Below, in pieces: positions 1 through 47,487 of a stretch of 47,487 bases of DNA. Both the position numbers and the translations under genes were made by a program. Source of the DNA: Thermoproteota archaeon (GTDB lineage: Archaea > Thermoproteota > EX4484-205 > JAAOZP01); assembly GCA_049700215.1 (NCBI GenBank), contig JBNAVT010000017.1, positions 1 to 47,487 of the forward strand, read 5' to 3'. Under the pieces are notes generated by a model. The model worked only from the letters and a program-made list of their open reading frames with translations. It had not been told where the DNA came from and searched no databases. Position 1 is the first letter of the stretch; the number at the start of each line of letters is the position of its first letter.

Positions 1-260
1 TCAAGCTTGCTGAAGCATTGAACCTTGCCGTCGTGGTTACTAACCAGGTGGTTGCAAACCCCGGGCAGTTTTTCGGCGACCCGAATAAGCCTGCCGGGGG
101 CAATGTTGTCGCCCACGCCAGCACCTACCGGATTTTCCTGAGGAAGGGTAAAGAGAACACTAGGGTAGCATACCTTTTCGACGCTCCCCACCTTCCCTAC
201 GGGGAGGCCCTGTTCATCGTCGGCGAGGGCGGGGTTATGGATGCACCCGGAGCTGGTTAA
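1..260 (+). CDS. radA: RadA recombinase, C-terminal part (truncated by window start)
   Basis: [20 protein letters not shown]....R..LRK..R.A...DAPHLP.GEA.F matches the archaeal RadA C-terminus. Confidence 0.9.
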
Positions 261-1062
261 GAAGTATTATGAGAACCTGAGCCTGCCCGGGTTCTTTCCC
301 TGGAGGCTGAGCCGGAAGCACGTTAGAATGGTTTTGCAAAACAGGAGGATGTTGAAGCTGAACACGCTTAGGAGCCGTATAGACACCTTTTCTTCTCTCC
401 GGAAGAACTGCGTGAAGCATGCTCCTGTTCAAGTCTACATGTCGGTTCTCAACTTCCTTTTCCCAGAGGAGGCTGGGTTGAGGAACACTGGCCGGCGTGC
501 CCACCCTATTGGAGGAGAGTACGTTATCGATGTTGATGATTTTCTTTTCAGGGGCGTTACTAGCCACGAGCATCCTCGAACATGGGTCTGCGACGCGTGC
601 CTCGAGGCTGCGAGGAGATACGCGATCGTGCTTAGCGAGCTTGTCGAGGAGAATTACAGTAATGTCACAATAGTTTTCAGCGGCTCACGCGGCTTCCATG
701 TTCATGTTCTCGACTTTGAGGCTGGGGACTGGGTTTCCCAGGGTGAGCAGGACCCGTTTAAGATCCAGGAGGCTGCTAGGCGTCGCTACACGCTCCATCT
801 TTCCAAGAGGCTGGACACGTGTTTCAACGGGCGGTGCTTCACTTTTTTCAACGACGCGACGCGGGTGGTTCCCGTTCCCCAGACGCTTAATGCTTCAACA
901 GGACTGGTGTGCAGGCTGATCGGCAGTAGGAGGGATCTGGAGGTGAAGAGCGTTACCCGCATACTTGACGAGGCCAACCCGGCGTTGACGATATGGCCTG
1001 TTACAATTCTTCTGGAGCATTACACTGGCTGCAGTAATCATGGAATCGCAGGCGGACTGTAG
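241..1062 (+). CDS. DNA primase small subunit-like (AEP superfamily) protein
   Basis: Motif I EYVIDVDD, Zn-like HEH..WVCDAC, motif [14 protein letters not shown], motif III-like [13 protein letters not shown]; 273 aa; overlaps radA end by 20 nt. Confidence 0.8.
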
Positions 1063-1168
1063 ACAGGTGAACTGGGGATTAAAAAGACGGGTTTAGAGGA
1101 CGCTGGCAGTAATGTATGGTAATATAATCAAGGTTTATAAAAGTCCCAGCGAAACCCTAGTTGAAAAA

Positions 1169-2020
1169 ATGGCTGAAAAACATGCCGGCCCCTTCGCACT
1201 GTCAGTAACCGGGGCAGCGCTCATACTTACTGGTGTTCTTATTCTTGCGTTCAGCAGCCACTACCTGCCTCTTCTAACTGTCCTCCACCTAGCTACCCTG
1301 TTTCTTGCAGTAGTCATCCTACTGGGAGCATTGTTAACCGCCTCGGAGAATAGTAAGAGGGCTGTAGCCGGCTCAGCGATAGTACTAGCCTTCTCGACGG
1401 TTGTTCTCTGCTTCTCCCTGCTGCCTGTTTTCCTAAAGTATGCTGGAAGATACATGCCGTATGTTTTTACACCGGGCAACCTGGGGGCGTCAGGCCTCGT
1501 AGATTTCCTAGGAGGCTTCGTGCCCTCCGCTATAGGTATAGTGGGTGCTGTACTCTGCTTCTCCGGAGGCGTTCTCGGATTAAGAAGGAGGCCTCTGCTC
1601 ACGCCACCCTTATTGCCGAAGAAGCAGGTGGTTGAAACAGGAGAGTCAACGATCTGCCCTGAGTGCGGCGCAGTTAACAGTGCAGGCTACAAGTTCTGCT
1701 TTAAATGCGGCGCCAGGTTAACACCCTTGAAGCCGAAGAGGGTTGAGGAACCCATGACGGTGGAGCAGGAAGCATGCCCAGTCTGTGGTAAACCGTTGAC
1801 TGGAGAATCTAGGTTCTGCAGCCACTGTGGCACACCGCTATCCGGAGAGCAGCTTCCCCCGCCGCCTCCAGACATAGTGAGCAGGCTTGAAAGGCTGGAG
1901 GAAAGGATCACGTGGCTGGAGAAAACCATGGGGAAGCCTGAGCAGCCAGAAGGCGTGGAGGAAACCCGGGAGGAGGGCGAGGCTGGGGAAAGCATATTCG
2001 AAGACTATACTCCTGACTAA
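1169..2020 (+). CDS. Membrane protein with double zinc-ribbon domains and acidic tail
   Basis: About 4 TM segments, CPECG..CFKCG and CPVCG..CSHCG; ATG 1169 chosen because it follows TTTATAA at 1134-1140. Confidence 0.75.
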   Translation: MAEKHAGPFALSVTGAALILTGVLILAFSSHYLPLLTVLHLATLFLAVVILLGALLTASENSKRAVAGSAIVLAFSTVVLCFSLLPVFLKYAGRYMPYVFTPGNLGASGLVDFLGGFVPSAIGIVGAVLCFSGGVLGLRRRPLLTPPLLPKKQVVETGESTICPECGAVNSAGYKFCFKCGARLTPLKPKRVEEPMTVEQEACPVCGKPLTGESRFCSHCGTPLSGEQLPPPPPDIVSRLERLEERITWLEKTMGKPEQPEGVEETREEGEAGESIFEDYTPD

Positions 2021-2091
2021 CGTTAAGGCTTAACACTCCTGGTTTCCCTGCAGGGGGCGAGCTAGGAAAACCCTGTCTGCACGCGCCGGGT

Positions 2092-3492
2092 TTAGGCTTT
2101 AAGCCTCTCCGAGACCACGTGGCCCACATAGAGGCCTGAGGCTGCTGCTTGAGACAGGCCCCTCGTTATTCCCGCGCCGTCTCCGACTGCGAACAGGTTT
2201 TTAACAGGAGTCTCGCCATGCTCGTTAACCTCAACCCTTGAGGAGTAGAACTTGGCTTCAACACCGTAGAGAAGCGTGTCGTGCTTCGAGAAGATCCCGG
2301 GGATTAGGCGGTCCATAGCCCTGAGCATTTCAACAATGTTGGAGAGAATCCTGTAGGGCAGGATGAAGCTCAGGTCTCCCGGTGTAGCGTCGGGCAGCGT
2401 CGGGGTTATCAGGCTCCTGCTGAGACGCTCGTGCGTAGACCTTCTTCCCTGAAGGAGGTCGCCTAGTCTTTGAACAACAACGCCGTTTGAAATAAGGTTT
2501 GCAAGCTTAGCTATCGACATCCCGTATTCGATGGGCTCTTTAAAGGGCTCTGTGAAATCCGTTGAAACAAGCACTGCAAAATTAGTGTTGTCAGTCCTGT
2601 AACTGTTGTAGCTGTGGCCGTTCACGGTGACAATCCCCTCGTAGAACTCTGTTAAAACCTCTCCATGCGGGTTGACGCAGAACGTCCTAACATTGTCGTC
2701 AAACCTTTTCGAAACGTACTTCAGCTTCGGCTCGTAGAGGTCTCGAGTAATACTGTCCATTATCTCTGCCGGAACCTCCACTCTAACACCTAGGTCAACC
2801 GGGTTGCGCCTCATAGGGATATTAAGCCTGGTGAACTCTTTCCTCAACCATCCTGCCCCAGACCTGCCTGGAGCGACTACGATGAACCGTCCGAAAACGT
2901 TTTCACCGTTCTTCGTCTTAACACCCTTGGCGAAACCGTTTTCAACAATGAAGCTTTCAACCTCAGTCATAACCTTTACTTCAACACTCTTCTCAAGATC
3001 CTCCTTCATCCGGCTCAGTATTTTGAACGCGAGGTCTGACCCCATGTGTCTAACAGGGTTCTTCTGAAGCTTCAGGCCCACTAGGCTAGCCTTCCTCCTC
3101 CACTCCTCGAAGGAATCCTCATCCTCCCCGTAAACCTTCTCAGGTGCCCCGTAGCTCAGGAAAACATCGTCAACCTTCTTTATGTATTGACGCGCCTTCT
3201 CGGATGATAAGACCTCTGGAAGCCAGCCTCCAACCTCCGGGTCGAGCGTTATCTTCCCGTCGGAGAAGGCTCCTGCACCTCCCCAGCCGCTGTAAATATT
3301 GCATACGCCGCACCTGACGCAGAGCTTGTTAAGCCTCCTCGCAGGACATGTTCTATCACGAATGTCACGCCCCTTTTCAAGAATCAGGATGGACGCATTG
3401 GGAAGGGTTTCGAGCACGCTTAACGCGCAGAATATTCCCGCCGGGCCTCCTCCCACTATTATCACGTCATGCAATACTGCTTCCTTTTCCAA
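2092..3492 (-). CDS. NAD(P)/FAD-dependent oxidoreductase (uncharacterised FAD-dependent dehydrogenase)
   Basis: VIIVGGGPAG Rossmann motif, GWGGAGAFSDGK, C-terminal GDGAGITRGL. Confidence 0.85.
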   Translation of the reverse strand: MEKEAVLHDVIIVGGGPAGIFCALSVLETLPNASILILEKGRDIRDRTCPARRLNKLCVRCGVCNIYSGWGGAGAFSDGKITLDPEVGGWLPEVLSSEKARQYIKKVDDVFLSYGAPEKVYGEDEDSFEEWRRKASLVGLKLQKNPVRHMGSDLAFKILSRMKEDLEKSVEVKVMTEVESFIVENGFAKGVKTKNGENVFGRFIVVAPGRSGAGWLRKEFTRLNIPMRRNPVDLGVRVEVPAEIMDSITRDLYEPKLKYVSKRFDDNVRTFCVNPHGEVLTEFYEGIVTVNGHSYNSYRTDNTNFAVLVSTDFTEPFKEPIEYGMSIAKLANLISNGVVVQRLGDLLQGRRSTHERLSRSLITPTLPDATPGDLSFILPYRILSNIVEMLRAMDRLIPGIFSKHDTLLYGVEAKFYSSRVEVNEHGETPVKNLFAVGDGAGITRGLSQAAASGLYVGHVVSERLKA

Positions 3493-3531
3493 ACCCTCTT
3501 AAACTGATACTTTTAAGTTTACCGTTTACGG

Positions 3532-4440
3532 GTGGACATCGGCTTGAGGAGAATCGGGATAATAGGCTCCGGGAAAGTCGGGTGCTCAGCAGCCTCATTC
3601 CTACTGGCGGAGGCTGATGAAATATTGCTTTACGACATAGTGCCTAGGCTTCCAGCCGGAGAAGCCTTGGACCTGCAGAACGCGGCTGAAGCCCTTGGTT
3701 TAAACGTTCAGGTCAAGGGGACTAGCAACCTCTCGCTGCTTCACGGCCTAGACGTTGTTATCGTGACGGCGGGGTTTGGAAGAACCCCGGGGATGAGCAG
3801 GATGGACCTTTTGAACAAGAACCTGCCGATAATAGAGGGCATAGCCAGGGAATACGCTGGTGGAGACGGTGGAACAGTCTTCATAATCGTTACGAACCCT
3901 GTCGACGTTTTAACATATGTTTTCTGGAGGAGAAGCGGTGTTGAGAGGCACAGGGTAGCTGGCTTAAGCGGCGTCCTTGATTCAAGCCGTTTAAAAACGA
4001 TAATGAGGAGCAGGGGAATCAGGGTAAGCGGCCTGAGCTCGTTCGTCCTCGGGGAGCACGGTGAGAACATGGTGATCCTCAGGGACAGGATGCGCGAGGA
4101 ATACGGGTTGAGCGATACAGAGCTAGACACGGTTCAGAGCGAGACTGTTAAGGCAGCCGCCGAGATAATAAGCATGAAGGGAGCCACGGTCCACGGGCCG
4201 GGCGCGTCAATAGCCAGAATGGTTAAGGCAGTGTTGTCCGACAGCAGGGAGATCCTGCCTGCTTCAGCCGTTTTAAACGGTGAGTACGGTATTAGGAACG
4301 TCTGCCTGGGTGTTCCGGTTGAAGCTGGGAGGAACGGTTTTAGAATCGTTCAGGAGAAGCTGGGCGAGAATGAGGAGTCCCTGCTGAGAAAAGCCGCGGA
4401 AAACGTTTCAAAGGCTTTGGAGCAAATAGGTTACGGCTAG
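3532..4440 (+). CDS. mdh: Malate dehydrogenase (LDH-like family)
   Basis: IGIIGSGKVG, TAGFGRTPGMSRMDL (R typical of MDH), TNPVD, LDSSR, GEHG. Confidence 0.85.
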   Translation: MDIGLRRIGIIGSGKVGCSAASFLLAEADEILLYDIVPRLPAGEALDLQNAAEALGLNVQVKGTSNLSLLHGLDVVIVTAGFGRTPGMSRMDLLNKNLPIIEGIAREYAGGDGGTVFIIVTNPVDVLTYVFWRRSGVERHRVAGLSGVLDSSRLKTIMRSRGIRVSGLSSFVLGEHGENMVILRDRMREEYGLSDTELDTVQSETVKAAAEIISMKGATVHGPGASIARMVKAVLSDSREILPASAVLNGEYGIRNVCLGVPVEAGRNGFRIVQEKLGENEESLLRKAAENVSKALEQIGYG

Positions 4441-4477
4441 CAGCAGTGGACAGCTTATAGAAGCATGCTTTAAGACT

Positions 4478-4724
4478 TCACTGCGCAACCGGTTTTTCCC
4501 AATACTGTTGAGCTATTTCAAAGAAGTTTTCAAGAATCCTTTTTCCATCAGGATGCTCCTCGTCGAAGATTTGCGGGTGAAACTGCACCCCGTATAGCGG
4601 GCGCATCCTATGCTTCATCGCCTGAATACGGCATTCCTCCGTAGAAGCTAGGAGGTCGAAGCCCGGGGGAAGCTCCTTAACCTCACAGTAATGGTTCTCG
4701 TCAACGTGGATAACGTCCCCAAGG
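4478..4724 (-). pseudogene. C-terminal fragment of a class I glutamine amidotransferase
   Basis: Manual translation LGDVIHVDENHYCEVKELPPGFDLLASTEECRIQAMKHRMRPLYGVQFHPQ...GKRILENFF; no start, N-terminal half missing. Confidence 0.75.
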
Positions 4725-4824
4725 CGCGCGCGCTTTTCTCATTTTGTGGTAGAGTCTTAACTAAAAATAACACAAATTGCATTAAATGTAGCAGAAAGCG
4801 TCCGCCTCGCACCTAAAAAGGGAG

Positions 4825-4915
4825 TGGACCGGGTGGGAGTCGAACCCACGACCCCCCGCATTCTGGCCTTTTTCTGGGTCGCCAAGCGGGTATTCTACCA
4901 CTGAACTACCGGCCC
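4825..4915 (-). tRNA. tRNA-Ala(GGC) with 19-nt intron at 37/38 (intron 4861-4879)
   Basis: GGGCCGG/CCGGTCC acceptor with G3:U70, CCCGC-TTGGCG[intron]T-GCGGG, TTCGA T-loop; BHB helix TTGG/CCAG; TATA-like element at about 4941-4948. Confidence 0.95.
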
Positions 4916-5053
4916 CGGCATTAACCTTGTTTCCTGATGATATTTAAGTTTTAAGTTTCCATTAGTCTCGGATGAATCCGGATGCGAGTCTGAAGTTTTT
5001 GACAGTAATGCTTAAGGCAGTTCAGAGCAGGCTGTGAAAGAGAGGCGGATAAA

Positions 5054-5766
5054 ATGGAGCATGTGATTAAACCCTGGGGATTGAAAGTGGGTGATACTGT
5101 TGGCATGGTTTCTCCTTCAGAACCAGTTACTGAAGATCTACGCGGATAATTGATAGGGGTGGAAACGCTTGAAACTTTTGGGCTTAAAGTTAAACTTGGA
5201 AAACATGTTTTTGATAGATACCACTATAATGCTGGAACAAGAGAAGCACGGATAGAGGATTTTAACACTATGTGGGAGGACCCGGAAGTAAAAATGATCT
5301 TGGTGTCTCAAGGCGGCCAAACTGCGAATCATTTGCTTGACGGTGTTGATTACAGGATGATGCGGAAAACGCCTAAAATCTTCACTGGGGTTTCTGGCGG
5401 CACAACCCTGTTAAACATATCTTCGCAAAAACGGGTATTGCAACATATCATGGCCCAGTTCTTCTGTGGATGTTTTGTAGAAAAATTACGGAGCCCTTTA
5501 GAGGCAATTTCGTGAAAACGCTTTTTGACGGTAATGTTGGCCGCCCGTTGCCAAATCCTAAATGGGAGCATCAAGAAAAGCCTGAACTAACGCATAGTGG
5601 ATGGGCTTGTTTAAGAAGTGGAAAAGCCACGCGCACGCTTTTTATACGATTAAAATGTTTCCGAACCGTTCAAAAGCAGGGGTTGTGGCGGATTGATGGA
5701 GCGGTAAACCAGCGGGAGATAGTTGGGTTAAAACTCAGTAAGTCTTCCATGCCAGACACGGTCTAA
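5054..5766 (+). pseudogene. LD-carboxypeptidase (peptidase S66/MccF-like) pseudogene
   Basis: IKP..LKVGDTVGMVSPS, AGTREARIEDFN.MW.DP, PKIFTG.S; in-frame TAA 5147-5149, frameshift near 5420-5470, GYSD motif degraded to GVSG. Confidence 0.8.
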
Positions 5767-5876
5767 CCTCGCTTTTAACCCTGCATAAGGGGGTTTAAAC
5801 CCATTTTTAGGAAGGTTGCTAAGACTTCTAAAGAAAGAAAATCCATAAAAACCCTTTTGAAGCGTCTAACCCGTAG

Positions 5877-6188
5877 TTGGTGAACAGGGCGAGGATAAAG
5901 ATAGTGAGCAACGAGCTGAGTGATCTTCAGACAGTAGTGGACCAGATACTTAAGATAGCTAGGGAGAATAATGTTAGGGTTTCAGGCCCGATTCCTCTCC
6001 CAAGGAAGGTTTTGAAGGTTACTACTCAGAAGAACCCTAGTGGGCAGGGCACGATAACCTGGGACAAGTTTGAGATGCGCTTTTACAGGAGGCTTATCTA
6101 TCTTGGGCTTAACGATAAGGCTCTTCGAGCCTTGACTACGATACGGATTCCGCAGAACGTTATAATTACTCTCGACCTAATCTCTTGA
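5877..6188 (+). CDS. rps10: 30S ribosomal protein uS10
   Basis: ARIKI, SGPIPLP, K.PSGQGT.TWDKFEMR..RR; 103 aa. Confidence 0.95.
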   Translation: MVNRARIKIVSNELSDLQTVVDQILKIARENNVRVSGPIPLPRKVLKVTTQKNPSGQGTITWDKFEMRFYRRLIYLGLNDKALRALTTIRIPQNVIITLDLIS

Positions 6189-6899
6189 AAAGCCTATTCT
6201 ACTCTTAACCATGAACAGGAGTATTTTCAAACCGTCTTTAAGCGGGTTCAGCTTTGAGAAGCCTATCCTACTGTAGTATCTTATCCCGACCTCTGTTATT
6301 CTAAGGCCTTTCCTGCATGCTTCGGTTAACACTTCCGTCGAAAAGGGCATGCCGTTCTCCCTGAGCCTCATACTCAGGTAGGCTTCTCTCGAGAATGCTT
6401 TCATACCCGTCTGCGTGTCCCCGATCCTCCTGAGGAAAAGCATTGAGAAAACAGTGTTCACGATGAAGTTGCCAATGTATCTCGGGGTGCTCATTCCCGC
6501 CGGCTTGCTGCTGAACCTTCGGCCCGTGGCGACATCCGTCTCCCCATTCTTCACGATGTCGATGAGCCTCTTTAAGTCAGCCGGGTCGTAGGTTCCGTCT
6601 CCATCCATGAAGGCTAGAATCCTGCCTCCGGCTGTTTCAAGGCCTTTTCTTATCGCTGCCCCATACCCCTTCCTCTCTTGCTTAACGACGCGCGCCCCTA
6701 GGGATGAGGCTATTTCAGCGGTTTTATCGTCGCTGGAGTCTACGACTATTATCTCCGCCCCGGGTAAGCTTCTTCTAACGCGTTCTATAACTAGCCCTAT
6801 GGATTTCTCCTCGTTCAGGGTCGGAATGATTATGGAGACGTCGCTGTGGTCCTGCAACCGGATTATGTTCCTCTTCACCGGGCAAAATGCGTTTATCAC
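6177..6899 (-). CDS. Glycosyltransferase family 2 (Dol-P-mannose synthase-like)
   Basis: SIIIPTLNEE, VVD.S.D.T, GYGAA, FMDGDGTYDP, DTQTGMKAF; start uncertain. Confidence 0.85.
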   Translation of the reverse strand: MINAFCPVKRNIIRLQDHSDVSIIIPTLNEEKSIGLVIERVRRSLPGAEIIVVDSSDDKTAEIASSLGARVVKQERKGYGAAIRKGLETAGGRILAFMDGDGTYDPADLKRLIDIVKNGETDVATGRRFSSKPAGMSTPRYIGNFIVNTVFSMLFLRRIGDTQTGMKAFSREAYLSMRLRENGMPFSTEVLTEACRKGLRITEVGIRYYSRIGFSKLNPLKDGLKILLFMVKSRIGFSRD

Positions 6900-6987
6900 T
6901 TGAAACGCTTCAAACCCATTGATCTCGCTGAAAAACTTTCCTTGAATCTTCTTCTCCTATTTTCAATTCATTTTTGCCGAAAAATCT

Positions 6988-8622
6988 TTAAAAAGCCTTT
7001 TTTAAATCGTTCTCGGTAATATTCAGTTCTTTTAAAACTAAATCTCTTATTTTAGGGAGGTATAGGAGAGCCATGGGCATGTTTTCAGTGCCAATGTCCA
7101 AAACATACTCTCTAACAGCCTCGTAGAGCGTCTGCACACCGCTGTCGCTAGAAAGGGCAATCGAGCCCCGGTTCTCTACTGTGAAAAACAGTCCAGCCTC
7201 CCTGCATGCTTTAACGTATCTCAGGATGAAGGAGTTGACGAAGTTCTGCGCTGTGCGTCTGCTCCATTTCATCCGGAAATGCGGGTGGTTGGATACTAGG
7301 AAACCCGCCAGATCCTTCTGCTGAACCGTCTTACCTTCTGTTAAACCAGGGTTCTGCAGTTCTAGGAACGCCTTGCAGACCATTATGAAAAGAGGGATTG
7401 GCGAGACGTTCTCCAGGTCGACTGCTTTCCTGCTGCCAGCCGGCATCGGCCTAGGGCCGAGGATGAACCCTGCTAAGTCGCTCAGCGAGAAATCCTTATG
7501 GTTCTCCCATAGCCTAAGGATTTCTTCGGCAAGCCTTTTCGAGAACGAGGTGTTTAGGCTGCTGATTGTCTGCGACGGCCTTATGTGTTTAAGCTCCTTC
7601 CTTAATTCTTCAATCGCCCCGCTGCTTGAAACAGTCATCTTCTCGATTATTCTAGTCAATACTTTTATCGCGTTATCCTGTTTCTCAATAGTCTTCTTGC
7701 TTATGTCAACATCCCTCCTAATCCCCTCCAGTATGCTTAGCAAATCATCCATCGTCGCCTCCCCCTCGCTCCTGGTTTCAAACTGGCCGAGGGAGAACTG
7801 TTTCACCCTGGAGTCCATCAGCTGAGTGTTTATGCTTAGAAGGAAAACTCCTGTGACTATCTTCGGGAAAACACTGTCGTAATCCGTGTAGCTAAGCCTG
7901 ATTATTTCAGCGCCCCCGGTCAGGGAGAAGAATACTACAGCAATATACGTTAAGAACATCATTATGTAGATGCTCGTCCTATAGTTCAGAGCAACCTCTG
8001 CAGACAAGTAGAGGAAGATCAGCTCGAGGAAGAAGATGAACGTCTCGTACATGAACCATTGCGTCAGGTAGCGCGGGAGGAGGATATCCGATAAGACGAA
8101 TGAAATTATGCTTGAGAAGCCTATTACTAGTGTTCCCGCGTACAGCAGGAGCCTCACGGTCCTCCTGTCCTCGAAGGGGGAGACGAGTATTCGGATCTGG
8201 AATATGAATATTTTAGCCAGAACCGATAGGATTAGGAAGACCGTCAGCATTGAGATCACGCCCCTAAGGTTCTGAAAGTAGGGCAGGCTGGGCTTACCAA
8301 GGTAGAAAAGGACGGCGACGAAAATCATGAGAATGGGGAGGACAGTGTATGACGTTACCCGGAGGCTTTCAACCAGTGTTAGGAAAGGGTTTGACCTGCT
8401 TCTCTCAAGCCTGAGCTTATCCGCCCCGCCCACTATGAGGGTCGCAACCAGGACGATTGTTCCAGCCTGAAGCATTGGGACAGCTAGGAAGAACTTGGCG
8501 ACGTCGAGCAGGATGGATATGGAGAAAAGGTTTATCGTGACTAGGAGCAGGATTATATATAGCTTGCTGAAGCCGCGCTGCCTCAGACGGTAGAACTCCA
8601 CTACCTCCCTCGGATTAATCAA
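6988..8622 (-). CDS. Hypothetical polytopic membrane protein with coiled coil and soluble C-terminal domain
   Basis: 544-aa ORF; about 8 hydrophobic segments in the N-half, heptad region near aa 290-350. Confidence 0.7.
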   Translation of the reverse strand: MINPREVVEFYRLRQRGFSKLYIILLLVTINLFSISILLDVAKFFLAVPMLQAGTIVLVATLIVGGADKLRLERSRSNPFLTLVESLRVTSYTVLPILMIFVAVLFYLGKPSLPYFQNLRGVISMLTVFLILSVLAKIFIFQIRILVSPFEDRRTVRLLLYAGTLVIGFSSIISFVLSDILLPRYLTQWFMYETFIFFLELIFLYLSAEVALNYRTSIYIMMFLTYIAVVFFSLTGGAEIIRLSYTDYDSVFPKIVTGVFLLSINTQLMDSRVKQFSLGQFETRSEGEATMDDLLSILEGIRRDVDISKKTIEKQDNAIKVLTRIIEKMTVSSSGAIEELRKELKHIRPSQTISSLNTSFSKRLAEEILRLWENHKDFSLSDLAGFILGPRPMPAGSRKAVDLENVSPIPLFIMVCKAFLELQNPGLTEGKTVQQKDLAGFLVSNHPHFRMKWSRRTAQNFVNSFILRYVKACREAGLFFTVENRGSIALSSDSGVQTLYEAVREYVLDIGTENMPMALLYLPKIRDLVLKELNITENDLKKAF

Positions 8623-8729
8623 CCCTGGGCGGACCCCACTCTTGGAGTATGTGTTTCAACGCTTATTTATTTTTTCAGGCGGCTTTCAACCCGGTAAAGC
8701 TTATCTACGGGCTCTTTGGAAAACTTTCC

Positions 8730-9578
8730 ATGCCCAGGATCAGGGAGGTTAAAATAGGGATAATAGGCGGCTCAGGGCTCTACACTCTTCTCGAGGCGGT
8801 TGGACACAGGATTGTTGAAACCCCTTTCGGAAAAACACCCCGTATAGAGCTGGGATATATTGGGGATAAGGCTGTCGCCTTCCTGCCGAGACACTCTAAG
8901 CCGGGTAGCCTCAGGGTTTCCCACGCTGTCCCGCCTTCCGAGATAAACTATAGGGCCAACATTTACGGCTTGAAGAAGCTTGGCGTTGAAAGAATCTTCA
9001 CAACCCAGGCGGCCGGCTCGATAAACCCGAGTATTAAGCCTGGCGAATTCGTTATCGTCGACCAGGTTATAGATGCGACTAAGAGGAGAATACCGACCTT
9101 TTTCAATGGCAGGACTAGGATCAGGGTCTTCAAGGATAAGCCTCCAGTCGGCGGCGTGGTGCACATTGATTTCACGAATCCCTACTGCCCTGAGCTCAGG
9201 GAAGTTTTAAAGAGGTCCTGCGAGGAGGAGAACATTTTCTTCCACCCCAGGGGGACTTACATATGCACGGAGGGGCCGAGGTTCGAGTCCCCGGCTGAGA
9301 TCGCGGCCTACAGGATGTGGGGTGCCGACGTCGTCGGGATGACGGGCTACCCGGAAGTAGCCCTGGCTAGGGAGCTGGGAATATGCTACGCGAGCATAGT
9401 TATGTCGACCAACTATGCTGCGGGCACGGGGCCGGTGAAGATCACGCACGAAGAGGTTAAGGAGATATTTAACAGGAACATTGACAATGTTAGGAGACTG
9501 CTGGCGCGGGCTGTTAAAAACACGCCTGACGAGAGGATGTGCGAATGCGCCAAGTCGCTTGAGGGAGCGACCGCGTAG
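8730..9578 (+). CDS. mtnP: S-methyl-5'-thioadenosine phosphorylase
   Basis: IGIIGGSG, FLPRH, NYRANI, EGPRFES.AE, VVGMT..PE..LARE, TNYAAG (MTAP/MTIP family); ATG 8730 is the likely start. Confidence 0.85.
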   Translation: MPRIREVKIGIIGGSGLYTLLEAVGHRIVETPFGKTPRIELGYIGDKAVAFLPRHSKPGSLRVSHAVPPSEINYRANIYGLKKLGVERIFTTQAAGSINPSIKPGEFVIVDQVIDATKRRIPTFFNGRTRIRVFKDKPPVGGVVHIDFTNPYCPELREVLKRSCEEENIFFHPRGTYICTEGPRFESPAEIAAYRMWGADVVGMTGYPEVALARELGICYASIVMSTNYAAGTGPVKITHEEVKEIFNRNIDNVRRLLARAVKNTPDERMCECAKSLEGATA

Positions 9579-9595
9579 GGAAGAGAGGATTAGCC

Positions 9596-11503
9596 CTATT
9601 CCTCCAGCCAGTCCTCTTTCTCCAGGTTTTCAGGGGAAACATAGTTTCCAAACTTTCTCTGTGCTTTCACTAATCGTTCCCTCTGCTCCTCGAGGATGCT
9701 GAACAGTTCTCGCGGCGTGTCTTCAACATTCTCCCTGAAAAACCTCTCCACACGGTTTATTTTAGCTATGTTTTCACGGACGCGCGTCGTGAACTGTTTC
9801 ACGTAGTCAGTCTTAGAGTATTCGACGCCACGCACCTCTCGGAACAGTCTTCTCAAGTCCTCGTACCTCGGGATCCAGCCGGTCGGGGTTTTCACGGCGT
9901 CCATGTCTCCATGAACCCTCAGCTCCATCCATTTCATCCAGACCTGTTTATCCCTCCTGTCGTTCAGGAACTCTCCCGTTTTCAAGTCTCTGAGAAAATA
10001 GTTAACCCCGAAGACGAGAGGCTGCTTCCTAAGCCTCCTGCCGAATTCAAGATTGTTATACACGTACTTTCCAAGCGGGATTGAGACGAAGTCCTGAATA
10101 CTCATAATGTTTATCTCATACTTACCCTCGTCCTCAACCAGCGTGAAAGTGGTTTCTGTCTCAAGCGCAGCCCCGTACGCGATGATGCCGTGCTCCCAGC
10201 TGAAGGCCTGTTGAACAGGCACATATCCCCGTGCGTCACGACACCCGTATATTATCCCGCCCAGCTCAACACCCATATGGTTGTCAAGCTCAGGGTCACA
10301 GTTTCCAAGTGCTTTAAGAGAAACAGTGTAGCGGGCATTCTTGTTGGCAGGAGGGATTTCCTCACCCTTCTCATCCTTCTTACCCTCCCACCAGTAGCCA
10401 GTGTAATTCTCCCCGTCCCTCGGGATCTCGCATCCCATGCCCAGCCAGTATGGCTTACCATCCTTGACAAGCACGTTTGAAAAAATCACCTCGCCGGGTT
10501 TCGTGAGTACTTCCCAGATGACAGGGTCGTCGACAGGATTAACATCCTTAAGAATCCCGAAGATACCGGCTTCAGCGTTGACTGCGCGGCAAACCCCCTT
10601 GATGTTTCTCAGGTAAGCTATGTCGTCAGCAAGAATAGTGTTCCCCGGGATCATTGCGGTAGAGGTTTTCCCGCAACCGCTTGGAAAAGCCCCTGCGAAA
10701 TAGGTTTTACGCCCACCTGGGCCACGGACCCCTGTTATCATCATGTGTTCCGCCAGCCACCCTTCCCAGTGGGCCCTACGGATTGTCAAGCGTAAAGCAA
10801 GCTTCTTGAAGCCGATGCTATTACCGCCGTACTGAGTATTAACACTGTAAACAATGTTTTCAACATAATCTATGTAGACGCGCTTCTTATCCGGCTCCAT
10901 GCTGATCATCCTCTCGTCAAGCTTGCCCGCCGAGTGGAGAACACAGAATAGGTCGTCTGGAACCTCGCCGCGGCGAAACGCTTCATACGCTTGGCGGTAG
11001 AGAAGGTCAACAGAGTGGGCGACGTACCAGGAGTCAGTGCACTCCATGCAGGGGATGCTGAATATTGAGCCGACTGGCCCCAGTGTGAGAAAGCGGATGA
11101 TCATCACGCGTCCCCGCATAATGTTTCTCAGCAGGCTTCTTATCTCGGCTAAGCCCTCCTCCCGCTCAACCTGGTTAAGAGCCTTGTCGAGCGAATCCCA
11201 CTTTGGCACGAGATATTTAGTGGACTCCCGGTCCCTACCCTGGTCACGCGGCCCGTCAAAATGATAAGTATGCCCCGGGATTGCCAAAGGCTTCTCCTCG
11301 CCTGAAACAACTGCCTGACGCCTCACGTACGCGATGTCCTCCGGCGAATCAGTGCAGACGAATACTTGATCAGGGTTGCACAGCTCCACTGACTCGGAGA
11401 TAAAGCGGTGGACCCTGGGAACAGGTATGGCGGCAAGCTTCAAGTAGTCAGCCTCACTTATTCTTGCTCTCAATGCTTCAAGATACTGCTGCATTTTCCT
11501 CAC
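9596..11503 (-). CDS. pckG: Phosphoenolpyruvate carboxykinase (GTP)
   Basis: YGGNSIG.KKLALR, WLAEHM, AFPSGCGKTSTAM, DDIAY, NARYT, VNYF. Confidence 0.93.
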   Translation of the reverse strand: MRKMQQYLEALRARISEADYLKLAAIPVPRVHRFISESVELCNPDQVFVCTDSPEDIAYVRRQAVVSGEEKPLAIPGHTYHFDGPRDQGRDRESTKYLVPKWDSLDKALNQVEREEGLAEIRSLLRNIMRGRVMIIRFLTLGPVGSIFSIPCMECTDSWYVAHSVDLLYRQAYEAFRRGEVPDDLFCVLHSAGKLDERMISMEPDKKRVYIDYVENIVYSVNTQYGGNSIGFKKLALRLTIRRAHWEGWLAEHMMITGVRGPGGRKTYFAGAFPSGCGKTSTAMIPGNTILADDIAYLRNIKGVCRAVNAEAGIFGILKDVNPVDDPVIWEVLTKPGEVIFSNVLVKDGKPYWLGMGCEIPRDGENYTGYWWEGKKDEKGEEIPPANKNARYTVSLKALGNCDPELDNHMGVELGGIIYGCRDARGYVPVQQAFSWEHGIIAYGAALETETTFTLVEDEGKYEINIMSIQDFVSIPLGKYVYNNLEFGRRLRKQPLVFGVNYFLRDLKTGEFLNDRRDKQVWMKWMELRVHGDMDAVKTPTGWIPRYEDLRRLFREVRGVEYSKTDYVKQFTTRVRENIAKINRVERFFRENVEDTPRELFSILEEQRERLVKAQRKFGNYVSPENLEKEDWLEE

Positions 11504-11757
11504 CCAGGTGTTTCAGAATTGAAGCACCCGGCCTAGCCCCGCCACCCGTGTCCAGCCGCGTGTCTTCAACCGGTTTCCCACCCATGCTTGCCGGCGCCAC
11601 GTGTAGGCGAGGCTTAAAAAGTTTCTCTGAAACAGGTATTTCTTTATTACGGATTCTGATTAATGATTCAGTCTCGTAAAGCCTACAGGGTTGAGCGTCA
11701 CAGCCGGCTTGCAGGCTGAAGGCCTAGAGGGAATGCCCGACGCTCTTGGCGCATGGA

Positions 11758-11771
11758 GAAAAGTTAATAAA
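11758..11771 (+). promoter_or_regulatory. BRE/TATA-like promoter for the riboswitch-led transcript
   Basis: GAAAAG-TTAATAAA about 25 nt before a leader hairpin (11795-11814). Confidence 0.5.
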
Positions 11772-11814
11772 GCTGCTGGGCGAAGGGCTTGGCCAGCCGT
11801 CCTTTGGTACGGCT

Positions 11815-11865
11815 AGGAGATGGAGCTCTCCTCCAACCGCCTCAAGCGAGGCTGATAGCTCCTAC
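11815..11865 (+). ncRNA. Fluoride riboswitch (crcB motif)
   Basis: AGGAG-AUG-GAGC-U-CUCCU-CCAACC-GCCUC-AAGC-GAGGC-UGAUA-GCUCC-UAC: P1 AGGAG/CUCCU, conserved GAUG, AAAC/AACC-type linker, P2 GCCUC/GAGGC, CUGAUR, pseudoknot GGAGC/GCUCC, terminal UAC. Confidence 0.88.
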
Positions 11866-11867
11866 TC

Positions 11868-12740
11868 TTGTACGTGTGGAGGATGGTGTGGTTGGGAACC
11901 GAGGCGGTGAGGATCGGGAGGAGGATTCTGCTGCGGAAAACAGTAGAGTATATTACTGCTAGGCAGAACGATGACGGGGGGTATACTTCTGTCCAGTTCA
12001 CGGACTCCACTCTCTACGATACTTATCTTGCCTTCGAAACACTGAGGCTTCTTAAAGTAAGCCCTCCCAGGGTTGATGACACTATAACATGGGTTAGAAA
12101 CTATAAAGCTATGAACATTAGAGACTATTATCTTATTAACAGGATTCTAATGGTTCTAAACCAGCCTCTGATAGATGTTTCCAAGCATGTTTTTGAACTA
12201 ATGGATTCCACGGGAAGGTTTGGAGCATCCGAGGTTGACGTTGAAACAGTTTCAGAGGTTGAAACAACCTTCATGTGCGTGGAGCTTATGAGCATGCTTA
12301 ACTTTGAGCAGAACCGGGGCAGGATAATAGGGTTCCTTCTTTCCCTGAAGAATCCTGACGGCGGATTCGGCGCCGCGGGGTCAAGTCTAAACTCAACCTT
12401 CTACGCTCTCAAAACGCTTTCAACGCTGAACCATCCTGTTGATGGGATGCTGGACACTCTGCGCTTCGTCAGGATGCATGAGAATCCTGACGGGGGCTTC
12501 TCCCTTAAACCGGGTGTCAAACCATCCTTCATGGAGCCGACTTTCATGGGGTTAACGTGCCTCCAATTGTTTAACGAGGACCCCATCTACCCTATTGAAA
12601 CCATAGGCTTCATCCTGGGCTGTCAAAACTCTAACGGAGGGTTCAGGAGGAGCCTGGAGCACGGCATCTCTACTTTCGAGTATACTTTTCAAGCAGTCTC
12701 TTCCCTAAGGATGCTGGGCCTAGGGGTGGAAGCGTTTTGA
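11868..12740 (+). CDS. Prenyltransferase/squalene oxidase repeat protein (COG1689-like)
   Basis: Repeated QNDDGGY, NPDGGFG, ENPDGGFS, QNSNGGFR motifs, each followed by a T.. helix; true start probably downstream (about 11883-11907). Confidence 0.85.
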   Translation: MYVWRMVWLGTEAVRIGRRILLRKTVEYITARQNDDGGYTSVQFTDSTLYDTYLAFETLRLLKVSPPRVDDTITWVRNYKAMNIRDYYLINRILMVLNQPLIDVSKHVFELMDSTGRFGASEVDVETVSEVETTFMCVELMSMLNFEQNRGRIIGFLLSLKNPDGGFGAAGSSLNSTFYALKTLSTLNHPVDGMLDTLRFVRMHENPDGGFSLKPGVKPSFMEPTFMGLTCLQLFNEDPIYPIETIGFILGCQNSNGGFRRSLEHGISTFEYTFQAVSSLRMLGLGVEAF

Positions 12741-13210
12741 GCAGCAGCCAGCTGGACAAGAAGCATGAGCGGTTTGTTTTCTCCGCCGCTCTAGCTCTCC
12801 GGAAATACGTTAAAGACTTGAGGAGACTGGTTTACGAGGGCGAGCCCCCGGAGGCCTCGGGCGTAGCGGGCAGGCCTGCAGCGCTTTCAGGCGGCGACGC
12901 GGAAAACTTTGCCAAAAAGCTTAACGAGATAGAGCGAATAATCGACGAGTTTACTGAAAGATTCAACCCTAGGGTCAGCAGTGAGCCCAGCCTAAGCCTG
13001 ACATACATATGGATAAGTATACTTCTCGGGAAAATGGAGGGCATTGTTGAAAGCATTGATCCGCGGAGCCTCGGGAAAACCAGGGGAGAGATGCCGCGTG
13101 AACTCGAAGCATATCTCGACACCAGGGTTAAGACTCTTCTAAGCCTCATCAGGGGATTGAGGTCAACCTACACTACTGCCGCCAGCAAGACCCAGTTGCC
13201 CACAGAGTAA
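12737..13210 (+). CDS. Hypothetical all-helical protein, translationally coupled to the upstream gene
   Basis: 157 aa, 4-nt TTGA start/stop overlap. Confidence 0.7.
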   Translation: MSSSQLDKKHERFVFSAALALRKYVKDLRRLVYEGEPPEASGVAGRPAALSGGDAENFAKKLNEIERIIDEFTERFNPRVSSEPSLSLTYIWISILLGKMEGIVESIDPRSLGKTRGEMPRELEAYLDTRVKTLLSLIRGLRSTYTTAASKTQLPTE

Positions 13211-13241
13211 GCATTATATTTTCCGCCGGGCCTGGTTTACA

Positions 13242-13736
13242 ATGCTGATGGAAAGAGCTGAAGCCAGGCGGAGGCTGCTTGAGCTTGTTGAAAGGTTTCG
13301 CGAGAAAGGTGCTACAAGCCCCGACAAGGCCATGACCCCTGAGGAGCTCGGCCTCCCACCTTGGTTTAGACGCCTCATGCGCAGCCGCCTTGGGAAGCTG
13401 GGAGTATTCGTTGAGAAGGACGGCAAGTATTATCTTTCCGAGGAGCGTTTAAAGCAGCTGGAGAAAATGAGGGGTGAAATGCTGGAGGCCCGGAGCGCTC
13501 GGAGAAACCTGTTCATGCTTAGGATAGCGAGAGTAACTGTTGGAATACTACTCGTATCACTCCTGCTGGTGAACATTTACGCTAGGGATCCCGGTGTTAG
13601 AACCGTGTATTCCATACTGCTGGTCGCCCTGCTAGCCGTATCAATCCTTCAGCTCTACTATTTGACGAAGACTAGAAAGATTTTCGAGGCGCGATTGAAA
13701 AAAGGAAACATGGCGGCACCGCCCAAATCTGTTTGA
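13242..13736 (+). CDS. Hypothetical membrane protein with N-terminal wHTH-like region
   Basis: Two C-terminal TM helices; GATSP.KAMT.EELG...GKYYLSE. Confidence 0.65.
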   Translation: MLMERAEARRRLLELVERFREKGATSPDKAMTPEELGLPPWFRRLMRSRLGKLGVFVEKDGKYYLSEERLKQLEKMRGEMLEARSARRNLFMLRIARVTVGILLVSLLLVNIYARDPGVRTVYSILLVALLAVSILQLYYLTKTRKIFEARLKKGNMAAPPKSV

Positions 13737-13776
13737 AGAATAATATATTATGCTTAGCCGAGCTATACTGTTGCCT

Positions 13777-16722
13777 CTATCCTTTCACAACGCCCAGGGG
13801 CACTAGCCTGGCGACCTTGCGTGAAATACCCGCCCTGTGCGTGACCTCCACAACCTCGTCAGGATCCTTGTATGCTCCCGGAGCCTCCTCAGCAACAAGG
13901 TTCATGTCCGCAACCCTAAGGTAGACTCCTCTCTCCTCAAGCATCCCCCTGATCTGCCTACTCGTGAACCTCCGCATCGCCTCATGCCTGCTCAGCATTC
14001 TCCCAGCGCCGTGGGCTGTTGAGCCGAAGCTCGCCTCCATCGCAGCCTCAGTTCCAACGAGAACCCAGCTGGCTGAGCCCATTGAGCCGGGTATTAGAAC
14101 AGGCTGGCCGTACTGCCTGTACTTGGAGGGAATATGGCTGCTCCCAGGTGGGAAAGACCTGGTAGCGCCCTTCCTGTGGACGACAACCCTCTTCCCCTCA
14201 CCGTTAACCTTGTGGTCCTCAATCTTAGCAATGTTGTGCGCAACATCGTAGAGAACGTTCAAGCCAAACTCGGAAGCATCCTTTTTAAAAACCTTCGCGA
14301 AGCTCTCTCTAACCCAGTGGGTGATAACCTGCCTGTTTAGGAAGGCATAGTTCACGGCGCAGGCCATGGCTGCAAAATAGTCCCTAGCCTCCTGGCTTTC
14401 AACCGGGACGGCTGCCAGCTCCCTGTCCGGCAACCAGATGTTATACTTCCTGCTCGCCGCCTCCATGGTTTTAAGATAATCACTGCAAATCTGGTGGCCG
14501 TATCCACGGCTCCCCGTATGTATTAGTACCACTATCTGGCCGACTCTCTCAATGCCAAATCCCCTAGCAACCTCCCCATCGATAATCCTCTCCACATAGT
14601 CTATTTCAAGGAAATGGTTTCCGCTTCCCAGGCTGCCCAGCTGTGGCAGGCCACGCCTCTTAGCGGTGACGCTCACCCTGCCCGGGTCCGCGCCCCGTAG
14701 GCAACCGTTCTCCTCAATGAACTCCGCATCCTCCCTCCAGCCGTATCCACGCTTAATAGCCCAGCCGACACCTTCCCTGACAGCAGTATCCAGCTCGTCG
14801 AAGCCCATTCTAAGCTTACCCTCAGAACCCAAGCCTGAAGGAACATTACGGAAAATCTCGTCCAGTAGCTCTCTTAAAACAGGCTTAACGTCGCCAACAT
14901 TCAGATTCGTAAGCAAGAGTCTTACTCCACAGTTTGAAACCACGAAGCCGTTAGCTATGAAATTGTGAACGTCGTCCTTAACAGTAAAATCGTAAACCTC
15001 CTCGTTGAACAGTAGTTCCTCCTTCTTCACAATCCTGTCCCAGACCGCGCCTGTTTTGCCGAGGCCCCTCGTCGCCGACTCTAGAAAATCCTCGAAGGAG
15101 GGGAAGTTTAACGGCGCTCTTGGAAGGCTTTTCCTCTCCCCATACAGAGATCTTTCGATAAACCTTCGGTTTACGTATTCAGACTCTAGGCTTTCATATA
15201 TAGTTGTGTTAGACAAGCCCCCGTTCTTCATGGCTATGGCTACGAGTTCCGCATTCTTCCTAGCCTTTATAATACGCGTCTTCAGCTTCAAGTAGTGGAC
15301 AGCAACGTTTGCAAGATGCTTCTTCTCCCTGTTGTATTCAAACCCGACTGCACCCCATAGTTTGACTAAATTCTCCGGGGAACCAGATATTATCAGGCGG
15401 AGCCTGGCGGAAGCACTTTTCTTCCCCTTAACCGCTTCAGGCTCAACTGTTATTTTCTTAACTTTAACTCCGAATTCTCCCAGAAGCAGAGCGATCTGCT
15501 TAAGGAACTTTACGCCAGCCTCCTCGCAACCCTTTTTCTTGTTCTGACTCAGGACGGGCATATAGAAGTTGAAGGGATGCCCTGTGACTGTTTTCGGCTT
15601 GGAAAGCTCGGCTCCGAAGAACGCGGCGAGGAAAAGCCTCTTCTGCCAGAGGGGGAGCCTGAACAGCCATTCGGGTAACGCGTATTTCTGCGAGGCCTTG
15701 TTTCCCAGGGGGACGCCCATTGCAGCCATAAGCGAGATAAAGCTTCTTGAACAAACCTTAATACTGTGCTCGACCGTTATAAAACCGTACTCGCTGTATT
15801 TAGTTTTAACCCTGTGTCTTCTAACCCTTGAATAGATTTTAGAGGGTTTAAAGCCCACGCGTAAAACATCGCTCCTTATATCCTCTAAGTCTTCAACCCC
15901 CGCGAAGAAACAGGCTGAGCGGCTCTTCTCAGTGTATACTAGAACTCCATCACCGAGTATAAAGCCCATTAGCTTAAGCAGATATGGAAATTTAATGTTA
16001 TCACTCTTCAACGGAAGAAGTCCTCTTCTCTTGAGTTCAGAGAGCACTAGGTTTTTTCGGCCGGGAACCTTAAGACGCTTTATATCATCCTCCGTCACTA
16101 TAGTTATGGGCTCAGCATTTTCATAGAGTACTCCCTCAAACGGGTAGACGGCAACATCCTCACAGCCTATCTCGCTCAACGGCACCATTCCCCTGCGTGT
16201 GAGGAAAGGATGGTCCTCTGTGGCTATTATCTTCATGCCTGAGCTTGTTTCAACCCTGAAAATCCTCCTGTCAGGGCGAATCCTGATGAAACCCACGATC
16301 TCAGTGGGCTTAGCACCCTTTTCAAGACTAACGCATGTAACCCGTTCACGGTTCCAACTGTTTAAGAACTCTTTAATGGGAAGCCTGTAGCCATGCTCAT
16401 GTAGAATCATGCTGTCCCCCGCTAAGCAGTTGATATCATATCCCACGCCGCCGGGTGATACAACTCCTTCCTTAACGTCAAAAGCACCGACTCCTCCGAT
16501 CGGAAAGCCATAGCCTTCATGACCATCTGGTAGAATAATCGAATATTTATATATCCCGGGAAGTGTTGCCACGTTTAATCCCTGCTCAATCGTTTTATCC
16601 TGCGTCATCTTCTGTAACAACGTTTCATCCGCAAAGATTTTAAGCGGCACTCGCATCCCCTTCTTAGTGCCCACGCTAACTTGGTATTCTACATCCGAAA
16701 CCTTTTCAAACCCGTAACTCAT
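13777..16722 (-). CDS. rtcB: tRNA-splicing ligase RtcB, intein-containing
   Basis: PDGHEGYGFPIG, GYDIN/CGVRL, GSGNHFLE, HTGSRG.GH, HNIAK, HRKGAT, HGAGR, EEAP.AYK; 981 aa = 482 extein + 499 intein. Confidence 0.96.
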   Translation of the reverse strand: MSYGFEKVSDVEYQVSVGTKKGMRVPLKIFADETLLQKMTQDKTIEQGLNVATLPGIYKYSIILPDGHEGYGFPIGGVGAFDVKEGVVSPGGVGYDINCLAGDSMILHEHGYRLPIKEFLNSWNRERVTCVSLEKGAKPTEIVGFIRIRPDRRIFRVETSSGMKIIATEDHPFLTRRGMVPLSEIGCEDVAVYPFEGVLYENAEPITIVTEDDIKRLKVPGRKNLVLSELKRRGLLPLKSDNIKFPYLLKLMGFILGDGVLVYTEKSRSACFFAGVEDLEDIRSDVLRVGFKPSKIYSRVRRHRVKTKYSEYGFITVEHSIKVCSRSFISLMAAMGVPLGNKASQKYALPEWLFRLPLWQKRLFLAAFFGAELSKPKTVTGHPFNFYMPVLSQNKKKGCEEAGVKFLKQIALLLGEFGVKVKKITVEPEAVKGKKSASARLRLIISGSPENLVKLWGAVGFEYNREKKHLANVAVHYLKLKTRIIKARKNAELVAIAMKNGGLSNTTIYESLESEYVNRRFIERSLYGERKSLPRAPLNFPSFEDFLESATRGLGKTGAVWDRIVKKEELLFNEEVYDFTVKDDVHNFIANGFVVSNCGVRLLLTNLNVGDVKPVLRELLDEIFRNVPSGLGSEGKLRMGFDELDTAVREGVGWAIKRGYGWREDAEFIEENGCLRGADPGRVSVTAKRRGLPQLGSLGSGNHFLEIDYVERIIDGEVARGFGIERVGQIVVLIHTGSRGYGHQICSDYLKTMEAASRKYNIWLPDRELAAVPVESQEARDYFAAMACAVNYAFLNRQVITHWVRESFAKVFKKDASEFGLNVLYDVAHNIAKIEDHKVNGEGKRVVVHRKGATRSFPPGSSHIPSKYRQYGQPVLIPGSMGSASWVLVGTEAAMEASFGSTAHGAGRMLSRHEAMRRFTSRQIRGMLEERGVYLRVADMNLVAEEAPGAYKDPDEVVEVTHRAGISRKVARLVPLGVVKG
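14932..16428 (-). mobile_element. Intein with LAGLIDADG homing endonuclease in RtcB
   Basis: Begins CLAGDS, block B ATEDHPF, LMGFILGDG, LAAFFGAE, ends VYDFTV...HNFIANGFVVSN followed by Cys+1. Confidence 0.95.
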
Positions 16723-17003
16723 TTCTCGGGATCACCCTTTAGGGTTTTTCCTGAATTTCCCCAGGTGACCCCCAGGGATTCTCGCCTTAAAACCCTCAGC
16801 CTTATAACGTTTCTCGGGTTATTAAGGTTTTCCCCATGGGGAAAATTAGTTAAAGCATTGTTTTTCAGAGTATGGGAGAAGACGGTATGGTTCCACGGGT
16901 ATTCGGATAATTAGGTTTAACCGGTCCAGTTGCCAAAGCGTGTAAAGAATTATGAGGCAGGCGAGGCCAGGCTTATATCGAAGCACCCCTCCTATTTCCA
17001 GTA

Positions 17004-18859
17004 ATGCATACTGTTCCCAGCGCTTGGAAAACCAGTCACGTCCAAGCGCAAGTCTTAAAGCTGAGAAAACGGATACTTCTAATTCTCACAATGCTTTTCA
17101 TAGTTTTGTTTTCAACCCTGTATTATCTCTTCGCTATTCAACCCGGTTCCCCCGGGAAGTCGGTGCGGATTTCGTTTAAGGATATTCAACCATCCAGTGA
17201 GAAGTCCCAGGTCTATGAGACTGTTGAGCTGGACATCAGGCTTAACGGCAGTGTAAGCAATCCTTTCGATGAGAACGAGGTTAACGTTACTTCAGAAATC
17301 ACTCTTCCAAACGGTTTGAAACGGAGCATACCTGCTTTCTTCTATCAGAACTATGAGAGGCGCGTTGTGAACGACGGGGAGAGCCTGCTTCCATCTGGAG
17401 AACCTTTTTGGAAGCTGAGGTTCACACCCGTGCTGGAGGGAAGCTACACCATTGTTTTACAGGTGTACTCAAGGGGAGTGCTCACGGATTCACGCGAGCT
17501 AACTATAGAAGTCAAGGGCTATTCGCATGACCCTGGTTTCGTAAGGCTCCACGGTAATTACTTGGTTTGCGACGATGGCTCAGACCTTTTCCTAATCGGC
17601 CAGAACGTTTGCTGGTATACGGAGTCTAGGAAAACTCTTGACTACGATGTTTGGTTTGAGAAAATGGCTGAGAACGGTATGAATTACGCGAGAATATGGA
17701 TGGCTCCCTGGGCCTTTGCAGTCGAGTGGAGTGATAGGGCAGGCAGTTACGATTTGAAGGAGGCGTGGAGGCTAGACTACGTGTTTAGGCTTGCGGAGGA
17801 AAAAGGAATATACTTGATGCTGTGCTTGGTTAACCATGGGCAGCTGAAGGCTGATGAAAACTGGAGTGGCAACCCGTATAATAGGGCACGCGGAGGACCA
17901 TTGTCTTCACCCGAGCAGTTTTTCACGGATCCTGCTGCAAAGGGTCTTTTCAAGAAGAGGCTGAGATACTTGGTTTCGAGATACGCTTACAGCACTCATC
18001 TATTAGCCTGGGAGTTTTTCAACGAGGTTGATTTAACCGATAACTATAATCCCTCCAACGTAGCAAGCTGGCATGTTGAAATGGCTGGTTACTTGAGAAG
18101 CATAGATCACTACGGGCATTAATCACCACGAGCTTCGCGGGGCCGGCTGAGGGAGACCCTGTGTGGAGAACATCTGTTTTAGACTTCACGCAGACACATC
18201 TGTATGGTCCTGGTTTCAGGGATCTTGCGCAAGTGGTTTCAAACGAGATAAAAAGGAAGCTGTCGGCATACGGGAAGCCGACGTTAATCGGCGAGTTCGC
18301 CGCCGATTGGAGGTGGTTCGACTCACCCCTATACTATAAGGATCAGGAGGGCTTTGAGATTCACGAGGGTATTTGGGCTTCATGCATGAGCGGCTCCTTT
18401 GGCACAGCCATGCTGTGGTGGTGGGATGTCTATGTTGAGCCGTTTAACCTGTATTATCATTACGCGGCTTTAAGAAGGTTTCTGACGGACGTCTGCTTCA
18501 GCAGGGCTGGGTTCACGGAGCTTGATTACAGGGTTGTTGAAAACGAGAAGGCTAACGCGACGAATACTGGTTTCGAGGTTTTCGGCCTTAGAAACGGGAC
18601 TTTCACAATGGGCTGGGTGAGGAACAAGGATTACAACTGGTTTAACGCCGTTAACAACTATACTCTTAAGACGGTTGGAGGAGTCGACGTGGAGTTTCCA
18701 GTTTTCAACGCGGGAAGCTACTTGTTCGAGGTCTGGGATGCTTACTCCGGGGAGAAAACCTGGGCTACCAGGGTAGAATCCTCTGACGGGAGGCTTGTAG
18801 TAGAGATCCCTTCTTTTCTTAAAGACGTGTCTTTTAAAATAATCATGGTTGAAAAATAA
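17004..18859 (+). pseudogene. Membrane-anchored glycoside hydrolase (DUF5060 + GH5-like TIM barrel), split by a 1-nt frameshift near 18120
   Basis: NPFD..V, FW.LRFTP, NYARIW, AWEFFNEVD (acid/base), IGEF (nucleophile); CAT-TAATC reads HLITTS if one T is added; may be a sequencing error. Confidence 0.75.
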
Positions 18860-18911
18860 GGTGTTCCTCATAAGCTTTATAACGCTCAGGAGGTTTCATA
18901 CTCCACGCAGC

Positions 18912-19379
18912 ATGAGGCAGCTTGTCGTCTATTATTCTAGGACGGGGACCACGAGGAAGATTGCGGAAGCCGTTGCGGAGGTTTTAAAATGTGATGTTGA
19001 GGAAATCAGGGATTTAAAGAACAGGGCTGGCGTCTTAGGCTGGCTGAGTTCAGGCATGGACGCGACTTTGAAGAGGCTAACCAAGATAGAGAAGCCTGTT
19101 AAGCCTCCCGAGCTTTTCGACGTTACAGTGATCGGTACTCCCGTATGGAACAGCACAGTGTCCACACCGATTAGAACATACGTAGTGGAGTATAGGGATC
19201 GGTTTAAACAAGTCGCGTTCTTCTGTACCCAATACGGTTCCAAGAGTGGCGCGTTGAAAGACATGGACGCCCTTTGCGGCAGGAAACCGGTTGCAACGCT
19301 TATGCTGAGGAGGAGTCAAGTGGAAACCGGCGAGTACGCCGACGCTGTTAGAAAATTCTGCGCGCAGATAACTCAGTAG
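18912..19379 (+). CDS. Flavodoxin family protein
   Basis: VVYYSRTGTT..IA, IGTPVW, VAFFCT. Confidence 0.85.
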   Translation: MRQLVVYYSRTGTTRKIAEAVAEVLKCDVEEIRDLKNRAGVLGWLSSGMDATLKRLTKIEKPVKPPELFDVTVIGTPVWNSTVSTPIRTYVVEYRDRFKQVAFFCTQYGSKSGALKDMDALCGRKPVATLMLRRSQVETGEYADAVRKFCAQITQ

Positions 19380-19457
19380 GCAAGCATCCGTGGCGAAAAG
19401 GGATTCCGAGCAGGCTACCACTGGCCGTGTTACCATTTCTAGGCCGATGGCTTTTGA

Positions 19458-19790
19458 TTACTTGCCGTATTTTTCCACCCTGTATTTCTCAATCGCGTTT
19501 ATTAAGCTCTACCTCAGCCTTATAGCTTGCTGTACTGCTGTAAGCGGGATCACGTATATTTTATCCGGGTCCTCCGGATCTGCGAATAAAACAATTCCTC
19601 CGTCAGAGTCCACATTCTGAAAGGATACGTCCATTCTACGACAAGTGTCTCTATCCGCATGCCAAACTGGTCGTAAATATTCTCTATCCTAATATCCTTC
19701 TCCTTAACTAGGAAGCCGTGTTCAACACATATCTGCTTCATCCTTTCAGCGTCCAGCTTGCTTGAGAAAGTAATGCTAAAGCATTCGAAA
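19458..19790 (-). pseudogene. Degraded hypothetical gene
   Basis: Coding-like frames joined by a frameshift near 19640, with an in-frame TAG at 19509-19511. Confidence 0.35.
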
Positions 19791-19827
19791 GTTTCTCTAA
19801 GCGCACGCTAAGGTTGGCGCGCAGAAA

Positions 19828-20183
19828 ATGGGTATGAGTAAGTTAATCGCTTACTGTGGGCTAATATGCTCCGAATGCCCGGCTTTCATAGCAACCCAGA
19901 GGGATGATGACGCTGAGCGAAAGAGGGTTGCGGAACTCTCGAAAGAGTTCGGCGGCTCCTTCAAACCAAACCTGAGGATATTAATTGCGACGGCTGTTTG
20001 ACAACGGGGGAAAGAATAATTGGCTACTGCAGAATCTGTGAGATAAGGAAGTGCGGACAAAGCAGGAAGGTTCAGAACTACGCTTACTGCGGAGAATACC
20101 CGCGTAGGAGGCTTGAGGAATTCTTTAAAATGGCTCCAAACGCTAGGAAGAACCTGGAAGAAGCTAGGAGAGGCTCGCTCTAA
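19828..20183 (+). pseudogene. DUF3795-like Cys-rich protein pseudogene
   Basis: IAYCGLICSECPAF...INCDGC...C..CEIRKC; frameshift from AAACC duplication at 19963-19972; later Cys positions appear substituted. Confidence 0.75.
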
Positions 20184-20256
20184 CTTTAGAGGCAACGTTT
20201 CCACAAGGATTTTAAGCTCGAAAACATCCTAGTAAAACAGGTGTTCGGGGGAACCA

Positions 20257-21744
20257 TTATGAGAAGAGGCGAAGCCATTTCGCAGCCCGTTCCACGAGGA
20301 AGACGACTGTTTTCAAGGAGATTTTTACGAACGGGTTTGTTTTATTGAAATACCATTCTGAAAGATCCTTTATCCAGCGAAGGTCGTGCTTCAAACAAGC
20401 CTTCATCACCTCCAACTGTATCCCGGTGGGCTTAACCCTGTACCATTCCCCGTTCTTGAGAACGCCCATGGGCACGAAATACATCGGTATTATCAGGCTT
20501 CTGAACTCTTTAAGCTCATCTATAAGCTCAAGAGTTTTAACAAGGTCCTCAGGCTCCTCCTTAGGCAGGCCAATTATTATGGTTGCTGCAGGCACTATTC
20601 TCGACTCGTGCATTATTGAGAAAGCCTGCTTAACGATGCTCGGCCAGGAGGCTGCCGGGTAGGGAGCTGTTTTCGCAGGCATTGTTTTCTCAGCCAGCCT
20701 CGGAGATCCTGTTTCAATGCCGACTTCAACCCCAATGTAGTCATGCTCGTCCTGGAGAATTATCTCGGATAAGCGTTTCACGAGGGAATGGTTTTCCTCC
20801 GCATACTTGACGGCGGAGAGGCTCACGTGGCTCCATCCGACAATTTTGAAAAACTTCCTAGCCGTCTGATGCAACCTTATTAACGGTTCAGGCTTGGGTT
20901 TAACCCCGTCAGCCCCATAAAGTAGAATGTCTTCAGCATGTAGTAGGCACCTGTCTAGTCCACAGGCCTTATTCACCATAAGCTCCTTCTCAATTGTTTC
21001 AAGAGGGTACTGTCTTAAGGGTCTCAGGGTTACTGAGCAGAACCTGCAGCCCCTTGGACACCCCCTCATTATTTCAACCAGCCCGTTTACCGAGGCATTC
21101 TTAATCGTAGGGATCTCACTCAGCACCGGAGTGTCCTGAATACCTACGTGCACGTATTGGGGGAGAGGCTTGTCTTCTAGAGCATCCTGGACCAGCTGCA
21201 CTATGGCTTTCTCAGCCTCCCCTTCAACAATGGTGTCCACGCCCCATTTCTCAGCGTACTCAGGCATCCAGAGCCACTGCCATGCAGCGGGGCCGCCTAC
21301 GATTATTTTCAACCCGTTTTTCTTAGCCATCCTTATCTCAGGCTTCTCCATGAATTTCTTGAAACACTTAGAGTTAACCGGCTCCCTCCCCGTTAGAACC
21401 CACCATTCGCTGCTCGGAGGCCCGAGCGCGAAGTAATCATGATGACCTATTCCAAGCACCTTAGCGTTCTTCAAGTGTTTCCCAAGATGGTCTGGATCTA
21501 TTACGGCAGCCTTAATCCCGGCGTCGAGCAGTGCAGCTTCTATTTTCCTAAGCCCGTACGGAGCCTCCAAGGGTCTTCCTAGATCATCAACCTTAACTTT
21601 CGGAGCAGCTACAGCTATCCAAACCCTCTCGGGAACCATCACAGGCGGTCCGGTTGCCAAGAAGCCTAGAAACTCTTTACCGTGGTGATTGCTCATAAGC
21701 GTCCTGTCGACTGACAGCACCACGTCGAAACGCTCGTCAACCAT
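20257..21744 (-). CDS. Radical SAM protein with B12-binding-like N-terminal domain
   Basis: EIMRGCPRGCRFC, APYGLRKIEAAL, IVGGP, GIETGS. Confidence 0.9.
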   Translation of the reverse strand: MVDERFDVVLSVDRTLMSNHHGKEFLGFLATGPPVMVPERVWIAVAAPKVKVDDLGRPLEAPYGLRKIEAALLDAGIKAAVIDPDHLGKHLKNAKVLGIGHHDYFALGPPSSEWWVLTGREPVNSKCFKKFMEKPEIRMAKKNGLKIIVGGPAAWQWLWMPEYAEKWGVDTIVEGEAEKAIVQLVQDALEDKPLPQYVHVGIQDTPVLSEIPTIKNASVNGLVEIMRGCPRGCRFCSVTLRPLRQYPLETIEKELMVNKACGLDRCLLHAEDILLYGADGVKPKPEPLIRLHQTARKFFKIVGWSHVSLSAVKYAEENHSLVKRLSEIILQDEHDYIGVEVGIETGSPRLAEKTMPAKTAPYPAASWPSIVKQAFSIMHESRIVPAATIIIGLPKEEPEDLVKTLELIDELKEFRSLIIPMYFVPMGVLKNGEWYRVKPTGIQLEVMKACLKHDLRWIKDLSEWYFNKTNPFVKISLKTVVFLVERAAKWLRLFS

Positions 21745-21746
21745 TT

Positions 21747-22004
21747 CTAGGGCACCGTTGTCTCCTCGTCATAATCCTCCGAAGCCCTTTTCTCACCACT
21801 GTACACTATGATCGTTGCCCAAATGTTCTTGTTTGAAAGAGGCCTAATCGCCTCCAGCAGTTCACCCCGCCTAAACCCCTGCATGTCTATGATAACCCGT
21901 CCGTATTTTGTAAGCAGGGGGGTGATTTTCTCAACAAGCCTACTGGGCTCTTCCAAATGTTTCTCCTTTCTGACAGTAACGTGAAGCCTCTTGTCTCGGT
22001 CCAT
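21747..22004 (-). CDS. Small hypothetical protein
   Basis: 85-aa ORF packed between the wHTH and radical SAM genes (0-2 nt gaps). Confidence 0.6.
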   Translation of the reverse strand: MDRDKRLHVTVRKEKHLEEPSRLVEKITPLLTKYGRVIIDMQGFRRGELLEAIRPLSNKNIWATIIVYSGEKRASEDYDEETTVP

Positions 22005-22415
22005 TTAAACCATCCCCTCCAGGATTTTCTCGAAACGCTGTAAAACCTTGTATTTCACGTAATCCTTGACGAGCTGCGGAGCCTCTTCTTCGACAAGCCT
22101 CCTATATGTTGAAATACATTTTAACGCGATTCGCGCAGCCTCTCTTCTGCTGATCCTGCCCTCCCACCTGTCTTCATGAATTTTTTCCAAAACATTAGTT
22201 ATAATGTTCTCAACCATGATTATTTTTCTCTGCCTGTGGTTCGGATCTCTGGCGACTTTCAAAATGCCTTTCCTTGAAAGATTCTTAACCTCTCTGGAGA
22301 GCACTACTCTCGACAGTTTACCCTTAAGCCTGCCTGCTAACTTGTTGAAAGAAGTCCCTCCGGGGTGGCTCGCTACCTCGTCTATTATCCTTCCCTGAAT
22401 AGGGGTTAAACTCAT
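22005..22415 (-). CDS. Winged-HTH transcriptional regulator
   Basis: SFNKLA..L...LSR..LSREVK.L...GIL plus wing. Confidence 0.7.
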   Translation of the reverse strand: MSLTPIQGRIIDEVASHPGGTSFNKLAGRLKGKLSRVVLSREVKNLSRKGILKVARDPNHRQRKIIMVENIITNVLEKIHEDRWEGRISRREAARIALKCISTYRRLVEEEAPQLVKDYVKYKVLQRFEKILEGMV

Positions 22416-22424
22416 CTCGAAGAA

Positions 22425-22465
22425 ACCGGTTCATCTGTGAACCGGTATTTAAAAATATCGGTTCA
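22425..22465. promoter_or_regulatory. Operator-like overlapping inverted repeats around the TATA box of the wHTH gene
   Basis: ACCGGTTCA-tctg-TGAACCGGT (22425-22446) and TGAACCGGTATTT-aa-AAATATCGGTTCA (22438-22465); TTTTTAAATA on the minus strand at 22446-22455. Confidence 0.65.
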
Positions 22466-22488
22466 GCTGAGGGCTTTAAACACGAGAA

Positions 22489-23937
22489 TCAGCCGTGAAG
22501 CCTCACGACGCTCACTGAATGAGGCTTCAACATGATGTTTACCTTCTCGTCAATCGCTTTGACACTAGCCTGCTCTATTCCAACCTTATCCGGGTCTTCC
22601 AGCGTGTTTCTATCGTCAGCCGATTCTCCTGCGATAGACTGTTGCAAGCCGCTCCTCGGAGTAAACCCTTTGAAGTCCACTTGGAGTTCAACACTGTCCA
22701 CCTCGCTCCTGTTTAAAACATAGAGGTATATTGTCTCCCCGTCTTTAGAGAGTGTTGCTGAGGCATCCACATACGGCACGTATCCGCCGGTCTCGCTGGA
22801 AGCGTATTGATCCGTGTCCAGCAGCGTTCTTAAAACATGAACACCCTTATTCTGGCCGTACATTTTGAAAACAAAGTATTGCGGTGTTAAAACCATGCGT
22901 CCGTCGGAGGCAGCTATTATAAGTGGAAGGACATTCACGGTCTGTGCGAAATTGCTTATTGGAACAATGTTGCATAGTCTTTGAAGCATGTTCAGAATAC
23001 CGCCTGTGAAAACAGCGTCCCTAACGCGAGTAACCTGTGTAACCAGCGGTTCCCTAGCCTCAGGATACCAGACGTTCCACTCGTCGAAGGCTATTTTTAT
23101 ATCGCGTTTTATCCCGTATTTTCTTCTAGTAGCTTCAACCAAGCCGTAAACGTTTTCCAGCATACGCTCAACATATACCGGGATGGACACTAGCTCTTTG
23201 TACGGTTTATTCCCGGGAGCGTAGTAATGCACGGAAAGATAGTTGAAGCATTTCCCCGCCCCCTTAATCATTTCAATGTTCCACTCAGGGTCCTCGCAGC
23301 CAACAGCCATTAGCTCTATGCTCGGGTCAACCTTACGCATCTCGTTCGCGAACTCAAGGGTCCTCCGGGCGCACTCAGCACCATCCTTGCAGAACCCTAT
23401 CTGCCATTCACCATGAAGCTCGTTCCCTATCCCCCAGAGCTTAACGTTGTAGGGCTCTTCACGACCATACTTGCGTCTAAGAGAAGCGTGATGCGTAGAC
23501 CCGTTTAGATTGCAGTATTCCACCCATCGAGCAGCCTCCTCAGGCGTCCCGTTCCCAGCGTTAACAACTATAAAGGGCTCCGCGCCCGCCAGCCTACACC
23601 ACTCTATGAACTCATCCGTCCCGAAAAGGTTCGGCTCCTCAGCTCTCCACGCTATGTCGAAACGCTTCGGCCTCTGGCTTACAGGTCCCATGCCATCCTC
23701 CCAGTGATACCCGCTTGCAAAATTTCCACCGGGCCACCTTACGAGAGGAGTATTTAAATCCCTGACTGCATTCAGAACATCCAGCCGATAACCCTTCTCG
23801 TTAGGTATCTTAGAGTCACTGCCGACCCAGATTCCTCCATAAATACAATCTCCTAGGTGTTCAATAAACTGGCCGTAGCACCTCTCGCTGAGAACCCCTG
23901 CTTTCGCCGTCGCGTCAACAACCAGCCTACTCTTCAA
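22489..23937 (-). CDS. abfA: Alpha-L-arabinofuranosidase (GH51)
   Basis: YGQFIEHLG, RWPGGNF, FGTDEF, WGIGNE, AFDEWNVW, AQTVNV. Confidence 0.92.
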   Translation of the reverse strand: MKSRLVVDATAKAGVLSERCYGQFIEHLGDCIYGGIWVGSDSKIPNEKGYRLDVLNAVRDLNTPLVRWPGGNFASGYHWEDGMGPVSQRPKRFDIAWRAEEPNLFGTDEFIEWCRLAGAEPFIVVNAGNGTPEEAARWVEYCNLNGSTHHASLRRKYGREEPYNVKLWGIGNELHGEWQIGFCKDGAECARRTLEFANEMRKVDPSIELMAVGCEDPEWNIEMIKGAGKCFNYLSVHYYAPGNKPYKELVSIPVYVERMLENVYGLVEATRRKYGIKRDIKIAFDEWNVWYPEAREPLVTQVTRVRDAVFTGGILNMLQRLCNIVPISNFAQTVNVLPLIIAASDGRMVLTPQYFVFKMYGQNKGVHVLRTLLDTDQYASSETGGYVPYVDASATLSKDGETIYLYVLNRSEVDSVELQVDFKGFTPRSGLQQSIAGESADDRNTLEDPDKVGIEQASVKAIDEKVNIMLKPHSVSVVRLHG

Positions 23938-24000
23938 GCCGGTTCACCTGTTAAAGATCCTGCTCCTCCAGTAATAAACATATGGTTTCCCATGGTTGTT

Positions 24001-24630
24001 TCAAGACGGGGGTTCGAAGTATTTTTCAAGAAGCCTGCGTATGCCGCTCCTAGTTATCTCGGAGAAGGTTGAGGGAGCTATGCCAAGCATCTTCACCAGC
24101 TCCCTGCTGCTTATTCTCCTAGGGTAGTCGAAAAACCCCATTTTTAAAGCGAGCCAGAGCACGTTCTCCTGCTTCTCGGTTAAAACACCCTCCTTATGCT
24201 CGTGCTTCGTTAAACCGAGTATTTTAGGCTTGAATCCAAGGGACTCCAGGGTCGATACTATTTGCTTAAACACTTCGTAGCCGGGCGCTATAAACTCGTA
24301 GACCATCCTGTATCCCCCCAGGTGCTTGCCTGAAATAAGGAAGGCTCCTTGAGAAAGCATTGTGTTGCAAACGCTACACCCATCGGTTTGAAAGGAGGCG
24401 AGCGCGCTTGAGCCCCTGGAGCTTTTCAGGATCCTGAGCCTCCCATCGGAAGCCTTGCCCAGCTCGCTGACAGGGAATCTTACCAGGTGTCTCACAGACC
24501 CGTTGGGCAGTCTTCTAACGTCAATGAGTCTGCAATCGTTGACTCCAAGCTTAGACATGTGCTCCAAGCCCTTACACTGGCTATTCTCAACCTCAATGGT
24601 CACATGGTACATTGCTTGTTCAAGAGTCAT
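24001..24630 (-). CDS. HTH_10 (Bat-type) transcriptional regulator
   Basis: C-terminal LTEKQE.VL.LA..GFFDYPR...EL...LGI..ST.SE..R. Confidence 0.85.
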   Translation of the reverse strand: MTLEQAMYHVTIEVENSQCKGLEHMSKLGVNDCRLIDVRRLPNGSVRHLVRFPVSELGKASDGRLRILKSSRGSSALASFQTDGCSVCNTMLSQGAFLISGKHLGGYRMVYEFIAPGYEVFKQIVSTLESLGFKPKILGLTKHEHKEGVLTEKQENVLWLALKMGFFDYPRRISSRELVKMLGIAPSTFSEITRSGIRRLLEKYFEPPS

Positions 24631-24754
24631 TTAGACCACTGTCTTTCAAAAACGCTTTAATCAATATTTAAGACTTACCTAGAGTCCGTGAAAAGAATCT
24701 TCTTCTTAAAACAGTTTACCTTTAAATAGGTCTTTGGGAACCGTAAGCAGACAG

Positions 24755-25390
24755 ATGCTTAAAACCCTCCTTGCTACCCAGCAGTTCTTAGAATGGATGG
24801 AGCAGCTCGCATACCAGTATGGATATCTTGGAGTATTCTTACTGTCCCTCGTGGGAGCCCTGTCCGTCGTCTTCCCCATACCGTACACTATCGTAATCTA
24901 CTTGATGGGCTCCATCCTTGATCCTCTCCTGATAGCGTTCTCAGGGGGCTTTGGCTCTGCCATAGGAGAACTAGCCGGCTACGCGCTAGGATACTACGGC
25001 AGGCTGCTGATAGGCGAGGAGCGTAGGAGGAAGATGGATTACATGCTTAAGATATTCGACCGCTACGGTGCTGCAGCAATATTCCTTTTCGCATTAACCC
25101 CTCTGCCCGACGACCTGCTTATAATCCCCCTGGGCATAATGCGCTACAACCCTGTCAAGTTTCTCATACCGTGTATCCTGGGGAAAACACTAATGTGCTT
25201 CATACTGGCCCTCGGAGGGAGGTTTTCAATAAGCCTGATTAGAAGCCTGTTTGGCGGGGAGGGAGGGTGGGCCGCAACCCTGTTGACTCTTCTGCTTCTA
25301 GCCGGGGTTGTAATCCTGATGTTGAAGATAGACTGGGAGGAAGTCTTCTTCAAATACGTGGAGAAGCGGGGGAAAGCAGAGTCAAAATAG
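24755..25390 (+). CDS. DedA/VTT family membrane protein
   Basis: FPIPY, GSAIGE..GY.LG, FALTPLPDD, GK; TATA TTTAAATA at 24721. Confidence 0.85.
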   Translation: MLKTLLATQQFLEWMEQLAYQYGYLGVFLLSLVGALSVVFPIPYTIVIYLMGSILDPLLIAFSGGFGSAIGELAGYALGYYGRLLIGEERRRKMDYMLKIFDRYGAAAIFLFALTPLPDDLLIIPLGIMRYNPVKFLIPCILGKTLMCFILALGGRFSISLIRSLFGGEGGWAATLLTLLLLAGVVILMLKIDWEEVFFKYVEKRGKAESK

Positions 25391-25423
25391 TTTAAATAAG
25401 GGGTTTGAAGCCACTAGTGTTTA

Positions 25424-26332
25424 ATGGAGGAGTTTGAAAAAGAATACTGGCTTGAGGTTGAGCTGCAACACCCTAAGGGATGGGTGTTAGCAGCGGAGTC
25501 AGGAGGCATGTTAGACGGTTACTTCAGGATAGACTCGAAAACCACGGCTAAGCTTGAGGTTAAGTGGGAGAAACAGGCTTCTGAAAGGAAGCCGAGGACG
25601 AAAGTGCAGCCGATGATTGTGATAAACAAGTTTATAGAAGACTATATGACTCGGGCTAAGAGAAGGGGTAAGGCGGAAGTATACGAGCGGGGAAGCGCAA
25701 GAATATGTGAGCACAACGCGTATTTCGCGCGGTGGCGGGACATTGGCGACATCGTTACTATCTCATGGGTGTGTGAAAACGAGAGCAAGGTTTTCCTCCT
25801 CAACTACTATCTTGAGCCGGGTGAGAAATGGGAGGATGTTGCAAGCTGGCTGGTCCCTGGGTTCATATGCCACACTCCGGAAAAATTCTGGAGGTATCGT
25901 CTTATCGGCGTGGAGTTCAACGTGCCAAAAGGCTATTCTCTTCAAACCAGGAAGCTGCTACTGGGCAAGCCGATAGTGGTTTTCAAAACCAGGGACAGGA
26001 CTCTGCTCATCCACTGGTCTACTTTTGCCAGGGAAACCTTGGCTAAGTACAGGAACCTTGCTGAATGGGCGAAGAAAGAGGTTCCGAAGGAAGTGCGCAC
26101 CGTCATGAAGGGTTTAAACTACGATAGGCTTAAGCTTGACGAGAAGACTGGGAAAATGGTGGTGGAGGAAACGGGACGGGAATTCTTCGGCGGCAAGAAG
26201 ACTGTTAAAACGTCAAGGGTCTGGTGTGACTCGGATTCGAACAGGATATTCTTGACGGGCTACTCCGGCCCCCAGGAGAGTATCAGCGATCTCGAGGAGC
26301 TTGAGAAAAGCATAAGGTTTAAGCCTGACTAG
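25424..26332 (+). CDS. Hypothetical protein with apparent two-fold internal repeat
   Basis: 302 aa; halves begin VELQHPKGW and VEFNVPKGY and end WVCENESKVFL and WCDSDSNRIFL. Confidence 0.7.
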   Translation: MEEFEKEYWLEVELQHPKGWVLAAESGGMLDGYFRIDSKTTAKLEVKWEKQASERKPRTKVQPMIVINKFIEDYMTRAKRRGKAEVYERGSARICEHNAYFARWRDIGDIVTISWVCENESKVFLLNYYLEPGEKWEDVASWLVPGFICHTPEKFWRYRLIGVEFNVPKGYSLQTRKLLLGKPIVVFKTRDRTLLIHWSTFARETLAKYRNLAEWAKKEVPKEVRTVMKGLNYDRLKLDEKTGKMVVEETGREFFGGKKTVKTSRVWCDSDSNRIFLTGYSGPQESISDLEELEKSIRFKPD

Positions 26333-26887
26333 GTGGGAGCGATGCCTCTTTTTGGGAAGAAGAGGGAGCCGCCGAGGGTTTCTCCGGGAAGACTATACAG
26401 GAGCATACCGATCGTAAACCCGAGGGTGAAGCATGAGGAGGATGCTGATGGTATTGTCACGATCCTGATTCCAGTGCCCACTGGCGATCCTAAAAACCCT
26501 GAGAGAACAGCAAGGATAAAGCTCGACGCGATAGGGAGCAAGGTTTGGAAGAGGATAGACGGTAAAACCCCGCTTAACGAAATGGTGCAGTGGATGAAGA
26601 ACGAGTTCATGCTGACTGAGAGGGAGGCGGAGGTCTCGCTATCCATGTTCATGAAGAGCCTTGTCGACAAGAAGCTTGTGGCGCTTGCCCTCCCGCCGCC
26701 GACACCCGGGACACGGGAGGTTCAGGAGGAGATTGAGAGAATAAGGTTTGAAATAGAGGAGCTTGAAAAAGCCTATAAAAAGAAGAAGGTTGATGAGAAA
26801 GCCTTCAGGGAGCTTAAGGAAAAATACGAGCAGGCCATCAGGGAACTGGAGGAGAAAGAGGCTGCTGAAACCGGGGGAAAAACCTAA
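26333..26887 (+). CDS. PqqD-family (RRE-like) protein with C-terminal coiled coil
   Basis: IKLDAIGSKVWKRIDGK.....MV......F......AEVSL..F...L..K.LV. Confidence 0.75.
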   Translation: MGAMPLFGKKREPPRVSPGRLYRSIPIVNPRVKHEEDADGIVTILIPVPTGDPKNPERTARIKLDAIGSKVWKRIDGKTPLNEMVQWMKNEFMLTEREAEVSLSMFMKSLVDKKLVALALPPPTPGTREVQEEIERIRFEIEELEKAYKKKKVDEKAFRELKEKYEQAIRELEEKEAAETGGKT

Positions 26888-27173
26888 GCCGCCTGGTTCA
26901 CCAACCGGCGTGCCTACTGGTCCTCGAGTGAAGTTTCTACGAGGCTGAAAACCTTCAGCCGGCTTTACAGCGTCAGCGCGCATCCTTCTCGACTGCCACC
27001 TTATCCGGAGATGTGGCGTCTTCTCACCATCGTACAAGCTTCCTCCCTCTTCTTAAACAGGGATCCTTGAGGATTCGGAAGGTATTTCAACAGTCTGAGC
27101 ACCGTCTTCAGGAGAGTTTAACAATGAGTACGCTTACCGAGGTATTGAGAAAAAGGAAGATTATTGCACGCAC

Positions 27174-28247
27174 TTAGCTGTTGCATTCTTCAAGGCTCCC
27201 GTAGAAATCCATATATTGTTCTATAGAGTTGCAGAGCGCGTCTACGTTCTCAGGAGGAACATCGGGGTAGATGCCTGCCGTCAACATTAAGCCTCCTTTC
27301 TCCGAGCCTAGTTCAATTATACTGTTTCTAATATGATCATCTATTTCACGTGCTGTTCCAAAAGGCAGAAGATACTGTCTATCAATATCTAGGTCGATGC
27401 AGATCCTGCCTTTTATTTTCCTCTTTATGTTTTGCAAGCCGTTAACCCTGTCCTGAAGGTTTAGCACGGACACGCCCGACTCGATCAAGTCTTCCACAAC
27501 CTCCATGACGTGCCCGTCGGTATGCAGGTAAACCCTTGCTCCAGCCTCCCTTACCCTCTGGAACATTCTGCGATAAGATGGGAACACTAGTTTCCTGAAT
27601 TTCTCCCTGCTTATCGGCATCCTGTCCTGAAGGCCTAGGTCGTCCCCGAAGCTAATAACGTCAACACCAATTTTAAGCACTCTTTCAATCAGCTCAAGAT
27701 TATACTCCGTCAGCCTTTCAATCAGCTCGTAGAGCTGAGGAGGTTCGGTGAAAAAATCCTTCATAAGGTTTGCGAAGCCCCTCAGATAGTACAGCCTCAT
27801 GAAGAAGAAGCCGTGTGGAAAACCGACAATCGCAAGATCACCCCTCTCCTTAGCTGATTTAACTGAGGCTTCAATGTCTTCCCATGGCCGCGGCGGATCA
27901 TGGATGCCGGCTATGCCTTTCTCCACATCCGGGATAACCATTTTATCGAGGCTGCTCCAGTCTTCAAGCGGGTGTTTCACAACCTGGCCCTCCAGCCCGT
28001 CGATTTTAAAAGTCCAAACACAGCCCCACTCGTCAACCACAGTGTTACCCCTCCTATGCATGCCGAAATCGTCAAAATCAATAACCCCCTTCCGGAAACC
28101 CGGGAAAAGCCTTGGATGCTTGAGCAGAACTTCCTCAAGACGCTCCCTATACTTGTGCCACGTCGCCTGAATAATGGCAACGTTCGACGGAACGAAGCCG
28201 CAGCCCCTTAAATCGATCACTTTCAGCATGGAATTTTTAAACGGCAT
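27174..28247 (-). CDS. Uroporphyrinogen decarboxylase/MtaA-CmuA-like family protein
   Basis: DEWGCVW, LRGF.N...D, FGDDLG.Q, LHTDG, D.Q.LLPFGT..EI, P.VP.EN. Confidence 0.8.
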   Translation of the reverse strand: MPFKNSMLKVIDLRGCGFVPSNVAIIQATWHKYRERLEEVLLKHPRLFPGFRKGVIDFDDFGMHRRGNTVVDEWGCVWTFKIDGLEGQVVKHPLEDWSSLDKMVIPDVEKGIAGIHDPPRPWEDIEASVKSAKERGDLAIVGFPHGFFFMRLYYLRGFANLMKDFFTEPPQLYELIERLTEYNLELIERVLKIGVDVISFGDDLGLQDRMPISREKFRKLVFPSYRRMFQRVREAGARVYLHTDGHVMEVVEDLIESGVSVLNLQDRVNGLQNIKRKIKGRICIDLDIDRQYLLPFGTAREIDDHIRNSIIELGSEKGGLMLTAGIYPDVPPENVDALCNSIEQYMDFYGSLEECNS

Positions 28248-28413
28248 CGCTCAACCGGATTAGCAAATAGAGCTATAAAAGGATATCTAAGACGAATGCT
28301 GGATCATTAATAGCGCGCGGTAATGTCGATAACTTGAAAAGACGGGTAGGAGGGAAGAAGCACACACTCAGCAAGCACAGTTTTCCCATAGAACCTTTAT
28401 ATTCGCTACTGGT

Positions 28414-28964
28414 ATGTTTCCAGCGGGTCGTGCACCCATGGCTAGTGAGGCGACCATAGTGTGGTCACTTAGACTAGTTACGATCGTAGTGGTTTTAGTG
28501 CCTCTAGCCCTCAACTATTTCTCCTCCGGCTCCCTGCGAGACTTCCTTGTGCCTGGTTTAACCATTCCCTTAAGCCCGATTATTAACGCCCAGCATTCGC
28601 TCCATGTAACCTCTATGAATTACAGCGTTGTTGGAGACACTTGCCTGTTAAGCTTAAGACTATCAAATACTGGAAGCACCGTGATCGGCTTGAAAAAGTT
28701 CGACTGCAAGGTATACGTGCCATCGCTAAACGTGAGTGGGAGGCTTGTTCTCCAGTCTCCGTTCCTCCTGAAACCAGCCGGGGAGGAGACGGTGATCTTC
28801 TTTCTAACCCTGGAGAACTCTGGCCTCGAGTCTCTTCTGAGGCTTCTCGCCCAGAAGCCTCCTGTAAGCCTCTCAGGGAGGCTATTCTATTCTTGGATTC
28901 GGCGGAGCTTCCTCTTAACCTGACTGTAACCAGTCTTCCAACAGGCTTCCTGCCTTCATGGTGA
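28414..28964 (+). CDS. Membrane-anchored beta-rich hypothetical protein, probable 1-nt frameshift near 28878
   Basis: N-terminal TM, L.NTG motif; adding one G to TCAGGGAG joins the frame reading EAILFLDS... Confidence 0.5.
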
Positions 28965-29743
28965 TTGTTCTTGGAGAGGTTTAGAGTATGCTATTTGACC
29001 GGCAGCATATTGTTCCTGATAGTGTCTGCAGCCGGAGGCGCGTGGTGGGAGCTGTTTGTAGGAGAGGTTTCTAAGCCTGTTCTATATGTTGGAATCTCGC
29101 CCTTCGACTTTACGACTGAGATGCTGGGCTCGCGGGTCATCAGCCCGTCCCCCCTTATGAACGCCCTTTTCACTTCTGAAAGATTGCTCGCCATACTTGG
29201 GTCCGCGACGATAATCGCCGGCTCGCTGCTGCGAGATAAGCCCTGGTCCCGAAGGCTTTTTAACCTCAGGCCTCTAACGATGCCCTGTTTTTCGGAGTCC
29301 TAGCTATTATTGGAGCCATCGTGGCAGCGTCCCTGGTTCAACGCTTATCACCATCCGTATCCCAGGCCCTTCCAAACCTGGGCGAGGCTTTAATGCCGTA
29401 TTCAAGCGGACAATTAACCGTCAACCTTTACCCGCTTACGGGTGTCAACGGCCTTGTGAAAATCAGCACGTTATCCAGGTTCACAATCCAGTTTTGGACA
29501 GCCCTAGTGTCAGGAGCATTCTGCCTGGCAGGCTGGGTTCTCCGCCAGAAAGAGGTTGGAACCAAGTCTTCCCAACTACCCCCGCCTAAACCCATAGGTT
29601 TTCCAGGTGGAATTAGGAACGCTTTTAAGGTGGAAGCATGTAAGACTTGTGAATGCGGCGCTGGAAACGCGGTAAGAAGGAAAAGCCCTCCAGCATTGGC
29701 AGAGACTCCCTCGCCAAGTGGGCGGGAGAGTGCGTTGAACTAG
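28965..29743 (+). CDS. Hypothetical membrane protein, probable 1-nt frameshift near 29284
   Basis: ORFs 28965-29303 and 29321-29743 join as MPLFFGVLAIIGAIVAASL if one C is added. Confidence 0.5.
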
Positions 29744-30195
29744 TCGGTGAGAAAGCGGGCGTAAAGCTCGACTATAGCCTAGAGTCTCTGAGAAGCCTAG
29801 ACGTTGCCGTCAGCAGGCTGAAGCCGGAAGACCAAGGGGAGCTTCAGAGCGATTTACTCGGAGCCTATATTGTTTTAACAGGAAGCTACTTGGGCGAGGT
29901 AATCGTTAGAAGCCTGAACGGGGAATGGGAGAAAACCAGTTCCCCCCTAGGCTGGGTGGTGAGGCTCGGCGACCGGGAGATAGATGTTTTCCAAATCGCC
30001 TTCGAAAGTGTTTCCCAGCCAGACAGGTTCAGCAGGTTCCACAGGGAGCTGCACCCAGGGGAGAAAGAGGTTGAGGAAAACCCTGGGGCTCGTTCAGAGC
30101 TTGAAGAACTCATAGTGAAGGGGTATACTTCAGAAATTGAGAAGCCTGAGGAGGAGCCTTTGCTTTGGGAAGATCCTGAAGAGGAAGAATATTGA
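29653..30195 (+). CDS. Hypothetical protein with acidic C-terminus
   Basis: LDYS.ESL..LD and GSYLGEVI....GEW motifs (DUF3806-like, tentative). Confidence 0.6.
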   Translation: MRRWKRGKKEKPSSIGRDSLAKWAGECVELVGEKAGVKLDYSLESLRSLDVAVSRLKPEDQGELQSDLLGAYIVLTGSYLGEVIVRSLNGEWEKTSSPLGWVVRLGDREIDVFQIAFESVSQPDRFSRFHRELHPGEKEVEENPGARSELEELIVKGYTSEIEKPEEEPLLWEDPEEEEY

Positions 30196-30305
30196 TCACT
30201 ATGAAGCAGGAGACCATGTTCTGATCGTGGGGGAAGCAGGTAGGCCCCCGCATCCTCCTTTTTCAGAGCACGCTCAAGGCTTACGTTTCTACAGTTAATG
30301 GGGCT

Positions 30306-31001
30306 CTACACGTATTGAAATACTTCTGCCAGGCTTGTGACGATTCTCAAACCGGAGTCTCTGATGGCTTCATCGGATTCTCGCCGAATAAGTATAGGAG
30401 TTATGCCCACTTCCTCGGCCCCCCCTGTAGTCGTCGTCCACCTTATCCCCGATGAACAAGGCTTCTTCAGGCTCAACCCCAAGTTTTTCAAGAGCATGCC
30501 TGAAATCCTCCGGATGAGGCTTAGCCCTTCCCATAGTGTCCGCCCTAACTATAACGTCGAACAACTCCTTTCGAAGACCTGTCTTTCCCAGGATTGCGTA
30601 GACATCCGCCTCGTAACCTGTTGAAACAAGCCCAGTCTTTAAACCCATCCTCCTCAGCTTAACAAGCGTCTCCTCAGCATCAGGATAGGCCTCGCAATCC
30701 ACGTGCTTAAACCATCGCGCCTCAACCTCTCCGGCAAGCTTCTCACACTCGGGGATTCCGAGATGCTTCAGAACAAGCGAATTCCACTTACCCCAGTACT
30801 CTTTATAGGGGTTTTTTTTCCATACAGTGAACGATAATTAAGATTGTTAAACTGCTCATCCGTCCTTGCAAGCGCCTCCCTTATTTCTTCAACAGACCTG
30901 TCGACCCCCAGCGAATACAATACTCTTTTAAACACGGTTTCCGGTATCCATGTTCTCACCAGGGTTTCACCCAAATCGAACGGCACTGCTTTAACCCTCA
31001 T
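30306..31001 (-). pseudogene. HAD-family hydrolase with two frameshifts
   Basis: FDLGETL, YPDA...L..L, GLVST, AKPHP..F, FIGD...DDY.GA; shifts fall in homopolymers near 30419-30425 and 30808-30819. Confidence 0.8.
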
Positions 31002-31114
31002 GAAAGCATTCCCCTATTCCTCTGCGACATGGGGATCTGGCGTCTTATATCTTTTTAAGCCGCCTGTGAAACAGTTTATATAGCATTGCCGGATACTTTT
31101 TAAAAACAAGCATC

Positions 31115-31780
31115 ATGCTGAAAATAGGTCACAGGGGAGCTAGATTCTACGAGCCAGAGAACACGCTGCGCAGCTTCAGGAAAGCGTTGGAGCTTGGCGT
31201 GGACGCTGTTGAGCTGGACGTTAGGAGGACAAGGGATGGTGAACTAGTGGTAATCCATGATGCTGAGGTTGACAGGACTACGAACGGGAAGGGACTGGTG
31301 AGCGAGCTCACGCTGGAAGAGATAAAGAGCCTCGACGCAGGAAAGGGTGAGAAGATACCTACTTTGGAGGAAGTGCTCAGCTTCCTGGATAAAAAGGTGA
31401 AGATACTGATGGAGTTGAAGGAAACAGGGATTGAAGACGCAGTGTTAAAACTTGTTCATGAAAAAGGGTTGGAGAAGAACGTAGTAATCATATCTTTCCT
31501 GGAAAACGCGTTAAGAAGAATTAGGGAGCTTGACGAGAACGTGGAGATCGGGTTGATTTACGTTAGACACGAGAACCCTGTTAAAACAGCCCTAGAGCTG
31601 AGGGCGAACTACGTGCTGCCACAGTACCGTTTCGCACACTCCGCTTTGATCAAGAGGGCGCATGAAAACGATTTGAAGGTGATAGTTTGGACAGTGAACG
31701 ATGAGGAGGAGGCTCGTAAGTACGCGGAGAAAGGTGTTGACGGCATAACAAGTGACAGGCCTGACATACTTAGTAAATAA
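31115..31780 (+). CDS. Glycerophosphodiester phosphodiesterase
   Basis: GHRGA..PENT..SF, ELDV..TRDG..VV.HD, IPTLEEV, ELK, WTVN, GITSD.P. Confidence 0.92.
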   Translation: MLKIGHRGARFYEPENTLRSFRKALELGVDAVELDVRRTRDGELVVIHDAEVDRTTNGKGLVSELTLEEIKSLDAGKGEKIPTLEEVLSFLDKKVKILMELKETGIEDAVLKLVHEKGLEKNVVIISFLENALRRIRELDENVEIGLIYVRHENPVKTALELRANYVLPQYRFAHSALIKRAHENDLKVIVWTVNDEEEARKYAEKGVDGITSDRPDILSK

Positions 31781-31868
31781 TCATTCAGCGAAGCTGGGCA
31801 AAATATTGAGGTTACTGGTATAGGCTGATTCTTTAACGCTTACCGAGTGCTTGAACACTTTTTAAAGA

Positions 31869-32153
31869 TTATTGGGAGAGGGTTTTCTCTATTCCCTCAG
31901 CCAAACTACTGGTCTCCACCCCAAACTCGTCAACCATTTCAGAAACTATGAACCTCTCTATGATTTTAGCTCCGGAGCCGTATATTTTTTCGAGGCCGAT
32001 TATGAACTCCTGAGGCTTGTCGGGTATCTCTTCCCTCTTCACCCCTTGTTCATTCTCAAGATACCAGTATACGATGCGTTTAACGGTCTCTCCTAAACGG
32101 CGTAGACCCCTGTCAACACACTTTAAAACCCTATCCCTAGGGGCTCCTGTCAT
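31869..32153 (-). CDS. Small archaeal hypothetical protein (NitrOD5/DUF3227-like)
   Basis: LGE.....VYW.LE...G....EIP.KP.EF...L..IYG.GA..IE. Confidence 0.6.
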   Translation of the reverse strand: MTGAPRDRVLKCVDRGLRRLGETVKRIVYWYLENEQGVKREEIPDKPQEFIIGLEKIYGSGAKIIERFIVSEMVDEFGVETSSLAEGIEKTLSQ

Positions 32154-32398
32154 TTTTCACACACCTTTGAACCACTTTGGGCGACGTTTACTAGAAACCC
32201 CTGAATAATCATTACATGAATAGTGCATGCTAGGAGTAGACGCTCCTATAGTCCGGGTCTCCCTCGTCAATGGCTAGGCTTGAAAAAGTTTTCAGATGCT
32301 TTAAAGCATTATTTCTCCCAAATTCACCCTATAGATTTACAATCATTCTTTTCAAAACCCGTCAATGCTTAAAACCTCTTCGGCTTAGGAGGCTGGTT

Positions 32399-33082
32399 TC
32401 ACCATAAGCTTTTCTTCTTAGCCTGCATCTGCTCCATTATCCTTGCGACAAGGCTGCTGAGAACATATGAGATGCCGAGAGCGAATCCGCCGAAATATGT
32501 TAATCCTGACCCAGCGAGCAGGTTATCTCCATAGTTATTCCACCAGTTCCAGAATACGTGTAGGGACATGGGGAGAAAAACGTTCTTGTAGCGAACCTGG
32601 CATACCGCTGCAATCACGCCGAACAACATGGGCCAGAGGAAGCCACCGAGCCCGTAGTGAAAGAAGTGTGTTAGAGCAAACACTAGGCTGCTCACGGATA
32701 TTGCCATGGAGGAATCTATTTTCGCCAGAGTGGAAAGAAGGAGTCCTCTGAAGAACCATTCCTCTAGAATTGGAAGGATGAGGATTCCGCAGGCAGGTGT
32801 GAAGGAGTCCAGGAGGAAAACCGTCGGCATGACGAAAAGCGCGGTAGTCAGGAACGTAAGCTGCTCCCCGCTCATGCTTCCCCGGAAACCGTTTAAATCC
32901 TTTATCTGGCTCCCCATCAGGAGCAGGGGGACTACTGAAGAGGAGAGGATGATTAGCGTGAGCTCGAAGACCCGCTGCTCAAAGTACTGGGTGACTCCGA
33001 CAGTCTGCAGAATGAGAACCCAGAAAACGAACAGGTTGGTGACGCTAGCCAGAACCCTCCAGTGCCTGAACACCGGGGCCAC
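32399..33082 (-). CDS. CPBP (CAAX/Abi) intramembrane metalloprotease
   Basis: EEWFFRG, FALTH, LHVFWN in a multi-TM protein. Confidence 0.85.
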   Translation of the reverse strand: MAPVFRHWRVLASVTNLFVFWVLILQTVGVTQYFEQRVFELTLIILSSSVVPLLLMGSQIKDLNGFRGSMSGEQLTFLTTALFVMPTVFLLDSFTPACGILILPILEEWFFRGLLLSTLAKIDSSMAISVSSLVFALTHFFHYGLGGFLWPMLFGVIAAVCQVRYKNVFLPMSLHVFWNWWNNYGDNLLAGSGLTYFGGFALGISYVLSSLVARIMEQMQAKKKSLW

Positions 33083-33263
33083 AAGTAGTAAGCCACCTTC
33101 CAGTAATTATGCTTTGCTAAACCTTTTAATCCCGGACTAGACTATGGTTCGCCTCTAAGCATGTTTAGACACGGTTTTAAAGCAGCCGGGGAGACGGGGG
33201 AAGGCTCCTTAGAGAGGACGCTACAAGTATTTAAACAGCTGCGTATTAAGTTTCTATGAAGCT

Positions 33264-33590
33264 TTGAGCGAGCAGAAACCCTCGGTGTGGATAGTGATCA
33301 TCACACTCCTGATGCTTTTCGTAAGCGGCGCATGGACGGTGGCAGCAATCATGTCGATCAACATGAATAAAGCCTTAGGCACAATAATGCTGGCCACGGC
33401 CACAGCCTCGAACGTAAGCTTCCTCCTGACGCTGCTCGCGGCAATGCTGCTGTATTCGGGGGTGGAGAAGGGGGAAAGGCTCAGAGTAATCATGGTGTGC
33501 CTCTTTGCAGTAGGAATAGTCACCCTCGTCTACACCGTGGTGCTTTTCCTGGTTGCCTTCCTTACGAGATACCCGACGGCCCTCGATTAA
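33264..33590 (+). CDS. Small 3-TM membrane protein
   Basis: Three hydrophobic segments; TATA-like TATTTAAA upstream. Confidence 0.55.
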   Translation: MSEQKPSVWIVIITLLMLFVSGAWTVAAIMSINMNKALGTIMLATATASNVSFLLTLLAAMLLYSGVEKGERLRVIMVCLFAVGIVTLVYTVVLFLVAFLTRYPTALD

Positions 33591-33626
33591 ACCTTAAACC
33601 ATAGGCTCTATTTACCTGAACCCTTT

Positions 33627-34148
33627 TTGAAGACTGACTCGCATGACCCTTTCTCCAGCATCAGCCTCGTGGTCGCGTTCTCCACCCGGCTTGCAGAGGA
33701 TTTCGCGCCGATTATCCTCGACCCGAGAGGATACGGGGCCAAGCCTTCGCCACCCAAGTTCATAGCATACCGGTTGATCATCGTTCCGGAGAAGAGGAAA
33801 CTGTGCATTCTCTACGAGGTCTACTGGAGTAGGCAGGACTGCACTTGGAGAAAACTCAACAAGGATCATAACCATGATTACGAGCAAATACAGATACATT
33901 TCGACATAGCAACCGGTTTGAGAAAGCTCGACCGGAAGCTCTTGGAGAAATGGTATTACCAGCATTTCAGGGACAGGTTCGGCCACGACATTTCCAACCC
34001 ATTCAAAGAGCCTTACATCCTGTATTATCCCCCGCCTGAAGACAGGTTGTCGAGACTAACCTACAGCCTGCTCTACGCATACGTCTCCGTAAAGAGGTTT
34101 TTCACCTACCCGTTTAGAATGCTTCGGACTAGCGTAGCCAATCCTTAG
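33627..34148 (+). CDS. Hypothetical protein, possibly truncated
   Basis: 173-aa ORF with YEVYW..QD and H.HDYE.I motifs. Confidence 0.5.
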   Translation: MKTDSHDPFSSISLVVAFSTRLAEDFAPIILDPRGYGAKPSPPKFIAYRLIIVPEKRKLCILYEVYWSRQDCTWRKLNKDHNHDYEQIQIHFDIATGLRKLDRKLLEKWYYQHFRDRFGHDISNPFKEPYILYYPPPEDRLSRLTYSLLYAYVSVKRFFTYPFRMLRTSVANP

Positions 34149-34290
34149 GAAGGTTGAAGCGGGCGACGACAGCGCATGGTCAGACTCGGGGGCTTCTCAG
34201 CGGTTGCAAACGCTACGCTCTTATCCGGCAGCAGTTCGTTGAAAACAGCGGTTTCAACCCAGTAGAGGTAGGGGGCTTGAAAGCTATGAC

Positions 34291-35445
34291 GTGATCCATC
34301 ATTTCTCTCCTACCACGATAGATAAGGGAGTAACGCTGATCCTGAGGCAAGTTATACTCGCAAGGCACCATCACCGTGGATCTGAGCCCCGGGTTAAGTT
34401 TAATAGGTTAATCCATGGGTTGAAAAACGATTTGAGCAGTTCCCGGAATAATTCGTCCCTTCTTCAAAGGCTTCAATCCTACTTGGATCACGCGGGGCTT
34501 GAAGGCTTAGCGCCGCCGGGCAGCGTCAAGGTTGAAAGCCTAACCCTATACAGGAAGCAGGGCATGAGCAACAAGACTTATCTGCTGAAGGCTGAAATCA
34601 ACGGTGAAACACTGGACACGCTTATACTGAGGCTTTACGCTGGCGACGGCAAGGCGGCCAGAGAGTTCAGTCTGCTGAAGCTACTCGGGTCAAAGGGGCT
34701 ACCGGTTCCAAACGTGTACGCGTTCGAGGAGAGCAAAAAGACGCTTGGAAAACCCTTCCTCATAATGGAGATGGTTAAGCAAACCCAGCCGAAGGATGAG
34801 CACCATCTCCTAGAGGCTGCAGCCCGCTCGCTGGCGGAAATACACGCAGTAAAGCCCAGTGAGCTCAGAGGCATTCTGGAGGATAAGGGGAATTATCCGG
34901 GTCGGGAGCTTGACGGCATCAGGCTTTTGTCGGCCCTCCTTATTTTCACAACCCTCGGCCCACCTGATTCTCTCGTCAGGTGTCTGAAGCACGCTAAAAT
35001 GCTTACGGAGAGAATGTCGGAGGGAAGAGCCCTCCTGATACATGGAGACTACGGTTTAGACAATATAGTGTATAGCGCGGGGAGAGCATATGTTGTTGAC
35101 TGGGAGAACGCGGAGGTTGCTGAACCGACTTTCGACGTGGCATACATCTGCAACTTCCTCGACTTCAGCGAAAGAATCCAGGGAAGACCTGGGGGAAGGC
35201 TTTCAGAAGGCTTTCTTAAAGCGTATGTGAGACAAGGCGGTGCAGTAAGGGAGCTTGAGCTTTACAGGAGGCTGGCGGCCCTAAAGATCATACTGATCTT
35301 AGAAGTGTTGAGAACAAGGAACCTGTTCTCCCTAGTAACCGGGCTGCACGCAAGATTCAGAGGGATGGAGGACGAAAACTGGTTAGGAGGGTTTAGAAGA
35401 TACCTTTTTGAGGTTCTGGAGGGAGCTCCGCAGGCCATTAGTTAA
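34291..35445 (+). CDS. Aminoglycoside phosphotransferase-like kinase
   Basis: GMSNKTY, ILRLY, RE..LL, LPVP.V, HGDY..DN, VVDWE; true start probably near 34420. Confidence 0.8.
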   Translation: MIHHFSPTTIDKGVTLILRQVILARHHHRGSEPRVKFNRLIHGLKNDLSSSRNNSSLLQRLQSYLDHAGLEGLAPPGSVKVESLTLYRKQGMSNKTYLLKAEINGETLDTLILRLYAGDGKAAREFSLLKLLGSKGLPVPNVYAFEESKKTLGKPFLIMEMVKQTQPKDEHHLLEAAARSLAEIHAVKPSELRGILEDKGNYPGRELDGIRLLSALLIFTTLGPPDSLVRCLKHAKMLTERMSEGRALLIHGDYGLDNIVYSAGRAYVVDWENAEVAEPTFDVAYICNFLDFSERIQGRPGGRLSEGFLKAYVRQGGAVRELELYRRLAALKIILILEVLRTRNLFSLVTGLHARFRGMEDENWLGGFRRYLFEVLEGAPQAIS

Positions 35446-35496
35446 CACGGTGAAGCCATAAATACGCGGGTTAAGGTGCGACACTCAACACCATGG

Positions 35497-36027
35497 ATGA
35501 GTTTCGGAAAAAAAGATTCTCAGGCTTGAACTCGCTGGAGCAGTTTTCATAATTCTCCTCGGAAGCATGCTGCACTTCACCTTCGAACTGTCCGGGAGAA
35601 ACCCGGTTGTCGGAGTCTTCTCCGCTGTTAACGAAAGCGTCTGGGGGCATTTGAAGCTGGCCTACTGGCCGGCATTAGCATACATGGTGATTGAGCATAG
35701 AAGGTTAAAGACAGTCGGCGGCTTTCTAGCCGCAAAAACTATTGGAATCTACCTTATGCCAGTTATCATCGTCTTCTCTTTCTACGCCTATAATTTTTCA
35801 TCGCGGAGAACCTTCTTATGGATATTATGATTTTCATGGCTGCCGTAGTAATCGGGCAGCTGGCGAGCTATAAGCTGATGACGAGAGAGAACCTAAGAGC
35901 CTATGGGAGAATCAGCCTGGTAGCCCTAGTCTCCGCAGCCATTGTTTTCACGGTTTTCACCTTCCACCCATCTAAACTAGCAGTCTTTCAAGACCCGGTG
36001 AGCGGAGGCTACGGGATCTCCGGGTAG
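35497..36027 (+). pseudogene. DUF6512-like membrane protein, frameshifted
   Basis: GS.LHF.FELSG, NESVW.HLKL, F.DP.SG.YG; shifts at an A7 run (about 35508) and near 35795. Confidence 0.65.
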
Positions 36028-36142
36028 CGGCAAACTAGGCTTGACACGTAGGCTCAGGCTGGGGGACGAGAGTTAGGAGCCCGGGGAGCCGGGTGTTCCA
36101 AAAACTGAATAGTTTATATCTCTTGGGTACGGTTCCTAACTT

Positions 36143-37573
36143 GTGATGGACAGAGCTAGGGTTTACAGGCAGATTGAGAAGGATTTTGAAAAACATGTTG
36201 AAGAGCTTTTAAAGCTCGTCAGGCAGCCCTCAGTTTCGCCTCAGAACATCGGCGTTAGAGAGGCGGCGGAGCTTCTGAGGGAGATGGCTGGCAGAGCAGG
36301 CTTCAAGAACACGCGTCTAGTTGAAACCTCTGGAAACCCGGTTGTATACGGGGAGCTTAACGTCGGCGCGCCACTCACCGTGCTTGTCTACACGATGTAC
36401 GACACGATGCCTGCTGACGAACCCGGGTGGAAAGTGGACCCCTTCGCAGGAGAGATACTTAGGATGGACCCCTTCGGAGAGACACTGGTAGCCAGAGGGG
36501 CAGTGAACACGAAGGGGCCTCTCGTCGCCCTGCTTAACACCGTCAGGGCTATTGTTGAAAGCGAGCAGGAGCCACCGGTCAACCTGATTTTCGCAGCAGA
36601 GGGGGAGGAGGAGCTTGGAAGTAAGCATCTGCCGGAGTTCATAGGAAAGTGCGAGGACCAGCTTAAGAAGGCGGATGTATTATTCTTCCCCAGCGCCAGC
36701 CAGAATTCGAAGGGCAAGGCGATAGTGACCTTGGGGGTTAAGGGAATAATCTATTTTGAGCTTGAGCTCGACGGCAAGGAGTGGGGGAAAGGCCCTACGG
36801 AGTTCGGCATACACGGTAGCAATAAGGCTTGGGTGGACAGCCCCGCTTGGAGAATGGTGAAGGCTCTTTCAACAATGGTTGACGAAACCGGTAACAGGGT
36901 CCTTATTGAAGGGTTCTACGACAACGTTAGGGTTCCAAGCGAGGAGGACGAGGCTCTCCTCAGCAGGCTGGCTGAAACCTTCGACGAGGAGGAGGTTAAG
37001 GAAAGAATGAGGGTGGAGCGCTTCATAGACGATCTGCACGGGGTCGAGGCTCTTAAGAAATACTTGTTCTCGCCGACCCTTAACATTGACGGATTATGGT
37101 CCGGGTACACGGGGCCCGGCTCAAAGACACTCCTGCCTCACAGGATGACTGTAAAGATGGATGTTAGGCTCGTGCCCGAGATGCAGGTTGAGAAGACGAT
37201 GAGCTTGGTTAGAGAGCATTTGGATAAGCATGGGTTCAGCGAGATAAGGATAAGGAGGCTTGAAGAAGGCTACGGCTGGGCTAGGATGAGCGTCAACTCA
37301 CCTTACTCGAAGGCCCTGTTGAAAGCACTCGACGAGTTCAAAGTGGAGATTGAAGTCTGGCCCACAATAGCTGGGAGCGCACCTTTCTCAATGTTCGCAG
37401 CTCCACCCCTCAGGCTTCCCTTCATAGTCGGGGGAATGGGCCACGGCGGCCTAGCGCACTCGCCCAACGAGTACCTGGTTATAGGCGAGGGTGGACCAAC
37501 CGGGGGTCTTCTAACAATGGAGAGGTCTTTCGCCGCAATACTGGACCATGTTTCAACACTAAAGAAGCAGTAA
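36143..37573 (+). CDS. M20/M25/M40 family metallopeptidase
   Basis: GNPVVYG, YDT.P, ARGA..KG, EGEEE.GS, D.RLVP, AHSPNE. Confidence 0.88.
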   Translation: MMDRARVYRQIEKDFEKHVEELLKLVRQPSVSPQNIGVREAAELLREMAGRAGFKNTRLVETSGNPVVYGELNVGAPLTVLVYTMYDTMPADEPGWKVDPFAGEILRMDPFGETLVARGAVNTKGPLVALLNTVRAIVESEQEPPVNLIFAAEGEEELGSKHLPEFIGKCEDQLKKADVLFFPSASQNSKGKAIVTLGVKGIIYFELELDGKEWGKGPTEFGIHGSNKAWVDSPAWRMVKALSTMVDETGNRVLIEGFYDNVRVPSEEDEALLSRLAETFDEEEVKERMRVERFIDDLHGVEALKKYLFSPTLNIDGLWSGYTGPGSKTLLPHRMTVKMDVRLVPEMQVEKTMSLVREHLDKHGFSEIRIRRLEEGYGWARMSVNSPYSKALLKALDEFKVEIEVWPTIAGSAPFSMFAAPPLRLPFIVGGMGHGGLAHSPNEYLVIGEGGPTGGLLTMERSFAAILDHVSTLKKQ

Positions 37574-37718
37574 TGCTTCGAGCGCCACCGGCGCTTGGGT
37601 CATGGGATAGTTACGCACGCCGCGTGCACTTGAGTTAGGGAGGTCATCTATGCTCGTTCAGTTCATTTTCTCTTAAAACGCTACTGATTCTTAACAAGCG
37701 AAGCATGATGTTTAGCCG

Positions 37719-38241
37719 TCACCTAAGCTTGAGCCTGTGACCCTCTATCTAGATCATTTTGCCCGAGTAAGGCTCTGGAAGCTTGCCGAGATGCTTGGCC
37801 AGCTCAAGCATGTTAATGGTCTCGTAACCCTACCCTACGTATGAGGAATTCGATGGACCTGTGTTCCCGGTGGCTGACTCGAATATACGCTGCGCCCTCC
37901 CCAGCTGCTTAGCGCGCGCTACAGCATGTCGTCATACTCGTGTTTCGCATACTCTTTCTCAACCCACTCATACTCTATGAAAAACACTCCGCTATATCTG
38001 ACGGCGTAGCTGATGAAGCCGACTAGCTGTTTTTCAGCACCATGCTCAAGAACCAGGACGCGGGTATCTGGAACCAGCAGATCCGTGACAACCGCTTTCC
38101 TCGTTTTCCTCCAGGGGCATTCGAGCATCGGGCCCGAACATCTCAGCCCACACGTCGTTATACATGTTCATGAGAAACCTAGCCACGTCCTCGAAATCCT
38201 GGTCGCTATACCGCCTTATTCTGAAAGCAGGCTTATCGGCC
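37719..38241 (-). pseudogene. Degraded GNAT acetyltransferase
   Basis: FRIRRY...DF..V, LVGFI, FIEY.WV, GYETINMLEL.K spread over several frames with in-frame stops. Confidence 0.6.
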
Positions 38242-38640
38242 TCATGCTCCTAGCCTACGCCGTCTGCTCTCGAGCCGGTGAAAAGAATACTCTCGCTCCA
38301 TCGCTTCCAGAAGCCTTGAGATCTTGAACCCGAACTGCGTGAGACAGTACTTGTTACCGGTCTTCACAACTATGTTCATCTTCGACAGCTCGCTAAGATG
38401 ATAATGAAACCGCCCAGTGTCGTAGTTCGGGTTTAAACCGGAGGCCTCCATAAGGTCTGAGAATCGAAGAGGATGCGGCGACTGAGCGAGCGAAGTAACT
38501 ATGGCTTTTCGAACCACATTGCCGAGGGTCTGTAACAATTCAACGATATCAGCATTCGCGGCTTGCAACTGCCCCATGGCTCTTTCAATAGTGTGTTGAG
38601 CAGCCGGGCGATAAAGACTTTTTGCGAAGAAATTAGACAA
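38242..38640 (-). CDS. ArsR-like winged-HTH domain (possibly the N-terminus of a decayed wHTH-GNAT fusion)
   Basis: LGN..R..IV, LRFSDLM, F.YHL..L, Y.LT.FG. Confidence 0.65.
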   Translation of the reverse strand: MSNFFAKSLYRPAAQHTIERAMGQLQAANADIVELLQTLGNVVRKAIVTSLAQSPHPLRFSDLMEASGLNPNYDTGRFHYHLSELSKMNIVVKTGNKYCLTQFGFKISRLLEAMEREYSFHRLESRRRRLGA

Positions 38641-38826
38641 GGAACGTGGATCTTTAAAGGGAAGAAATCAACCGGCGGATGGAGATTACAGGCCTCACAG
38701 CGTGTGTTTAGGACTAGCGCGCGCTCTATCCATAGTTACGAGCGCAACCATAAAGCTGTTTAGAAGCTAGTGAAAAACTGCTCGCCAAGGGGTTCCGCCT
38801 CATGGACGACGGACTCGGCGGGAGCA

Positions 38827-39957
38827 TTATTTCACGCGGCTTATGAAGGCTCTTAACGGTTTCTGACCCTCCTCTTTGACAAGGCCCGAGACCCTAACTC
38901 CGACTCTTCTCGCTTCAAGCCATGATTCCCCTAGCAGCTTTTCAAACAATTTCCTCACATTCTTTTTAAGATCCTCCGGGTCGCTGGTAGGCGGCTCCAG
39001 CGTTTTCGACCTGCTGTAAACACTCATGTCTTTCGCAACCACTATTATCCCGACCTGTTTGACCCTCAGCCGCCGCCGGGAGAGCTCGGCACAAATCTCG
39101 CTGCAAAGCTCGCCTGCCTTCCTCATAATAGCATCCAAGTCCCGAGTATCCTTCTTCAGAGTTGATATTCTACTTATGGATTTGGCTTCACCCCTCTCCT
39201 TAACAGGCCGGTTGTCCACCCCGTGGGAAGCATTGTGAAAGTAAACACCCAGCTTCTCTCCGAAAAGCTCGATAAGCCTCTGAACATCGTAGCCCGCTAG
39301 GTCTCCAATGGTCTTAACGCCGAGGCTCTCCATTATGCTCTGAGTCTTAACCCCGATTCCCACCAGCCTGTTAACCGGCAGCGGTGAAAGAAATGCCCGA
39401 ACCTCCTCCGGTTTAACAACCGTCAAGCCATCCGGCTTTTGACTGTCGGCAGCAATCTTAGCGACAAGCTTATTCGGACCAACGCCTATGGAGCATGTTA
39501 ACCCTTTGCTTCTCTTAACCTCCTCCTTTATCCGCCTAGCCAGCTCCCCAGCCTTGTCGAAATCCCCCTCAACCCTTTCACTAACATCCAGATAGGCCTC
39601 GTCCACCCCAGCCTGTTCAAAGACGTCTGCATGACTCTTAAGAATACTCATCACGTCTTCTGAAACCCTGTTGTAGTACTCGTGGTCAACAGGGAGGAAA
39701 ACAGCGTCAACGTTCACCAGCCTCTTTCTAGCTACGGAGATCGGGATGCCTGATTTAACACCATGTTTCCTCGCCTCGTAGTTTGCAGTGCTTACGACAC
39801 CGCTTTCCCTGCCTCGCTCAGAATACACGCATACTACTACAGGCTTGTCTTTTAAAGAAGGATTCCTCACCTCCTCGCATTGGGCGAAAAAATAGTCCAG
39901 GTCGACCAGCATAATGACTCTTTGCCGAGACACTTGTTTTTCAGACAGGGGCTTCAT
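38827..39957 (-). CDS. dinB: DNA polymerase IV (Y family)
   Basis: VDLDYFFAQ.E, TANYEAR, VDEAYLD, CSIGV..NKL.AKIA..KP.G. Confidence 0.93.
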   Translation of the reverse strand: MKPLSEKQVSRQRVIMLVDLDYFFAQCEEVRNPSLKDKPVVVCVYSERGRESGVVSTANYEARKHGVKSGIPISVARKRLVNVDAVFLPVDHEYYNRVSEDVMSILKSHADVFEQAGVDEAYLDVSERVEGDFDKAGELARRIKEEVKRSKGLTCSIGVGPNKLVAKIAADSQKPDGLTVVKPEEVRAFLSPLPVNRLVGIGVKTQSIMESLGVKTIGDLAGYDVQRLIELFGEKLGVYFHNASHGVDNRPVKERGEAKSISRISTLKKDTRDLDAIMRKAGELCSEICAELSRRRLRVKQVGIIVVAKDMSVYSRSKTLEPPTSDPEDLKKNVRKLFEKLLGESWLEARRVGVRVSGLVKEEGQKPLRAFISRVK

Positions 39958-40519
39958 TAAACCTGTTTCCCCACTTGTAGGAGGACTGTTGAATCACCGT
40001 TCTGTCCAGCTGCTGAGGGCAATTTTCACAGCACCTGTTGTTTGAACCTAAGTTTTTTAAATCCAGCAGGCATTTTTCAGCATGCTCCTCAGACCTAATA
40101 TCCTTATAGATCCCCCTTATTTTCCCCTTTTCATCGATAAGGAATGTTGTCCTAACAACACCCATAGTATGCTTGCCGTAAAGATTCTTCCTTCCCCATA
40201 CTCCATATTTCTTAACAACACTCGCTTCCATATAGCTTAAGAGTGTGAAAGGTAGATCGTTATCCTTTTTAAACTTCTTATGCGTCTCAACGCTATCCAT
40301 GCTCACCCCGCCAATCAAAACATTCTTCCTGCCGAACTCTTCAGCCAAATCCCTGAATCTTCTTGCTTCCCGGGTACATCCGGGAGAACCATCCTTCGGA
40401 TAAAAATAGAGCACTACCCTTCTCTCCCTATAATCCTTTAAAGATACTTTCCCGCCTTCATCCGATTGAAGAGTGAAATCCGGAGCATTATCACCCTCTT
40501 TCAAAACCATTTTCTTCAC
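39941..40519 (-). CDS. bcp: Peroxiredoxin, BCP/PrxQ family
   Basis: APDF.L, LYFYPKD.SPGCT.EA, GVS.D, R.TFLID..G. Confidence 0.85.
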   Translation of the reverse strand: MKKMVLKEGDNAPDFTLQSDEGGKVSLKDYRERRVVLYFYPKDGSPGCTREARRFRDLAEEFGRKNVLIGGVSMDSVETHKKFKKDNDLPFTLLSYMEASVVKKYGVWGRKNLYGKHTMGVVRTTFLIDEKGKIRGIYKDIRSEEHAEKCLLDLKNLGSNNRCCENCPQQLDRTVIQQSSYKWGNRFNEAPV

Positions 40520-40607
40520 CTTTTTAAGGGGTTAACGGTTAATAAGTTTAATCCGAAAAAAACGGCTTGTAAAATTCTTATTAACTCTGTAGCAAACCTG
40601 TTTAAAC

Positions 40608-41729
40608 ATGAGGAGCACCCTAGCTTTTTCGAAGAAATGCCTTATAGGCGGTTTATTGGTTGGAATAATAATCGGATATGCGGTGGGCATCGTGATTAAA
40701 GAAAGAGAAGTGGATGAGCTGCAACAACAGGTTTCAAGGCTTAGTGCTCAAATAGAACAGTTAGGGGGGGCGGTGCAGCCTTTAAGAGTGCTAGCCGAGA
40801 GACACGGTATTTATATTGGTGCAGCAGTGGGTGCTGACCAGCTTAGAATTAAGGAGTACGCTGAGACGCTTAGCAGGGAATTCAACATTTTAACTACGGA
40901 AAACGCCTTAAAATTTGAAAGGGTTCATCCTGAGCGTAACGTCTATTCTTTCGCAGAAGCTGATGCAATCATCAGTTTTGCAGAGGCAAACGGTATGAAG
41001 GTTCGTGGGCACACGCTCGTCTGGCATAATCAGCTGCCTGAATGGATTACGCGTGGAAACTATAGCCGTGAGGAATGGATAAGTATCCTGCACGACCATA
41101 TTACCACGGTTGTTAGCCGTTATAGAGGAAGGGTTTACGCGTGGGACGTGATTAACGAGGCAGTTGACGACGACGGGTCTTTGAGAGAAACTATTTGGCT
41201 GCGAAACATAGGGCCGGAGTACATTGAGCTGGCTTTCAGATGGGCGCATGAAGCAGACCCGGAGGCGCTCCTCTTCTACAACGATTACGGCGCTGAAGGC
41301 ATGGGTGTGAAGTCGGATGCTGTTTACAATCTTGTTAAAACCCTCTTGGAGAAAGGTGTGCCAATACACGGCGTCGGTCTACAGATGCATGTAAGTACAG
41401 AATACTATCCGGCGCCGCAAGAAGTTGCAGCCAACATTAAACGCCTAGGCGACTTAGGCTTGGAGATTCACATCACCGAAATTGATGTCCGTATAAGGCT
41501 GCCCGCAGATTCTAAAAGCCTAATTAGGCAGGCGGAAATATACCGCGACATGCTTGAGGTCTGTCTTTCCTCCGAGAAATGCACAGCCTTCGTGATGTGG
41601 GGCTTCACGGATCGCTACTCCTGGATCCCCGGGTTTTTCAGCGGGTATGGTTCAGCCCTAATCTTCGACGAGCACTATAATCCTAAGCCAGCATACTACT
41701 ACATTCTCAGAATCCTGATGGAGCCTTAA
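40608..41729 (+). CDS. Endo-1,4-beta-xylanase (GH10) with N-terminal membrane anchor and coiled-coil linker
   Basis: ENALK, RGHTLVWH.Q.P, WDVINEA, FYNDY, GLQMH, ITEIDV, WG.TD.YSW. Confidence 0.93.
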   Translation: MRSTLAFSKKCLIGGLLVGIIIGYAVGIVIKEREVDELQQQVSRLSAQIEQLGGAVQPLRVLAERHGIYIGAAVGADQLRIKEYAETLSREFNILTTENALKFERVHPERNVYSFAEADAIISFAEANGMKVRGHTLVWHNQLPEWITRGNYSREEWISILHDHITTVVSRYRGRVYAWDVINEAVDDDGSLRETIWLRNIGPEYIELAFRWAHEADPEALLFYNDYGAEGMGVKSDAVYNLVKTLLEKGVPIHGVGLQMHVSTEYYPAPQEVAANIKRLGDLGLEIHITEIDVRIRLPADSKSLIRQAEIYRDMLEVCLSSEKCTAFVMWGFTDRYSWIPGFFSGYGSALIFDEHYNPKPAYYYILRILMEP

Positions 41730-41802
41730 ACCAGTCTGAGCCTTTACAGGCAGCACCGCGTGCTATAAGCCTGGCTTATCGTATTGCCGGCATGCTTCAC
41801 GG

Positions 41803-42198
41803 CTACGTGTAGCTGCGTCTCTTAAAGAAGAGGTAGATGATTGATATTGCCGGCACGATGAAGCCGATGGCAGCTGTGAATTGAACAGTCAACCCCCACA
41901 TGTCGAAGACTATGGTTGCAACACTGACGAGAAGCGTTGCCGGGAGTCCCCATCTCCTCCTTCCAAAAAGGCCGATGGCCGCGATAAGCCCCAATACCCC
42001 TAAGAGTAGAAACATGACGAACATTACGAGGGATGTTTCGTAAGATACGGGCACATCTAGAAACCGGCCCATCCCCCCGGGAGTTCCGAGAATAGCGAAG
42101 TAAAGCCTTCCGACGGATTGAACAAGCCATAGAAAACCTATTAGGGAAACCCCTTTCGCTTCAGAAGCCTTCGCGCTTGAACCCGGCATGCTTACCAC
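41803..42198 (-). CDS. Small membrane protein
   Basis: Four hydrophobic segments; overlaps the flavodoxin stop. Confidence 0.6.
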   Translation of the reverse strand: MVSMPGSSAKASEAKGVSLIGFLWLVQSVGRLYFAILGTPGGMGRFLDVPVSYETSLVMFVMFLLLGVLGLIAAIGLFGRRRWGLPATLLVSVATIVFDMWGLTVQFTAAIGFIVPAISIIYLFFKRRSYT

Positions 42199-42656
42199 GC
42201 TCCCGATTTAAGCTGAGCCGCTATCCTCCTTACAAACTCCCTGCACTGGGGAAGCTCACCCCCTGCAACAGGGCCCTTCATACCCTGAACCCTTACAGAT
42301 AACCCGCTGGCAACCAGTCTCAACCCAGGAGCCTTCTCGCCCATCTGCATCTCCATCTTCCCAACAGCCTTCCCAAAGTCTCCCCCCATGTAAGTGTCGA
42401 AAACAGCGAACGCCTTACCCTGTAGTCCCAACCCATTAAGCTTGTCAACGAGGCTCCTGATGCTTCTCGTCGGGCCGCCCAGATGGTTAGGAGAGCCGAT
42501 TAAAACCGCATCATACTCAGCAACCCTATTCAAGTCGACCCGGCTAACCTCGCTGACGAAGGCATCAACCCCCTCCTCCCCGAATCCCTCTGCAATAGTT
42601 TCAGCCACAGTCCGGGTGTTCCCATGTTTCGACTCATAAATTACAACTACTTTCAA
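42192..42656 (-). CDS. Flavodoxin domain protein
   Basis: IYESKHGNT..VAE.IA, IGSP.H, FDTY. Confidence 0.85.
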   Translation of the reverse strand: MKVVVIYESKHGNTRTVAETIAEGFGEEGVDAFVSEVSRVDLNRVAEYDAVLIGSPNHLGGPTRSIRSLVDKLNGLGLQGKAFAVFDTYMGGDFGKAVGKMEMQMGEKAPGLRLVASGLSVRVQGMKGPVAGGELPQCREFVRRIAAQLKSGAW

Positions 42657-42843
42657 CTCAGTAACACGACCCGCTGATACTCTTCCACCATAATACTTAA
42701 GCTTTTTAGAAAGTCGACTCTGATGTGAAGCAAAGCCGTTCAGACACGCGCAGAGTATTTAAAAACAACATGCGGTTCCGTTGAAGAACGTGCTTACGTT
42801 CAGGAAAGAAAACCCTCACGGTATAAGTTTAATTTTAGACAAG

Positions 42844-42945
42844 TGCGGAGGGTGGGATTTGAACCCACGAACCCCTTCGGGACGAGGTCCTAAGCCTCGC
42901 GCCTTTAACCAGGCTTTGCCGCCGCTTTGCTTTGGCGACCTCCGC
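42844..42945 (-). tRNA. tRNA-Leu(TAG) with about 17-nt non-canonical insertion in the D-arm
   Basis: GCGGAGG/CCTCCGC-A acceptor, CGAGG-CTTAGGA-CCTCG, long variable arm, GTGGG-TTCAAAT-CCCAC; 102 nt versus about 85 expected; TATA-like element near 42972-42978. Confidence 0.92.
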
Positions 42946-43038
42946 TTAGTTAGATTTCCGTCGGGTTTCTGGATATAAGTGTTTTCAACACTGTTTTTCC
43001 GCAAGTTTTAATTCCCATAGGCTGTATCTTTAGACGGG

Positions 43039-44028
43039 ATGAGGAGCATATTCTTCAGAAATGGGGTGGTTTACGCGCTTGATTCCTCAAAACTGCCTTA
43101 CAGGGAGAGTTGGCTTAGGCTTACGAGCGCTCGTCAAGTGGCTTCTGCGATAAGAAAGATGCAGATCAGGGGGGCTCCTTTAATCGGGGTTGCTGCAGCC
43201 TACGGGCTTGCACTGGAGGCTCTACGGTATGAGGGGAGTGATGTTGAGAAGCTGAGGAACAAGCTATTGAAGGCCTCGGAGGAGCTTAGGCTCACTAGAC
43301 CGACTGGAAGAAACTTGGGCTGGGCGATTGAAAGATGCCTGAGGAGGGTTGAGGAAGCTAAGACGGTGAAGGATTTGAAGAAAAGGCTTCTCGAGGAGGC
43401 CGGCAGGATTGCTGACGAGGATGTTGAGACCAATCTTAGGATTGCTAGAAACGGTTTAGAATTGGTCAGGGATGGTGACAGGATTCTTACGCATTGCAAC
43501 ACTGGTGGCCTAGGTACTGTAGAGTATGGCACTGCTCTTGGAATAATAAGGCTAGCATGGGAAAAGGGAAGGAGGATTTCAGTACTGGCTACTGAAACCA
43601 GGCCGCTGCTTCAGGGCGCGAGGCTCACTGCTTGGGAGCTTAAGAAATACGGGGTCCCGTTTAAGCTTATCTGCGACTCCGCGGCGGGGCACGCCATGTC
43701 TAGAGGCATGGTTGACAAGGTTCTCGTGGGTGCTGACAGGGTTCTCGCAACCGGGCATGTTGCGAACAAGATTGGAACCCTGACGCTGGCGGTGTTAGCG
43801 AGGCACTACGGCGTGCCTTTCTACGTTGCAGCACCCTTATCAACCTTCGACCTCAAGACTAAGCCTGGGGATATTCCTATTGAGGAGAGAGAACCTGCAG
43901 AGGTCACCCATTTTCTCGGCAAGCTTATCACTGTGGAGGGGGTTGAGGTTATGAACCCTGCGTTCGACATCACGCCTCCTGAACTGGTCTCGGGGATAAT
44001 AACTGAGAAGGGTATAATACAAGTATAA
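43039..44028 (+). CDS. mtnA: S-methyl-5-thioribose-1-phosphate isomerase
   Basis: IRGAP.IG, TRPT..NL, LTHCNTG.L, ETRPLLQGARLTAWEL, GADR, NKIGT, IEER, NPAFDITP. Confidence 0.93.
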   Translation: MRSIFFRNGVVYALDSSKLPYRESWLRLTSARQVASAIRKMQIRGAPLIGVAAAYGLALEALRYEGSDVEKLRNKLLKASEELRLTRPTGRNLGWAIERCLRRVEEAKTVKDLKKRLLEEAGRIADEDVETNLRIARNGLELVRDGDRILTHCNTGGLGTVEYGTALGIIRLAWEKGRRISVLATETRPLLQGARLTAWELKKYGVPFKLICDSAAGHAMSRGMVDKVLVGADRVLATGHVANKIGTLTLAVLARHYGVPFYVAAPLSTFDLKTKPGDIPIEEREPAEVTHFLGKLITVEGVEVMNPAFDITPPELVSGIITEKGIIQV

Positions 44029-44482
44029 TACAACCGCCTTATAGTGAGAATACTCGAGTTTCATAAACACTAGTGCATGCTAATGGAAACGAAGATGAAC
44101 AACATATCCACTCTACGGCACTAAGCCATTCAAAGTCTTTATATTTTAAGGCAAAGTATTAGCTTCTATGTTGTTTAAAGTTATATGTTACTGCTAACTT
44201 CTTAGTTATGGTAAATGGTTGAGGAAGAATCAGAAACTTCAAGAGAGCCGCCTATTCACTCTAACATATTTTTTCTAAGAGGTAAATATAAATTCTATAA
44301 ATTCTGCAATTCTGTTGTTGTATATGGGATTGAACAAATTCCAAGGGATGATAAGCATTTTAGCACGTACATACGCAATTAATATCAGCCATCCGGTTCA
44401 ACCGACTCGACACTGAATTTTATTATTATTATTATAAAAAAGTTTTTAAGCCACTTTTTCTTTTACAGAGGGGCAGTAAAAA

Positions 44483-44917
44483 TTGGAAAAGATTAAAAAA
44501 CATTTAGCGCGCGCGCTTTTGCAGCTTTTACTCCTCCTTATTATTGCTCCAATAGTTCTGTGTCTCGCGCTAGAAGATTATGATTATGATTGGGATCCTA
44601 AATGGCTCGGGTTCACTGCTGTATATTCAGAGGTACGGGGTCTTTACAATCCGGGTGGCCTATACTATGCTACGTATCATAGAATTGGTTTTGGAGATTG
44701 CATCGACACGCATTGGGCCCTTGAAGGATATGAGTTATGGAATTCTTACTGGGTAAGAGCGTATGGAGATGGGAGCTGGAGTTTCTTCGGATTCTATGTG
44801 ATTAGGAGAACTTATTATATACAAAATATCGTGTACGCTTACTCTACAGGGACGGCATCCGCCTATTACGGAGACTTGTTTACATTTGCAGACATTGGCC
44901 CTCCAGGTAATACCTGA
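44483..44917 (+). CDS. Putative secreted Tyr/Gly/Trp-rich hypothetical protein
   Basis: Basic N-terminus plus hydrophobic signal, then an aromatic-rich mature region. Confidence 0.55.
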   Translation: MEKIKKHLARALLQLLLLLIIAPIVLCLALEDYDYDWDPKWLGFTAVYSEVRGLYNPGGLYYATYHRIGFGDCIDTHWALEGYELWNSYWVRAYGDGSWSFFGFYVIRRTYYIQNIVYAYSTGTASAYYGDLFTFADIGPPGNT

Positions 44918-44931
44918 GGGATGACCGGATT

Positions 44932-45867
44932 ATGAAGATTTCTAGGAACATGGGGAAAACTTCTATGTTGGCAATGATAGTGCTAGCCCTAATAGTCCTC
45001 TTTTTCATATTGCTCATGATTCCCATTCTAAAAGCATCTGAAAGTTCATGGAGTACGAGAAACTTGAGGAGACTGGTATTAAAATACGATCTTCATGTCG
45101 TTTGCGTTGAATATGAGCCTGGGAATGATTTGTTGTTTAGCAATCCTAACGCAACTCTGACCATAGAGCTTATAAAAACTGGGGACAGGTATAGTGTGAA
45201 CTTTACAGTTAACGTTAAGGGGCTTGGACTATCTAGCAAGGATTTCGCTGAGAATAAAAGCAGTACGTATAAGGAATCAGTATTTAGAAGATGCGCTATC
45301 TTCGAATATGATGCGGCCACTGAAAAGTTCTACTGGCAGGGGAAGGATGTTGGGGTTTTGCTTCCGCTCTTCCAGCCCTTGGAAGACAGGATCATCCTTT
45401 TCAACGCTGAGTTCATCCCGCTGGGAACTCTTGAGCCGAAGATAAGCAGCTATCCACCACCATCTCCAGTATGGGCATCCAAAACCTTCACAACACTAGT
45501 CTATCTTAAGGAGGGCAAGGTATACATTCCAGAGCTCAACCGCACATGGTGGATAAGTGGACTTAATGTTAAGCCTCCGATATGGAGCTTATATGAAGAA
45601 ATATCAAGGATTTCTGGAAACGATGTGCTGGAGATAATACACTATGGTAACAATACTATATGGAGCATGCCCAGCGTATCAATAGAAAGAAACACTGGAC
45701 TCATAATGAGCATAAGAATGCCTGGGCCTACCAGGACATCGAACAATACTAGAATTACAGTAAATGATAAGCCAGTGAGCGAGCTCCCCGTAGCATTATT
45801 GCCATACTTGCTCGGACTAAGAGACGATATCCACCTGTATCTGAGAAGCATAGAAGCGTACGATTAG
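44932..45867 (+). CDS. Hypothetical exported or membrane-anchored protein
   Basis: 311 aa, N-terminal TM, beta-rich, several N-x-S/T sequons. Confidence 0.65.
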   Translation: MKISRNMGKTSMLAMIVLALIVLFFILLMIPILKASESSWSTRNLRRLVLKYDLHVVCVEYEPGNDLLFSNPNATLTIELIKTGDRYSVNFTVNVKGLGLSSKDFAENKSSTYKESVFRRCAIFEYDAATEKFYWQGKDVGVLLPLFQPLEDRIILFNAEFIPLGTLEPKISSYPPPSPVWASKTFTTLVYLKEGKVYIPELNRTWWISGLNVKPPIWSLYEEISRISGNDVLEIIHYGNNTIWSMPSVSIERNTGLIMSIRMPGPTRTSNNTRITVNDKPVSELPVALLPYLLGLRDDIHLYLRSIEAYD

Positions 45868-45953
45868 GTTTCATCCTGGCGCGCTAAGGAGTGATCTAGC
45901 CGCCGTACGAAACTAGCTTCTTAAAGCTTTCTCGGAGAAGGGTAGCTAGCCGC

Positions 45954-47471
45954 CTATTCTTGCACTGCGAGAAGCTGGAAAAGGGGCTTGAGATGACGGT
46001 AGAGGGAAACGTAGAGGCGGTACTGTTTATCATAGAGTTTAGAAGCCCAGGAACCTGGGGGTGACGAATCGCCGTATCTAACCGTCTCGGCACAAGCTTG
46101 GTTCAAGTCCCTCCATAAGCCGCAGGCAATCCCGGCTAGCAGACAGGATCCGAAGGAAACATCGTTCAGCTGAGTAGCGCTAACAACGGTTTCTGAGAGA
46201 ACACTGGCCAGTATCTCTCTCCAGAGCCTGCTCCGTGAGCCTCCTCCTCTGAAAATCAGCTTTTCAGGCTTCAGCCCGAGCCCTGTTAAAACCTCTTTAC
46301 AATCCCTGAAGGCGAATGCCACTCCTTCTAGGACAGCCCTAATCATATGCGTCTTATCGTGTGCAAGGCTAAGGCCGAAGAAGACCCCTCTTGCGGCAGG
46401 ATCGTTGTGGGGAGTCCTCTCCCCTATCAGGTAGGGCAGGAAGATAAGGCCGTTTGAACATGGAGGTGCCTTAGCAGCCTCCAGGGTTAAAACATCGTAA
46501 ACATCTATTCCACAGGTTTCTGAGAGGCGCTCCTCCCCGCTTCCAAGAGCGTCTCTAAACCATCTTAGAGATAGGCCTGCTGAAAGTATTGAGCCCTGAA
46601 CAACCCACGTGTCTGGAGCAGCGTGGCAAAAAGTATTCGTCCGACCCATCCTATCTACCACTGGCCTAACCGCCGGGCTTAGGACTTGGCCTCCAGTACC
46701 TATGTTCACCGACCAGACGCCTTCATGAATCACGCCGCAGCCAAGTGCCCCGACCATCGAGTCCCCACCGCCTGTTGCAACAATCGTCCCAGGCTTCAAG
46801 CCCAATTCCTCAGCAGCCCCCCTGGTGAGTTCTCCAGCAGCCTCGTGCGAACTCTTAATCTCTGGAAGAGCGTCTAGCCCTATTCCTACGGTAGACGCTA
46901 CCTCGTGAGACCATTGTCTCCTACGTATATCGAGAAGCAAGGATCCGGAAGCGTCGCTGAAATCCGTGTAGACAACATCCGTCAGCCTCATCCTAATATA
47001 ATCCTTTGGAAACAGCAGTGTTTTCACAGCCTCCGCAATCCTCGGCTCATTCTGCCTGACCCATAGGAAGCTTACAGCGGCGAAGCCCGTGGCCGCCCTA
47101 TTCCCAGATATTTCTATCAATGCTTCCACTCCAAGCTCATTCTCAATCTGCATGCGTTGACTCCTACTCCTGTTGTCAGACCATATTATCGCAGGTCTCA
47201 GAACCTCTCTGGAACCATTTAGAAGAACCATCCCGTGCATCTGGCCGGAGATGCAGATGCTTAAAACAGAGTCGCCACCGAACCCGGTTTTATTGAGAAG
47301 CTCGTTAACAGCCTCCTTAACGCTCATCCACCATACAGCAGGATCCTGCTCGCACCATCCTGGATAGGGCGACTCAATCGGGTATGGCCTGCTGGTGCTC
47401 AACAACACCGAGCCCTTGCTGTCAACCAGCATTGCCTTGACGCTGGATGTTCCAAGATCCAGCCCAAGCAT
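45954..47471 (-). CDS. xylB: Xylulokinase (FGGY family); start may lie just beyond the window
   Basis: GLDLGTSSVK, EQDP..WW, SGQMHG, W.D.R, PKDYI, D.SDASG, GGGD, FLPYL.GERTP, GGG.RS..W. Confidence 0.9.
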   Translation of the reverse strand: MLGLDLGTSSVKAMLVDSKGSVLLSTSRPYPIESPYPGWCEQDPAVWWMSVKEAVNELLNKTGFGGDSVLSICISGQMHGMVLLNGSREVLRPAIIWSDNRSRSQRMQIENELGVEALIEISGNRAATGFAAVSFLWVRQNEPRIAEAVKTLLFPKDYIRMRLTDVVYTDFSDASGSLLLDIRRRQWSHEVASTVGIGLDALPEIKSSHEAAGELTRGAAEELGLKPGTIVATGGGDSMVGALGCGVIHEGVWSVNIGTGGQVLSPAVRPVVDRMGRTNTFCHAAPDTWVVQGSILSAGLSLRWFRDALGSGEERLSETCGIDVYDVLTLEAAKAPPCSNGLIFLPYLIGERTPHNDPAARGVFFGLSLAHDKTHMIRAVLEGVAFAFRDCKEVLTGLGLKPEKLIFRGGGSRSRLWREILASVLSETVVSATQLNDVSFGSCLLAGIACGLWRDLNQACAETVRYGDSSPPGSWASKLYDKQYRLYVSLYRHLKPLFQLLAVQE

Positions 47472-47487
47472 AAGAGGAGGCTCTGCT

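What the first reader, a model, noticed from the sequence alone, without database searches (positions are those of the whole stretch)
11758..13210. Fluoride riboswitch controlling a prenyltransferase-repeat gene and an unknown partner: candidate non-exporter archaeal fluoride-response module
Seen: 11815-11865 has all crcB-motif elements (P1 AGGAG/CUCCU, GAUG, AACC linker, P2 GCCUC/GAGGC, CUGAUA, pseudoknot GGAGC/GCUCC, UAC) directly upstream of a 290-aa QNxDGGF-repeat gene overlapping a 157-aa helical unknown. Known: this class senses fluoride, is one of the few riboswitch classes found in archaea, and usually controls Fluc/CrcB or CLC-F exporters. No such exporter is recognisable in this window. 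From memory (unverified), COG1689-type genes are listed among crcB-associated genes, but I know of no established function for them. Inference: the pair is a fluoride-induced system of unknown mechanism, e.g. a beta/alpha heterodimer acting on lipids, isoprenoids or metal-fluoride complexes.
Basis: partly seen in the sequence, partly recalled or inferred. Interest (0 to 1): 0.85.

Follow-up and report, generated by a model that had tools for sequence, protein, structure and literature searches.

The report
Fluoride riboswitch driving an unexplained toroid operon
A genuine fluoride-sensing RNA switch in a hot-spring archaeon turns on two soluble proteins of unknown function instead of a fluoride exporter, which may point to an undescribed way of coping with fluoride.

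Summary
Rfam's fluoride riboswitch model matches window 11807-11871 (+) at 51.5 bits against a cut-off of 34 (E 1.7e-11). It is the only copy in the 94.6%-complete genome.

It sits 20 nt upstream of a two-gene operon:
- a 282-aa prenyltransferase-beta-like alpha/alpha toroid, 11892-12740. The conserved start is TTG 11892, not the 290-aa ORF start.
- a 157-aa helical protein with no family, 12737-13210, overlapping the toroid gene by 4 nt.

The link is conserved. 70 of 80 homologous toroid loci carry an above-threshold aptamer 17-112 nt upstream, and a 71st scores exactly 34.0 bits. The aptamers covary in P1, P2 and the pseudoknot.

No CrcB or CLC gene was found in the genome. CrcB was found in 0 of 26 genomes of the order, while 20 of 26 carry the riboswitch.

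The toroid lacks the prenyltransferase zinc ligands and has no alpha subunit, so it is not a canonical prenyltransferase. The partner is lineage-specific; Bathyarchaeia have DUF6062 in that position.

Regulation by fluoride is well supported. The biochemical function is unknown. My best guess is cytoplasmic binding of fluoride or a metal-fluoride complex, which is inference. I found no paper describing this link.

The parts
11756..11772 (+). Probable archaeal promoter: a purine-rich BRE-like stretch plus the TATA box TTAATA at 11764-11769. A transcript start near 11790-11795 is inferred from the usual archaeal spacing.
   Evidence: TTAATA is invariant in 16 of 16 aligned relatives. Its role as a promoter and the start site are inference. 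No RNA data were available.
11795..11814 (+). Lineage-specific 5' hairpin (P0) directly before the aptamer.
   Evidence: Six proposed pairs are 92.6% paired in 16 sequences. One pair changes on both sides (G-C in 11, A-U in 5), possibly a single event.
11807..11871 (+). Fluoride riboswitch aptamer (RF01734). P1 is 11815-11819 with 11828-11832. P2 is 11839-11843 with 11848-11852. The pseudoknot is 11822-11826 with 11858-11862.
   Evidence: 51.5 bits against a gathering score of 34, E 1.7e-11. Across 71 toroid-linked aptamers 98.9% of cells are paired and 7 of 14 pairs show compensatory change; 0 of 500 shuffles reach the observed values.
11878..11882 (+). Shine-Dalgarno GGAGG, 9 nt before the start codon. 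It is complementary to the CUCC of the pseudoknot's 3' strand, so it is the likely regulated element.
   Evidence: GAGG is invariant and the first G nearly so in 16 sequences. Mean pairing probability of the SD is 0.71 in the free ensemble, of which 0.55 is with the pseudoknot 3' strand, against 0.38 when the aptamer is locked. For the window itself the drop is small: 0.78 to 0.63.
11892..12740 (+). Toroid gene: a 282-aa soluble alpha/alpha toroid with prenyltransferase/squalene-cyclase-type repeats and an invariant TTG start.
   Evidence: PF00432 65.4 bits. AF2 pLDDT 89.9 with 12 helices. Best Foldseek match is GGTase3/RabGGTase beta at TM 0.78. No hydrophobic segment: maximum KD19 0.95, pI 5.3.
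12737..13210 (+). Partner gene: a 157-aa all-helical protein with no family. Its TTG start overlaps the toroid stop by 4 nt.
   Evidence: No Pfam or NCBIfam match. AF2 pLDDT 82.2 with five helices. No PDB fold match at E <= 0.001. It lies directly after the toroid gene in 21 of 26 genomes of the order. pI 8.9.
13215..13223 (+). Conserved TTATA(T)TTT block after the partner's stop codon. It is the probable end of the riboswitch operon (T-run) and/or the TATA box of the next gene.
   Evidence: T25 T26 A27 T28 A29 T31 T32 are invariant in 8 of 8 aligned relatives. The role is inferred.
13248..13736 (+). Neighbouring 162-aa gene with a soluble N-terminal part and a hydrophobic C-terminal part. It is probably a separate transcription unit and not part of the core module.
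   Evidence: The conserved ATG is at 13248-13250. No Pfam match. KD19 2.18 near residue 90. tblastn finds it after the partner in 9 related loci only.

Best explanation
A fluoride riboswitch in the 5' leader of a two-gene mRNA acts as an ON switch.

Regulation. Without fluoride, the 3' strand of the aptamer's pseudoknot (CUCC) is free to pair with the Shine-Dalgarno GGAGG 16 nt downstream. When fluoride locks the pseudoknot, the ribosome-binding site is released. The toroid gene is then translated, and with it the translationally coupled partner gene.

Products. Both are soluble cytoplasmic proteins. One is an acidic alpha/alpha toroid with the fold of a protein-prenyltransferase beta subunit, but with invariant Glu, Ser and Thr residues at the funnel positions where the transferases hold their zinc. 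The other is a basic helical protein found almost only in this archaeal order.

Role. In a lineage with no recognisable fluoride channel or antiporter, this operon is the only fluoride-responsive unit. It most likely reduces fluoride toxicity inside the cell rather than by export. My preferred mechanism is that the carboxylate- and hydroxyl-lined funnel binds a hard metal ion together with fluoride, or a metal-fluoride complex, and keeps it away from sensitive enzymes.

Status of each step. Shown: the aptamer, its conserved linkage to the toroid gene, the operon layout, the fold, the missing transferase residues and the missing exporters. Inferred: the translational mechanism, the induction, and all of the biochemistry.

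My odds. Real fluoride aptamer 0.97. It controls these two genes 0.9. Control is by SD sequestration 0.6. The proteins act in the cytoplasm and not as a transporter 0.6. (Metal-)fluoride binding in the funnel 0.2.
For: Aptamer:
- 51.5 bits against a cut-off of 34.
- Single copy in the genome.
- Across 71 toroid-linked instances 98.9% of cells are paired. Seven of 14 pairs show compensatory change, including two pseudoknot pairs, and 0 of 500 shuffles reach the observed values.

Linkage:
- 70 of 80 toroid loci have an aptamer at or above threshold 17-112 nt upstream. L076 scores 34.0 bits.
- In the order: riboswitch in 20 of 26 genomes, toroid in 23 of 26, partner in 21 of 26. Wherever all three occur they are adjacent.
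- In a 151-genome sample of the phylum, 23 of 35 riboswitch hits lie directly before a toroid gene and 4 before CrcB.

No known exporter:
- CrcB and CLC are absent from this genome.
- CrcB is in 0 of 26 genomes of the order. CLC is in 4 of 26, none riboswitch-linked.

Operon and expression platform:
- Invariant TATA box, SD and TTG start.
- No run of five or more T between the aptamer and the start codon.
- SD pairing probability falls from 0.71 to 0.38 when the aptamer is locked.
- 4-nt stop/start overlap.
- Conserved T-rich block after the partner gene.

Proteins:
- Confident toroid model. The nearest structures are RabGGTase/GGTase3 beta.
- In the HMM alignment the beta-subunit Asp, Cys and His zinc ligands fall on Ser, invariant E215 and invariant E263. 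The ligand numbering is recalled, not from a call.
- Invariant D43, E118, E122, E215, E263, S39, T44, S121, S164, S168, S260 and T265 lie at or just before the starts of the inner helices.
- Neither protein has a membrane segment.
Against: - There is no experimental or transcript evidence of induction.
- The SD-sequestration signal is modest, was computed with 37 C parameters for a hot-spring organism, and is small for the window itself (0.78 to 0.63). The complementarity follows automatically from any fluoride pseudoknot lying next to any GGAGG.
- An acidic funnel does not by itself bind an anion. A metal requirement is assumed, not shown.
- One-for-one sequestration is a weak defence against continuous fluoride influx.
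- The partner varies between lineages, so the window's 'pair' may not be one functional unit.
- CrcB is rare across the phylum (74 of 401 sampled genomes). It is no rarer in toroid genomes (7 of 48) than in the others (67 of 353). Lack of CrcB is therefore not specific to toroid carriers, and an unrecognised exporter cannot be excluded.
- Nine of 80 toroid loci show no aptamer. One of them (L018) is cut off upstream.
- I had no model coordinates, so the placement of residues in the cavity rests on secondary structure and repeat register.
Confidence: 0.5

Rival explanations
1. The toroid is an enzyme acting on isoprenoids or membrane lipids, like its structural relatives. Fluoride induces it to remodel the archaeal membrane, for example to lower permeability to HF.
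For: All of the closest solved structures handle isoprenoids: RabGGTase and FTase beta subunits, squalene-hopene cyclases, drimenyl diphosphate synthase and MstE. Archaeal membranes are made of isoprenoids (established knowledge).
Against: In the HMM alignment the Zn ligands and the positions I recall as diphosphate-binding in the transferases are not conserved. There is no DxDD motif; the only DD, at 62-63, is not conserved. The protein is a single 282-aa domain. The invariant funnel residues are acidic or hydroxyl-bearing rather than aromatic. There is no membrane segment.
Confidence: 0.15
2. The toroid is a Mg-dependent enzyme that fluoride inhibits. The riboswitch raises its level to compensate, as is known for enolase and pyrophosphatase in bacterial fluoride regulons.
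For: The carboxylate-rich funnel is compatible with a Mg-dependent active site. The logic of compensation is recalled from the literature on bacterial fluoride regulons, not read here.
Against: The gene is single-copy in this genome (1 match) and sits behind the switch in 70-71 of 80 loci. A housekeeping enzyme would then be largely off without fluoride. The gene is absent from most genomes of the phylum (48 of 401 carry it), so it is not a core enzyme.
Confidence: 0.12
3. The toroid and partner are cytoplasmic accessory or regulatory parts of a transporter that is not recognised as a fluoride exporter. Candidates are the adjacent 162-aa membrane protein, a Na+/H+ exchanger or an MFS protein.
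For: In one genome the toroid is the third gene of a riboswitch-Na_H_Exchanger-Usp-toroid operon (L145). In Bathyarchaeia loci, MFS and CrcB genes with their own riboswitches lie a few kb away. A small membrane protein follows the pair in the window.
Against: No membrane partner is conserved across the 80 loci. The 162-aa gene follows the partner in only 9 related loci and has its own conserved TATA-like element. No close toroid-transporter fusions turned up among longer proteins: 13 hits, all at or below 34% identity.
Confidence: 0.12
4. The aptamer is a relic, or responds to a ligand other than fluoride, and the gene pair has nothing to do with fluoride.
For: No binding assay has been done on this variant. 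It carries an extra 5' hairpin.
Against: The score is well above the curated threshold and all conserved core positions are matched. Structure-preserving covariation appears across 71 instances. In related genomes the same class of aptamer precedes CrcB, MFS, Na+/H+ exchanger-Usp and Mrp/hydrogenase-like genes. Of these, Weinberg et al. (PMC2864571, passages read) list only K+ or Cl- transporter, mutS and formate hydrogen lyase genes; that the others are typical fluoride-regulon members is recalled.
Confidence: 0.03

Closest known systems
Fluoride riboswitch (crcB motif, Rfam RF01734)
   Same: Full-length match above the curated threshold. P1, P2 and the pseudoknot are present and covary. It lies in the 5' leader of a coding gene, and the predicted logic is an ON switch.
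   Different: It controls a soluble toroid protein and an orphan helical protein rather than Fluc/CrcB or CLC-F. It carries an extra conserved 5' hairpin. The expression platform appears to be translational in an archaeon (inference).
Protein prenyltransferase beta subunits (RabGGTase/GGTase-III/FTase beta; PF00432)
   Same: Alpha/alpha toroid of 12 helices with the repeated GGF-type hairpin motif. HMM E 3.8e-15 and TM 0.78 to these chains.
   Different: About 50-150 residues shorter. The zinc-ligand positions carry Ser/Glu/Glu. There is no alpha subunit with PPTA repeats in the genome. The funnel is lined by acidic and hydroxyl residues.
Class II terpene cyclases (squalene-hopene cyclase, MstE, drimenyl diphosphate synthase)
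   Same: Same repeat family and toroid fold, seen as weaker Foldseek and HMM hits.
   Different: Single domain only and no conserved DxDD acid motif. NCBIfam cyclase models score far below their cut-offs.
Fluc/CrcB channels and CLC-F antiporters (the usual riboswitch-controlled fluoride exporters)
   Same: Same regulator and the same presumed purpose of relieving fluoride stress. In some Bathyarchaeia a CrcB-DUF190 operon with its own riboswitch lies beside the toroid operon.
   Different: The window's proteins have no membrane segments and no sequence relation to either family. Neither exporter family is found in this genome.
T. kodakarensis fluoride riboswitch upstream of TK0513, next to crcB TK0514 (PMC4247193, passages read)
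   Same: An archaeal fluoride riboswitch whose first downstream gene is not crcB.
   Different: I could not establish what TK0513 is. No Thermococcus isolate appeared among 51 loci retrieved with the 'Thermococci' MAG homologue. The follow-up paper (Speed et al. 2018) is not held. That organism has crcB next door; this one has none.

Membership tests
Fluoride riboswitch RF01734 | Covariance-model score at or above the curated gathering score over the full model | tested here: met
   51.5 bits against 34, model positions 1-64 of 64, E 1.7e-11.
Fluoride riboswitch RF01734 | P1, P2 and the long-range pseudoknot maintained by compensatory change | tested here: met
   In 71 toroid-linked aptamers 98.9% of cells are paired and 7 of 14 pairs change on both sides. 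The pseudoknot is 100% paired with 2 covarying pairs. 0 of 500 shuffles reach the observed values.
Fluoride riboswitch RF01734 | Location in the 5' leader of the regulated gene, on the same strand | tested here: met
   The CM match ends 20 nt before the conserved TTG start, and a conserved TATA box lies 38 nt upstream of the match.
Fluoride riboswitch RF01734 | Selective binding of fluoride with a change in gene expression | not testable with these tools
   Needs in-line probing or a reporter assay.
Protein prenyltransferase beta subunit | Alpha/alpha toroid fold with PF00432 repeats | tested here: met
   PF00432 65.4 bits. AF2 pLDDT 89.9. TM 0.78 to 6o60_B and 3dss_B.
Protein prenyltransferase beta subunit | Asp/Cys/His zinc site at the funnel | tested here: not met
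   In the HMM alignment to 1dce_B the positions I recall as D238, C240 and H290 align with Ser, invariant E215 and (by repeat register) invariant E263. The whole protein has 3 Cys and 4 His, none invariant.
Protein prenyltransferase beta subunit | Obligate alpha subunit with PPTA repeats (PF01239) | tested here: not met
   No PF01239 match in the genome. The adjacent 157-aa protein has no Pfam match and no PDB fold match.
Class II terpene cyclase (squalene-hopene cyclase type) | Conserved DxDD proton-donor motif and two-domain architecture | tested here: not met
   No DxDD in the sequence and no conserved Asp pair. Single 282-aa domain. TIGR01787 and TIGR01507 score 13-25 bits against cut-offs of 323-431.
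Fluc/CrcB or CLC-F fluoride exporters | Membrane protein matching PF02537 or PF00654 | tested here: not met
   No such Pfam match for either protein. No hydrophobic segment. Neither family is found in the genome.
DUF6062 (PF19538), the second gene of the Bathyarchaeia toroid operons | Sequence or profile similarity of the 157-aa partner to DUF6062 | tested here: not met
   hhalign probability 0.3% with the narrow partner profile and 0.1% with the broad one.
   No COG library was offered. 'COG1689' occurs in 0 searchable papers. Baker et al. 2012 is not held, and supplements are closed.

The most novel reading that the evidence does not exclude
The toroid, with a lineage-specific small partner, is a new export-independent fluoride-resistance determinant. 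It would be a cytoplasmic protein that captures fluoride or metal-fluoride complexes in a carboxylate- and hydroxyl-lined funnel. It would be the main fluoride defence of the Thermoproteota lineages (Brockarchaeota-type, many Bathyarchaeia) that lack Fluc and CLC-F.
Probability: 0.3. Interest if true: 0.9.

Novelty: new variant of a known kind. Interest (0 to 1): 0.72.

Why it matters
Known biology offers essentially two answers to fluoride: Fluc/CrcB channels and CLC-F antiporters, plus compensation for inhibited enzymes. Here a validated sensor class marks a different set of genes.

In a sample of this phylum the toroid is the commonest gene directly behind a fluoride riboswitch: 23 of 35 hits against 4 for CrcB. 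That sample is enriched for the window's own order. Outside the order the figures are 9 of 20 against 4.

An entire order carries the switch and the toroid but no CrcB. Because the riboswitch names the stress, this is an unusually testable route to the function of an uncharacterised branch of the prenyltransferase/terpene-cyclase superfamily. It also opens several orphan families found in the same operons: the 157-aa partner, DUF6062 and the small coiled-coil proteins.

If the proteins do bind fluoride or metal-fluoride species, this would be a new resistance principle and a possible protein scaffold for fluoride sensing or capture.

Tried and rejected
- Complex prediction of toroid plus partner: no verdict (score 0.00, mark 0.32). 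It counts neither for nor against binding.
- Sequencing runs: no RNA holder listed, so no reads were laid. Three DNA holders are labelled hot springs metagenome, and one of them may be the source sample.
- Papers not held: Speed et al. 2018 and Baker et al. 2012. Supplements are closed. The gene-association lists in those papers could already include this family.
- Literature searches that found no link between the riboswitch and this protein family: DUF6062, 0 papers; COG1689, 0 papers. I read passages of PMC2864571, PMC7266159 and PMC4247193. None mentions such a gene.
- Identity of TK0513: not resolved. The 'Thermococci' MAG's class holds only 5 genomes, with no route to Thermococcus isolates.
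- Partner compared with the other second or third genes of toroid operons. All gave hhalign probability at or below 0.8%: DUF6062, cluster 5, coiled-coil families. The 282-aa riboswitch-linked protein of L141 against the toroid profile gave 0.1%.
- Partner in the ESM Atlas: best score 0.88, below the level that means anything.
- Fusions: the search of longer proteins gave 13 distant paralogues at or below 34% identity and no informative fusion.
- Context of remote bacterial relatives of the partner. Two alignments were too divergent for the locus finder and two single-protein scans found nothing. One scan gave 9 metagenome loci with no toroid and no riboswitch nearby.
- Transcription attenuation as the switching mechanism: set aside because no oligo-T tract lies between the aptamer and the start codon. 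Not excluded.
Full report
THE OBSERVATION

Rfam's fluoride-riboswitch model (RF01734) matches window 11807-11871 on the + strand over its whole length. The score is 51.5 bits against a curated threshold of 34, with E 1.7e-11 for the 47-kb window searched on both strands against all 4227 families. The only other Rfam match in the window is a tRNA.

- P1: 11815-11819 with 11828-11832
- P2: 11839-11843 with 11848-11852
- pseudoknot: 11822-11826 with 11858-11862

It is the only such element in the assembly, which has 2.09 Mb in 85 contigs and is 94.6% complete.

The two downstream ORFs exist as described: 11868-12740 and 12737-13210. One correction is needed. In an alignment of 16 relatives the GGAGG at 11878-11882 and the TTG at 11892 are invariant, while the in-frame ATG at 11883 is not conserved. 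Public gene calls give 282 aa. The first gene is therefore 11892-12740 (282 aa).

IS THE LINK TO THESE GENES MORE THAN CHANCE?

I collected homologues of the 282-aa protein from one genome per species. 130 stretches encoded a relative, and the best 80 were kept. I scanned every locus with the Rfam library.

- 70 of 80 loci have a fluoride aptamer at or above threshold on the same strand, ending 17-112 nt (median 57.5) before the protein match.
- A laxer scan of nine of the ten loci without a hit added L076, at exactly 34.0 bits.
- The tenth, L018, has only 71 nt of upstream sequence and was not rescanned.
- Eight loci show nothing: L033, L053, L061, L066, L071, L075, L078, L079.

Aligning the 71 aptamers and counting pairs for P1, P2 and the pseudoknot gives 98.9% paired cells. 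Seven of 14 pairs change on both sides, including two pseudoknot pairs. No shuffle out of 500 reaches the observed values, and the values collapse when the 3' partners are slid by 1-3 columns. These are functional aptamers kept under selection in front of this gene family.

ANATOMY OF THE LOCUS

The features, in order along the + strand:
- A TATA box (TTAATA, 11764-11769), invariant in 16 of 16 relatives, behind a purine-rich stretch. This predicts a transcript start near 11790-11795 (inference from archaeal promoter geometry).
- A lineage-specific hairpin at 11795-11814. One of its pairs changes on both sides, possibly a single event.
- The aptamer.
- The SD, 16 nt after the pseudoknot's 3' strand, and the TTG start 9 nt after the SD.

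No run of five or more T lies between the aptamer and the start codon, so I favour translational control over attenuation.

The SD is complementary to the pseudoknot's 3' strand. In partition-function folds of 16 leaders the SD is paired with mean probability 0.71, of which 0.55 is with that strand. The figure is 0.38 when the aptamer is made unavailable. This is modest support. For the window itself the drop is only 0.78 to 0.63, the energy parameters are for 37 C, and the complementarity is automatic for this aptamer class.

The partner's TTG overlaps the toroid's TGA by 4 nt, which suggests translational coupling.

After the partner's stop codon comes a TTATA(T)TTT block whose T/A positions are invariant in 8 of 8 relatives. 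It could end the operon, act as the TATA box of the next gene, or both. The next gene runs 13248-13736 and encodes a 162-aa protein with a hydrophobic C-terminal part. By tblastn it follows the partner in only 9 related loci. I treat it as a neighbour, not a part of the module.

THE PROTEINS

The toroid:
- It matches PF00432 at 65.4 bits against a cut-off of 26.5.
- It folds with confidence (pLDDT 89.9, pTM 0.88) into 12 helices alternating with four conserved N-x-D-G-G-F/Y hairpins.
- Its nearest structures are the beta subunits of GGTase-III and RabGGTase (Foldseek E 2.4e-9, TM 0.78; HMM E 3.8e-15).
- It is soluble (maximum 19-residue hydropathy 0.95) and acidic (pI 5.3).

It does not pass the membership tests for the enzymes it resembles:
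- In the HMM alignment, the RabGGTase-beta positions I recall as the zinc ligands (D238, C240, H290) align with Ser, invariant E215 and, by repeat register, invariant E263.
- There is no conserved DxDD motif.
- There is no alpha subunit with PPTA repeats in the genome.

The residues invariant across 18 sequences down to 37% identity are D43, T44, E118, S121, E122, S164, S168, E215, S260, E263 and T265, besides the hairpin motifs. They sit at or just before the N-termini of the inner helices, that is, around the central funnel. I had no coordinates, so this placement is inferred from secondary structure and repeat register.

The partner:
- It has no Pfam or NCBIfam match.
- It folds as five helices (pLDDT 82.2) with no PDB neighbour at E <= 0.001.
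- It is basic (pI 8.9).
- The word-indexed search found only 30 proteins with E <= 0.001.
- A full profile search found 43 representatives, of which 16 have E <= 1e-10. They include about 145-aa bacterial proteins, one of them from a Poribacteria MAG.

THE WIDER PICTURE

The order (26 genomes including this one):

| Feature | Genomes with it |
|---|---|
| CrcB | 0 of 26 |
| Fluoride riboswitch | 20 of 26 (one per genome, except one genome with two) |
| Toroid | 23 of 26 |
| Partner, always directly after the toroid | 21 of 26 |
| CLC | 4 of 26, none riboswitch-linked |

The phylum sample (401 genomes at least 85% complete):
- The toroid occurs in 48 genomes.
- CrcB occurs in 74 genomes. This count includes the unpublished genome G415.
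- Both occur in 7 genomes.

CrcB is thus rare in the phylum generally. It is no rarer in toroid carriers (7 of 48) than in the others (67 of 353). This weakens any argument that the toroid replaces CrcB.

A 151-genome RNA scan gave 35 riboswitch hits in 31 genomes. By coordinates:
- 23 lie directly before a toroid gene.
- 4 lie directly before CrcB.
- 8 lie elsewhere. These precede Na+/H+ exchanger-Usp (with the toroid as third gene in one genome), Mrp-antiporter/hydrogenase-like genes, an MFS gene and a 282-aa orphan. One sits near a contig end with no ORF of 70 aa or more after it, and one is a sub-threshold hit I did not examine.

Fourteen of the 23 toroid hits come from the window's own order, so the sample is not independent. 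Outside the order the figures are 9 of 20 against 4.

The gene after the toroid differs by lineage:

| Gene within 120 nt after the toroid | Loci (of 80) |
|---|---|
| DUF6062 | 29 |
| The window's partner family | 17 |
| Another orphan of about 220 aa | 8 |
| Nothing | 15 |
| Contig ends | 4 |
| Other | 5 |
| Unresolved | 2 |

Profile comparisons find no relation between these second genes. The constant element is riboswitch plus toroid. The window shows the Brockarchaeota-type variant; the names come from the record titles.

WHAT IT MOST LIKELY DOES

Firmly supported: a fluoride ON switch controls a soluble, non-canonical toroid protein and a coupled small protein, in a lineage with no recognisable fluoride exporter.

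Beyond that I commit to a cytoplasmic mitigation role. Both products are soluble. The gene sits behind the switch in nearly all loci, so it is needed mainly when fluoride is present. No membrane partner is conserved.

The specific mechanism I think most likely, at about 0.2, is this. The funnel has glutamates where the transferases have a zinc site and serines and threonines at helix N-termini. It would hold one or more hard metal ions and fluoride, or a metal-fluoride complex, much as the riboswitch itself holds fluoride through magnesium (established knowledge of the aptamer structure).

The rivals are lipid or isoprenoid remodelling, over-production of a fluoride-sensitive enzyme, and an accessory role for an unrecognised transporter. 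Each is listed with its evidence and its refuting test.

COMPARISON WITH WHAT IS KNOWN, AND NOVELTY

The RNA is an ordinary member of a known class. The regulated genes are not among those named in the texts I could read:
- Weinberg et al. 2010 list mutS, K+ or Cl- transport and formate hydrogen lyase (PMC2864571, passages).
- Sherlock and Breaker 2020 discuss eriC and the crcB motif (PMC7266159, passages).
- The T. kodakarensis transcriptome paper notes a riboswitch before TK0513 rather than before crcB (PMC4247193, passages). I could not determine what TK0513 is.

Seven literature searches found no paper that links this riboswitch to a prenyltransferase-like protein, DUF6062 or COG1689. The key papers by Baker et al. 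2012 and Speed et al. 2018, and all supplements, were out of reach. Prior listing of the family in a gene table therefore cannot be excluded.

I rate this a new variant of a known kind: a known sensor with an unexplained and apparently dominant archaeal effector.

VERDICT

Interest is 0.72. The regulatory claim is strong and conserved, the function is open, and the riboswitch makes it directly testable.

Noticed in passing
window 13777-16722 (-): The RtcB tRNA-splicing ligase gene (981 aa) is interrupted by an intein: PF01139 is split, with PF14890 spanning residues 106-597.
   Followed up: partly
window 4825-4915 (-): A tRNA matches Rfam at 58.4 bits with a 22-nt insertion after the anticodon stem region, probably an archaeal intron. 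ARAGORN reports no gene there.
   Followed up: partly
window 13248-13736 (+): A 162-aa protein with no family has a soluble N-terminal part and a hydrophobic C-terminal part. It lies behind a conserved TTATA(T)TTT element. tblastn finds it after the partner gene in 9 related loci.
   Followed up: partly
Bathyarchaeia loci, e.g. L018:878-1591, L044:3837-4652, L056:3823-4482, L028:4568-5393, L062:1818-2523: The toroid operons of Bathyarchaeia carry other orphan families under the same riboswitch. These are DUF6062 (with conserved Cys and His residues), a family of about 220 aa with no Pfam match, and pairs of small coiled-coil proteins.
   Followed up: partly
L141:118-1060 (G038): A fluoride riboswitch (41 bits) directly precedes a 282-aa coiled-coil protein with no Pfam match and no relation to the toroid. 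By eye its sequence resembles the small coiled-coil proteins of the Bathyarchaeia operons; this was not tested.
   Followed up: partly
L145 (G122:C11:27500-30400): One predicted operon reads riboswitch, Na+/H+ exchanger, universal stress protein, toroid. L140 (G038) has the same first two genes without the toroid.
   Followed up: partly
L142, L143 (G058, G065): Fluoride riboswitches precede Mrp-antiporter-like and hydrogenase large-subunit-like genes. This recalls the 'formate hydrogen lyase' association reported for bacteria.
   Followed up: no
L146:2811-4759 (metagenome contig): A bacterial remote relative of the 157-aa partner lies divergently beside a 345-aa protein that contains DUF6062. 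No toroid or riboswitch is nearby. This is a single case.
   Followed up: partly
phylum sample: CrcB was found in only 74 of 401 sampled genomes of this archaeal phylum at 85% completeness or better. The count includes the unpublished genome G415. How most of these organisms handle fluoride is unclear.
   Followed up: no
window 9596-11503 (-): A GTP-type PEP carboxykinase gene is transcribed divergently from the riboswitch operon. The shared intergenic region is 11504-11891.
   Followed up: no
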